From Centroscyllium fabricii (Eukaryota), in contig JBNRSN020000007.1 of the NCBI GenBank assembly GCA_051313645.2, forward strand, positions 74,462,001-74,526,000: DNA of 64,000 nt, given 5' to 3'. The first letter of the stretch is position 1, and each line of letters opens with the position of its first letter. This document shows, in pieces, positions 1 to 64,000 of this stretch. The translations under genes and the position numbers were made by a program. The notes beneath the pieces were generated by a model that saw only the letters and a list, made by a program, of their open reading frames with translations, did not search any database and was not told the origin of the DNA.

Positions 1-126
1 AAATTTAAATTAATCACCTTTTTCAAAAGACATTGGGAACTGGTATGTATAGAGCTCTGTTCCATTCCTATCTATCCAGTCATAGTCAGAGAATCACCTG
101 CAATGATTGTCCTCACATCTCTCAAA

Positions 127-480
127 GGGCGGCACGGTGGCACAGTGGTTAGCATTGTTGTCTCACAGCACTGGAGACCCAGGTTCAAATCCAGCTTCGG
201 GTACTAACTGTGGAGTTTGCACATTCTCCCCGTGTCTGCGTGGGTTTCCTCCCACAGTCCAAAGATGTGCGGGTTAGGTTGATTGGCCATGATAAATTGA
301 CCCTTAGTGTTGGGGGGATTGAATATATGGGGATAGGGTGGGATATGTGTTGATGCAGGCTCGATAGGGATTTGGGGAGGGCAGGGGCGGGGTACTGGGT
401 TTGGATGATCAGCCATGATCTCATTGAATGGCAGAGCAGGCTCGAATGGCCTACTCCTGCTCCTAGTTTCTATGTTTCTA
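127..480 (+). mobile_element. HE1-type tRNA-derived V-SINE
   Basis: tRNA-like head (GGTGGCACAGTGGTTAGC...GGTTCAAATCC), V-domain (GGAGTTTGCACATTCTCCCCGTGTCTGCGTGGGTTTCCTCC) and CR1-type tail; repeated several times in the window. Confidence 0.85.
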
Positions 481-1615
481 ATGGCTTCTCTTCCTGCTCC
501 CTCACCATTGCCTGTGGGATCTTTGGGCCCTTCCTATTTCTTGTCCACATGCTGCCCCTGTGCATCATCTGAAAACACATTGGGTTCCACATGTATGTTG
601 ACAAAACCCAGCTCTACCTCCTCGCATCTCTCAACCCTTCCACTGCCTCTGATTTTTGTCAGGCTGCTTGTTACACATCCAGTATTTGATGAGCAGAAAT
701 TTCCTCCAATTAAACATTGGGAAGACCAAAGACAACGGCTTCGGTCCCTGCTACAAACTCTGTTCCCTAGCCACTGATTCCATCACTTTCCCTGGCCACT
801 GAGGTTGAACCAGACTGTTTGCAACCTTGCTGTCCTATTTGACCCTTAGCTGAGCCATCGCCCCCATGTCCTCTCCATCGCCCCCATGTCCTCTCCATCG
901 CCCCCATGTCCTCTCCATCGCCCCCATGTCCTCTCCATCGCCCCCATGTCCTCTCCATCGCCCCCATGTCCTCTCCATCGCCCCCATGTCCTCTCCATCG
1001 CCCCCATGTCCTCTCCATCGCCCCCATGTCCTCTCCATCGCCCCCAACGCCTGCTTCCACTCATCTGCTGAAACTCTCCTCCATGCCTTTAGTATCTATA
1101 TACTTGACTCTTCCAATGCCCTCCTGGCTGGCCTCCCACCTTGTTCACTCTAAACTTGTGCTCCTCCAAAACTCTGCTGCTGGTATCCTAACTCACCCCA
1201 AGTCTTGTTCACCCATTGCTCCTCCCTGCCCTACTACATTGTCTCCTGTCTGGCAATGCCTTTTTTTACCCATCCTTTGTTTTCAAATCTCTTGTCTGTC
1301 CCTATCTCTCACCTCCTAAAGCTGTCTGAGATCTCTGGGTTCGTCTAATTCGGGCCTCTTGTGCATCCCAGATACTAACTGCACAACCAGCAATGGTGGA
1401 GTGTTCAGCTGCCAAGGCCCTAAGCTCTAGAATTTCCTGCCTCTCTACCCCTCTTTTAAGACACTTTTTTAAAACCTACTTCAATTTGACCAAGCTTTTG
1501 GTCATCTGACCTAAAATCTCCTTATGTGGCTCGGTGTCAAAAACCATCACATTCCTGTGAAGTGCTTTGGGACATGTTGGTATGTTAAAGGTGCTGTGTA
1601 AATTCAAGTTCTTAT
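481..1615 (+). mobile_element. Degenerate L2 LINE 3' fragment
   Basis: Near 586-620 reads like the RT motif FHMY(A)D(D)TQLYL; L2-like 3' end GGGACATG...AAAGGTGCTGTGTAAAT. Confidence 0.65.
855..1046. repeat. 20-bp minisatellite (CCATCGCCCCCATGTCCTCT) x ~9.6
   Basis: Perfect tandem copies read directly from the sequence. Confidence 0.97.
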
Positions 1616-2199
1616 TTCAATTTAGTGGGTTGAAATGAGTTGACTAGGATTGGTTCTAACTTCTACAAAGGGAACATTTTGCCAAAGATGTACGTGAGGC
1701 TTGCTGTTTCTGTATTACTTGCAAATTGCCAGTGGAAGGTTCGGCCTCCTTCTGCGATGTGATGGCCTCCAACTTTCTAGTCAGTTGAGGAAATCCTTGA
1801 GTGAGATGGCAGGGTGGGGGCTGGTGGGAAGACATAAAGTGAAAGTTCATCAGCATTAAATTCTGCAATGTGACTTTTTTCTTTAAGGGGTTCTGGAAAT
1901 GTAAACATTCACAAAGTTAGGCTCCCTGTATTTAGATTTGTCTTTTCTGTGCCAAAAGCAGAATGGCTGCCTGATGGTAGTTGGCCAATAGAGTAATCCC
2001 CATTCTGAGTTTAGAGAATAGTTAGGTCTATGTAATCATTGGCACCAAAGCAGAAATGGATCGGTTGTTACTATGGTTAGCCTATGATATAGTGAACTGC
2101 ACAAACTGCAATAATGAAAACCGTAGTTTGAAGCACCTGAACCTGTGACGTGGCTGTGTTTCATAGATGTGGCTTATAAGTGTCCAGACTAATTAATAC

Positions 2200-2331
2200 N
2201 NNNNNNNNNNNNNNNNNNNNNNNNNNNNNNNNNNNNNNNNNNNNNNNNNNNNNNNNNNNNNNNNNNNNNNNNNNNNNNNNNNNNNNNNNNNNNNNNNNNN
2301 NNNNNNNNNNNNNNNNNNNNNNNNNNNNNNN
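2200..2331. other. Assembly gap (132 N)
   Basis: Run of N. Confidence 1.
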
Positions 2332-2460
2332 CATTCGGCCCTTCGAGCCTGCTCCGCCATTCAATGAGATCATGGCTGATCCTTCAGTTCAGTATCCCGT
2401 CCCTGCCTTCTCTCCGTAACCTTTAACCCCTTTTGCCTGCAGAAATTTATCTAATTGCTT
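2332..2460 (-). mobile_element. CR1/HE1-type 3' tail fragment next to the gap
   Basis: CATTCGGCCCTTCGAGCCTGCTCCGCCATTCAATGAGATCATGGCTGATC, also found in the SINE and CR1 tails here. Confidence 0.75.
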
Positions 2461-4204
2461 TGACTGAAATTATATATGTAAATTTTAAATTGTAATGTTT
2501 CATGCTTTATTTCTCCCTCTGGGCTGTGGGGAGGGAGAGAAATGGGTGTTAACACTCTTTCTCTCCCCCCCCCCCCCCCCCCCCCCCCCCCTACTGCTGC
2601 TCTGGCTAACTTGGCACATCACCAAGTTGCACTTTTTGGGCTGCCTTTTATCTGTAGGGTATGGGATTTGGTAGTGTGCTGCAAAGCTCGATCTTTTCCC
2701 CCTCCTATCTCTTATATCTATCTCTTTTACATTGCATAATGTAATTGATGGAACGGAACAGCGTACATCTATTGAGAGCCAGCCCATAGATCAGTGGAAT
2801 ACTTCATCGAAAGCAGCAAAACGATTCTATAACTCCTGAAACCATGTATCCTTGGTTTCTAAATCATCACACATGTTCACAAGAGGTTCAATTGTTCGAA
2901 CTGCATATGTTTCAGTGGATTTGCCATCTGGCAGAGGCAGCTGTCCTACCATCCAGTAGCACATATTTTGCAACTTCCCGTCCAAGTGACTGTGTTGAGC
3001 TTCTATTTAGAAATATAGATTTGATTTGTTTTCTTTCCACATGCTTGTCCTTTTTTAGGATATATAACTTGACCTTTTTTTATTTTGTGATCGTCCCCTT
3101 CATCTGCTTCTTGAATTTGCTAGTTTCTGTACGGCCTGACACGTACTTTCTTCCTTCTTTCTGTATGAGAGCCAAAAGTTTGGGTCTGCTGCAAGTAACA
3201 GCAAAAGTGAAGAGAATTCTGTTGGGATTTACAGAGCATTTCTTTGTGCCAACAGATCAGCCCTGTAGTATTACTAACAAAGTAGTATAGTGATGGTCCT
3301 TATAGCAGTAATCAGTTGAACTTCTTTTAATAATGAATTTTGTCAGTGACTTTCTTAGCATAGAAGAATTACTGCTTCTGAGGCTGTGTTACCTAGCAAG
3401 TTTGAGAAGGTCATCGAACCTCCCTAGGAGCTGATGATATTTGCAAGCTCCACTAGTGGGGCCTCAATGCTGTAATTGCTTTCCAGTAGTTTATTATTTA
3501 CAACCTTTCACTATGTTGAACTTGATGATTATTAAGTGGCTTAATGCGCAGCACCAATGGGTAATGTCCTGTACCCTTTGAATGTTTCAAACAAAATTAT
3601 CACGTTTCTTTCATATAAACTTAAAATAAAACTCCCATGGGAGCATTTATGAAAGCCTCTTTTTAAAAAGATAGTGGTTGACCTATGAATGGACTTACCA
3701 TTACACTGGGTTAAAATATAACAAAAAAAAAAGCTAGAAGTTACAATCCTGCATGAAGCTTCTATAGTTGGTATTTAAGAAGGTCTTGTGTATAATTGGT
3801 ACTGTGCAATAATTCTAAATGTATGCTCTGGCAACAATTAAGTCTACTGTGTACTTATACCTGGGTAGGAAGATAATGTGATAAAACAAACCAGGGAGGA
3901 GGGAAGAAGCAATAACTTAACCAATACATGCAGCACTATCTTGACCGGATTCACTTGCAATCCAAATTACATAATAGTGGGTTGCTGTTTTTCAACTACT
4001 TAATGCGGCTTTTGTGATATGTTCAGTGGCTAAAGTTCACAATGGTGATCATGGCTGGGTCCTGGATTTGATTCCTTGTCTGGGTGGAGTTTGCAGATCT
4101 TGTCCTTCAGGAGAAATGGGGAAAGGAGAGAATTAGCAGAAAAAAGTTAACCTATTTATTTTTCTTCCATCAACTTCTGTCTGTATTTGGCCTCAAAGCA
4201 GATA

Positions 4205-4800
4205 CAGGTTGAACACTGTTTATCCAGCAACTTCAGTCGTCCGACATAAACTGCCCCGACTGCAATGCGCGTGTGCAAACTGGCTGCCGCGATCGATGCT
4301 TCGGTGAATGATCTGTGCATGCACTCGCTGTTCGGCACATGTGCAGATCATTCAAAACTTTGCAGCGGACATTTCAAATGGTAAGGATCTGCCTGGGCCT
4401 CTTCTTTTTTTTTTTTTTTTTATGATTGTGAGGTGCGGGAGAGTCCCATCCTGTCTACCTGGTGAGCTGAGCAGAGGGATCTTTGCACGGCGGGTTCTGG
4501 GCCGTGGGTTGTTTTTGTCCCCACAGAGCTCTGGCTCCCTGTGCATTTATTGTAATGCATTACAGGGATTCCACGGGTTTGCTTTTTGAATTGGTGCAGT
4601 AGCTGCCATTTACCATAATGTATGGACTCTGGCTGCAGCTACACTGCAGGTGATCAAAACTTCCGGCCGCCATTTCCAATGTTGTGCGCATGCGTGCTGG
4701 CTGGCTTCATTCTTCCGGTTTTTTCGCTATACTGCTGTGGGCCCAGTCCTGTACCAATCTTGGTGAGAGTTGGGCTTTGTCTTTTTAAGCTTTAACTGTA
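4205..4800 (+). mobile_element. Degenerate Tc1/mariner-pogo (Tigger-like) MITE, GCGCATGCGC family
   Basis: Starts TA-CAGGTTGAACAC; internal sequence aligns by eye with 51349-51722. Confidence 0.6.
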
Positions 4801-4889
4801 GCCATTCTGTGGCATAAAAAAAAACAAAAAAACTTTGCGCTTAGTTTTTTGTAGTATTCTACATTAAAGGAACGATATGAAAACAGGTT

Positions 4890-5420
4890 AAAATCCGTTT
4901 TCTAGTACAGAAGTGGCTCCTCCTATGGCCCTCTGGGCAGATGCAGCTTCAATTTCTGCTATGAAGAGTGCTTCAGCTATGAAGAGAGACTGGACAGGCT
5001 GGGGTTGTTTTCCTTTGAGCAGAAGGCTGAGGGGAGAGACCTGATGAGTTGTACAAAATTGAGGGGCATAGATAGAAAGGGACTTTTCCACCTTTTTAGT
5101 AGAGGGGTCAGTAACAAAGGGGCATAGTTTCAAAGTAAGGGGCAGGAGGTTTAGAGGGGATTTGGGCAGGAGGTTTAGAGGGGATTTGATAGAAAAACCT
5201 ATTCACCCAGAGGGTGGTTGGAATCTGGAACTCACTGCCAGAAAGGGTGGTAGCAGCAGGAACCCTCCCATTCAAGAAGCATTTTAGATGAGCACTTTAA
5301 ATGCTATAGCATACAACGCTACAGACCAAGTGCTGGAAAATGGGATTAGAGTAGTCAGGGCTTGATGGCTGGTGTAGACACGATGGGCCAAAGGACCTCT
5401 TTCTGTGCTGTATAACTGAC
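4890..5420 (+). mobile_element. CR1 LINE 3' fragment
   Basis: SYEERLDRLGLFSFEQRRLRGD-like end of ORF2 followed by a CR1 3' UTR. Confidence 0.8.
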
Positions 5421-5874
5421 TCAATGCCTAGTTGGGAGATGTTGCTTTGAGTGAGGAATTCATGCTGGTGCTAAAGGACCCTCTCGTACAACTATTAGTT
5501 CTATGGTTTTCCATCAGACCACCCTCCCCCTCCACCCTTTTGGTTACGGGGTAATGTGTGCCTCCACCTGGCAACTGTCAGTAGGATGATTTGAAATCCG
5601 ATGCTCATTATGTGAAATCTTGGACTCTGACTGTCTCAGTATTTTGTGATGCAGCATTTGAGCATGACCCTTGAGTTATTGGTTAGGCTTGAGTCCTTCA
5701 ACAGTGTATAACACTGAACTATAGTCAGGATTGCTGCTCTTAATCATTATTCTGTGATCCTTGGAAAGTGGAAGATGGATAAGGCCATGCTGTGATACCC
5801 TGCATAGCTGATTATTTTGTGAACACTCAGTCTAAGCTTCATTTCTGAAAGTGAGATGCTTTGAAAGAGAATTG

Positions 5875-6255
5875 CATTGAGTGCCTTTCATGACGTCCCA
5901 AAGCACTCTGCAGCCAATGAAGTACTTTTGAAGTGTAGTCACTTTAATGTAGGAAACGCAGCAGCCAATTTGCGCGCGGCAAGCTCCTCCAAACAGCAAT
6001 GTGATGACCAGATTTTTTTGTGATGTTGATTTGAGGGATTAACTATTGGCTAGGACACTGGGGATAACTTCCCCTGCACTTCTTTGAAATAGTGCCATAG
6101 GATCTTTTATGCCCACCTGAGGGCAGACAGGGCCTCGGTTTAATGTCTCATCCAAAAGGCAGTACTGCATTGGAGTGTTAGTCTAGATTTTTGTGCTCGA
6201 GTCTCTGGTGCAACTTGACCCCACAACCTTCTGACTGAAGTGAGGGTGCTACCGG
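5875..6255 (-). mobile_element. Deu-domain SINE (SacSINE1-like)
   Basis: tRNA-like head near 6250, Deu-like core, L2-type tail; related copies at about 6385-6775, 7455-7620 and 45690-45960. Confidence 0.65.
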
Positions 6256-6384
6256 CAGCAAGAGTCAAATCTCAAGGGGAAGAGGGGGAGACAATGACAT
6301 TGAAGACCAATCTTGGGGAGGGACAGATGAGGATCACCCATTTATACATTGGTCATGTGTTTGATTTAAACAGTTCTCAATAAA

Positions 6385-6775
6385 TCCTTGCATTTCTATA
6401 GTACCCACTGCAGGAGATCCCACTGCTTCACAGCCAGTAAATTGCTTCTGAAGTGTGGTAATTTTTGGTTTGCAGACAAATGTGGCAGCTAATTTGTGAG
6501 GGGTCTTGAACAGTAAGGTAAATGATCATTTGATCTGTGTTTTGAGGGATAAATGTTGACCAAGACACCAGGAGATATTTTCTGCTCTTGCCATAGGATT
6601 TATGTCTGCCTAAATGAGTAGCTAGGGCTTCTGATTAACCAAAGCATGGCATTTTTGACAATGCAGCACTCATGCAGTACTGTGCTTCCTCAATTTGGAT
6701 AACATGCTCCAGTCCCTAAATTGTTGTGCCTTGAACCCACAACCTTCAGCCTAAGTGCTACCATTGGGCCAAGCT
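6385..6775 (-). mobile_element. Older Deu-domain SINE copy
   Basis: Colinear with 5875-6255 but more diverged. Confidence 0.55.
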
Positions 6776-8055
6776 CACCCTTTCAGAATAACTTCATCGT
6801 TTTAAAATCGTATCAGCATTTCAAATCTGCATTCTCACTGAATTTCGTTCCCCTGCCCTCCTTTGCTGACTTCACTAATTGTTTGCAATGGCCAAAATTA
6901 TTTTGGGATTTCCCATGACTTAAGTAGTGTAGTGTGGTGCCCCACCCAAAGCAGCATTTTTAAATGTGAAGTCAGTTCTGCTTTCCTGTAACTAGACAGT
7001 TTTTATACTAGTCAGGTGGCCTGGTGACCTTGCTGGATACCTATTCAGATATAATTTTAAAATAGCTCTGTCTCTTGCAGGATGTGACTCAGACAGTGAT
7101 TTCAAAGGAGTGGGCTCACTGCCTCTGATTCTACCACTAAGTTACAGTGCTGGTTTTTAAAATCTAGTTTTCTTGAAACACTTTAAAACAGCACTGATAA
7201 GTTTGAAATGTAAGATATTTATTGCTAGGGTACAGTTTGATATATACTGGCAGCCATACCCAAGTCTTTGTGATCCTAAACATTTAGTGTAACCAATGCA
7301 TTAAAGATCTGTTAGATCAGCTCACTGCAATATGGATGGTGTATTTACCCACAAGACCATGGCGGGAACTTGGTTGTGTTTTTAATGGCCTGCGTCATAC
7401 ATTGCCCAAGACTCTTTACAACTAGCTGCTGCTAGTAGGTGTAAAAAGAAAGGAAGACTTAAATTTGTATAGCGCCTTTTACAACCACTGGACGTGTCGA
7501 AGTGCTTTACAGCCAATGAAGTAGTCTTGGAAGTGTAATCACTGCTGTAATGTAGGAAACTTGCAGTAAGCTCCTACAAACAGCAATGTGATAATGACCA
7601 GATGATCTGTTTGTGATGTACCACAATAATGTAGTCACTTCATATAAAAATAATTGTGTTTGAGTTCCATTTGCAACAAGAGGTACTGTGGGATCCGAGG
7701 AGGCAGCTGATTTACAGAATGAGCTGAATAAAATATACAAATTAGCAGAGAAATGGCAAATGCAATTTAGCACCGATGCGTAAAGTACTGTGCATCAGAA
7801 GCAAAAAAGAAAGTGACCCACATACTCCATGAATAGCAAAGAAATGGAGGGACCTAGACAACGCAGCGAAGCAGTCAACAAAGCCAATAGAATGGTGAAC
7901 AACATAACCAAAATACAGTAATACAAAACCTGCCAGAGGAAGCTGCAGTCAAACCACATAGTGCTCAGATCAGCATGCACATTGAGTACTGCATCTAGTT
8001 TTTGTTGCTGAGGATAATGTTGCAGTGCAGTGAGAAGCCATGAGGCTGATTCCTA

Positions 8056-8640
8056 AACATACGAATTAGGAGCAGGAGTAGGCCACTCGTGCCCCTTGCA
8101 CCTGCTCTGCCATTCAATAAGATCATGGCTGAGCAGATTACTCCACATTCCCACCTACTCCTGAGAACCTTTCACCCTTGCTTATCAAGAATCTATCTAC
8201 CTCTGCCTTAAGACTCTGCTTCCACTGCCCTCTGAGGAAGAGCATTCTGAAGACTCATGACCCTTGGAGAAAGAAATTCTCCTTTTTAAATGGGTGCCCC
8301 CTTTATAAACCGTGACCCCCCCCCTGCAGTTTGAAATTCTCCCACAAGAGGAAACATCCTCCACATCCACCCTGTCCAGACCCCTCAGGATCTTCTATGT
8401 TTCAATCAAGTCACCTCTTGCTCTTCTAAACTCCAGCAGATACAAGCCTAGCCTGTCCAACCTTTCTTCGACAACACACCCATTCCAGGCATTAGTCTAG
8501 TAAATGTTCTCTGAACTGCTTCCAATGCGTTTACATCCTTCCTTAAATGAGACCAATACTGTACACCGTACTCCAGATGTCGTCTCTCCAATGCCCTGTA
8601 TAACTGAAGCATAACCTCCCTACTTTTGTATTTAACTCCC
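8056..8640 (-). mobile_element. CR1 LINE 3' fragment nested in an older + strand CR1 remnant (about 7620-8950)
   Basis: Reverse-complement CR1 tail (AGGAGCAGGAGTAGGCCACTC) and ORF2 remnant; the flanks continue an older CR1-like sequence. Confidence 0.7.
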
Positions 8641-9769
8641 TATGTTTCAAAATGAATGAGTTGAGGGTAGACTGGGGAACTCTGGACTTTACAGGCTGGA
8701 AATAGGGTATCTGCGTGCTAATCTTGTAAAGCTAGACAGTTATGGGAATGGATAAAGTAAATCTGGAATATTTTAATTGTAAGAGTAGGACCAGGACAAA
8801 TTTGGAGTAGTAATTTTAGGGACTGATGCCAAGAAATTCTTTACACTCCGATTAATGTGTGAAATAGTAATAAACTCTGGAATCTTTCAAGAGACCATTG
8901 GATGCTGAAATGGGGGACTAGTACGATCACCTGGTTAGACGAACTGTGGTCCTTATAAAATGTAATCTTGTTTGCTTTTGAATATCTTTATGGTTTGGGA
9001 TATTCCTTTCCTGCAGTGGTTGTTCTGTCGAATGTGCTGAATAAAAGCTTAATATTTAAATTGCCTTTAAATCGGGCCCTTCCACATCCCAGCCAGAAAA
9101 GATCTGGTCCAGTGTGGTGGTGGTACTACTTGCATATATTCAGAAGGTCCCAGATTCAGTTGGTGGTCTGTGCTGTATGAACAGATCTCCATTAGGACAG
9201 TAGTTGGGTTGCTACAAATGGTCTCAAGTGAGATTTCTGCTTCTAATGGTTCTTGAAGAGAGAGAAGTTTTGTTTGTGAATGGTGTGGGTACTACTGACA
9301 TTTCATTGTACAAAGTAATTGGGGGTATTGTACAATAATTTGCAGTATGCACATTAGCAGAATAGGATGTACAACTTTCCGGCTATAGCAGGATGTTGGC
9401 ACACTGCATCTGCTCTGCTGAACGACTTTCTAGCTTGTACTTTTGTTAAGCTAAAGCCAATGCATCTTATTGAGTACTGCAGAGCTATATCCACGCAAGA
9501 GTCTGTGCCTTCAGGAGAACTGGAAAGGGGGAGGACTGAAAATAAGGTCCCCTTTTAAATGGAAGGAAGGGGAAATAGAGGGACAAACTGAGGAATGCCT
9601 TATCCTGCTACCACCACCTGACATGGAGAGGGGGGGAAGAAAGGGAAGGGGGGGGAAGGAAAGGGTGGGGGGGGAAAGAGGGAAAGGGAAGGGAAGGGGG
9701 GGAAGGAAAGGGTGGGTGGGGGGGGGGGGAAGGGAGGGGGGGGTGGGAGGGAGGGAGCAGGGGGGAAAC

Positions 9770-10556
9770 AGACTTTGGTGCAAGGGCGGGAACCTGGCGG
9801 GGATTGGTTTGGCCGGCTTCCGGTCCCGCCCGCCCAAACAGCTGGGAAGCCCACGCAATTTTAGTTTAATGAGGTTGTTAAATCCCCGTCAGCAGGAGCG
9901 GGAGGTAATTGGGTCAATCAAGTTGGGCTGCAGCGGAGCTACGAGCACTGACAGTTCCAGTACTGGTTGTCAGTTCCCATGGAAACACTCCACTGTGACA
10001 TCACAGTGGAGTGGAGCCAATGGGAAAGGCCAAGTGCTGGTGACTGACAGGTGGGCGGGCGGGCTCCGATTCCCTCTCCGCTCGCACCGGCTGTGAGGAC
10101 TTGGTCAGAGATTGCTCAGTTTCTGTTCACAGCTGATGCTGAAGCCAGAACGGAGGTACTTACTACTCTGAGGTGCTGGAGGCATGCCAAGCATTTGGCA
10201 GCATGTCCTTCACACCTTTTAAAGGAGAAAGTAATAAATTCAAGAAGTCACAACACCAGGTTAGTCCAAAAGTTATAACCAGTGCTGTGCTCCCGCTGGG
10301 TTTCACCCAACGGGGTTTAAGGTGGCAGGGTTAGGGCTGAAAACAGGGCAAAATGGCTGAGGGCCCTTAAAATGGTATTAAAGATGCCTATTAAGGGCCC
10401 TTAACGAGGACCCATCCCCGCCGGTCAGCAGCAGGAAGGTTTCGGGGCGGAGAATTTGGGCAGGTGAAAATGGTGGGGGGAGGTTCCACCGGTTCTGCTA
10501 TTTTGCCGGCTGGGCCACCGAAAACCCCGCCTCACGGGGATGTGAAAATTCCCCCC
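9770..10556. mobile_element. Non-autonomous DNA element (Harbinger-like), related to 53062-53883
   Basis: Shared blocks CCCACGCAATTTT and GGGCCCTTAA...TTAAGGGCCC; terminus AAAATTCCCCCC. Confidence 0.5.
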
Positions 10557-10599
10557 ACGGTGTCCATTGGTATGCTCGAAGTCTTGGACACCCAACTGC

Positions 10600-10890
10600 A
10601 TTATTGAATCATATCGTAGAATCTCTTCAGTGCAGATAGAGGCCATTTTAGCCCATCGAGCCTGCACCGACACATATCCCACCCTATCCCTGTAACCCCA
10701 CATATTTAATCCCCCTAACACTAAGGGTCAATTTATCCTGGCCAATCAACCTAACCTGCACATCTTTGGACTGTGGGAGGGAACCGGAGCACCCGGAGGA
10801 AACCCACACAGACACGGTGAGAATGTGCAAACTCCACACAGATAGTACCCGAGGCTGGATTTGAACCCAGGCTCCTGGCGCTGAGACAAC
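10600..10890 (-). mobile_element. HE1-type V-SINE
   Basis: Reverse complement of the head and V-domain seen at 127-480. Confidence 0.8.
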
Positions 10891-11490
10891 AATCATGAAC
10901 AGCATTCTGATCTGGCTACACTTTTTTTTAAATTTTGGCTTGTTCCTTGTATTAGTGGTTGGGTGGCTGCTTTTGGTGGTGGTGGGAGGTGGGGGGGGAC
11001 TTGCCAGTTGTAGTGTTTTGTCTACTGGTATTGGGAAGACACCATTTGTCATTCTGGTCCTGTTAAAATAGACCAACACCTGAGTATTGATTGTGACAGT
11101 GGGCCAAAAATAATTAAATCAAATGTTAATTAAGTAATACTGTATAGAAACATAAGATGGGAGCAGGAGTTGGCCATTCGACCCCTTGAGCCTGCTCCGT
11201 CATTCAGTTGAGATCATGGTATAGCCAAACAAAATTTGTGACCATCAATCTTGTACCTTCTATGGTTTTGGAGTGTCCCTACCTATTGATTTCTAATCGT
11301 TTGGCAAGTGACTTTAATGCAGCAAAACATGCAGGGGCCATTTTTCTTTCAGGTGTCCCAATTAATGAATCCCTTCAATCGAAACAATGGTGCAGATTAA
11401 ATTTGAACCGCAGATTAAATTTGAACCGCTGATCTGTCTCTCTTCACCCATTCAAACATTGAAAAATTTCCAGCTGGTGACTAACAAAAC

Positions 11491-11918
11491 AATTCAATTC
11501 AATTCAAGTTTTATTGTCATTGCAGAGTACTAGTACAATACAATGAGACGAAGACTCGACTCTCCCGAGAGTAGTGCAAATAAAATAAATAAATTACATG
11601 CCAATTGCATACATTAAAGTACATGATCAGGCGTGCAGGTACCGGAGTTTATTTTTAGAGTTCAGGAGGCTGACCGCCCTGGGGAAGAAGCTGTTCTGAA
11701 ATCTAGTCGTGCGGGTGCAAATTGCTCTGTAGCGTCTCCCGGAGGGCAGGGGGGCGAACAGACTGTGGCTGGGGTGTGTGGGGTCTTTAATAATGTTCAT
11801 AGACCTCTAAGCAGCGTTTGAGGTAGATGCTTTCCATTGACGGTAGCTGTGTACCGGTAATTCGTTGGGCAGTTTTGACTACCCGCTGCAGGGTTTTCCG
11901 GTCCGAGATCGTGCAATT
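11491..11918 (-). mobile_element. 5'-truncated Rex1/Babar LINE 3' fragment
   Basis: Closely matches the reverse complement of 41100-41529, including the (TTGAA)n tail. Confidence 0.85.
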
Positions 11919-12899
11919 ATTTTGCTCAGCTCCAACTCTGTTTCTTGGCACTGCTATTCAGATTCTTAAATTTTAAAAGTTGCCAGTGAGCAGAGCTGAT
12001 TTTGTAAGACCAGTTGTTCTCACCAGTTAGAAACCAACTTCCTTCACTGGTGGGTGGAGAGAGGTACTTGAAAACATTGCTGATTTTTGAAGTGCCATTG
12101 AGGGGAAGTCTATCTCGAAGTGAGAATCATTTTATCCTCTTCACCTAATCATTACCTCCTGATTTTTTTATATTGACTCTTTTATTCCCTATGGCTCTTG
12201 ATCCTTCACCTGGACTTGAGTTTTAATAATCTTGCTATTTTGTGGGTGGGGGGAAGAAGAGAGGAAAGACATGTTCCAGAGTTTGTTCTATGTCGCCACA
12301 ACCAGTTTCCAACTGCTGTGTGATGGACCACTTGGTTGTATCCAACAGGGTTTGTATCTAGTAGATCCTCCTGTTGGTTTGGATTTGTAGGCATGAATGT
12401 GTTTTTTAATCAAAGCCAAAATGGGACATGGCTTTAATTAAATATAATCCTCACAAAAATTGCAAGCCCTTTCATGTGACTTAATTTGAGACCTGAGCCA
12501 GGCTGCAAGCTCGTGTTCTCTTCTGGGAATAAGAGACCAAAGATCCTAAGTTTTTTGCAACGTGTTTAAAAAAATAAAAATAAAAAAAAATAAAAATAAA
12601 AATTCTACCGCCTTTATGCTTGCTAGAAGAAATTTGCAGGAAAGAAGTGAAATATTTTACTTTATTCAGCACTGCCTGCTTCTGTTAATCAAACATAACC
12701 GTGGTAAAATTACACAACACTGGGGAAAATTAGTCAAGTATGTTACAAATATATAATGAGAATGTTAAAGCAAGGTGGGTCCCAGAGGTGAAGATTGTCA
12801 TTGTACATAATCAAAAAAAATGCCATAAGTACTTAGCATTGGTCTTTACTGAAGAAAAGGATATTGGAGAGGTTGAATTCTGAAATGGTTGCGTGATTA

Positions 12900-14230
12900 T
12901 ATTGATGGATAAATGGAAAATTTTACATTAGTTAAATGAAAAGACCAAGCACCAGGGCCTGATGTGATGGATCCTGACAGAGGAATTGCTGAAGCCCTAG
13001 GTATTGCTTTTAAGGGCTCTATTGAATGGGCGTGCCAGGGACTGGAGAGTGGCAAATGTACCCCTTTTTGAGACCAAGTGAATCCAAATGACTACAAACT
13101 AATGTTGGGGGAAAATCTTGGTCTCTGAGGGTGAAATTGCTGGTATCCAGATGAAGAGAAAATAGTTAAAATGGCCAGTATGGATTTCAAAAGTGTTGGT
13201 TGTGCTCCTCCAACCTGTTTGAGAAGGTAGCAGACATGGTAGATTGTGTTATGGAATTGGGGAGAGGATCGAAAACTGTATTAAATACTTGTTTGAAGGG
13301 TTTTGGGGGGGGGGGGGGTGGTGAGAAACAATAGTCAGTGGTTGGAAGTGGGTAGTTTTGCCCCAGAAGGTTCAGTTCTGGGGCCACAACTGCTCAATTT
13401 TCTATATCTATTGAGATACAAGCCTAAGCAGAGTGGTACTGAAATTTGCTGAGGATTCCAAAATAAGAGGCATACTTAATTCTTTTAGAAGATCAAAGGG
13501 ATATTGATAAGCTGGGGAGAAATGGGCTAAAGTGGCAGATGGCATTCAATACAGTATGTGTGAGATGGTACATTTTGATAAAGTAACCACAGTAATTTAT
13601 ACTCTGAATGGAAGTAGGCTCAGTGCTGTGGAAGAGAAGCGATTGGTGTACAGGCTTCACCGGATATTCAAAGGCAACACTTTGGGTTAATGAGGCCATA
13701 AAAATAGTTCTAAGTTTTATCACTAGGTACAGAATATAAAAGTCAAAAGATAATCATAAGCCTGTGCAAAACCTTGGAAGGACCTTGAGTATTATGTGCA
13801 TTGTTGTGCTCCACACTATAGGAAGGATATTGAGGCTTTAGAGAAGGTTTAACACCACTTCACTGGGATGCTGCCTGCTATTGGGAAATGAATGTGGAAA
13901 AAATTGGGACTTTTAAATTTATAACCGTACTGCTTACAGGTCGATTTAAAATTGAGTAGATGGGACAGAGTAGATCGAAGCGGACTGTTGTGGGGTCTGA
14001 AATGAGGGGGCCATAGGTACAAGATTAACTGAGCTTTAGAACAAGGGGCAGGAGTGGAGCAGAAACTGTCAACCTTGTGGATTGGGTAGGTAGATGAAGG
14101 AAAAGAGGTGAAGGTATGAGAATAGGGTGGGTAGATGTGAATATAACTACAGTAGTTACTCAGGTGGAGGCTAAAGGCTAACATGAACTGTTCACACCAA
14201 ATGGCCTGTATCTGTGTTGTAACTTCTATG
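12900..14230 (+). mobile_element. Old, degenerate CR1 LINE fragment
   Basis: Remnants of RT motifs (KFA(D)D, KWQM.FN, HYRKDIEALE). Confidence 0.6.
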
Positions 14231-14335
14231 TATGGACTACTTTTAATAAGATGCCAAACAAGTATAGAATACTCTAGGGTGTTGTGCATATAAAATGTCT
14301 TCCTTTTTAAAGAAAGGACTCCGGACTCATGTTAT

Positions 14336-15150
14336 AGGACTCCTGTGATCCCACCACCAAATGCATCTTCCCCCCCCCCCCCCCTCCCCTTTCAGCATTC
14401 CATAGGGACCGTTCCCTCCGTGACACCCTCGTCCACTCCCCAGCACCCCTTCCCCTTCACTTGGCACCTTTCCATGCAATTGCAGGAGATGCAACACCTG
14501 CCCTTGCATCCCCCCACCCCCCTCTTCCCACTGTCCAGGGCCCCAAACACCCCTTCCAGGTCAAACATCAATTTACTTGTACTTCTTGCAATCTAGTATA
14601 CTGTGTTCACTGCTCACAATGCAGTCTCCTCTACATTGGGGAGACCAAATGCAGATTGGGTGACCGCTTTGCAGGACACCTCCGTTCAGTCCGCTTGTCA
14701 CTTTAATTCTCCGTTTCACTCCTCCTCTGATCTCTGTCCTTGGCCTATTAAATTGTTCCTCGGAAGCTCAACGTAAACTCTGAACAACACCTCTTCCGAT
14801 TAGGCACTTTACAGCCCTCTGGACTCCATATTGAGTTCAACAATTTCAGATCATAACTTTGGCCCCCATTTGATGTTTACCTCCTTTAATCCACATATTT
14901 TTGTTTGGCCTTTTCTCTATATCGTGGCAACCACCTCCTGTTCTGCCAGAGCTTTTCACACCTGTCCAGCATCTCGTCTCATTTCGAATACCTCTTTTTT
15001 TTCTGTGTCTTATTTGTTCCCTCCCACCTTCCTGCCTGTGTTTCATTTTCTTTAGTTTTGACAAAGGGTCCGAACCCAAAACGTCGACTCTATTTCTCTC
15101 CACCGATGCTGCCTGGCCTGCTGAGTTTTTCCAGCATTTTCTGTTGTTGC
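14336..15150 (+). mobile_element. Penelope-like element 3' fragment with GIY-YIG endonuclease remnant and degenerate hammerhead
   Basis: ORF 14461..14706 FTCTSCNLVYCVHCSQCSLLYIGETKCRLGDRFAGHLRSV (GIY-YIG); TSD GACTCATGTTAT at 14324-14335 and 15151-15162; hammerhead relic at 15054-15089. Confidence 0.85.
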
Positions 15151-15814
15151 GACTCATGTTATGGTCCTGAGTTGCTTTAATGTTGGCTGCAGGTTAGGCA
15201 GTCAGATGGCCTTTGTAGTTATTACACTATTGATTTCAGAAGGTATACTTTCCTTTCCTTGACACAAGTGTAGGAATAATACCCTCTCTGGGCAAAGGTG
15301 CAGCACTTTGTGGGGGATGTGGTGATGCTGCTGTGTATCTTGAGCTGCAGCTGTGAAATTTGACAATAGACAACTATTTTCTTTGAAGGGCAGACTAACT
15401 TAAGACCGTGGAACCTCCTATTATTTGAGTGCCAGTTATTGGCCAGAATTTTCATGGGTCAAAGCCTTGGTTATCTTCACACCACCGGTTATTTTCACAC
15501 CACCTATAATTTGGCACTGATTACACACATTTTATTGCTTAACAATTTATTTTTTGTTGGGGGCAACTGTTGTGTAAAATGTCCTTTTTGGTGGGATGGG
15601 GAAGAAAAAGCTACTAGTTGTCACTAGGATTTCGGTGAAGTGTAATGGGTCTTTAAATCAACAGTCGTACAATATCTATTTGAATTGAAAACTTGAGAAT
15701 TCAGTTCTCTAAACTCTAGTTATGCCCAGAGAACATTAGGGTGAAGTACTAGTGATTACAGATCTGGTACTGATTGGAGCAATTTAAGGTCATGAATGAC
15801 TGGCACAGACACAA

Positions 15815-16155
15815 TGGCCAGGATTTTCATTGGGCCATGGAGTCTGGATTGGAGGCATGCGGGGGTTTAAAATCCAGAATTCCGGGGTCCCAACACCATC
15901 GTGCACCCAACCCACCTCCATGCCAGTTTCAAAGGAGGCTGGGACCTGCCTACCCAAGGCAGGAAGGGATTTGTGTCCATGAACTGCCTGTTAACAGGTA
16001 GTTAATGGGCGGTTTTTATCCTAATGCCTACTTTTAATGCTGAAGTGTGGGATTCCAAACCGCTCCAAACCACTGCAAGTTTGCAAGGCAGGCTGTCGGG
16101 TTGGAGGGGTTGAGATGTTAGTGTTCAGGTGAGTGGAGTGTGCGTGAGTGCAAAG

Positions 16156-16186
<31 letters not shown>

Positions 16187-16572
16187 CATAAAGTGTTTAA
16201 AGAAGTTTTACTTGTACTTTTCAGCCTTCCTTTAGGTCTGCGTCCCTCATCTCACCAGCACAGAAAGCAGAATGGCTGTGAACTGTCAAGTGACCGCTTT
16301 CAGCTTTGTGCAGGAGAGCTTTTTAACTGAATCTGTGGAGAAGGACTCATGTTAGAAGTAAGACTCAGTGTTTGACAGCTTCACAACAGCTGTGAAACAC
16401 TCTTGACAGATGAAATTTCAGTCTATGACATCACCTGTTGCCAGGTGGCCCTTAATTGGCCTGCTGGGCAGGCAAGTCAATAAAGTTGAAATCGTGTGGA
16501 TTGGCCACATCTCGGTGGAGGCGGGACTACAACTCCGAGTTGTAGTCTTGCCTCCTACCCAATTCCAGCCCA
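15815..16572. mobile_element. Harbinger-like MITE (degenerate)
   Basis: Imperfect TIRs GGCCAGGATTTT / AATTCCAGCCC. Confidence 0.45.
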
Positions 16573-17206
16573 ATGTGTATTGTACAAATATTGAAAGTGT
16601 ATGGGCTTAAATATTGTTTCCTTATCCTATTATGAATATACCCACTGGCAATACTCTAGTTGTCTACATAAGAATTAGGAGCAGGAGTAGGCCATATGGC
16701 CCTTGGAGCCTGCTCCCTTACATAATTGGTAGGTGAATCTTTGCCTTGTGGGTGTGGGAGCAGCAAATGTAACGGCCGCTGTTGGAGTCCTATAATGTCT
16801 GTTCTCTGGTTGCCTGATGATTGAGAGGTGTTGGTATATATGCATAACTCCATTTCCTTGTAACAATCAGGATTGTGATGTGTCCAATAATTTAGATGAA
16901 CCAGGTTCTCTTAAAATTTAAATACAATAACTTTGAGTCAATACAGGAATTTATCTACCTGACCTATTTGCACAAATCTACTGTCTGGTAGATGTGTGCT
17001 AGGCCATAGAGCAGTTGTGGTGATGCTTAAAGACTTGTGGTCCAGGGCTATCTGCTCTAAATGAGTGTTGAGGCTGTACTGGGGACCTGAGGAATGAAGC
17101 TGTCATATAGGAAGGTTTTTGGAGTATTGGCTAAACTGTTTCATAGTTTCACTGGCTATGCTGGCATTTTAATTTTCAAACATAAGGGAGAGGTGGTTGC
17201 TTGGGT

Positions 17207-17238
<32 letters not shown>

Positions 17239-19151
17239 CCCTCCCCTTTTTCCCCCCACATCGGATTCCTGTAACTGAGGTGGGTATCAGTCCCAGATAT
17301 TAATTTCTTCCCCCCCCCCCCCCCCCACCCCCACCTTTTTGCTGGGAGGGAAGTTTTTCCTCTGCTTCCTTGATTGTGGGTGACCATTTCAACTGGAGCT
17401 GTCATCAGACGTTCAAGTACTGCTGACTTTTTTGTTTTAATCTTGTGTGATGGATGCTTCTCGGCAAAACTTTTGCTTTAGACCAGTCATGTGTAGTGTG
17501 CTTTTTTTTTGCACTCCTCTTTGAAGAACTTTCAATGGTGGATGGACATCATCGGTTATACTATGGGTTGCAATAAGCATGGAGCAGGGTTTTATTTTTA
17601 ATCCCCTTCCTCCTTGTGTAGCAAGGGTGAGTGTCCATTTTATGGTTCCACAGGTACCACTGCCTTGTCCAAATGGTTGTTTTTCAAATGGCAGTGATGG
17701 GGTGTCCTGCATTGTCAAATAACCCAATCCGAGCTGGGTCTTGTCTTTTACCATCTTCTCTAGGATTGGTCACTAGATAGCAATAAGCAATAAAAAGCAA
17801 AACCTTAGATGATTAAAAATTTTTTTTTTAATTGCCTGGCATTCTAAAAATGTATAGAACTTTTCATTTCCTAGTGGTTCAAATTCCAGCCATCTCCCCT
17901 CTCTATACCCAAAGCATTCAGTAGTTATTTCTGAATTAAAATAAAACTTCGGAAATGCACAGCCGTCCCATCCACATCCAAAAGAGAAGATGGTTTAGTG
18001 TAGCTCCTTCATTAGGACTGTTCTTACCCCCCCCCCCAACAAACTTTATTCACTCTTATTTTTATATAAATGCTGATGTGCCTATTGTACCTTTTTTTTC
18101 TGTTCCAGTGTGCTTTTCTTTACTGGCCTGTTGAATTTGCTTCTGCTGTTAATGGCATGAAATGGTCTGCTGTAAATAGCTGTAAATACACCACAGGAAC
18201 AACAAAGCAGAAGTTCTGTTTTTTTTGGTGCCTACACACCCTAAAGTCAGTAGCTCAGCAGTTCCTTGATGCGTGAAGCAACATTTTATTGGGGGTGGAG
18301 GGGCGCAGGAGTGAGGAGAAAAACTCCAAATTTCTAAGTCGTGCAGAATTTGGAAATGTCGGAAGAGTTTACGAAAGTGCTGACCCCTGTCATGGGCGTT
18401 GGCATGTATAACTTGTATTTATATAGTGCCTTTTAATAGTCAAAAGTCCCAAGGTGCTGCACAGGACTAAGATGAAAAATCATGACTTGTATGGTTGAGC
18501 ATGACCCCTTGTCTGGCAGATTGCTAATTCAATTCCTTGGCATGCTCTAACATGTCCATTGACCACTTTCTAATGATTAAAACTTCCTGCCTTGAGGTGA
18601 AACACTTGCCTTGAATTACTTTTGCATGTGTAGCCAAACCTGTCTTTGTAATTCCATGACCCAAAGAATTGGTTGGCTCTTGACTGTAGTTTATTATATT
18701 ATAACCATTTCTAAATGGGTTTGTGAAATTCAGTAGCTTCATGCTAGAGCTTAGTTACTAAAACATTCTTATTTTGGGAACAATATTTGAGCTTGCAGAA
18801 GAATATACAGAAACGAGACCATTTTGGTCTGCCTGCCTGTCGCTGATAACCAGCCTACTGAAAGTCCATTCATTTACTGAAACGAAGTGGAACAATAATT
18901 CACTTGTCTCGATTGGAAGCTGCCTGGAAAAAAAATTAGAATGCTAAAAGGACGCTTACTTTTTTATTCACTCAAAAAAGCAATTGTGTAAATGTTGCAT
19001 TTTGTTTCTTGTTTTTAATTGTAGTATTTACAAAAATTGCTGGTGCTACTTGGTCATACAGGTATTACCTTAAGGATTATGATTTTCTTTACTTTATGCT
19101 GTAGTAGGCTGTGGGTTGCATTTGGCATGGAGGAATGGGAAAATGTTGGTA

Positions 19152-19433
19152 TAGGAAACTCTCTTTAACCGGCACCTAAATATCCAGAAATCTCTTAACC
19201 GGCAAAATTCAGGAGTAAGTTCAGTCTTACTATATATTAGTGGCCGCGTAACCGGGGTTCCTGTACCTGTGCTGTGCAACAGACTTCTGCACAAGTGCCG
19301 TGTAACCGGGGCTCCTGCACCTGTGGCAGTGTACAGGGCGCTCGTACCTTGGTAAGTATACCTCGCTGTATTCCGGACTTTTTGAACAACCGGCACCAGG
19401 CCGGTCCCGTCTATGCTGGCTAAGAGTTTCCTG
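19152..19433. mobile_element. Tc1/mariner-pogo MITE
   Basis: TIRs (C/T)AGGAAACTCT / AGAGTTTCCTG flanked by TA; internal duplication TGGCCGCGTAACCGGGG / TGCCGTGTAACCGGGG. Confidence 0.7.
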
Positions 19434-19699
19434 TACCCTGGAGTTGTGGGTTGTTTGGATGTGGTGGTGGTGAAATCAGTTTTTCATACGTTAAATCAAA
19501 TTGCACTTCAAAATATTGAAGCTCCCTGAAATGTCTCCTACCTCCATGATGGAATTTGCAGTAGAGAAGTTCTACATATTTTCCTTTTCCCATTTATCCC
19601 TGAAAATACTGATCAGAATAGACTGAGGAACTGTTCACCAGTACTTGTCCTAATGGTGACAGTTTTTCGTGTTGGCCTATTTAACCATGGAATGCATTG

Positions 19700-19702
<3 letters not shown>

Positions 19703-19757
<55 letters not shown>
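19703..19757. repeat. (TC)n microsatellite
   Basis: Read directly from the sequence. Confidence 0.95.
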
Positions 19758-19760
<3 letters not shown>

Positions 19761-20549
19761 CATCTAGTTCAGGCGAGGCCAGGGTCAGTTCAACTAACTC
19801 ACCATAGACTGGGAATAAGTGGTTATGCATTGCTTAAACTATGAAATGCTACAGCATCAAGTCTTCATGTATCAGGCAAGCAAAAGAATTTTGCAGTTAT
19901 TTTAGCAGGTTGAGTGTTCAAATATTGGCTTAAGTGAATTTCTGAACTTTGACCCACACTAGCATGCAATCTTGATCAATGCCCTGATCTGTAGATGGGT
20001 GCAGGGATTTTTCTGTACTGTCCACATTGCTTCTAATACCCTGTAGATAATTGCCTGCAATGGAGTGTTTTTTTTCTATTGTCTACCTTTTTTCTGCAGT
20101 TTGAGGACTAATTGCAGAAATGGAGGTTTTTGTATCATTTCCTGTTTAAACATGGAGCCTACAAAGTGACTTCCTCATGAAATTATATCGACCTTGAAAA
20201 ATAAAGTTCAAGAAACTGTCGAGCTGAGAAAGCAAAAGAAAACTTGGCAGCATTGCATTTTGGGGTGGGGGAAAAGTACCCTTTCTGTGACCTTTCAGGT
20301 GTCTGCAATGTGAAATTTACTGATTTTGAGGATTCTGATATCCTGCCGGTGTGTTTTGTAGGATTTTATTTCTCTGCTTTTATTCTTTTTCCCACCCACC
20401 ATCCAACAATTTTATTGCAAATTCTGATGCCAGTTGTGTGGGAACTGACAGCTGCCTGATCTGTTTATGAAAGGTGGATTCAGCCAGTGGTCCAACTTCA
20501 CTTGGAACATTTTTTTGGTTATTTAGTTCAAAATCAAAGTTGGCAAAGA

Positions 20550-21310
20550 GTTGGACTAACTGGTCACTTTCCGAGTGGCAGGCAGTGACCAGTGGGGTAC
20601 TGCAAGGATCGGTCCTAGGACCCCAGCTGTTCACTATTTATTAATGATCTGGGCGAGGGAACTAGAAGTAATATCTCCAAATTTGCAGATGAGACAAGGC
20701 TGGGTGGGCGTGTGCTGTGAGAATGTCTTTAAACTCCAGTATGATTTGGACAAGTTGGGTGATTGGGCAGAAACATGGCAGATGCAATATAACGTGGATA
20801 AATGTGAGGTTGTTCACTTTGGTGTCAAAAACAAGAAGGCAGATTAATATCTGAATGGCAATAGATTGGGAGAAGGGGAATAGGGTGGGATATGTGTCGA
20901 TGTAGGCTCGATAGGGATGTGGGGAGAGGGCAGGGACAGGGTACTGGGTTTGGATGATCAGCCATGATCTCATTGAATGGCGGAGCAGGCTCGAAGGGCC
21001 GAATGGCCTGCTCCTGCTCCTAGTTTCTATGTTTCTATGAGACCTGGGTGTCCTTGTGCACTAGTCGCTGCAGGTAAGCATGCAGGTGCAGCAGGCAGTT
21101 AAGGCGGCAAATGGTAGGTTGGCATTCATAGCGAGAGGGTTTGAGTAAAGGAACAAGGATGTCTTGCTGCAGTTGTACAGGGCCTTGGTGAGACCACATC
21201 TTGAGTATTGTGTGCAGTTTTGGTCGCCTTCTCTAAGGAAGGATGTTCTTGCCATGGAAGGCGTACAGTGAAGATTCACCAGGCTGATGACTGGGATGGC
21301 AGGAATGTGA
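20550..21310 (+). mobile_element. CR1 LINE RT fragment interrupted by a truncated HE1 SINE (20880-21038)
   Basis: KFADET and WQMQYNVDKCEVVHFG motifs; colinear with the CR1 copy at 25280-25690 except for the SINE insert. Confidence 0.8.
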
Positions 21311-21483
21311 AGGGCAGAAAGGTTTCCTGGTGTCCTGGCCCAACATTCATCCTTCTACCAATTTAACTGGCCGTTCATAACCCGTTGTGGTTTGTGGGAC
21401 ATTGTTGACCTAGTTTGGCTGCTGAGCTTGCTTACATTTTGTTGAATTTCAAAAATTTAATTATGTAACAGTCATTTGATGTG

Positions 21484-22480
21484 AGGTTGAGCACATTAAT
21501 CTGGTAACTGAAAAGCTGGCAACTTCAGTCGTCCGGCATAAATCGCCCCGACTGCCCTGCGCATGTGCAAAATGGCCACCACGATCGCTGCTTTGGCGAA
21601 TGATGTGCACTACCGAACGGCGCGTGCATGCGCAGATCATTCAAAACAGCCGCCGGAGGAGCTGGGCCTTCCGTGACGTCGGGGCATAGCGGCTCGCCTA
21701 CCATCCCTGAAACACTTTCACCTCAAAGCTCAATTTCTCATTCTTCTCGCCAACCTTCCAAGCTCCACCCTACATAAACTTGCTGTTTGCGTCCTATCCC
21801 ACAGGACGTTCTTAATGCCTATCGCACTGTCTTTGACAAACTTCAATGGCTTCCTGTATCCCAGTATTTAAAATATATACAACAACCTGCATTGATATGG
21901 TGCCTTTTAAAATAGAAAAACATCCCAAGGCGCCTCACAGAAGCATAATGAAAAACTGGACACTGAATTGAAGAATAGGGATATTAGGAGAGGCGACTAA
22001 ACCTGATTTTAAAAAATTGGGGTTTTAAGGAGGCTCTTGAGGAGAGGGAGGTGAAGCATACGGGTTTCGGGAACGGCGGGGAGAGGGAGGTGGAGAAGCA
22101 TACGGGTTTCGGGAACGGCGGGGAAGATGCACAAGTGCCCACAGTCAAAGGAACATAGTTAAGGGGCAGAAGTGGGTGGTTGTGGGGTTGGTGGAGATTG
22201 GAGATGGGGAGGTGTGATCCTGTGAAGAGATTTAAACAGGTTAGAATTTTAAATGTGAGCATTGGGGAACTTGGTGCCAATGCAGGTCAGCGATTGACAA
22301 ACAAGGATACAAACAGCAGAGTTCTGGATGAGATGATCTAATATTTTGCATGCGGGTCTGAAGCGCGTGGTTCCCCGGGGCAGCCTGCAGGCCGCCATCA
22401 GGAGGCACAAACTCAGCTGAGACTCGGCAAGGCTGTTCGGCGGCCATTTCTAATGTTCGCATGCATGTGGCCATTTTGCG
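21484..22480 (+). mobile_element. GCGCATGCGC-family MITE split by L2 fragments (about 21700-22345)
   Basis: Left end AGGTTGAGCACATTAATCTGG; 22346-22480 matches the reverse complement of 23584-23720. Confidence 0.6.
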
Positions 22481-23502
22481 GGGGGGGGGGGAAATTCAGT
22501 GAGTCAAGTGAATTGAATATTTAGAGTTCTGAGTCCACCCAGTTTAAAATCACTTGGCCTTTAAAGATGTGAGCCTTGACTTTTTTTTATATATCCAGTC
22601 TAAGGGCAGCGAGTTCCTGACCGGTTATAAATGTTACAGTTAAACTTTACTGTGCAGCTTGTTGCAAAGGATTGATTATTGGCATCTTCACATGACAAAT
22701 ACTGGGTCATTAATAGTTGCTAAAATTAAATTCTCAAATGTATAGAAAGAGGATTTATTTTCTGATCTTGGGGATAAGTCTAACTACTGTACTGGTGTGG
22801 TTAGCTTAGATTTGTTTTACACTTGAATTTCATCTATCCTGAACTACCTCCTAGGAAGCTAAAATTCCTAGTTAATTGAAATGTTCAGATTTCACATTCT
22901 TGTGGAGATTTATACAAATGAAACTCTTGCAGCGCACAGTAAGTCACACCTAAGGCCTACTCTAGCCTTCAAAAGGACTTGGTAGGAATGTGACCTCCTT
23001 GTTTTTCGATATTGAATTTTTAAAAAATTCAATAATTCCCACATGTTAAGTACTAGGATACTGTCGTGTGGATGAAATTACTGTGAAAGCAGTAGGAATA
23101 ATAGTAATCCAAGTGTGCCATTGTACTGTGTAGGGCAGCAAGATTTTAGTGGGGCTGTAATGATTGTACACCTGAGGGAAGGATCTGAATTGGATGATGG
23201 AGTGATTGGCTGCCAGAGTCCTTTCATGGTTGCCAGAGTCCTTTTCATGGTTGATTTTTATTTTTATTGATCTAAGTAGGTTGACTTGTAAATGAAGGTT
23301 AAAAGCTAGTTTCCACTAAGGCTGTTGGAGCTTTCATTTGGAATATGTAAAATATTAAATGGCTTGGATATGGTCATTTATTTTGTGAATTGCAAATATT
23401 TTTATTTTCAATTCTATAAATCTGCAAACATTAAAACAAGTCGACATGTTGCAGGTTAATGGTTAAGGTCAACCCTATCTTTATGCTTGGGGATAAATTG
23501 GC

Positions 23503-23928
23503 CAGTTGGCACCAGTAATCTGGCATGGGTGGGACCAGGCCCGTGCCGGGAAAGTGAAAAAACCGTCGGAATGAAGTCGGTCAGTGCACATGTGCACACC
23601 ACACCGAACGTCCTTGGTGAGTCTCCGCTGCGGTTTGTGCCTCCTGAGACGGCCTGCAGGCTGCTCTGGGGGACTGCGCGCTTCACCATGGCGGACGCTC
23701 GGGACCCGCACATCAAAACGCAGCGTGAGCCACCGCGCCCTGACTCCACGGAAGGCCCGGCTCGTCCGGCCGCTTTGAATGATCTGCGCATGCGCTTGCC
23801 ATCCGGCGGCGCATGCGCAGATCATTTGCTGAAGCCTCTATCGCGGCTGCCATTTTGCACAGCGCAATTTATACCAGACCACTGAAGTTGCCGGTGTTTC
23901 GGGTAACGGATTACCGGTGCTCAACCTG
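23503..23928 (-). mobile_element. Tc1/mariner-pogo MITE, GCGCATGCGC family
   Basis: Right end CGGATTACCGGTGCTCAACCTG-TA; degenerate left TIR. Confidence 0.7.
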
Positions 23929-23963
23929 TATTTTGTCCCCGTGTTGGGAATCTGCTGTAACTA

Positions 23964-24147
23964 CAGGTCTGACAGTTAATCCGGCACCGTCTGGACCAGG
24001 CCGGTGCCAGGCTAGTGAAAAATCTGAACAATGAGCTTCGGCGGGCGCATGCGCAGACCATTCAAAATGGCCGCCACGCAGACCAGTCGAAGAGGCCAGG
24101 ATTCGTGCCGGATGACTGATGTTTCCGGATAAACGGTGCCGGACCTG
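23964..24147. mobile_element. Short related Tc1/mariner-pogo MITE
   Basis: TA-CAGGTCTGACAGTTAATCCGG ... CCGGATAAACGGTGCCGGACCTG. Confidence 0.65.
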
Positions 24148-24548
24148 TTAATACACTATCCTAACTTTCAAAAGGCCATGTCCGCTACCTACACCAATGC
24201 AGAAATATGGTGGTCATAGGATTACCTTAATGACAAATGTCGCAGTCATGGTTTGAAATTCCACAGTCTAGCCTCGTGCATGTACAATGGCCACTTGGGT
24301 AGGTTATTTGAAGCCAGGAACTGTATCCCAGCAAGTCAGTGCCTTGGGAGAGGAGATGCAACATCTATTTTTATTCAGACCCATTTTGTAAGGTTGTTTG
24401 TGGTGTGTTGCATCTAATTCTGGAATTAAATGTTTTTAGAATATAGAGCAATAAAATATTGCCTTTATTGGGGTCTGCCAGTATGAAATGGAGTGCTTGT
24501 GTCTAGTTTCTATTTTGAAAGTTGGTAACCTTGTTCCTTCAGGTCTGA

Positions 24549-24662
<114 letters not shown>

Positions 24663-25279
24663 TGAACCAAACCATGTCAGCAACTTGGCCTCGTCTGATC
24701 ACCAAACAGCTGATGGCCCGTGCTGTGCCCTGGCGTTTTGCAGGTGTGAATTCATGTTCTTAAAAAATAAATACAGGAGTGCTTTTCAACCAACACCAGT
24801 TTTACTGTACACAACTTTCAGTATACTGACACAATAATCAGAATGGTGCAGTCCAGTGCTTCACAGCACTTTATTTTTCCTTTCTCTTCCTCCCCAACCC
24901 TTCCTGCATGCCTGCCCCCTACATACATCTGCATAACACTCATCGTAGAGGTTTTGATCCATTAAGCCCTCTGCATAGCACTCATCGTAGATGTTTTTAT
25001 CCATTAAGCCCACAACACTTAAGGTGTATAATGGCTGCCACAGACTGATGTTAAATTGATTCCACATATTTCCTTTTTATTTAGACAATTTTTGAATTGA
25101 GTCTTCCAAAGTTAACTATTTTAAGTTTGTGTCCTATATTGTAAACCAAAAAGCATTCCTCCACGCAAAACCAGTATACTTGGTAAGCAAAGTATTTTGT
25201 TGCAAAATGGTATCCAAGTAACCTCACTGCTTTAAATGTTTGGAGCGTACTTGAGTTTTGTCTTTGCTGTGGGAGCAGA

Positions 25280-26705
25280 GGTGAGCGTGGACCCCAGCTA
25301 TTCACAATATATATATTGATTGAGATGAGGGAACTAGATGTAACCTCGTTTGCAGACGACACAAAGCTGTGTGGGCGTGTGTGCTGTGAGCAGGATGCTG
25401 AGAAACTCCAGCATGATTTGGACAAGAAATGTGGATAAATGTGTGGTTATTCACTTTGGTGTCAAAACGAGAAGGCAGATTATTATCTGAATGGCAGTAG
25501 ATTGGGAGAAGGGCAAGTGTAACGAAACCTGGGTATTCTTGTGCACCAGGTACAGTAGGCGGTTAAGAAGGCAAATGGTATGTTGGCCTTCGTAGCGAGA
25601 GGGTTTGAGTACAGGAACAAGGATGTCTTGCTGCAGTTGTACAGGGCCTTGGTGAGACCACATCTTGAATATTGAATATTTTGGCCACCTTTATAGAACA
25701 TAGAACATACAGCACTGTACAGGCCCTTGGGCCCTCAATGTAGTGCCACGCTTAGTCCATCTCTGATTTTTCCTGTCCCCCCTACTGTTCCTTCCCCTCC
25801 ATGTACCTATCTATCATCCATTTTTAAAAGCTCCCAGACTGTCCACATCCACTATTTCAGATGGTAGCCTATTCCACTCCCCGACCACTCTGTGTAAAGA
25901 ACTTGCCCCTGCCATCCCTTCTGAATCTTCCTCCTTGAATCTTGTGCTCGTGCCCTCTTGTTGTCGTTCTTCCCACCCGGGGAAACAGTCTCTGCATGTT
26001 TACTCTATCGATCCCCTTCATCTTAAACATCTCTAAGTCCCCCCTCTTCCTTCTCCGCTCCAGGGAGAAGAGTCCCAGCTCCCTCAACCTCTCCTCGTAC
26101 GACTTTCCCCCCATTCCCGGCAGCATCCTGGTGAATCTCCTCTGTACCCTCTCCTTATCTAAGGAAGGATGTTCTTGCCATGGAAGGATGTTCTTTCCAT
26201 GAAAGGAGTAGTGAAGATTCACCAGGCTGATACCTGGGATAGCAGGAATCACATATGAGAAGAGATTGGGTCGATTGGGCTTGTACTCGCTGGAGTTTAG
26301 AAGCGTGAGCGGGGATCTCATTGAAACTTAGAATATTATAACCGGACTGGACAGACTAGATGCAGGAAAGATGTTCCTGATGGGGGTGGGGTGGGGGTGG
26401 GGGGGGGGGGAGTTCAGAACCAGGGGTCACAGTCTAAGGATAAGGGGTAAGTCATTTAGGACAGAGATGAGGAGGAATTTCTTCACCCAGAGTGGTGAAC
26501 CTGTGGAATTCTCTACCACAGAAGGCTGTAGCGGCCAATTCATTAAATATATTCAAGAAGGAGTTGGATATATTTCTTAAGGCTAAAGGGATATGGGGAG
26601 AAAGCTGGGACAATGTATTGAATTTGGCTGCTCAGCCATGATCACATTGAATGGCAGTGCAGGCTTGAGGGGCCAATTCAGCCCACTCCTATTTTCTGTT
26701 TCTGT
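25280..26705 (+). mobile_element. CR1 LINE fragment with an antisense CR1 3' end (about 25693-26152) nested inside
   Basis: + strand FADDTKL motif and CR1 tail; - strand ORF 25869..26321 contains ERVQRRFTRMLPGMGGKSYEERLRELGLFSLERRR. Confidence 0.8.
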
Positions 26706-27714
26706 GAGCTATTTTCATATGTTGAATCAGATTTGCATAAAAGTGACTGGAGCTATGCAAGCTTAATTCATTTGGGAAATTCATTCTTTGGGCTGAATTG
26801 AATCCAGGTCATAGTGACATCACAATTTTAATTTGTTCCAACAAGTTTCATGATAGATTTATAAAAACACGTCAGAGGCCTCGAGGCACATCGGCAGCCT
26901 GCATGACATGACATGACATGAGATGAGCTGTATGGCTGCTGTCTAAGCTAGCAATGGGGTTTCTCCTGCCCTGCACTTTAGCCAAGGGCAGGATGTGAGC
27001 ACTTCCTGCGCACTGACTGCTGAGCAGGGCAGCAGACTTGCTAATCCTTGATCTTGTACGAAGCTTACATCCTGTTCTATTACAGAAAAGCTCTTGCTGC
27101 TCAAATTGGTGCTTGCCTTATTTGTAGTAGGTAGTAAATATGTTGCCCAGGGTAGCAGTGACCATGGATAGTGTTGGCACATTTGATAAGCAACTGGATA
27201 GATATTGGAGAAATGTTTTGATTGAGGTGAGATGGTGTGATGTAGCATTTAGTATCACTCACGTAATCTACAAGCCTCTTGCGTTGAAACATCTCCAACT
27301 CCTTCCAACAGTCACAACACTCCCTTTTATACACTTTGATTTTCCTCAGATTTTAACACGACTGCATGCTGACTGTCCCTGATTAGCCTTCCTTTCCTAT
27401 TGGCTCTTTCACTTCTCCAGTGCATACCATGGTTTTTTCTATTACTTTTAGTGCTGTTTCCTTTTTAAATATTTATCTCCAGTAGTGGCTTCTATATTTT
27501 CTTATGCTCCTACAGGACCACATTCACCTCTACTTAAACTTAACTGAAATTGTTAGATTTCTGTTGACCCTCACTCAAGTACAATGTGGCCTTTGGCCCC
27601 ACTCCCTCAACCTCAGTGTACTTTATCTATTGCATATTAAATCTGGTACATGGGCTGTACATTTCATTGAAAACTCAAGTAGTTGCTTGCTATTTTAGTG
27701 AGGATATTTTTTTA

Positions 27715-28158
27715 AACCATCCATTGATGGGATGTGGGTGTCGCTGGCTGGCTAGGCTGGCATTTAATGCCCATCCCTAATTGCCCTTGAGAAGATGGTG
27801 AGCTGCCTTGAACCGCTGCAGTCTTATTGTTTCTCGTAGCGGTTGTTTACAACTGAGTGGCTTGCTAGGCCATTTCAGAGGGCATTAAGAGTCAACCACA
27901 TGGTCTGGAGTCACATGTAGGCCAGACCAGGTAAGGACGGCAGATTTCCTTCCCTAAAGGACATAAGTGAATCAGATGGGTTTTTGCAACAATCGACAAT
28001 GGCATCATGGTCGCCATTACCAAGACTAACACTTAATTCCAGAATTAATTTGAATTAAATCAGCTGCCGTGGTGGGATTTGAACCCATATCCTCGAACAT
28101 TTGACTGAGCCTCTGGCTTACTAGTCTAGTGACATAACCACTATGCCACCGCCTCCCC
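27715..28158 (-). mobile_element. tRNA-derived SINE (second family)
   Basis: Minus strand begins GGAGGCGGTGGCATAGTGG...GGGTTCAAATCCCACC; second copy at 53985-54422 and a tail piece at about 50990-51095. Confidence 0.75.
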
Positions 28159-29685
28159 CTATAATATAAATAATTGCCTTGTGATGACAGTCTACCACCT
28201 GGTTCCCAAAAATCTTTTTTCTCTGCCATTTTCTTCCTGTCATGGAAATTTCTAATGTACCAAAAGAGCTTAAAGAAAATCACTTGTTTCACAGTAGCAG
28301 TGGGCCTAATTTCACAGGATGCATCTATCCATCACTTCTGTTACAGTAGTGTTGACTGCTCCCAAATGCAGTTATCAATTTTGCTATTGCTGGCTAGTTA
28401 TTAATGGGTGGTGGTTATTGAAATTGGATAATCCCATGCTGTCTCCACTTAATCATAAGGTAAAGGGTACTGTCTGTAATGACAGCTGATCTCTGAAGAG
28501 CCACATTTGTGGCTAGCTTAGCATCTCTTGCATAGTTGAAGATCCAGCCTATTATACCTGAACCCCATAGAACAAAGTTGCAAGTTCAATTCAAATCTCT
28601 GTTGAGTTGGCTGCTCTTAGCCAGGGTAGTGTAGCAATTGGACGACTATAACTGGCCTCACACTCTGGCTTAGAGATCAGATATTTATACAATACCCATT
28701 TGAACCATGTCAACCAAGAGGGAACATTTTGGTAGTGGGGGCAACTTGGAGGGTCCTTGAGGATTGATTTGAGTTCTATGTAAATTTGGTGCACAGCATT
28801 AAACTGTTTTAGCAAATCTATAGCATTGGCAGCTATGCACTAAGCCTAGTAACACCAAAATCTACTTGTCAGAGATGCTTGTGCCAGTTTTTATGCTGAT
28901 CAGTTATCAAACCGGCAGCAAAGCTTGTGACTTGAATCTCCACTGTATACTGGTGGACTTGTATTAGGATTTTACACAAGGCTGGGCATGCTATGTTTAA
29001 CATAGTTGGCAAGTGTTCATAGTTTTTACATCAGTGCTGCCATCAGCATGAAAAGAACAGCTTTGCTGCATTGTTACCTGGGTGTTGAATTGCTGGAGTT
29101 CAGTAAAGTTACCAGGTCTCCAGATCAGCACACAAGTGATGAGGATATCTGGGGCTTTGCAAAATGCTTGAGTAAATGTATCTACCTTTACATCTCATGT
29201 CTAGCTGACTGTTAACCAAGTACCTCTTGCACAGCAGCCAACCATTTCCTGCCTTCATGCTCAGGAGTGTCCTGCAAGCTCTCAAGATCTGTGTGGCCAT
29301 ATATGGCCTTGTACTTATTGACTACCTCAGCCAAGAATATTAGTAATGTACTGCCAAAGTGACCACAGACATTCCAGTCTCTTGTGTTATGTCTGAGTGA
29401 GATGATGGGCTTGTGTAGATAATTAGATTGCCATGGAACCAAATGAATGACTTGAGTATTCAAAGCACAGCTCGGTAACTAACCCCAAGCCTATTGGAAA
29501 AAGTGCAGGCTCTTGGATCAATAAGTACTAGTTACCTTTTCAACTTTCTGCAGTTTGTTCAATTTATTCAGTGCTACATTTCCACAGGTACCTGTAGCCC
29601 TCTGCTGCCTTTTTTCAGTCTAGCCAGTGAATGTTGGTAGACTGTTCAACTATCAGTGGTGCAGAGGTGGGGACAGCATACACAG

Positions 29686-30036
29686 AAACAGAAGATAGGA
29701 GCAGGAGTAGGCTATTTGGCCCTTTGCGCCTGCTCTGCCATTTTGTTGAGATCATGGCTGATCATCCAAACCCAGCACCCCCTCCTACCCTCTCCCCATA
29801 TCCCCCGACACCTCCAACAACTATGTCACACACATACTCGTGGGCAATTTTTAGTATCTCCAATTCACCTGACCTGCATGTCTTTGGGTGGTGGGAGGAA
29901 ACTGGAGTACCCGGAGGAAACTCTCACAAACACTGAGAACCTGCAAACTCCACGCAGAGGTCCTGGGCTAAGCAGGATTCGAACCCAGGAGCTCCTTAAT
30001 GCGAGGCAGCAGTGCTAACCACTGCGCCACCGTGTC
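29686..30036 (-). mobile_element. HE1-related V-SINE variant
   Basis: tRNA head, V-domain and CR1 tail on the minus strand. Confidence 0.75.
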
Positions 30037-30210
30037 GTCCAGCATAATGAGCTCTTGTCTGAGATCAGCTGACATGTGTAAAATGTGACCGCAACATTCA
30101 AGACCACTCTATTAATGACCAACTTAATTTTGCTGAATTTTAGGGATGTGTATTTAAATTAATTGATTGATTGAATCTAGGTGAGTGGAATCTGAAGTCT
30201 GAATCATCTT

Positions 30211-30792
30211 GGGCCAGAAATTCAGGTTGGAGGCGTCCTGCGAGTGCAAGCTTCCAACCCACACTTACTGACCACGCCTGCCGTTCTCCATTCCACCCAC
30301 ATGGAATTCCGATGCAGGGCCCTCCTGAACTGCTGGCGTGCTGCGCTGCTGCATCTGAGCGTTGCAATCAGTGCGAAGCTTCCCGCGGGATCGCATGGTC
30401 CGTGGGGAGTCAATCGGAGCACAGAATGCTCCATTCATAAGTTTGACGGGAAGACCTGTCATATGAATACTACAGCCCCAAAACATCACTAAATCTTAAA
30501 ATAAATGTTTTGAAGAAAATATTTAAAGTATTTAACTGGGCTAAAAATCAACTCGACTTTAGTATTTAAAAATTAAAAACCTGTTTGGGGGTGGGGGGGA
30601 AAGAGGGAAAATCAGAAGTGCATTGCGCACCCGTTGCCGCGCACACTAATGCGTTCCGACCCCAGACCCCTTTCAGGGGATTGTAATTGCCGGTTTCGCG
30701 CGCATGTGTGGTGCATGCCGGAAACTGACCATTACGAAGGGCCCACGTGAGTACCTCATCCGTGTACTCATTGCTGGCTGAATTTCTGGCCC
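30211..30792. mobile_element. MITE with perfect 15-bp TIRs (PIF/Harbinger-like)
   Basis: GGGCCAGAAATTCAG at 30211-30225 and CTGAATTTCTGGCCC at 30778-30792. Confidence 0.75.
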
Positions 30793-31496
30793 ATTAAGAT
30801 AAAAATAAATCAGTGTGAACAGTGAACATTTCCTTTTTAGGCTGATGAGAAATTGCAGCACATTGCTTTTTCCTTTCCTTGTCCTGCCCCCTCCCCATCC
30901 CTCATTCAATTGGCCTCAAATATTACAACTGCAAACCAAGTAAGATTTTAACAACCCTCTTGTTAAGCTATCTACGATTCACTGTCAGCCTTGTATTGGA
31001 GGATGAAAAGGAGGCTTCCAAAAGCCTGTGGTTGTGCCTATGCAGCAGTCCATTGAGTCTCGACTGCTCAGTGATTGAATAGATGGTTAGAAAGCAGAAA
31101 AGTGGGCAAATAGACCAATCAAACATCAAAACAAATCTCCTTTTATGGTCGCAGCCACTGATGTTCTATGATTCTTCTGACTGGGCCAGTAACGCAGACT
31201 GCATCGAATAGACCAGCAGACTGTCGCCAGACCAGGAGCAGCTCCAGGAACTTGCTCCAAGTCAGACCTGCTAGCCACTCATTACTGAACAAATCCAAAT
31301 AGGCCTCTTTCAGTACCTGCTCAAAGGAGTCTATGACCCAGGCAGAGATTGATCAGAAAAGAATGCACATGAAATTTCATGGGTTAGGTGGGCCCATCAA
31401 CAAAAAAAAGTACGGCCTATTGCCTTAAAGCAGCTGACCAACATCCACAAAACCTAATGAAGGCATGACTACCTGCAGTGATGTCACTTTCGTGAA

Positions 31497-31855
31497 GGGT
31501 GGCACAGTGATTAGCACTGTTGCCTTACAGCACTGGAGACCCGGGTTCAAATCCAGCCTCGGGTACTATCTCTGGAGTTTGCACATTCTCCCCGTGTCTG
31601 CGTGGGTTTCCTCTGGGTGCTCCGGTTTCCTCCCACAGTCCAAAGATGTGTGGGTTAGGTTGATTGGCCATGATAAATTGACCCTTGGTGTTAGGGGGAT
31701 TAAATATGTGGGGTTATGGGGATAGGGTGAGCTGTGTGTCGGGCCAGGCTATAGAGGGATGCAGGGACAGGGTACTGGGTTTGGATGATCAGCCATGATC
31801 TCATTGAATGGCGGAGCAGGCTCGAAGGGCCGAATGGCCTACTCCTAGCTTCTAT
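31497..31855 (+). mobile_element. HE1-type V-SINE
   Basis: Colinear with 127-480. Confidence 0.85.
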
Positions 31856-32397
31856 GCAAGTGTATTTATGGCTTGAACAATTGTTTCGAAGGTTGGAGAG
31901 ATATGGGAGTTGGATTAAAGTTGAAATCCTTTGCTGTTCCTGACATCCATTTAACCCTAAATTAATTTTGGAGCTGACAGTAAGCAACTGGAAATGCTAG
32001 GCAAAGACAGAACCAAAATATTGAATATGAAGCGCAAATTGAACTGTGCATTTTTGAAATTCAAATTCAGTTTAGTAGTGCTTTTTTTCTTTTCCAAGAA
32101 ATGGCTTTTTGTAAATAGTTCTACTGTGAACCTCTTATTCTTATCTGATTCCCAAGGAAGCCTAATTGTGAAAATAAAATTAAAGCACTCTGGTTTTACA
32201 TTTTAAGTTGAGCTTGTGATTGTGTACCCAATACAAACTGGCTTTGATGCTGTAATGTTGTCTCTTTTTCTGGCACTGCTCTTGCTTAGCAATTATTTAC
32301 ACTAAATATTTTTAGCCCTTTTTTCATCTTGGACATCAATTTTAACAATCAACAATAACCCTGTTCCGAGGACTAGGGACAGGGTCACTGGCAAGGC

Positions 32398-32470
32398 TTG
32401 GAAGCTAAGCAGAGCCAGGGCTGGTTAGTATTTGGATGGGTGACCACCAGGGAATACCAGGTGCAGAAGG
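32398..32470 (+). pseudogene. 5S rRNA-derived segment (box A/IE/box C), probable head of a SINE3-like element extending to 32646
   Basis: GGAAGCTAAGCAGAGCCAGGGCTGGTTAGTATTTGGATGGGTGACCACCAGGGAATACCAGGTGC matches the 3' two-thirds of vertebrate 5S rRNA with substitutions. Confidence 0.8.
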
Positions 32471-32957
32471 TCACGAAAGGAGTCCCGGGGAGGGACGGTT
32501 GGCTGAAGATTGTTGGAATGATGGGAAGATGGAATGGCGGCGCGCACAGACGCAGCGGCTTTGCTGAACTCTTGGGAGCTTGCAAGATCACATTTCGTTC
32601 ATGTACTTGTACATTGTATAATGAATAAGTTTTATTATTATTATTAATTTGTTCCCCTCGCCTTTTCTCACCTAAAATTCCTCCCTCCCCCACTCCTGCA
32701 ATCAAATACTGGTACTTAACTTTGGTTTGTTCAACACTGGCAAGAGCATTGGTGACATACATTGAGCGTACAACACAAACGGGCCTTTTGGCCCAACTAG
32801 TTTATGCTCTACAAATGCTCCACACAAGCCTCCTCCCATCCTACTTCATCTAACCCTATCAGAATATCCTTCTATACCTTTCCCTCATGCTTATCTAGCA
32901 TCCCCTTAAATTACATTACATAGCAGGGCGTCACAAAACCGCTTGCCCGGGGCAAGT

Positions 32958-35535
32958 CTGAGGCATTGCTCGCCACCTGGAATGGGATGGATTCGTCCAC
33001 GGCATGCATCGCGGCCTTGGCAAGGTCTGCCTTAATACCGCTGAAAGCCAGGCGGGCCTCTGTCAGGGGAAAAGAGATGGACTTGATGAGGGGGCGGGCC
33101 TTGTCCGCATAATTGGGGACCCACTGGGCGTAGTATGAAAAGAAGCCCAGGCATCTCTTCAGGGCCTTGAGGCAGTGGGGGAGGGGGCGCATGCGGTCGG
33201 GGTCAGGGCTGATGACTCCGTTCTCCATAACACAACCAAGGGTGGCGAGGCGGGTTGTGCGGAATACACATTTCACCCTGTTGTAAGTCAGATTCAGGAG
33301 TTTGGCGTCATGGTCATGGCCGCAGATGGTGACGTTATCCAGATACAGAAATGTGGCCTGCAGCCTGTTCTGGTCAACCATTCGGTCCATCTCCCGCGGG
33401 AAGACAGAGACCCCATTAGTGATGCCAAAGGGAACCCTAAGGAAGTGGTAGAGGCTGCCATCTGCCTCGAAGGCAGTATATTGGCGGTCCTCCGGGCGGA
33501 TAGGGAGCTGGTGGTACGCAGACATCAAATCGATGGTGGAGAACACCCGATATTGTGCAATCTGATTGACCATGTCAGATACGCGTCCAACTGCATATAT
33601 CGGTTAATGGTCTGACTATAGTCAATGACCATGCGGTGCTTCTCGCCAGTCTTTACCACCACCACTTGGGCTCTCCAGGGGCTGGTGCTAGCCTCAATGA
33701 TCCCCTCCTTCAGGAGCCGCTGTACCTCTAACTTGATCTGTCCCCGATACTGTACCGCCTACTCTTGGTGGCGACTGGCTTACAGTCTGGGGTGAGGTTC
33801 GTGAACAGCGGAGGAGGGGCGACCTTAAGGGTCGAGAGGCTGCAGGTGGTGCGCGGTGGACGATTTAAAGGCTGCCGGCTGTAAGCAGTGGGGCGAGGGG
33901 CTGTGGGTGGCGCGCTGTGGGCAATTCGAAAACTGCTGGCTGCAGACAGTGAGGGGCCCATCGTACTCCATTGTCGCACTCTGGAGGTGACATTGAAAGT
34001 CAAGCCCCAGCAGCGCAGAGCTATGACAGCACGAGTTTAAAGTTTTTATATTCTGTGCCCCGCACCGTTGGGGTCGCTACGCAGTAGCCGCAGACATCTG
34101 CTGTATGAGATTTTGAGGCCATCGATATCTTTGACTTGCTGGCCATACCGACAGAGATAGCGCCGCACCGTATCAGGGTGGATGAAACTCTGTGCTCCCG
34201 CTGTCGAATAGGCAGTTCGTTGTGCGGCCGTTTACCTTAATGGCCATTATAGACCTGGCGAGTTGGAGGCCTGGATTGGTCCAGGGTGATGGAGGCCAGC
34301 ATTGGGTTTGATGAGTTGTACTCCGTTGAGGCAGTGGGGAAGTCAGGGCCCTGGTCCCAAGATGGCAGCCTGCACGGTTCACACGCAGCCGGCGACATCA
34401 AAGATGGCGCCTAGTCCCAAGATGATGGCCCTGCGTGGCGCTGCTCGATTTGGGGGCCGGTTTGGCTCTGCACACATTGGCGTAGTGTCCCTTCTTACCG
34501 CACCCGGAGCAGATCGCGTCCTTCACCGGGCAGCGTTGTCTGAGGTGCTTGGCCCGACCGCAGAAGTAGCACTTCGAGCCGCCTGGCATCGCAGCGGTCG
34601 TTGGGTCGCTGGTCGGTCGTGGCAGAAGTGGCGTAGCGCAGGCCTGCGGCCTTCCCAAGTCCCAAGATGGCGGCACCCGCGATCTCCCCGAGGCGGCCGC
34701 GTGGTCAGGGGAGTAGGCGTCCATGTTCCTGAGGCCCACGTCTAGCGAGTCCGCGAGCTCTAGTCTTTTGCAGGTCGCGCCCACCCTGTTCAACAGACTT
34801 TGTTGGATGTAGCCAGACCTGATGCTGGCTACATAGGCGTCCCTGATCAAGCTCTGCACTATAGCCGACACCGCTTTAGTCACAGGCCTGACCGTGGGTT
34901 CGCAGCGCCCGCAGGTATTCATCGCTCGACTCACCGGGTTGCTGCTTGCGGGTAGCCAGGAGGTGCCTGGTGTAGACTGTTGACCTTTAGTGTACTGGCC
35001 TTTTAAGAGCCTGATCGCTTCGGGGTAGGTCGTAGCATCTCTGATCATTGAGTACACTCTTGGGCCTACCCGGGCGTTGCGGACTAGTAGTTTTTCGGCA
35101 TCTGGCCGGACGGTCGTGCCGGATGTGTGGAGGAATGCTTCGAAACAGCTCAGCCAGTGCTCGAAAGTGTTAGAAGCATCTGGCGATTGCAGATCCAGTT
35201 CTAGCATTGTAGGTTTCAGAATTTGCTCCATGGTACAAAATTTAGCGAATAAAATTGGTATAAAATTTTAAATTGATATGCGCTAAGACTAGAAGTTATG
35301 CGATGAACAGATAGGCTTTTAATCGCTAAAGGAGTAGCATACCATTCTGTTGAGTGACTGTTCCCCAGCCCCCCTTCAGTCTTGGACCAGTTACCTTTAT
35401 ATACCTGGGTCTGGGGAAGGAGCCACAAGTGGGGCCAGCAGGTCCGGGGGAGGAGCCACACGTGGGGCCAGCAGGGGCATGTCCAGACAGGTTACATGCA
35501 GTGAACTATAATACAATATATACAGTAGTGGTTTA
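32958..35535 (-). mobile_element. Truncated Ty3/Gypsy LTR retrotransposon: LTR, gag, protease, RT, start of RNase H
   Basis: ORF 34398..35231 with CYFCGRAKHLRQRC and CSGCGKKGHYANVC zinc knuckles; LFDSGST protease (34173..34382); RT motifs TIDLMSAYHQL, VPFGITNG and YLDN (32911..33573); frameshifted. Confidence 0.9.
35274..35535 (-). repeat. 5' LTR of the Gypsy element (approximate)
   Basis: Minus-strand TATA (GGTATATAAAG near 35395-35405), ATTAAA near 35318-35323, ends ...TATCA just upstream of gag; no second LTR to confirm the boundaries. Confidence 0.6.
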
Positions 35536-36030
35536 AGCCGCTTGATCGAGGGAACGGGTGGGTGGCTCCTGTCCTGGAGGCGGGTGCAGATTGGCTGAGG
35601 GGGGTGGGGTGCCAGGCGGCGTGGCAGGTATTTGAGGAGGCAGCGTGTCAATCGGGGAATGGGGCAGCAGGCGGGTTAGGTGGAGCAGGCTGGTGGCGCG
35701 GCAAGAGTGGGTCGGTGCCGTCGACCCGCTGAGGAGAGAGAAAACCGGAGCGGTGGCTGGACGAAGGTAGGCGGGGAGTGAGGGAGTCTGCGGAGGCTTC
35801 ACAAAGTTTGGTAAATGAGGGAAGAATGTTCAGAGTAGAGAGAGGGGGGCAGAAACTTGGCCAATGCAACTGTGCCTTTAATCACAATCTATTTCTATAT
35901 ATTGAAGCATTTTAATGTAAAATATTGATTACAAAAAATTTCAGGCAAGTGAAATTTGTGTTCTGGCAAGTGTTTTAGAAATCCACTTGCCTGACTGGGC
36001 AAGTGAGAACATTTTTTTTGTAGCACCCTG

Positions 36031-37411
36031 CATAGGATTACATGGGATTAAAGGCACTGAATTTGGCCCAACCCATCTGTGCGCCACTTGAGGCTCCCCC
36101 TGTCTTTCCTCATCTAATTCTATCAATGTAACACTCTTCCCTTTTCCCTCCGTATGCTTGTCTAGCCTCCTGTTAAATGCATCTATTTGCCTCAACCACT
36201 CCATGGCAGTGAGTTCCACATTCTTGCCACTCTTTGGGTAAAGTTTCTTCTGAAATCCCTATTGGATTTCTTGGTGGTGACTGTCTTGTATTGATGGCCT
36301 CTAGTTATGCTCTTCCCCACAAGTAGAAACATTCTCTCCCTATCCACTCTCCCTATCCACTCTATTGCAACCTTTCATAATTTTAAAGACCTATTAGGTC
36401 AAATCTCAGCCTTTTTTCCCCCCTGTTCATCATCCTTTCCTGATGGGTATACCCTGGCATTTCTGGTAACATCCTTGCAAATCTTATATGCCCATTCTGC
36501 AAGTAATTTGTCTCACTCCTCCTCAGTATTGACTGTCTTTCCCCCCCCCCCCCCCCCCTACAAATTTAAAAATTGGATCTTTTGATTCCTAAGTCTGAAT
36601 TGTGAAATGCACTGGTCCCAGCACTGATCCTTGTGGAACACCACTACCCACTTTCTGGACTGAATAGCTACCCTTTACTCTCCCTCTCTGCTTTCTGTCT
36701 TGAAGCCAGCTGGCGACCCATTCTGGTACTTGTACCTTGACTCTGCATTCTCTGATCTTATTCATTAGTCTATTTATTATGGGGTACCTTATCAAAGGCC
36801 TGTTAAAAAATTTAGATAAATTACATCTACTGCGTTAACATTGTCTACTCTGTTGCTTCTTCAAAAAATTCAATAAGGTTGGTCAAGCAAGACTTTCCCT
36901 TTTTGAAATTCATGCTGACTATTCATTATTATACTTTGCATTTCTAGATGTTCTTCAATTTGCACCTTTTTTTTAGTAGGGATTCCATTATTTTTCCTAC
37001 CACCAATGTTAAGCTGATTGGTCTATAATTCCCTGGACATGTTCTATTCTCCCTTTTTACATATAGGAATTATGTTAGCTATCCACTAGGAATTATGTTG
37101 GCTATCCACTAGGTATTATGTTAGCTATCCACTAGTCCTCTGGCATTACATCCTTTTTTCTAATGCATTGTATGTGTAGTAATGCCGCTGTTATCTCTTC
37201 CCTAGATTCTTTTAAAATGCGTGGATTCAATCCATCCAGACCAGGGGTTTTATTCTGACCGATTTTAGTTTATTTAATATCCTTTTTTAAAATTTTAAAT
37301 GCACTTATCTCATTACTCATCTGATCATTCAACATCATGTCCACCTGTTCTATCTCCCTGGTAAATACTGAAGCAAAATAATTTAATATTTCTGCCATCT
37401 CTCTCTCTCTC

Positions 37412-37467
<56 letters not shown>

Positions 37468-37990
37468 GTTACCTGTGGTATTATCCTGTCTATCTCTTAA
37501 TGGTCCTATTCCCATCCCAAGCTTTTTATTGATGCGCCTGTAAAATATTTTACTATTGTTTTATGATCCTTGATTTAATTTCATAGTTACTCTTTGCCTT
37601 CCTAATTTGTTTGTTGATTTCTCCTAATCCCTTTGTATTCTAAACCCTTCGTATTATCTCATCATGCACTCTTCTGCCTGTGTACTTAATGTATGCCTCT
37701 TTCCTTACACTCAGTTCTTTCCTTATTTATCCATGGAGTCTCATTAGTGTTTAATTTGGTTTCTTTAAGTGGAATATATTTTTCCTGTACTCCACCATTA
37801 AATGTGTCCTATTGTTTGCAAAATATTGCCCATTTTATCTTCCCAAGTTCTATACTCGGCCCCTCAAATCAACTTTTCTCTAATCTATTAACCTGTTTTT
37901 TGTCATACTTCTGTCCTTCTCTAATATCTCTAATATCCTAACACATTATATTAAGGTCACTATTACCTATATGTTCCCCTACATTTACTT
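36031..37990 (-). mobile_element. CR1 LINE fragments
   Basis: Minus-strand ORFs SWLQDRKQRGRVKG...SGVPQGSVLGP and EMAEILNYFASVFT; CR1 tail at 36031. Confidence 0.8.
37398..37465. repeat. (CT)n microsatellite
   Basis: Read directly from the sequence. Confidence 0.95.
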
Positions 37991-38268
37991 TTTTAAAAAT
38001 CTGCTCTGGCTCCTTCCCCATAACTAGATCCAATAGCAAATCTCCCTTGTTGGGTTTTCTACATATTTGGTTCGAATGCATCTCTGGTATTTGTCTCAAC
38101 TATTCCTTGTGCTAGTGCATTCCACATTCTTGCCATTCTCTTAAAAGTTTCTCCTGAATTCCCTATTGGATTTATTGGTGATTATCTTATATTTGTATAT
38201 TTGACCCCCCCCCCCCCCCCATAAGTGGAAACATTTTATCTGCAGCTACCCTATCAAACCATTTAATT

Positions 38269-39013
38269 GGCCCAGATTTTGCAGTCCGCGTCAAAGGAAT
38301 GGCACTTGCCGTTCGTTACACTTGCAGCTGCCCACATGCTTTTTTGTGAGCTTTTGCGTGGCAACTTATGATTCCTGGAGATCACTTTCATCCAGGAGAT
38401 CACTTTTATCCAGGGTATCTTAGTGGGCAAGCATCAGTGTGTCTCTTCAACCAGTCAGATTGAAGAATCCTTACTGACTGACGGTCTAAACCAGGAAGTA
38501 TAAATTAGAATGTTTCATTCATTGTAAAATCATGTACAAACAGTGAAATAGAGAAGGAAAGAAAGATGGGATTGAGATGAGGAGTTGGTTTAAAAAATAT
38601 ATATATTTAAAATCTCTAAATTCTGAAGGAATGAGATTCCACTCTTGTAAAATTCAATTTTCCAGGCCAGAGAGATTGTTTGGCAGTAATTAAGACTTAT
38701 CACTGTAAAGATTCACTTACACCTGAATACACCAGTCCATACCTTTTCTGCATGATTCGTGGGTAACTAACTAGTTTCGTGGGCAAGTACAGCAACGTCA
38801 CTCCCTTACATGGATTTCAATACCGGATCTTTGTGAGGTACTGGTGTAGTGAAGCTTGTGGAGGAGCAGGGCAAATTGGACTGCAACTTCCTGATTTCTG
38901 CATTTAACTGCGCATGTGTGGACTGGAAGTTGCTGTCCAATTTATTTCATAATAAAATAATGGAGTGCTGATCGACTCACCGTTGTTTATACCCTGTATT
39001 GCAAAATCCAGGC
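38269..39013. mobile_element. Harbinger-like MITE inserted in a CR1 remnant
   Basis: TIRs GGCCCAGATTTTGCA / TGCAAAATCCAGGC; minus-strand CR1 sequence on both sides. Confidence 0.55.
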
Positions 39014-39019
39014 ATTATC

Positions 39020-39560
39020 TTAAGACTGCCTATCTGGTCACCCCTCAGCCTTTTCTTTGTAGAGCAGCGCCTCACCTTTCTGCATAAGTATATCCTCTGA
39101 TCTGGTGTCATCCATGAAAATCTTTTTTGCACCCTCTCTAGTGTCTCTACATCCTTTTATAATATGGAGACCAGAACTGTTCATAGTATTCCAAATGTGG
39201 TCTAATCAAGGTTCTAGTTGAACATGATTTTCCTACTTTTCAGTTCTATCCCTCTAGAAATGAACCCCAGTGCATGGTTTGCTTTTTTAATGGCCTTATT
39301 AACCTGCATCGCTACTTTGTGGTTTTGTGTATCTGTACCGCCAGATCCCTTTGTTTCTCTACCCCTTTCAGACTCTTATTATCCAAGGAGTATGTGGCCT
39401 CCTTTATTCTTCCCAAAATGGACCACCTCACATTTATCGACATTTAAATCCATTTGCCAAATTCACACCCATTGTACAAGCTTATTAATGTCTTCCTGTA
39501 TTTTGTCACATTCTTCCTTTTTGTATTAACTACGCCTCCCAATTTGGCGGCGTCTGGATT
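39020..39560 (-). mobile_element. CR1 LINE RT fragment
   Basis: Minus strand reads WQMDLNVDKCEVVHFG-like sequence. Confidence 0.7.
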
Positions 39561-40144
39561 TTGAAATACGCAATTGGATAATGTGATAGTTACTAAGATC
39601 TCAGTAAAATGTACTGTTCATGATTGAACTGTGAATCTTTGAACAATTGAAGGGTGGAAAAGCCCACAGCAGTATAAAAGATTTTCACCCTGCCAAACTT
39701 TTGGGCTGTCTAGTGTCTAAGCTGTATAACACAAGGATAAAATTCTTGATTTATAGCTGTCACTGGGAACAATTGGAGATGAACTGTGCCATATGACCCA
39801 GCAAGCATATAGTGCAACAACATATTAGCTTTTTTATTATGCAAGCAATGCACTAAAGTTCAGTGTACTGATGCAGGACATTTTCTGAGTAATTTCGACT
39901 TAATTTCTTAACACCAATTTATTGAGTTCGACTGATTTGCTGAACTTCTGTTTATAGGTGTTGAGTATGCTCCTTCCAATTCTCTCACAGCATCCAATCA
40001 GAAAATTGGTAATTTAGGTGAAATAAAGAATTTTGCCAACTTTTTTTGTAATTTAATTGGACACAAGTAGTTTCAGCAATATTACAAGACAGGTTGTTGG
40101 CACTGATGTAAGTCAACATGGAGAGCTTCAGTTGACTGAGTAAA

Positions 40145-41529
40145 TGAACACCTGCTTCAAAACCGCCACCATCATCCCTGTGCCCAAGAAAATGGCCATG
40201 ACTTGCCTGAACGACTACCGCCCTGTTGCACTTACACCCATTATCATGAAGTGTTTCGAGCGGCTGGTCCTGGCCCACATCAAAGCCAGCATCCCCGCCG
40301 CCCTGGACCAATACCAGTTCGCCTACCGTGGGAACAGATCTACAGAGGATGCTATCACTACGGCTCTTCACTCTGCACTAAACCACCTGGATAGCAAAGA
40401 TACATATATCAGAATGCTGTTTATTGACTACAGCTCAGCATTCAACACCATCGTCCCCAGCAAATTGTCTACCAAACTCCTCACCCTCTGCCTGAACACC
40501 TCCCTCTGCAACTGGACCCTGGACTTCCTAACCAACAGACCACAGTCTGTGAAGTTAGGCAACCTCACCTTCCCCCCCCCCCCTTTACCCTGAACACGGG
40601 GGCCCCACAAGGTTGTGTGCTCAGCCCCCTCCTCTACTCCCTCTTCACTCACGACTGTGCGGCTGTCCATGGCTCCAACACGATCATCAAGTTCGCGGAT
40701 GACACCACGGTGGTTGGCCAGATCACCAACAACGACGAGTCAGCCTACAGGGATGAGATCCAGCGCCTTGTGGGTTGGTGTGCTGACAACAACCTGGCAC
40801 TGAACACCAAGAAAACCAAGGAGATCATAGTGGACTTCCGGAGGACTGGAAGCAGAAGACACCACCATCTTCATCCAAGGGGCTGAGGTGGAAAGGGTGT
40901 CCAGCTTCAAGTTCCTCGGGGTCCACATCTCGGAAGATCTCTCCTGGTCACTAAACACCTCCTCTCTGGTTAAGAAGGCCCAACAGCGCCTATACTTCCT
41001 AAGGAAGCTGAAGAAAGCCAGGCTGTCATCCGGCATCCTCTCCAACTTCTACCACTGCACAATAGAAAGCATACTGACAAGCTGCATCATTGTCTGGTAT
41101 GGTAATTGCACTATCTCGGACCGGAAAACCCTGCAGCGGGTAGTCAAAACTGCCCAACGAATTACCGGTACACAGCTACCTTCAATGGAAAGCATCTACC
41201 TCAAACGCTGCTTACGGAGGTCTATGAACATTATTAAAGACCCCACACACCCCAGCCACAGTCTGTTCGCCCCCCTGCCCTCCAGGAGACGCTACAGAGC
41301 AATTTGCACCCTCACGACTAAATTTCAGAACAGCTTCTTCCCCAGGGCTGTCAGCCTCCTGAACTCTAAAAAGAAACTCCGGTACCTGCACGCCTGATAA
41401 TGTACTCTACTGTATGCATTTTGCATGTAATTTATTTATTTTATTTGCACTACTCTCTGGAGAGTCGAGTCTTCGTCTCGTTGTATTGTACTAGTACTCT
41501 GCAATGACAATAAAACTTGAATTGAATTG
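40145..41529 (+). mobile_element. 5'-truncated Rex1/Babar LINE (RT domain and 3' UTR)
   Basis: ORFs 40144..40593, 40617..40886 and 40888..41397: [56 protein letters not shown]; tail ACAATAAAACTTGAATTGAATTG. Confidence 0.9.
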
Positions 41530-43375
41530 CTGGAAGCAAGTTACCATGTTTGGGTTAATTGTGGATTAAAGTTGGATGCTAACCATATTCTCATACCACA
41601 TTAGATTGGAAATATTGCAGTCATACATTTCAGAGGCTGAACTACTGTTCTTGCTTAATTTGTAAATAAATCCAGATCAAATTTGTGCTTCATACAAACG
41701 GGATTAACTTTTAAAGCTTTTTGCAATTCTTCCAGTTTCCCTTGGGCAAACACTTGTACAATGTGTACAATTCTGCTTCGTGTACTAGCTTGTGAATTAA
41801 AAGAAAACCTGAAGTGTGGCTTCATGACTTGACATTTCAGGTAGATTGGACCTGGTTGATGCAATACTGTATAAAAGATCAGATCTGTGTTTGGTTTGTT
41901 CATCAATGCCTCTTAAAATAATTTTATTTACAAAACATTTTATTCTATGACTGTTTAAATCAAATGGTATTTGAAATGGTTGTTGTGCATCTGTACATTA
42001 CTTTTTGTGGCTCTAGTGAGCTGTTCTTTGAAGTTTTTCAGGTTAAGTTGGACAATTCTCTGCAATAACTTTGTCTAATGCTGTGGTTTCAGGTTCTTCT
42101 ACTTTAATGGAATATCCTCCATGGACGCAACTCTGAAGTTAGACCCAAAAATGCAACTATTCCCTCACTGTTATAATCCTGTCCATTCACGCTCAAATGA
42201 ACTTCATTAGAATATGTTTGTAATGTTAGATCATGACTCAAACAAATCAATAAACCCACACCATGTATATCCAAGAACAAAAGCTTCAACTCCTTCAACC
42301 ACTGTTTAGGCACAAGTTTAAGAACCTGCAATTGGGAAACTTTTTCAATTTTTTATGTGACTTATACTTGTGCCATAAAAATGCATCAAAGGGAACAAAA
42401 TGCCAAGCAGGTCTAGGAGGATAGATTTAAAAAAAAAAAACTTGGTAGAGCCAGTTTTATGGGTGGAGGGATCACTAGAGGACAGTTTAAAGATAAAAAT
42501 GGAGATTTTTGTTTACTTGTGTAACTCGCTTACACCCAGAATTCCATAATCTTTTAAGTGGTGTAAATTATATGCAAATATGGGGGAAATTAAAGACACT
42601 GGTACCTCCTGCAGCTAGCATGCTTTCACTTATAACAAGCTAACCATGTTCTGCTAGCAGTAGTCTGCTACTTTTACTACATCCTTGTGCAGGGCTAGGA
42701 GCATTGGTGCTAACTTGCCTAACTTTATAAGCATCAGATTAAATTTCAGGTCAAAGTAAATTACATAATGTAATAGAGATCAGATTTTGTTTTAGTATTT
42801 GATCCAAAATCTAGCAGCCTCCTTAACATTTTGGGAAATATCTTGAGTTGTATTGATGACTTGGCACATGTACAAATCACTGATTTTAGTACTCCATAAT
42901 AGCCAAAACGGTTTGAGACTTCCTGAAAAAATGTTTCTAAATCAGCTGGGTGTGACCTGAGTCAAAAGGAATGTTGCCGTCCTGAACGGGCTGTAAATGA
43001 TGACCCTGCACCGACCGGCTGATGCAGATTGCAAATGGTTTCCACTTTGGACTAAATCTTGCTGGCAGGGCAGCCTTGAACAGGAAAGAACACACTGAAT
43101 TCTTTAATAGTCTATTCAAGTCAGTAATGTGACTTTCTTCCCCTGTGCACCTATTTCCTTCTCTTTCCCCCCCCCCCCCCACCCCCCCCCCTCAAAACCC
43201 AACCCCAGGACTGCAACAGAAGCTCAATGCAGCAGCATTTGATATCGGCTGTAACCATGTTTCCCTTTTCTGTGATTATGTAAAGTGGGAGTTTTTCTGG
43301 TGACTTTTGTCAAGGGTATGCAGCCACTTTTTTTTCTCCCCCTCTTAATCCCCATTCTGTTTGTTTCCTCACTAG

Positions 43376-43480
<105 letters not shown>

Positions 43481-43719
43481 TAAGAAATGCATGCTTGCAA
43501 GTGCCACATATTAGAGTTACCATTGCTTGTCTGTGTTCAGGCGATAAATTAGTAAATCCTTAGCTGTAAAGGAGAAGGCTGCAGCTGTATTTTTTTGTGC
43601 AGTGTTTGGGACTATATAGTAGCTTTGTAAATTAAAAAAAAAAAACTCATCCCAAGGCAATTAAGGTGTAAAAGAACATGGGTGCTGAGCCAATGAATTT
43701 AGCAATAACATTCCAAGTA

Positions 43720-43868
43720 CAGGTACACTGCAAATTTGCAAAAATATCGGAGGTCCGACACTGACGAATGTGACCTGGGTGGGTTGCGTCTGGTCATTTT
43801 TCACACGCAACTCTGGTCATTTTTGAAATTTCGGTTTTTGGAGTCGCAGATAAAGGATTGTGTACCTG
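43720..43868. mobile_element. Short internally deleted Tc1/mariner-pogo MITE (family of 58685-59328)
   Basis: TA-CAGGTACAC ... GATAAAGGATTGTGTACCTG-TA. Confidence 0.7.
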
Positions 43869-44862
43869 TAGTGCATCAGGAAGTCTTGTTCTATTGATTT
43901 ATTGATCTATATTTTCTGAAATGTACACGAGGTAGTTCATTGTTCGAATGGATAGCTATTCCAGCGCCGCCATCAGTTGAGCAGGGATCCAAAAGATGGA
44001 TTTTTGGGACAGAGCATATTGTACAGACTGGATGCACTGGTAAGTCTGTTCTTCAAAGTGATTTCAGAGTCAAATTATTGCTAGGATAATTTGAGCCACT
44101 GAGGATAACACCAGCCCACTGGCAGATTACATTCAGATTGGCTATTTAACCCTTCCAGCAAGTGCTTCTCCCTGTGCCCTCTGTTGAAATCAAGACACTC
44201 TTCTTCCAGCAAATTTTTAGAAATTCTAAAATCCTAACGTGTCATCACCCATGCACTTTTTTTTTTTTTTTTTTTTTTTTAACCTGGTTGTCTTGGTCTT
44301 TTTAACATTGGTGGTATCCTGAACTATTGACATTGGCACTTCTGGCACTTCACCTGGGTTTCTTTTCTGCTGTCTGGTTGTGTAGATGAAGTGCTTAACC
44401 CATTTTCTGTGGGCCTCTATGTTTTGATAGTTTATAAAACTGAGTGTTCAAAGTCAACACAAGACCCTGCAGGTAGAAATGTTTCCATAATTCACATTGC
44501 ATGGATATGTCTGACTGCCTGTGGGGTAAATGAGACAGATGGCAGAATGTCTAGTCATTGAATATCATAAGAAGGGAGTACATTCTAATTGGGCTGATCC
44601 TCACTCTCAAGCAGGTAACGTCCCTAAACTGCAACTTAGCCAGTTTCTGGAGCATGTCGTCTTTGTGCATTTTCCTCATAGGTTTTTCTGTTCTGTATAA
44701 ACCCGGCAAATTCCACTCTTGTTTGCCAAGACCTATTAAATTAAATCCCATAATGCCTTGGTATAGATGGAAATTGCAGCGTGCAGTAGCAATATGCCAT
44801 GACTGGCAGTGTAATGTTTTGGATGACGGTCAAGAGCAGTTGGTGTGTCATAATCAGGACCA

Positions 44863-45319
44863 TAATGTGGAGGTGCCGGTGTTGGACTGGGGTGGACAAA
44901 TGCAAGAAGTCACACCACACCAGATTATAGTCCAACGGTTTTATTTTAAATCACAAGCTTTCAGAGCGCTGCTCCTTCGTCAAGGTGAAAGAGAGACTGA
45001 CTTAAAAGATCATGGTTTTTATATAATCATGGTTTTTATATTAATTTTTTTTTTTTTTTTTTTTTAAATCATTCTGTGGGATTTACAGCAGACTAACATT
45101 TGACCCTGTGACTGCACCCTTTTGATATGTTGGAAAGTCTTGGACTGCTTTGATGTCCCGCCTGACGTAGTCATCCGGACTAGGGACATTTTTGTCTTGG
45201 TAAGATGTGGAAGAGATCCGATTTCTCTGTCTCTAGGGTGAGATGTGGAAGAGATCGGATTTCTCTCCTCCTCCGATATCCACAATGAGATGTGGAAGGG
45301 ATCGGATTTCTCTTTCCCT

Positions 45320-45351
<32 letters not shown>

Positions 45352-45470
45352 ATATGTGATCTTTTAAGTCAGTCTCTCTCTTTCACCTTGACGAAGGAGC
45401 AGCGCTCCGAAAGCTTGTGATTTAAAATAAAACCGTTAGACTATAATCTGGTGTTGTGTGACTTCTTGCA
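44863..45470. mobile_element. Penelope-derived fold-back element with hammerhead motifs
   Basis: Inverted arms 44901-45012 and 45357-45470; 13-bp TSD ATAATCAGGACCA at 44850-44862 and 45471-45483. Confidence 0.8.
45383..45420 (+). ncRNA. Minimal hammerhead ribozyme-like motif (variant core)
   Basis: TCAC-C-TTGACGA-A-GGAGC-agc-GCTCC-GAAA-GC-TT-GTGA; mirror copy on the - strand at 44951-44988. Confidence 0.6.
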
Positions 45471-46762
45471 ATAATCAGGACCAGCAAGTCAAATTAGTAC
45501 GTAACAAAAAAGATCTTTCCTCTGCTATTTAAAACCTGTAGTATTCCTTTTTCTGACTATGTATAGTGTTCAGAGCTGGGTGGTGGTATTGGGCAAAGCT
45601 AAATAATTCCGTGCAATTACAAAATCTGGTCAGTGGTGTTTAGTTTATAATGCAGTGTTTAGTTTATAATGCAGTATCTGTATTGAGAGTGCTACTTTCA
45701 GATGTGTCATCCTTTGGGTGAGATACCAAGGGTCCTGCCTGTCTGTTCAGGTGGATGTCAAGATTCCATGATACGAGTCAAAGAAAAGCAGGAAATACTC
45801 TGGTTGCCTTGGCCAATGTTCCTTCGTCTCAGTACAATTTTTGGTGTATTACACTTGTGGAATGGCTGCCATATTTGCCGAAATAATTCATGCAGTCAAA
45901 GGGGTTCATTTCTTTGAACTGTTTCGAAACATTGCACTGATGTGGTAATGTGCTATGAAATCTCTTTTTCCCCTACTTTTGGCATGCATCATTTGAGTGG
46001 ACAATCAACCTGTTGCTAGACCTCTGCCATCATGTTTTCTTTTTAAACCTACTACTGGGAGATATGTGTGAACATTGAAACATTCCCGGTTTTTCCTTTT
46101 TCCTTATGAGCATCACCTGGCTTTTTTCCCCCGAGGGCATGAAAGGCACAATATATTATTTATTTTTATATATATATATATATATATAATTTATTTTTTT
46201 TATTTTTAAAAAAGGTTATAGCTCTCCATCTAAAATGCACAGGAACTTCATGGGCTGTGTACCTGGTGCTGATTTTTGCTGGGTTATAATTTTGTTGATG
46301 CTTGCAGCCCACATTCCTGTTAAGCTACGTAGCGGTCTGGAGGCCCTGCGCAGGCCACTCGCCAGCTTTACAATAGTATTAACCACACGTGTGGAAAAAT
46401 TGAATGGGCTGACCAGCCAGTTAAAGGGCCCGTGCATCATAAAATAAAATAATTACAGGAAACATTGCGCTCAGCCCTCCCGTACCTTGTCAAAGTAGCA
46501 AACATTATATGCAGTTCTATTTAGTAAACATCGGGGGGGATATCTTACCAGAAGCAACATCATGGCAGAGTTCAATCCTGTTGTCCTCTAAAGAATTGGG
46601 TTGAGGACTTTATAGTCCTTCTGGTTCAATTGCACATGGGAGCTATTAAATTAAGTTATTCAAATAAGGATAACAAACTTGTTTTTGATCGTCTAAATTT
46701 CTGCACGGACTTGAGATACATAAAGTTGCAATTTAAAAAAAAATCCACTTCTGTGCTTTTAG

Positions 46763-47038
<276 letters not shown>

Positions 47039-47790
47039 TAAATGACTTTTTTCAATAATGGCCATTGTTTGAAATTAATTCACTTTGATATGAACAGCCT
47101 AGTGTCCACCTCGGTGAATTGTAGGTGGATAAGTGAAGTTAAATAGGCAGACCAAAATTACTAAATTATAACCTTTTAGGCATAAAGTGCTTTTCAGAAG
47201 GGAACCGCAGTTTGGGTGTTCTGTGCAGGGACTAAAATTGAAAATTTTGCACTTGGAAATAGTAATTTAACTAACCATCACCTTGCAGTCTGGTTAGTTT
47301 GCAGGCTATTGAATAAGATGAGATTTCACGAAGTCAGTGTGGTAGTGAGTCATGCACACTACAAGATCCTGAGTTTTATTTGGAGGCGATATTGAATTAG
47401 TTAATCTCTGGTAGGGCATCAGTTAAGGATTGGTTGAGGTGAAGAAGATTAGTGGCTCCTGATCACCTATCTAGAGACCAATGCTAAAATGTATGGATGT
47501 TGGGTGGGAATGTGATTGGTCTCTGTGGGATGTCCTTTACTGAATAAACTGCTGCTCATGGCAAGAAATGAATGAAGGTGCCAAGAGAACTCAGTTACCT
47601 TGTGCATCGTGGGGTGGGGTGGAGAGAGGGAGGGAAAATGAGTTAGCTGGAAAAGTGAACAGTTAGAAGTTTTGATACCTGAGATTCAAATGGATTTTGA
47701 TTTGTAAACTTAATCGGACAGTTTCATGTAACTAGATTTTGCTAAAGTTGAATTATTTTGATGTTGGTCGGCTTCTTGTGCCCTTTGATA

Positions 47791-48128
47791 CAAGTTGGGC
47801 ACCGTTAATCCGGCACCCGAAAAACTGGCCGCTTCAGACGTCGGGCACATATTTCCCTGACTGCCCTGCGCATGTGCAAAATGGCTGCCGTGCGTGGCTG
47901 TGCATGCCCGGGTCTCCCTGACTGGTCTGCGCATGTGCAATATGGCCGCTGTGCATGACCGGGCCTCCCCGAACGATTGATGCTTCGGTGAGTGCATGCG
48001 CAGACCAAAATTTCGCGGCCATTTTGAATGGTCTGCACATGCGCCACCGAAGCTTCAATCATTTGGCGTTTACAAAAATTCAGCACGGTCCTGGCCCTGA
48101 CCGTGCCAGATTAACTAAGCTCAGCCTG
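47791..48128 (+). mobile_element. Tc1/mariner-pogo MITE, GCGCATGCGC family
   Basis: TA-CAAGTTGGGCACCGTTAATCCGGCAC ... GTGCCAGATTAACTAAGCTCAGCCTG-TA. Confidence 0.75.
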
Positions 48129-48819
48129 TATAGTGAACATTTTCCCTCCTTCAGTTTTGTATTTTGATCTTTACTCCCCCTTTTTATATATACTCTTGTC
48201 TATTTTATACACTTGTATTTTTTTGCTCAGTCAAACCATCCATGCTTCTTGTATTGGTTGCCTGTTTTAGCTGGTGCCTGTTTTAGCTGGTCCAGTTTGA
48301 TTTTTGTTCTGTGTAGTAATCACATTGCCTTGCTTATGCAGATGAGTCTGAAAATGAAATGCATATTTTTTTGGGCATGTCCAAGAATGTTCTCAGCCAT
48401 TTCATGGTCAAGTGCCCAGTTGGTTAGATTCTGTTGCCTATTTCTGTATGACTAGTTTCTAGCTCTTAATTGCTGTGTAGTAATTGTTAATGGTTATTTT
48501 CAATCCAATTTTGTTGTGTGGATTTTAATGAGTTAAATATCAATTTATGTTTCAGTGGCTGGAGTCACAGGTGATTTTTAATAACTAGGTTTTTTTGTAT
48601 ATCTTCTACTGCCTGAGGGTGGTGCTGGGGATTGGAACACTTTCCCTCTGTCTCCCAACTTCCAGGTCTGGTATGGTACAGCATAAATCCCAAATTTGGA
48701 GCACCCTCTACTGTGCCAATGTAACACCATTCCACAACAGCCATTCTATCCAATCGCTGAGCAAGATTGGCAGTGGGTGGTTTTGTGGTATGGATCCATA
48801 GCTACTGAGAACTGAAATG

Positions 48820-50285
48820 TATCCCAGGCTGTTGGCAAAGCAAAAGAAGAAATAGCAGAGCAGAGGCCCTGACCATCATTTTCCAATCCTCTCTGCTTCA
48901 GGTGTGGTGCTGGAGGACTGCTAATGTGGTACCCTTGTTTAAAAAGGGAGAAAAGGATAGACTAAGTAGTTACAGCCGGTCGGCCTAACCTCGGTGGTGG
49001 GAAAATTATTGGAAAGAATTTAGAAGGACAGGAATTTAGAAAGACAGATTTGTTAAGGGAAGATTGTGTCTGACAAACTTGATTGAATTTATTGAGGAGG
49101 TAACCAGGAGAGTAGATTTGGGGGGGGGTTTAGGTAGTGTGTTTGATGTAGTGTATATAGACATTAGCAAGGCTTTTGATGAGGCTCCACATGGGAGACT
49201 GTTTACTAACTAACTTAAAAGCCCATGGGATCAGGGGAAAGTGTCAAGTTGGATTCAGAACTGGCTCGGAGACCGGAAGCAGAGGGTAATGATTGATGGG
49301 TGTTTTTGTGACTGGAAGGCTGTTTCCAGTGGGGTTCTGTAAGGCTCAGTACTAGGTCCCTTGCTTTTTATGGTACATATCAATGCTCTAGACTTTAACA
49401 TAGGGGGCATGATTAAGAAGTTTGCAGATGATACTAAAATTGGCTGTGATTGATGCTGAAGAAGGAAGCTTTAGACTGCAGGAAGATATCATGAACTGGT
49501 CAGGTGGGCAGAACCGTGGCAAGTGGAATTCAATCTGGATAAGTGTGAGGTAATGCATTTGGGGAGGGCTAACCAGGAAAGGGAATACACATTAAATGGT
49601 AGGACAGAGTAGTGTAGAGGAACAAAGGGACCTTGGAGTGCATGTCCACAGATCCCTGAAGGTAGCAGGCCAGGTAGATAAGGTGGTTAAGAAGGCATAT
49701 GAAATGCTTGCCTTATTAGCCATGGCATAGAATACAAGAGCAGGGGGGGTTATGCTTCAACTGTATAAAACACTAGTTAGGCCTCCGCTAGAGTACTGCA
49801 TGCAGTCCTGGACACCACATTACAGGAAAGATGTGATTGCACTAGAGAGGGTACAGAGGCAATTTACAAAGCTGTTGCTGGGAGTAGAGAATCTTGGCTA
49901 TGAGGAAAGACTGGATAGGCTGGGTCTGTTTTCCTTGGAACAGAGGCGGCTGAGGTGTATAAAATTGAGGGACATAGTGGATAGAAAGGACCAATTGGGA
50001 CCAATTTCCCTTGGCAGAGGGGTCAAAAACCAGGGGGCACAGATTTATGTAATTGGTGGAAGATTTAGAGGGAATTTGAGGGGAAATTTATTCACCCAGA
50101 AGATTGTGGGGGTCTGTAACTCATTGCCTGAAAGGGTGGTAGAGGCAGAAACCCTAACCACATTTAAAAAAATACTTGAAGAGCTGGGAAGTGGGATTAG
50201 GCTGGATAGCTCTTTTGTTGGCCGGTGTTGACACGATGGGCCAAAATGGCCTCCTTCCGTGCTGTAACTTTCCGTGATTCTATGG
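48820..50285 (+). mobile_element. 5'-truncated CR1 LINE (RT to 3' UTR)
   Basis: KFADDTKIG motif; ORF 49752..50231 LQLYKTLVRPPLEYC...GYEERLDRLGLFSLEQRRLR. Confidence 0.88.
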
Positions 50286-51348
50286 ACTGAGATTGCCCAA
50301 ACTCTGTTTGCTCAAGGTGAGGGATATTAGTCCTAGGGGGAATGGAGCTCTGCTTTATGTTGTTCCCAGATCAGTGTATATAACAGGCAGAGGAAAGCTT
50401 CCTCTACTTTGCCCCAACAATGCCCCTATCTTGAACACTCCCTACTTCACTGTTTTCCATTGCACATACCTGTCATCCTATGGCCTCTGAGCGAGTTTGC
50501 CAATTAGTGCTGAATTGAGGACAGTTTTGTGCCCACTACAAACTAAATTGAGATTCCACAAATTTAGTTGATTTGCAGACCTTGCAACCAGCAGACAGGA
50601 GACTTTCAGTCTGAACAGGATGAGCCCAGGTTCCAGTACACCTGTCCCTTCTCCCCTTCCTCCCTGACACACTGGGTTTAGAGTTGCTGTTTCTTCTCTC
50701 TCAGGCAGGATTGGTACTGATCAATACATAAATAACTTTGTTGGAAGTTATTCTAATTCTGGTTATCATTCCTTTAATGAGAATGGACAAATGGGCTGCT
50801 GCACATCTCTAGTACTGGGCAGTGCTCAAATAGTTCAAGATGACTGTTTTCCCCTTCACGCTTTCCCTTTCTCTTTTTACCCCCACCCTTTCAACCTCGA
50901 GAGGAAAGTGCTTTGACACAACTTGGCACGTTTACTTGAGTTTGCAAACTCTCCACAAGAAAAAAGGGAAAAGTTGCCACATTGTCTGCAGTGGTTCAAG
51001 AAGGTGGCTCACCACCAGCTTAAGGGCAATTAAGGATGGGCAATAAATGTTGGCCTTGCCAATGATGCCCACATCCATGAATTAATTAAAAAAAAAAGCT
51101 GTAATTGGTCTGTATCCATTCTCTTCCTTCTCGCAACATTCTTGCCTGTGTTGAAATCAACATCAGTCTCCTGCTCGCACCTGTTATTTTGACCTCATCT
51201 GTGGAACTCTATCTGCCATGGTCTATCCTTCCTCTTGCAGGCTAAATGCTTTTAGCACCCAAGCTTAGCATCACCATTTCCAGGTTTATGTAGTAATCTT
51301 TATTCAACTTTGGCATCTGCAGTTAGCAGATTTGGTTTATTAATTGAA

Positions 51349-51722
51349 AAGGTTGAAGACCGTTAATCCGGTAACCGAAAAGCCGACAACTTCAGACATG
51401 CGGCATAAATTGCCCCGACTGCCCTGCGCATGCGCAAAATGACGACCACGATTGATGCTTCGGCGAATGATCTGCACATGTGTTGCCGAATGGCGCGCAC
51501 ATGCACATCATTCAAAACTTCACGGCAGCCATTTCACATGATCTGCGTATGCGCTCGCTATTTGGCGGCACATGCACAGATCATTCAAAATTTTGCAGCG
51601 GCCATTTCCAATGTACTGCACATGCGCGTGGCCATTTTGAATGGTGCACATATGCGCACTGGACGGCTTCATCCGGCTTTTTCACTGGTCCTGCCGGTGC
51701 CGGATTAACGGTGTTCAACCTG
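51349..51722 (+). mobile_element. Tc1/mariner-pogo MITE, GCGCATGCGC family
   Basis: TIRs AGGTTGAAGACCGTTAATCCGG / CCGGATTAACGGTGTTCAACCTG. Confidence 0.8.
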
Positions 51723-51895
51723 CAGTTGATTTGATCTAAAAATATGACTGATGAATTCAGTGAGGCAAGAATTGGAACCCTGCTAACTGATGCAGACTGA
51801 CTAGAAACCATTCTCCATTTTAGGTGACTTTTCTGTGGGAATCTTTGTTTTATGTATGATTTATAATGGTGCTAACTGTTCACTGCTCCCTTCAG

Positions 51896-51979
51896 TGTCC
51901 TGGAACAACACAAGTTGAACAAAGAACAGTGGGAGGATCGAATCCAGATTTGGCATGAGGAACACCGAGGAATGATCAG
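51896..51979 (+). CDS. msn: Moesin coding exon, [28 protein letters not shown]
   Basis: AG/GT flanked, 84 nt, phase 2-2 consistent with neighbouring exons. Confidence 0.93.
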
Positions 51980-53061
51980 GTAATACCAGGAGTTGCCAGT
52001 TTAACCCTTTTGTAGAACAGTAGCAAATGCCTCTGGAGACTTGCTTTCCTGGTTAACCTTTTTTAACTACTGAAATTATAATTTAATCTTCCTTGGCCAG
52101 TTGAGGTCACTCCCAACTATAAGCTGATCTTTCCACCCTAGATTCTAATACTGACATGAGTGGTAATTCCTTCATCAGTAAATGTCGGTTTGTTCAGGAC
52201 AAATAGTAACCAAATGTATTGACACCTGTGGTGTTAATGGTGCTGAGCACAGAGATATGGCCACCACTGTAAGCTGTGACTGCTTTTGGTCATGTAATTA
52301 ATAGTCGCTTGGTGATTTGTGGGGTGAGGGTAGATAAGCGATTATACCATTTTCTAGTGGTATGCTGGAAGATGGCCCTGCAACTCGAGTGGGGAAATGC
52401 AGACCTACATGCTTTAATTTCCATCTCTAGTGCACCCTCTTATTTCCCCAGTATGGTGCCCAAGTTTTTCTCTAGCTGCTGCTTTTGAAGGAAGTTGTCT
52501 GTTTTGATGGCTTTAGCTCAGTTTTACATTGGATGAGTCTCTCCAAGCTTTCGGTTCCATCTCTGCTAGATTTAGAACACCCAGGGATTTCATTGTACCA
52601 CCCAATTCTTTTCTCATTTGTCCATTTAAAAAAATAAAAAATAAAAAATGGTTGTTACAGTGATGGCAAGAGCAATTTCAGGTGATTAATTAAAACTTGG
52701 TGTATATGCTGAAGTATGACTTTTCTTGGCTTAATAGTACTAATACAAAAATAAAACTAGTGATAATGCCAATTATTAAAACCATAAATCCCAAGGTTCA
52801 CTGATTTTTGTGTGCTGCAATTAGGCCTCTTCCTTGTGGCTGCTGTGCTCCAAGTAATATGATTCTAAACACACAAGGTGGATACATTTCTTTGCATTTA
52901 TTATGGTGCAAGTGTATTGTGTGTACTTATTTTTATGGGTTGATGGTTTTGTTAATTTGAAGCTCTGGATGTGAGTGCAAGGCCAGTTTTGGAGTGTAAG
53001 AGCCAGTGGAAATAAGTAGGGCTTCTGCTTTGTACATTTCCCATTCTCTTGGGTTGGGTGT

Positions 53062-53883
53062 GGGGGGGTGATTTTTGAAAAGGTGTGGGAAGCTGGTGGG
53101 TTTTGGGAGTCGGTTTTCTGACAATGTTTGAGGGTCTGGCACCCCACGCAATTTTGGCTTAATTGGCCAATTAATTGCCTGCGTGTGGGAAGCCCCTGCC
53201 AATACACAATTTCCAGTCGGAAAGCAGCGACCTGCAGATGACAGCCGGAGGTTTGATTGGCAGTTCTAGGGACTGTTGGTTTCTATGGAAACTGTCCATG
53301 TCACAATGGAGTGCAACCAATCTCAAAGCCCAAGTGGGTTGAGTGACTGGTCTAAGGACTCGCTGCAAAGCTTTCATAGTGAGGGGCCATCTCTATGAAG
53401 CATTGTAGAATCTGTCAAGGTAAGTCTTTTCAGTGTTTTCGCCACAGCTGGTCTTCACCCAAGGGAGTCGCTTATTCTCCAGGGTGTTGAAGGCCTGGAA
53501 GGCATTCTGCTGGAGGTCCTCCAATGTTTTGAAGGTGAAAGTGATCAAGTCGACTGATACCTGTAGCTTTCACCAGCGGGGTTTCAGGATGGCGGGGAAT
53601 AGGTGGGAAGGGCTTAAAAATAGCGAGGGGGCCCTTAAAATGGGATTACTCATGTCAATTAAGGGCCCCTAATTAACTCAATGATCTATCCTGCTGGTGG
53701 CAGGCGGGAAAGATTTGGGTCGGCTGGACACGCCGCCCAAAAACTGCAAAACGGCGGGGATCTACCGGGAGGGGTAGGGACCCCCCCTGCAAGATTTTAG
53801 GCCCTGCTCTCTCGGCCAAAGGGGAACACCCCCCCTGGTTTTGGGATTTTAGGCCCCGCCCTCACAGCCCGAGAAAAATCCCC
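53062..53883. mobile_element. Non-autonomous DNA element (Harbinger-like), related to 9770-10556
   Basis: Ends GGGGGGTGATTTTT / AAAAATCCCC; shared internal blocks. Confidence 0.5.
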
Positions 53884-53984
53884 TTTGTATTCTGCCCAAA
53901 TTAATTTAATCCAAATTAAACCATTGCTCAATACAGAACTAAACCAGGTTATTTCAGTGTCAACTATTGCAAATGGTTTTTAAA

Positions 53985-54422
53985 TATTTATTTGCTCACT
54001 GGATGTGGGTGTCACTGACGAGGCTGACATTTATTGCCCATTTCTATTTGCCTTTGAAGGTGGTGGTGAGCTGCCTTGAAAAGCTGCAGACCATGTGGTG
54101 AAGTTACTCCCACAGTGCTGATTTTGTTGCAGCAGGTTTATACTGCTGAGTAGCTTGCTAGGCCACTTCAGAGGGCATTTGAGCGTCGACCACATTGCTG
54201 GGGGTCTGGAGTTGCATATAGGCCAGACTGGGCAAGGACGGCAGGTTTCCTTCCCTGCAGGGCATCAGTAAACCAGATGGGTTTTTACAACAATCTGGTC
54301 ACCATTACTGATGTGTTTTTTTTATTCCAGATTTATTTAATTACCAGCTGGCGTGGTGGGATTTGAACTCATCATCTCCAGATTATTAGTCCAGTAACAT
54401 AACCACTATGCTACCGTACCCT
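53985..54422 (-). mobile_element. tRNA-derived SINE (family of 27715-28158)
   Basis: Colinear with 27715-28158. Confidence 0.75.
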
Positions 54423-54702
54423 CTCGTTAGCTCATTGAAAAGTTGTAGGTTGAGTGCAAGGCACTTGGTGAAATGCTTACTGTATCTAATGTGTGCCAAG
54501 TCCTATGAAGCCCACTGAACAGAACGCCAATATCTAGGAAATTGAAAAATACCCTAATAGCATTTCAAGTCAGCAGTGTGGTTTTCCATTATTCTCCTTC
54601 CCCTCTATTTCCTCCCCCCCCCCCCATATGTTTATTTCATTAAAAAGAAGTTTGTGTGTTTGTTTATAGGTGGGTTTTAGTTTAAACTGGATTACCTAAT
54701 TA

Positions 54703-55006
54703 AGAATAACCGGAAACGCTGGAGAAACTCAGCAGGCCAGGCAGCATCGGTGGAGAGAGAAATGGAGTTAATGTTTCAGGTCAATGACCTTTCATCAGAA
54801 TTGGGGGAGGAAAAAGCAGGAAATGGAAAGCAAGTTTGGCCTCCCAACTTGCTTTCCATTTCCTGCTTCCCCCCCCCCCCCCCCAAGTTCTGACGAAAGG
54901 TCATTGACCTGAAACGTTAACTCGGTTTCTCTCTCCACTGATGCTGTCTGGCCTGCGGAGTTTTTCCAGCGTTTCCTGTTTTGGATTTGCAGCATTTTGC
55001 TATCGT
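54703..55006. mobile_element. Penelope-derived palindromic (fold-back) element with hammerhead motifs
   Basis: Arms 54712-54836 and 54846-54976 around a 9-nt loop; 12-bp TSD ATTACCTAATTA at 54691-54702 and 55007-55018; arm sequence matches the tail of the Penelope at 15055-15150. Confidence 0.85.
54883..54925 (+). ncRNA. Minimal type I hammerhead ribozyme motif
   Basis: CCAAGTT-CTGACGA-A-AGGTC-att-GACCT-GAAA-CG-TT-AACTCGG: intact CUGANGA/GAAA core, 5-bp stem II, palindromic ACGU stem III, 6/7-bp stem I. Confidence 0.72.
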
Positions 55007-55166
55007 ATTACCTAATTAGGTGTTTGTTTTAATTGATTTCTGTTTCAAACTGGTTTCTATAATGCACTCGAGCCAAATAGTAGCGAAGTACATTTCAACA
55101 GAGCAGTTTTTTTTTTGAAGGATTTTGAACTGCAGGAACTTTTTTTTAAATCTTTCTCCTCCTTAG

Positions 55167-55406
<240 letters not shown>

Positions 55407-55964
55407 TAATTTCCATGGGGAATGCTGTCTGTAATCTAGGCAAATGGATGATGACATTTTGATAATTTGAGGTAACTTTTTGCACCCTTGCCCGCCCCTG
55501 CTGACCTCTGCCCTTTGGTACCTCAAACCCCAGGGGTTGTAAGCCAAGATCAGTGTTGCCCAACATGTTGGCCACTAGCCACGTGGTTAATTGGAAATAA
55601 AGATGTTGCTAATTGCACTTAATTAGTAAGCAAGAGTAATGGACACTTGTCATTCAGCTCTGGAAACACCAACAACATTGCATGAAAAGACAATGGGTAA
55701 GCAGCATCCAACCACATTCTGGCGAGTCTGGTGTGTCTCATTGTGCAAGTCAATGTTCTCGGCAAGTACAACTTGTAACTGCAGGACAAAAAGTTAGAAG
55801 CTACACTAAGATGTGCTGTCTGACAAGCCATTGTTGCAAAGTTTGCTGAAGGAGTGACTTGAGAAAATGTTAACCCTGGTGGTAGATGTTTTTTGAGTAA
55901 ATATACACGAAGTACATTTGTGTGTAAGGGGTTTTCTATTAAATATTGCATATAGTTAAGTGTT

Positions 55965-56339
55965 AGAAACATAGAGCAGGAGTAGGCCATTCGGCCCTTC
56001 GAGCCTGCTCCGCCATTCAATGAGATCATGGCTGATCATCCATACCCAGTACCCCGCCCCTGCCCTCTCCCCATATCCCTATCGAGCCTGCACCGACACA
56101 TATCGCACCCTATCCCCGTAACCCCACATATTCAAACCCCCTAACACTAAGGGTCAATTTATCCTTGCCAATCAACCTAACCCGCACATCTTTGGACTGT
56201 GGGAGGAAACCGGAGCACCCGGAGGAAACCCGCGCAGATACGGGGAGAATGTGCAAACTCCACACAGATAGTCACCCAAGGCTGGATTTGAACCCGGGTC
56301 TCCAGTGCTGAGACAACAGTGCTTGCCACCGTGCCGCCC
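55965..56339 (-). mobile_element. HE1-type V-SINE (full length)
   Basis: Reverse complement of the 127-480 family. Confidence 0.88.
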
Positions 56340-56907
56340 TGTTGCTGTGGCCGTGCCTGTGGCTAGTCAGCAATTTCTATTAGACCAGCAGTGGCCTAGA
56401 GCTAAGTGGCTGGCTGGGTATGGGACAGTGAAGTGCCAACACCAAGTCGAATCCTCTCCTCACCCGCCATCTACACATGCAACCTATGGCAGGAACCCTG
56501 TCTTGGAATTCTTTTCCCTCTTTGCCCCAAACACCAGGGGCACTGGGGTACATTGTAGCACTTTTGTTGCTCTGGCTGAAATTGGCTAACTCTGCAAAAG
56601 CTAGAAATTTGAGCCTAGAATCTTGTCTAAATGGCTTGTTACACTGGAAGTGGAGCTGGCGGAATCTGCTGGCTCGCTTGTTTGGGGAGAAACTAGCCAC
56701 TGTTTTCCCATTTGTTGATCTAGAATTCAACCTTGGCAGTTGTCAACTGCTGTGGGATGGTTCACATGTGCTTGTCTAGCTTGGAGAGTGCTGTTCAATC
56801 TGATTGGGAGCAGAACTGCTCCCAATGAAGGAAATGGCTGGAGGGGCAGGCAGGAGTGGGGGAAAAGCAAAAGTTAATTAAAATCCATAATGCTGGATGC
56901 AGTTTGA

Positions 56908-57072
<165 letters not shown>

Positions 57073-57902
57073 TAGAATATACAGCAATCTGCAAAAATAC
57101 ATTTGGATGGAGAAGACCGTTTGCCCCAATTGATCTTCACCTGAATACCAATCCTACCATCTTCTATTTACAGCATCTAGTCTGTATCCTGGTCTCAACC
57201 ACTTTGTCCAGCTGCAGCTTGACCAGAGCACTGTTAGCTTAATGTGACTTCTGAGGATTTGAACATTTTGATTTGGTAGTGCAACCCAGTACCTGGTACT
57301 CACAAGAAAGAAAGAACTTGTGTTCCAAATCAGCCGGCATGGTGATAATGTGCATGTCAGTATATTTACAATGAACATGATTACACGTCACAATGGATTT
57401 GACCCTGGTCTTGACCAGGATTTGCATGCAAGCTGCTCTTAAGATGCTGGTGATTTGAGTTCTGGAGTTCCCTGCTGCTTGTAAACTTGGCTATATTTGT
57501 GCTGAGTGTTTACAGCTGACGACGGACATGAATTCAGTGCAACCATCTCTTGATTTCTTTTTCCAACCCTTCCTACCCACAAAGCCACTTAAAAGTGGAT
57601 ACTCTTAGTTGGCATCTACCTAGTGTTCACCTCTGCATTGTGCCAGTTTCTCCATTCTGTGCTGAATACAGTGCATTGTTAGCAACAGCTGATGTGGTGA
57701 AATCTCTAGTTTGTGTTCATACGACTTTCCTAGCTGAAAGGGGCTGGGGGACCCTCTGGGAGCAACACAAGATAAAATGGAGAAAAGCTAACCATATTGG
57801 TTTGTTTTCTGATGATGCTATCGCCCTCTGCAGAATGGACCTGCATTTAATGCATTCTTTAAATGTTGAAACGTGTTATGGCAAATTCTCTCATTTTCAT
57901 AG

Positions 57903-58079
<177 letters not shown>

Positions 58080-58684
58080 TAGGATTTGAAGCAAGAGTTT
58101 CGGTTTGTAAACTTGGTGACGTGGGATTTAAAAATGACTATTCCATTTCTGACTGCGCACACATGCCCCACTAATATGTTTCTGCAGGAGATTGGCTATC
58201 CAACCATGCCAGACAGTGCACCATGACTGTTGGTGAATTCCTTGGGTGTGGTTTGGAGACTCTTGAGCAGGGAGGGGGAGAGAAAAAGCTTGGTTGTAAT
58301 CCATACTATTTGTAAAGGGTAATTGGTAAAGGGTTTAATTGTTCACCATTCTATCCCCATTACTTTGCACACCAGGTCAAGTTTTAGTTCTGGGGAACAC
58401 TTTCTTAACCTGTGGAAGTGAACTTTTGGGCTGGGTTTGAGGAAGAGGTATTTAGAACAGCAGAACTATCCCATCCTTCAAATGAAACATTACACCAAGG
58501 TTTTGCTGCCTCTTCCAGTGGAGGATAATCTGTCAATAATTGGAGGAGCAGAGTTTTGACATTGTGGCCAATATTCCTCCTTCAATGTTGTGGAATGTTT
58601 CTGGCATGATGTGGTTACATTTGCCTGTATCAGTTTCTGCACTCGATAATTAATTGAGGTGGAACATACTGATGCATTTTAGTA

Positions 58685-59328
58685 CAGGTGCACAATCCTT
58701 TATCCGCAAACCTCTGGACCGGGCGGTCTTCGGTTTTCGGGATGGTGCCCAGTGCGCATGTGCATTGCCGTGTTGGCGACCGATTGCACCTCAAACAGTA
58801 GGAGATTGTGGGCTAACAATAGAAAACGCTGGAGAAACTCAGCAGGCCAGGCAGCATCAGTGGAGAGGAGCAGAGTTGACGTTTCGGGTGGAAGACCTTT
58901 TCCAAAAGGAGATTGTGGGCCATTGATACTGGGGCTCGGGCGCAGCGCTGTGAGGCAGCCGCAGTGGCGGCCCGCGGAACGGCAGGCCGTTCTCTCCCAT
59001 TAAAGGGGGGGGGCCTAGTGCGGCTGCGGGCAGGGCCGCCGAGGGATCGGGAGCCGCAGAGCGAGCTCGGCACTCTGATGTGCCGGGCTCAGCTGAGTGA
59101 GGGCTCAATCCCGCCGGGGGAGTCGAGTAGGGGTAAGTGCCGGGCTCAGCTGAGGGAGGGCTCACCCCGCAGTTTTTACATTTCCCAGTGCAAGGGATGG
59201 AATGGGAATGTAATATCTGCTACACCGGTATGATTCAAATCCGCTTTCAAAACTGGTCAGGTTTGGTGCAACTCTTGTAATTTTGAAATTTCGGTTTTTG
59301 GAGTTGCGGATAAAGGATTGTGTACCTG
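58685..59328. mobile_element. Tc1/mariner-pogo MITE with 25-bp TIRs
   Basis: CAGGTGCACAATCCTTTATCCGCAA / TTGCGGATAAAGGATTGTGTACCTG, TA on both sides. Confidence 0.85.
58814..58906 (-). mobile_element. 93-bp Penelope tail fragment nested in the MITE
   Basis: 14-bp TSD AGGAGATTGTGGGC at 58800-58813 and 58907-58920; matches the left arm at 54712-54790. Confidence 0.8.
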
Positions 59329-59453
59329 TACTGTAAACAATTTTTAGTGTGCTTTTTCCCCTCCCTTCTCCCCCACTGAAAGCTGATTAAGTTTCACTTT
59401 GTTTTGACTAATTTTTTAAAAGGTGATTTTAAAGTGTTCTTTATTGTCTCTAG

Positions 59454-59584
59454 AGCACAGCTAGAAACTGAGAGAAAGAAGAGAGAGCACGCAGAGAAAG
59501 AAAGGGAGACTATAGAGCGTGAGAAGGATGAATTAATGGAAAGACTGAAGCAAATAGAAGAACAGACTCAAAAGGCCCAAAGAG
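59454..59584 (+). CDS. msn: Moesin coding exon, [43 protein letters not shown] (coiled coil)
   Basis: AG/GT flanked, 131 nt, lies within ORF 59404..59604. Confidence 0.92.
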
Positions 59585-59795
59585 GTAACATTGAGAGAAA
59601 CTAATTTATCTGAGTGAGAAACATGTTGTATTAGTTGATCCATAAATGAAGGGGTGGAATAAAGGAAGGACTTTCAACAAAAGTATTTCCTAAAGAGTCT
59701 CCTCTTCCTTCTAGTGTGTTTATGGGCGAGAGGGAAATATATAATTATAAATCATTGCTGAATAATACTGTATATCCTATTCTGTACATGGGTAG

Positions 59796-60170
59796 GTTAG
59801 CACTGTTGCCTCACAGCACTGGAGACCCGGGTTCAAATCCAGCCTCTGGTACTATCTGTGTGGAGTTTGCACATTCTCCCCGTGTCTGCGTGGGTTTCCT
59901 CCGGGTGCTCCGGTTTCCTCCCACAGTCCAAAGATGTGCAGTTTAGGTTGATTGGCCGTGATAAATTGACCCTTAGTGTTAGGGGGATTGAATATGTGGG
60001 GTTACGGGGATAGGGTGGGATACGTGGCTGTGCGGGCTCGACAGGGATATGGGGAGAGGGCAGGGGCGGGGTGCTGGGTTTGGATGATCAGCCATGATCT
60101 CATTGAATGGCGGAGCAGGCTCGCTCGAAGGGCTGAATGGCCTGCTCCTGCTCCTATCTTCTATGTTATG
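59796..60170 (+). mobile_element. HE1-type V-SINE
   Basis: Colinear with 127-480. Confidence 0.88.
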
Positions 60171-62199
60171 GGGATTATTACACTTTTTGTGAACGCTTGA
60201 TGGACTAGACTTTTTATACCTGTCCCAAGTCATCATGAAACTAAGCATCATGAGCCCCCCACTCCTCAAATATTCTCTCTCCAGCCATCATGTAATTTCC
60301 TGGGAGAGGTTTATATATAAAAAAAAAACCTACCTTGGTCAATTCAGGGCAGGGGCACAATTTAGATGTTGAAGAGGAATTTCCAAAAGTGACAGGATCA
60401 GTGACCATAAGGTACATACTCAACACCAACCTACCTTTTCGTTCAATCATATTGGCCTCAGCAAGGAACTTGTCTAGATCCTCATTGATGGTTATGACCA
60501 ATTGTTAAAATTCTTGGGAGAGGAGCCAAAGACTCTAATTCAAATTTCTTTTTAAAATCTGACTTCATAAATTGTGATCAGTATTGCACTACAATATTCT
60601 TTGTAACAGCCTCCACAGCTTCACTGCAAGGCTGTTCCATAGTGTTGCTGATGGAGCAACTTTGTGTCTTGGTTCTGAAACAGCTCCAATCTAGAGCCAG
60701 CAACCTCAGTAAACTATACTAAGAGAGAGGGTGAGTACTCTGCCATTTTTGCGCCAGCTTTCATCAGGAACCAAGGGGGGAAAAAAGAGGATAACTGCAA
60801 GGGCCTCTTCTGGAATTGTATCTACTGATTAATGGAGCCCTACTGATCAGAGTGTGCCTGGTTGAATCTCTGTTGGCAGCTCAGTTGGCTGATCATGGCT
60901 AGGGCAGTGGGGGAAGTGTTACTGTTGGCCTTCCTGTGATGGAGGGGAAAACTGGCCGCACTTCCTGCTTGTCGCTATTCAGTAGGCCTTGCTGAAAAAT
61001 ATTTATTTCTGCTGTGAACAGGAAACTGGTTTGACTGTGGTGCCCCCTATGGATAAATAAAGTTGCTGACACTGTCTAAACTCATGAAGATTGGATGCTT
61101 GGACAAAACAGCAAGCAGAAATAAACACTTCAGGATAGAACTAGGAAAAATATTAGACAAAACCACTGAGACATGATGAAATATAATTTTGCTGGGGGGG
61201 GGGGTGGTAAACTTCAAAATGCTGGCCTCCTCTTCCCCGTCCCGCTGCCGCCTTCCCTCACTGTGGCAGAGCGGGGGGTGTTTGGTTTGAAAGCGGGGTC
61301 AGGAAGAGTGTGTCCCATTGGGGCTGCTTTTTGAGAGCATAATGATTAGAGACTACCGAGCCAAATATTTTAATTTTTGTTTTTCAGAAAGGGAAGTGGA
61401 ACGATCAGGCTGGGGGTTATGCCTTTGTTTTAGACAATTTGGACAAGGGTGGTGGGTGGGCAGTGCTTGTTTTATATTAAAAAAAAAAAAAAAAAAAGCT
61501 GGGCCTAAAGAGGCCGCATGGCTTTGTGCTATGAATATTTTTTAAAAGACGGCTCTGCCTTAAAGAAAAAATTAGTCGCCCAGACAGCTGGGTAGAATTG
61601 TCCAGGGATTCATAGACCAGCGGTATAGTGCTGTTTATTTTTTAATTTTAAAAAGGGCCGAGTAGAAAGTAAGCGACAGGACTGCCCTAGTTTTTTAAAG
61701 GCGGGGCTGACTAGGGCCACATGAGAAATGGATCTGAAAAACCGGGAAGGAGGAAAGGTGGGACATGACGTGGAGCCAGACTAGGATGATCTAAGCAGGG
61801 CATGGGCTGAGAGTTTTTTACATTTTTATTTTTGGTTTTGGGCATTGGGGCCTCTGAGCAGGAAAGGCCAAGTGGTTGTCATGGGAGTTGCAGGGCTGAA
61901 TCTCTTTACAAGCAGGGAGTGGGGGCAGTTTTTGTAGAAGTTTGCAACAGTATGTAATTTGCATTGTTGCTGTCTTAACTGGCCAGTAGGGCAGTCTGAG
62001 AGAAAGTAAGAGTGCCACCTAATGGCCACTGGCCTGTAGCTATACATGTGGCAAGCATTTACAAAGTGTTCTGCCGTTGTAAAAAGGTGACACCGTAAAA
62101 TAAGCTTTTGTGGACAGGAAGTACATACTGTACACAAGAATTATAATAGATATCCATACTGGGCACGTTGTAACAAGCTGCTTCCATGTTATCTTCCAG

Positions 62200-62360
62200 A
62201 ACTGGAAGAGCAAACTCGCAAAGCACTGGAGCTGGAGCAGGAGAGGAAATGTGCCCAGGAGGAGGCTGAACGAATGGAACACGAGCGCAAGACTGCAGAG
62301 GAGACCAAGACTGCCTTAATTGAGCAATCCAAAACCCAGATGAAAAATCAGGAGCATCTG
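62200..62360 (+). CDS. msn: Moesin coding exon, [54 protein letters not shown]
   Basis: AG/GT flanked, 161 nt, phase 1-0; ERM alpha-helical domain. Confidence 0.92.
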
Positions 62361-63741
62361 GTAAATAATGCCATTGCTAATATCAAAGGAATTTGAAATT
62401 CCTGTACTAACATGCTCATTTATGAATATTGTACAGAGGAATTTGAACCCAATAGATGATGGGTCTAGACTCACTGAATCCCTGCAAAGCAAAAAAAACA
62501 ATTGCTTGCCCTGTTGCCTGCCTACTCGGATCCTACAATCTAAGGGGGATCCTACAATCTAAGGGGGTCCCAAGTAGGAGGGCCAACAACTGTCAACCCC
62601 AGGCACCCTGGCTGAGCACACAACTGGCCAGCCACATGAAAGTGAGGTGGGAGGGCTGGGAACATAATAAAGGAGCATGTTGGCCTTGCATCTCTCGCAG
62701 TTGAAGACACTGCTCTGCCCTTAAGGGAAGCCCTGGAAACCCTGACTGTACGTTAAAAAGTGGGGGAAGGGGGTGGAGACCTGTGGAACCTCTTTCTCCT
62801 GATCTTTCCATTTTGAAAAATAAAATTTGGAAAATTGGCCTCTCTGATGCGTAATAATTCTTCAATAAAAGAAAATCTGTGAATGCTGGAAATAATAAAG
62901 TACACAGAAAATACTAGAATAGACAGCCTGTGTATGTTTGAAATAAAGGATGGGTTAATTTTCTGGGTGGGCAGTTCTAATGAAGGATTTCTCCCCAAAG
63001 CTGTTTGCCTTTTTGTCTTGGTGGAACTGTTGAGAAATTTCCAGCATTTTCTATTTATAATCGATCCTTGGGTTGTGGCTTGTTGGGTACTGCATGGTTC
63101 CCTAAAAGTTAATCCAGCTAATGAAGGTGTTTGATATGGAGGCCACTTCAAGAACCTGCTGACAGCCAGTACTAGTAAATGCACGTGACCATGTCCTATT
63201 ATGATGCTTTGCCTTAAACTGGTTCAACATTAATTTTCCTATCCGGAGGTAGTTTGTATCCTGATAACTAACTGATATTTACTGAGGGGGCTGTACTACA
63301 CCGTCTGGCTGAGGCATTATTGTGTCCTTTGCTGGCCTGTTAAAGCTGTATTTTCTAAGCAAAGTGGGCAACACTAAAAGCAAGTTGGTACTTTTCATTA
63401 AGAATTAGTTATATGAAGTAATTTTAGATTTGTGTTCTATATGTGGCATTAGCTCCCCATGTTTGCATTGCTAAAACATGCTCTATTGGCTCAACAGAAG
63501 TGTAGGGATGAGTGTGGTGGCTTGAGCAATATAAATGTAGAGGTAATGCACAGATGTGGCTCTCCCATTCTAAACCACAGAAGCACCAAATGTAAAAGTG
63601 CTTCCAGATGACGATTGAGGTCTCATCCTACATCCTATTAATGTGACAAAATTGAACTCCTTGTTCAGCCTGGCCTACTTGTTATCAAATATTTGGTCTT
63701 GACTTCTATACATAACCTTAACTGCAAACTCCATTCTTGGA

Positions 63742-64000
63742 AATAGAAACTAGGAGCAGGAGTAGGCCATTCGGCCCTTCGAGCCTGCTCTGCCATTCAG
63801 TGAGATCATGGCTGATCATCCAAACCCAGTACCCTGTCCCTGCCCCCCACCCCATCGAGCCTGCACCGACACATATCCCACCCTATCCCCGTAACCCCAC
63901 ATATTCCACCCCCTAACACATTAGGGTCAATTTATCATGGCCAATCAACCTAACCCGCACATCTTTGGACTGTGGGAGGAAACCGGAGCACCCGGAGGAA
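63742..64000 (-). mobile_element. HE1-type V-SINE (runs off the window)
   Basis: Reverse-complement tail and V-domain. Confidence 0.85.

Follow-up and report, generated by a model that had tools for sequence, protein, structure and literature searches.

What kind of element is a 608-bp insert that lies in an intron of Centroscyllium fabricii and has two inverted arms, each with a hammerhead-like motif carrying one extra base in its core, and can such a core still cut? The insert occupies positions 44863-45470 of the window (the whole stretch of DNA analysed, 64,000 nucleotides of contig JBNRSN020000007.1) and is bounded by a 13-bp target-site duplication (TSD), ATAATCAGGACCA. The host gene (24594-57990, plus strand) is a member of the ERM family with moesin as its best match, and the insert sits between two of its exons, in an intron of the FERM-coding region; the exon downstream of the insert has moesin as its best match among solved structures (E 4e-41). 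The first-pass annotation had described the 608-bp insert with its 13-bp TSD (44850-45483), inverted arms of about 112 bp, an extra base in both arms and three spacer repeats beginning at about 45203, 45241 and 45288, all of which are borne out. It had also read the insert as a member of a distinct non-autonomous family; instead, what lies in the moesin-like intron is one end of a longer parent element, truncated on its 5' side and arranged head to head. Its features are as follows, the two TSDs and the inversion junction being read from the sequence.

44850-44862, no strand: left TSD, 13 bp, ATAATCAGGACCA
44863-44900, minus strand: PLE tail, 38 nt, on the left arm only
44901-45012, minus strand: pLTR arm, inverted and truncated on its 5' side, covering about -152 to -39 in family positions
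44951-44988, minus strand: minimal hammerhead-like motif with a CUUGACGA core and one G-U pair in stem II from a C>T change
45009-45041, plus strand: inversion junction, where ATCA forms a microhomology and 17 nt of 3' UTR are duplicated (repeat D3)
45025-45356, plus strand: fragment of the parental 3' UTR without the internal block (reference -452 to -283)
45203-45315, plus strand: three AGATGTGGAAG repeats (family D1), which derive from the 3' UTR that sub-lineages B-E have
45357-45470, plus strand: pLTR arm in sense orientation, its end being the one without a tail (about -39)
45383-45420, plus strand: minimal hammerhead-like motif, core CUUGACGA at 45387-45394, predicted cut after 45416
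45471-45483, no strand: right TSD, 13 bp

The two arms (44901-45012 and 45357-45470) are 95.6% identical over 114 alignment columns, and both contain the motif UCAC-CUUGACGA-A-GGAGC-AGC-GCUCY-GAAA-GCUU-GUGA, with GCUCU in the left arm and GCUCC in the right one. The 38-nt tail (44863-44900), overlooked in the first-pass annotation, is found on the left arm and there is none on the right. On family positions, the window copy runs from -152 to 0 in antisense and then from -591 to -452 and from -283 to -39 in sense, and it carries no ORF. Its poly-T/poly-C runs (45043-45066 and 45327-45348) far exceed those of family relatives and represent either copy-specific expansions or assembly effects. The Rfam search (16 matches at E<=1) gave no match to a hammerhead model at the insert, and only sub-threshold miRNA-like hairpins at 54.8 kb. 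A second PLE-like fold-back is present in the window (54708-54980), having canonical CUGAYGA cores, the extra A, an AGGUC/GACCU stem II and an ACGU palindrome. The annotation had called these two elements unrelated in sequence and identical in architecture; the first part holds, as a poly-C run was the sole BLAST match between them within the window, while the second extends to the extra A but not to the palindrome, which is ACGU and not AGCU in the 54.7-kb element.

The genome (7.2 Gb) was searched with the left arm, giving 1,750 first-look candidates, 40 of them scored, and CUUGACGA was present in 30/30 fetched loci, a fraction biased by their having been picked by similarity. Longer copies extend upstream through the 3' UTR into an ORF, and the full-length unit has about 3.3 kb, with the same repeat flanking an 890-aa ORF on both sides and the start codon at the end of the 38-nt tail. 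These hammerhead-bearing repeats, about 3.3 kb apart, are partial-tandem pLTRs. The parent ORF has an RVT_1 match in Pfam (E 2.6e-9, above cutoff), and the protein of copy L114 contains DKG, YIDD, a C-x4-C-xx-C linker and a GIY-YIG-like C-terminus, the latter recognized by eye from VVYLI...WYIGET and the expected Cys/His pattern, with no GIY-YIG match in Pfam. The linker, CHSNLCKTC, is present in the proteins P0001-P0003, and a CX2-5CxxC linker between RT and EN is described as marking Neptune/Nematis elements (PMC8557442). The parent is an autonomous Penelope-like element (PLE), which this linker motif would place in the Neptune type. The Penelope origin that the annotation had proposed is thereby supported, and the autonomous Penelope with a matching pLTR for which it had called exists: there are full-length copies whose two pLTRs both carry CUUGA and whose 890-aa ORF is unbroken. 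The spacer, taken there as a sequence of the fold-back family, turned out to be, together with its three repeats, the 3' UTR of full-length elements; AGATGTGGAAG has three copies in sub-lineages B-E and a single one in sub-lineages A and F and in the outgroups. Among other full-length copies, a variant element at L043 (5356-7265) is split by a LINE-like insertion that runs antisense to it and contains an open stretch of 610 aa, and those at L122 (G000:C1108:171865-181864) and L111 (G000:C1422) lie near the ends of small contigs. C1108 has two ORF starts 3.2 kb apart, which suggests a tandem array and could be a source locus.

The parent resembles the EN+ PLEs described in PMC8557442, PMC3846280 and PMC11167929 in its ORF with an RT followed by a GIY-YIG-like segment, CX2-5CxxC linker, DKG and partial-tandem pLTRs, and also in its inverted truncated copies with an optional tail of 30-40 bp and a TSD of about 12 bp. 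The parent ORF starts at the tail end, 92 nt past the predicted cut, while that of PAc is reported to start at stem II (PMC11167929), and the extra U in the pLTR hammerhead core sets the parent apart from the other EN+ PLEs described in these sources.

The layout of the insert was compared with a set of 95 distinct head-to-head pairs, in loci chosen by pattern, 73 of which have a TSD of at least 9 bp. One tail end and one short end were found in 73/73 TSD-bounded pairs (TSD mode, 12 bp), and the 46 of them with a variant arm form inserts of about 0.2 to 6 kb. This asymmetry matches the two RT start sites reported to flank the PLE tail (PMC11167929), and the inverted-pLTR-plus-tail layout had been reported for EN+ PLEs (PMC3846280; PMC8557442), so the fold-back layout is ordinary and already known for this group. 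A distinct non-autonomous, MITE-like fold-back family with fixed arms and spacer, as first annotated, agrees with the TSD-bounded inverted arms and the missing ORF of the window copy and is nevertheless very improbable: every copy has its own arm lengths, inner junctions and size, the spacer is collinear with the parental 3' UTR, and in a BLAST map of loci L001-L062 the junction layout of the window copy was found in no other locus. In this sample it was rejected on the variable junctions, the size range and the asymmetric ends. A non-LTR retrozyme was also rejected. Like the retrozymes described in bioRxiv 10.64898/2026.07.22.740005, the insert is PLE-derived and non-coding and has type-I hammerhead motifs; unlike them, it has its two motifs on opposite strands, internal repeats without a hammerhead and no head-to-tail tandem monomers, and it is a one-off product of an autonomous parent.

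Some inserts unite arms of two subfamilies within one TSD. The core differs between the arms in 5/62 scorable pairs and stem II in 10/73, rates that are biased because the loci were picked by pattern; in L102 (G000:C1:173362224-173366754), the arms are identical at 205/268 positions inside one 12-bp TSD. Mixed-subfamily arms in a single TSD were also observed in L127, L145, L149, L150, L155, L160, L170, L247, L269 and L270. These inserts suggest that two RNAs can be used per integration event, which would also provide a route for pLTR mosaicism, although the cases that involve short patches might instead stem from later gene conversion. The arms of the window copy are therefore likely to be two separate cDNAs and not the result of a DNA duplication, and the earlier claim that the extra base predates the duplication of the arms stands in that the base is older than the insertion, but probably not as regards the duplication. 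At L220 (1412-1505, minus strand), the pLTR ends of two subfamilies occur in direct tandem, 93 nt apart, likely owing to a template switch between RNAs.

The extra U was followed genome-wide by exact motif matches, which count arms and not insertions and are lower bounds. The CUUGA motif with the GGAGC-AGC stem has 3,523 matches and that with a four-base loop, mostly with a GGGGC stem, has 921 (CACCTTGA being present in 98/100 of the first matches listed for the latter), against 22,917 + 24,586 + 38,929 = 86,432 canonical motifs. CUUGA thus makes up 4,444/90,876 (4.9%) and is outnumbered about 19 to 1. Reversed control motifs gave 0 matches genome-wide for every pattern, so the 3,523 matches are not due to chance, and the non-canonical core is a state of the lineage and not private to this copy, in line with the first annotation. 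As 617 canonical motifs have identical flanks and lack just the U, the comparison points to an origin by one-base slippage. About 95% of the counted motifs retain CUGANGA, and what variation there is falls in N7 and stem-loop II, a pattern that speaks for selection in most lineages to keep the core functional.

Thirty-one loci were scanned for full-length copies, 26 of them with coverage over 2,300 nt, and two without a scorable core were excluded. The variant core was found in 8/24 scored copies, at the 5' and 3' pLTR alike (8/8). Four of these eight (L107, L114, L134 and L142) have an unbroken 890-aa ORF, with YIND in place of YIDD in L107, and the ORF lesions among the eight have none in common. 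No variant-only ORF change was found in three or more copies, so the selection test has no power. In the tree of the ORF 3' end (53 rows), canonical outgroups branch first, followed by variant sub-lineage A and then by a young clade (95/92) where copies of both core types are interspersed (median tip 0.008; bootstrap not settled). The ORF tree suggests that canonical sub-lineage F is a reversion from a CUUGA ancestor; however, variant monophyly was not rejected in the AU test (p-AU 0.116) and UTRs are mosaic, so that this reversion and a single origin of the U are each no more than possible. The proteins P0003 and P0002 are 97% identical and ORF haplotypes occur across both core types, which, with the interspersed tree, weakens the case for independent long-term survival of a CUUGA lineage. 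Since UTRs and stem-II cassettes are also mosaic among sub-lineages, the U resembles an allele in a set of recombining subfamilies; occasional gains or losses of the U in a single arm were seen in L027, L250 and L256. The core of the variant L142 is also spanned, with a single mismatch and without gaps, by a contig of 167 nt (depth 3.5) that comes from a run filed under another organism code; this hints weakly that the CUUGA variant occurs beyond the C. fabricii assembly studied.

Regarding cleavage, most of the motif is retained in the variant. Stem I (UCAC/GUGA), the 5-bp stem II, the extra base 9a, G10.1-C11.1, GAAA and the palindromic helix III are all present, as in the minimal type-I PLE hammerheads described in PMC4209133, which share the unpaired base between A9 and 10.1, G10.1-C11.1, the palindromic 15.2-16.2, the short stem I and a predicted action as dimers. 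What is absent is the C3-U4-G5-A6-N7-G8-A9 core, with a contiguous CUGA in no register of CUUGACGA, and two readings can be made: the U is inserted in the turn, or the C is bulged with U3 facing G8, which is 2.5 kcal/mol worse. A full pairwise scan is reported to give low activity for single and double CUGA-turn mutants except the C3/G8 swap (PMC9901934), and a natural 2-nt insertion near C3 is described as 425-fold slower (4 M LiCl) and as barely cut at 15 mM Mg2+ (PMC3088659). By extrapolation from such data, as the published mutant scans covered substitutions or other insertions, the extra U quite probably impairs self-cleavage.

CUUGA could instead be a working natural variant in which the U loops out, or the C bulges with a U3-G8 wobble, perhaps aided by the protein of the element, a reading that is possible but unlikely. 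It would account for the retained stems I and II, GAAA, extra A and AGCU palindrome and for the nearly unchanged scaffold energy (-10.1 in the variant versus -10.8 kcal/mol in a canonical relative), as well as for the presence of the U on several pLTR backgrounds and two stem-II types. The halovirus hammerhead HHphage, with the core U2a-G2b-U3-U4-G5-A6-C7-G8-A9, offers a precedent of UUGACGA behind an insertion (PMC7151607); it maps no more than 3 nt away from the 5' end of a transcript and is possibly active in vivo (PMC3088659). The PAc hammerhead is reported to need protein for cleavage (PMC11167929). The same reading has to absorb the cost of the bulged register and the strong impairment known for an insertion near C3, and there is no fixed A8 compensation, only scattered CpG-type changes among the matches listed; the clade is also too young (ORF tips about 0.8%) for persistence to be proof of selection. 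A family-level U3-A8 variant (about 1,300 hits in Schistosoma) is described as compensated (PMC4209133), whereas CUUGA keeps G8 and adds a base. The variant is similar to HHmeta and HHphage in having an insertion next to C3, one CUUGA register matching U3-U4-G5-A6-C7-G8-A9 of HHphage (PMC3088659; PMC7151607); these, as described, have 2-nt insertions in few halophile viral sequences, while CUUGA has 1 nt in thousands of vertebrate retrotransposon copies, and HHmeta was measured and is slow (PMC3088659), while poor cleavage of the CUUGA core is a prediction. Whether or not CUUGACGA can cut, the window copy itself is likely inert: it lacks an ORF, and the predicted folds of both strands pair its core bases completely with the opposite arm (probability 1.0).

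Here it is proposed, as a reasonably probable reading, that cis hammerhead cleavage is not needed for copying of the RNA and that the extra U likely cripples it. The U would likely stem from slippage by one base in a relative with the canonical CUGACGA and would then have spread through several recombining sub-lineages, the protein coming from the intact ORF of the variant or from near-identical canonical sisters. The RT/GIY-YIG protein would cut the two strands of the target at sites about 13 nt from each other and prime two cDNAs, the first from the tail end and the second from about 38 nt further in; both would end early, and a short microhomology would serve to join them head to head. RT would start 55-90 nt downstream of the cut site and would have to traverse it, so an uncut 3' ribozyme may cost nothing at this step and may even be required for copying. 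PAc insertion in vitro is reported as unchanged by hammerhead mutants (PMC11167929). The 5' ends of arms fall within 2 nt of the predicted cut in 3/437 cases, with no peak; since these loci had been selected for an intact core, the result carries no information on cleavage.

Given the near-identical sister ORFs and the mixed-arm inserts, help in trans to CUUGA RNAs is possible. A reading in which cleavage matters and the variant is dead as an enzyme, its RNA either serving as substrate in a heterodimer with a canonical RNA or being moved by the protein of a canonical sister, is rather unlikely; its narrower form, in which CUUGA elements are substrate-only cheaters cut in trans by canonical sister RNAs in dimeric hammerheads met in two-RNA integration complexes, is similarly unlikely. 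Minimal hammerheads are reported to act as dimers (PMC4209133), the substrate half of the variant is intact, and the drawn dimers have -20.7 kcal/mol in all pairings, so that a heterodimer scaffold is no less stable than a homodimer one, although this drawing lies above the lowest-energy cofold (-27.5). The excess of canonical motifs and the mixed arms in one TSD, L102 included, would also fit, the latter with the caveats given above on pattern-chosen loci and gene conversion. Against this reading, no ORF decay is seen to be inherited among full-length variant copies, though the time has been short. Cleavage might then release the 92-nt leader for translation, as hammerhead cleavage in the UTR of a fungal virus is reported to aid cap-independent translation (PMC13725137).

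A PLE family whose core has an extra U without compensation was not found described in open-access main texts. The hammerhead in Penelope pLTRs is widely conserved and weak in vitro, and it is described as not needed for insertion in one in vitro system, PAc (PMC11167929). The elements reported here form a natural matched pair: near-identical and full-length, they differ by one U in the catalytic turn, and both have recently been amplified by the thousands. If the cheater reading were true, this would be a case of natural trans-complementation of a ribozyme between transposon subfamilies. If the variant cuts, the natural hammerhead core is broader than the canonical one and CUGANGA searches overlook about 5% of such motifs. 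If it is dead, the genome would provide evidence that cis cleavage is unneeded for the copying of these elements, or that it is supplied in trans.
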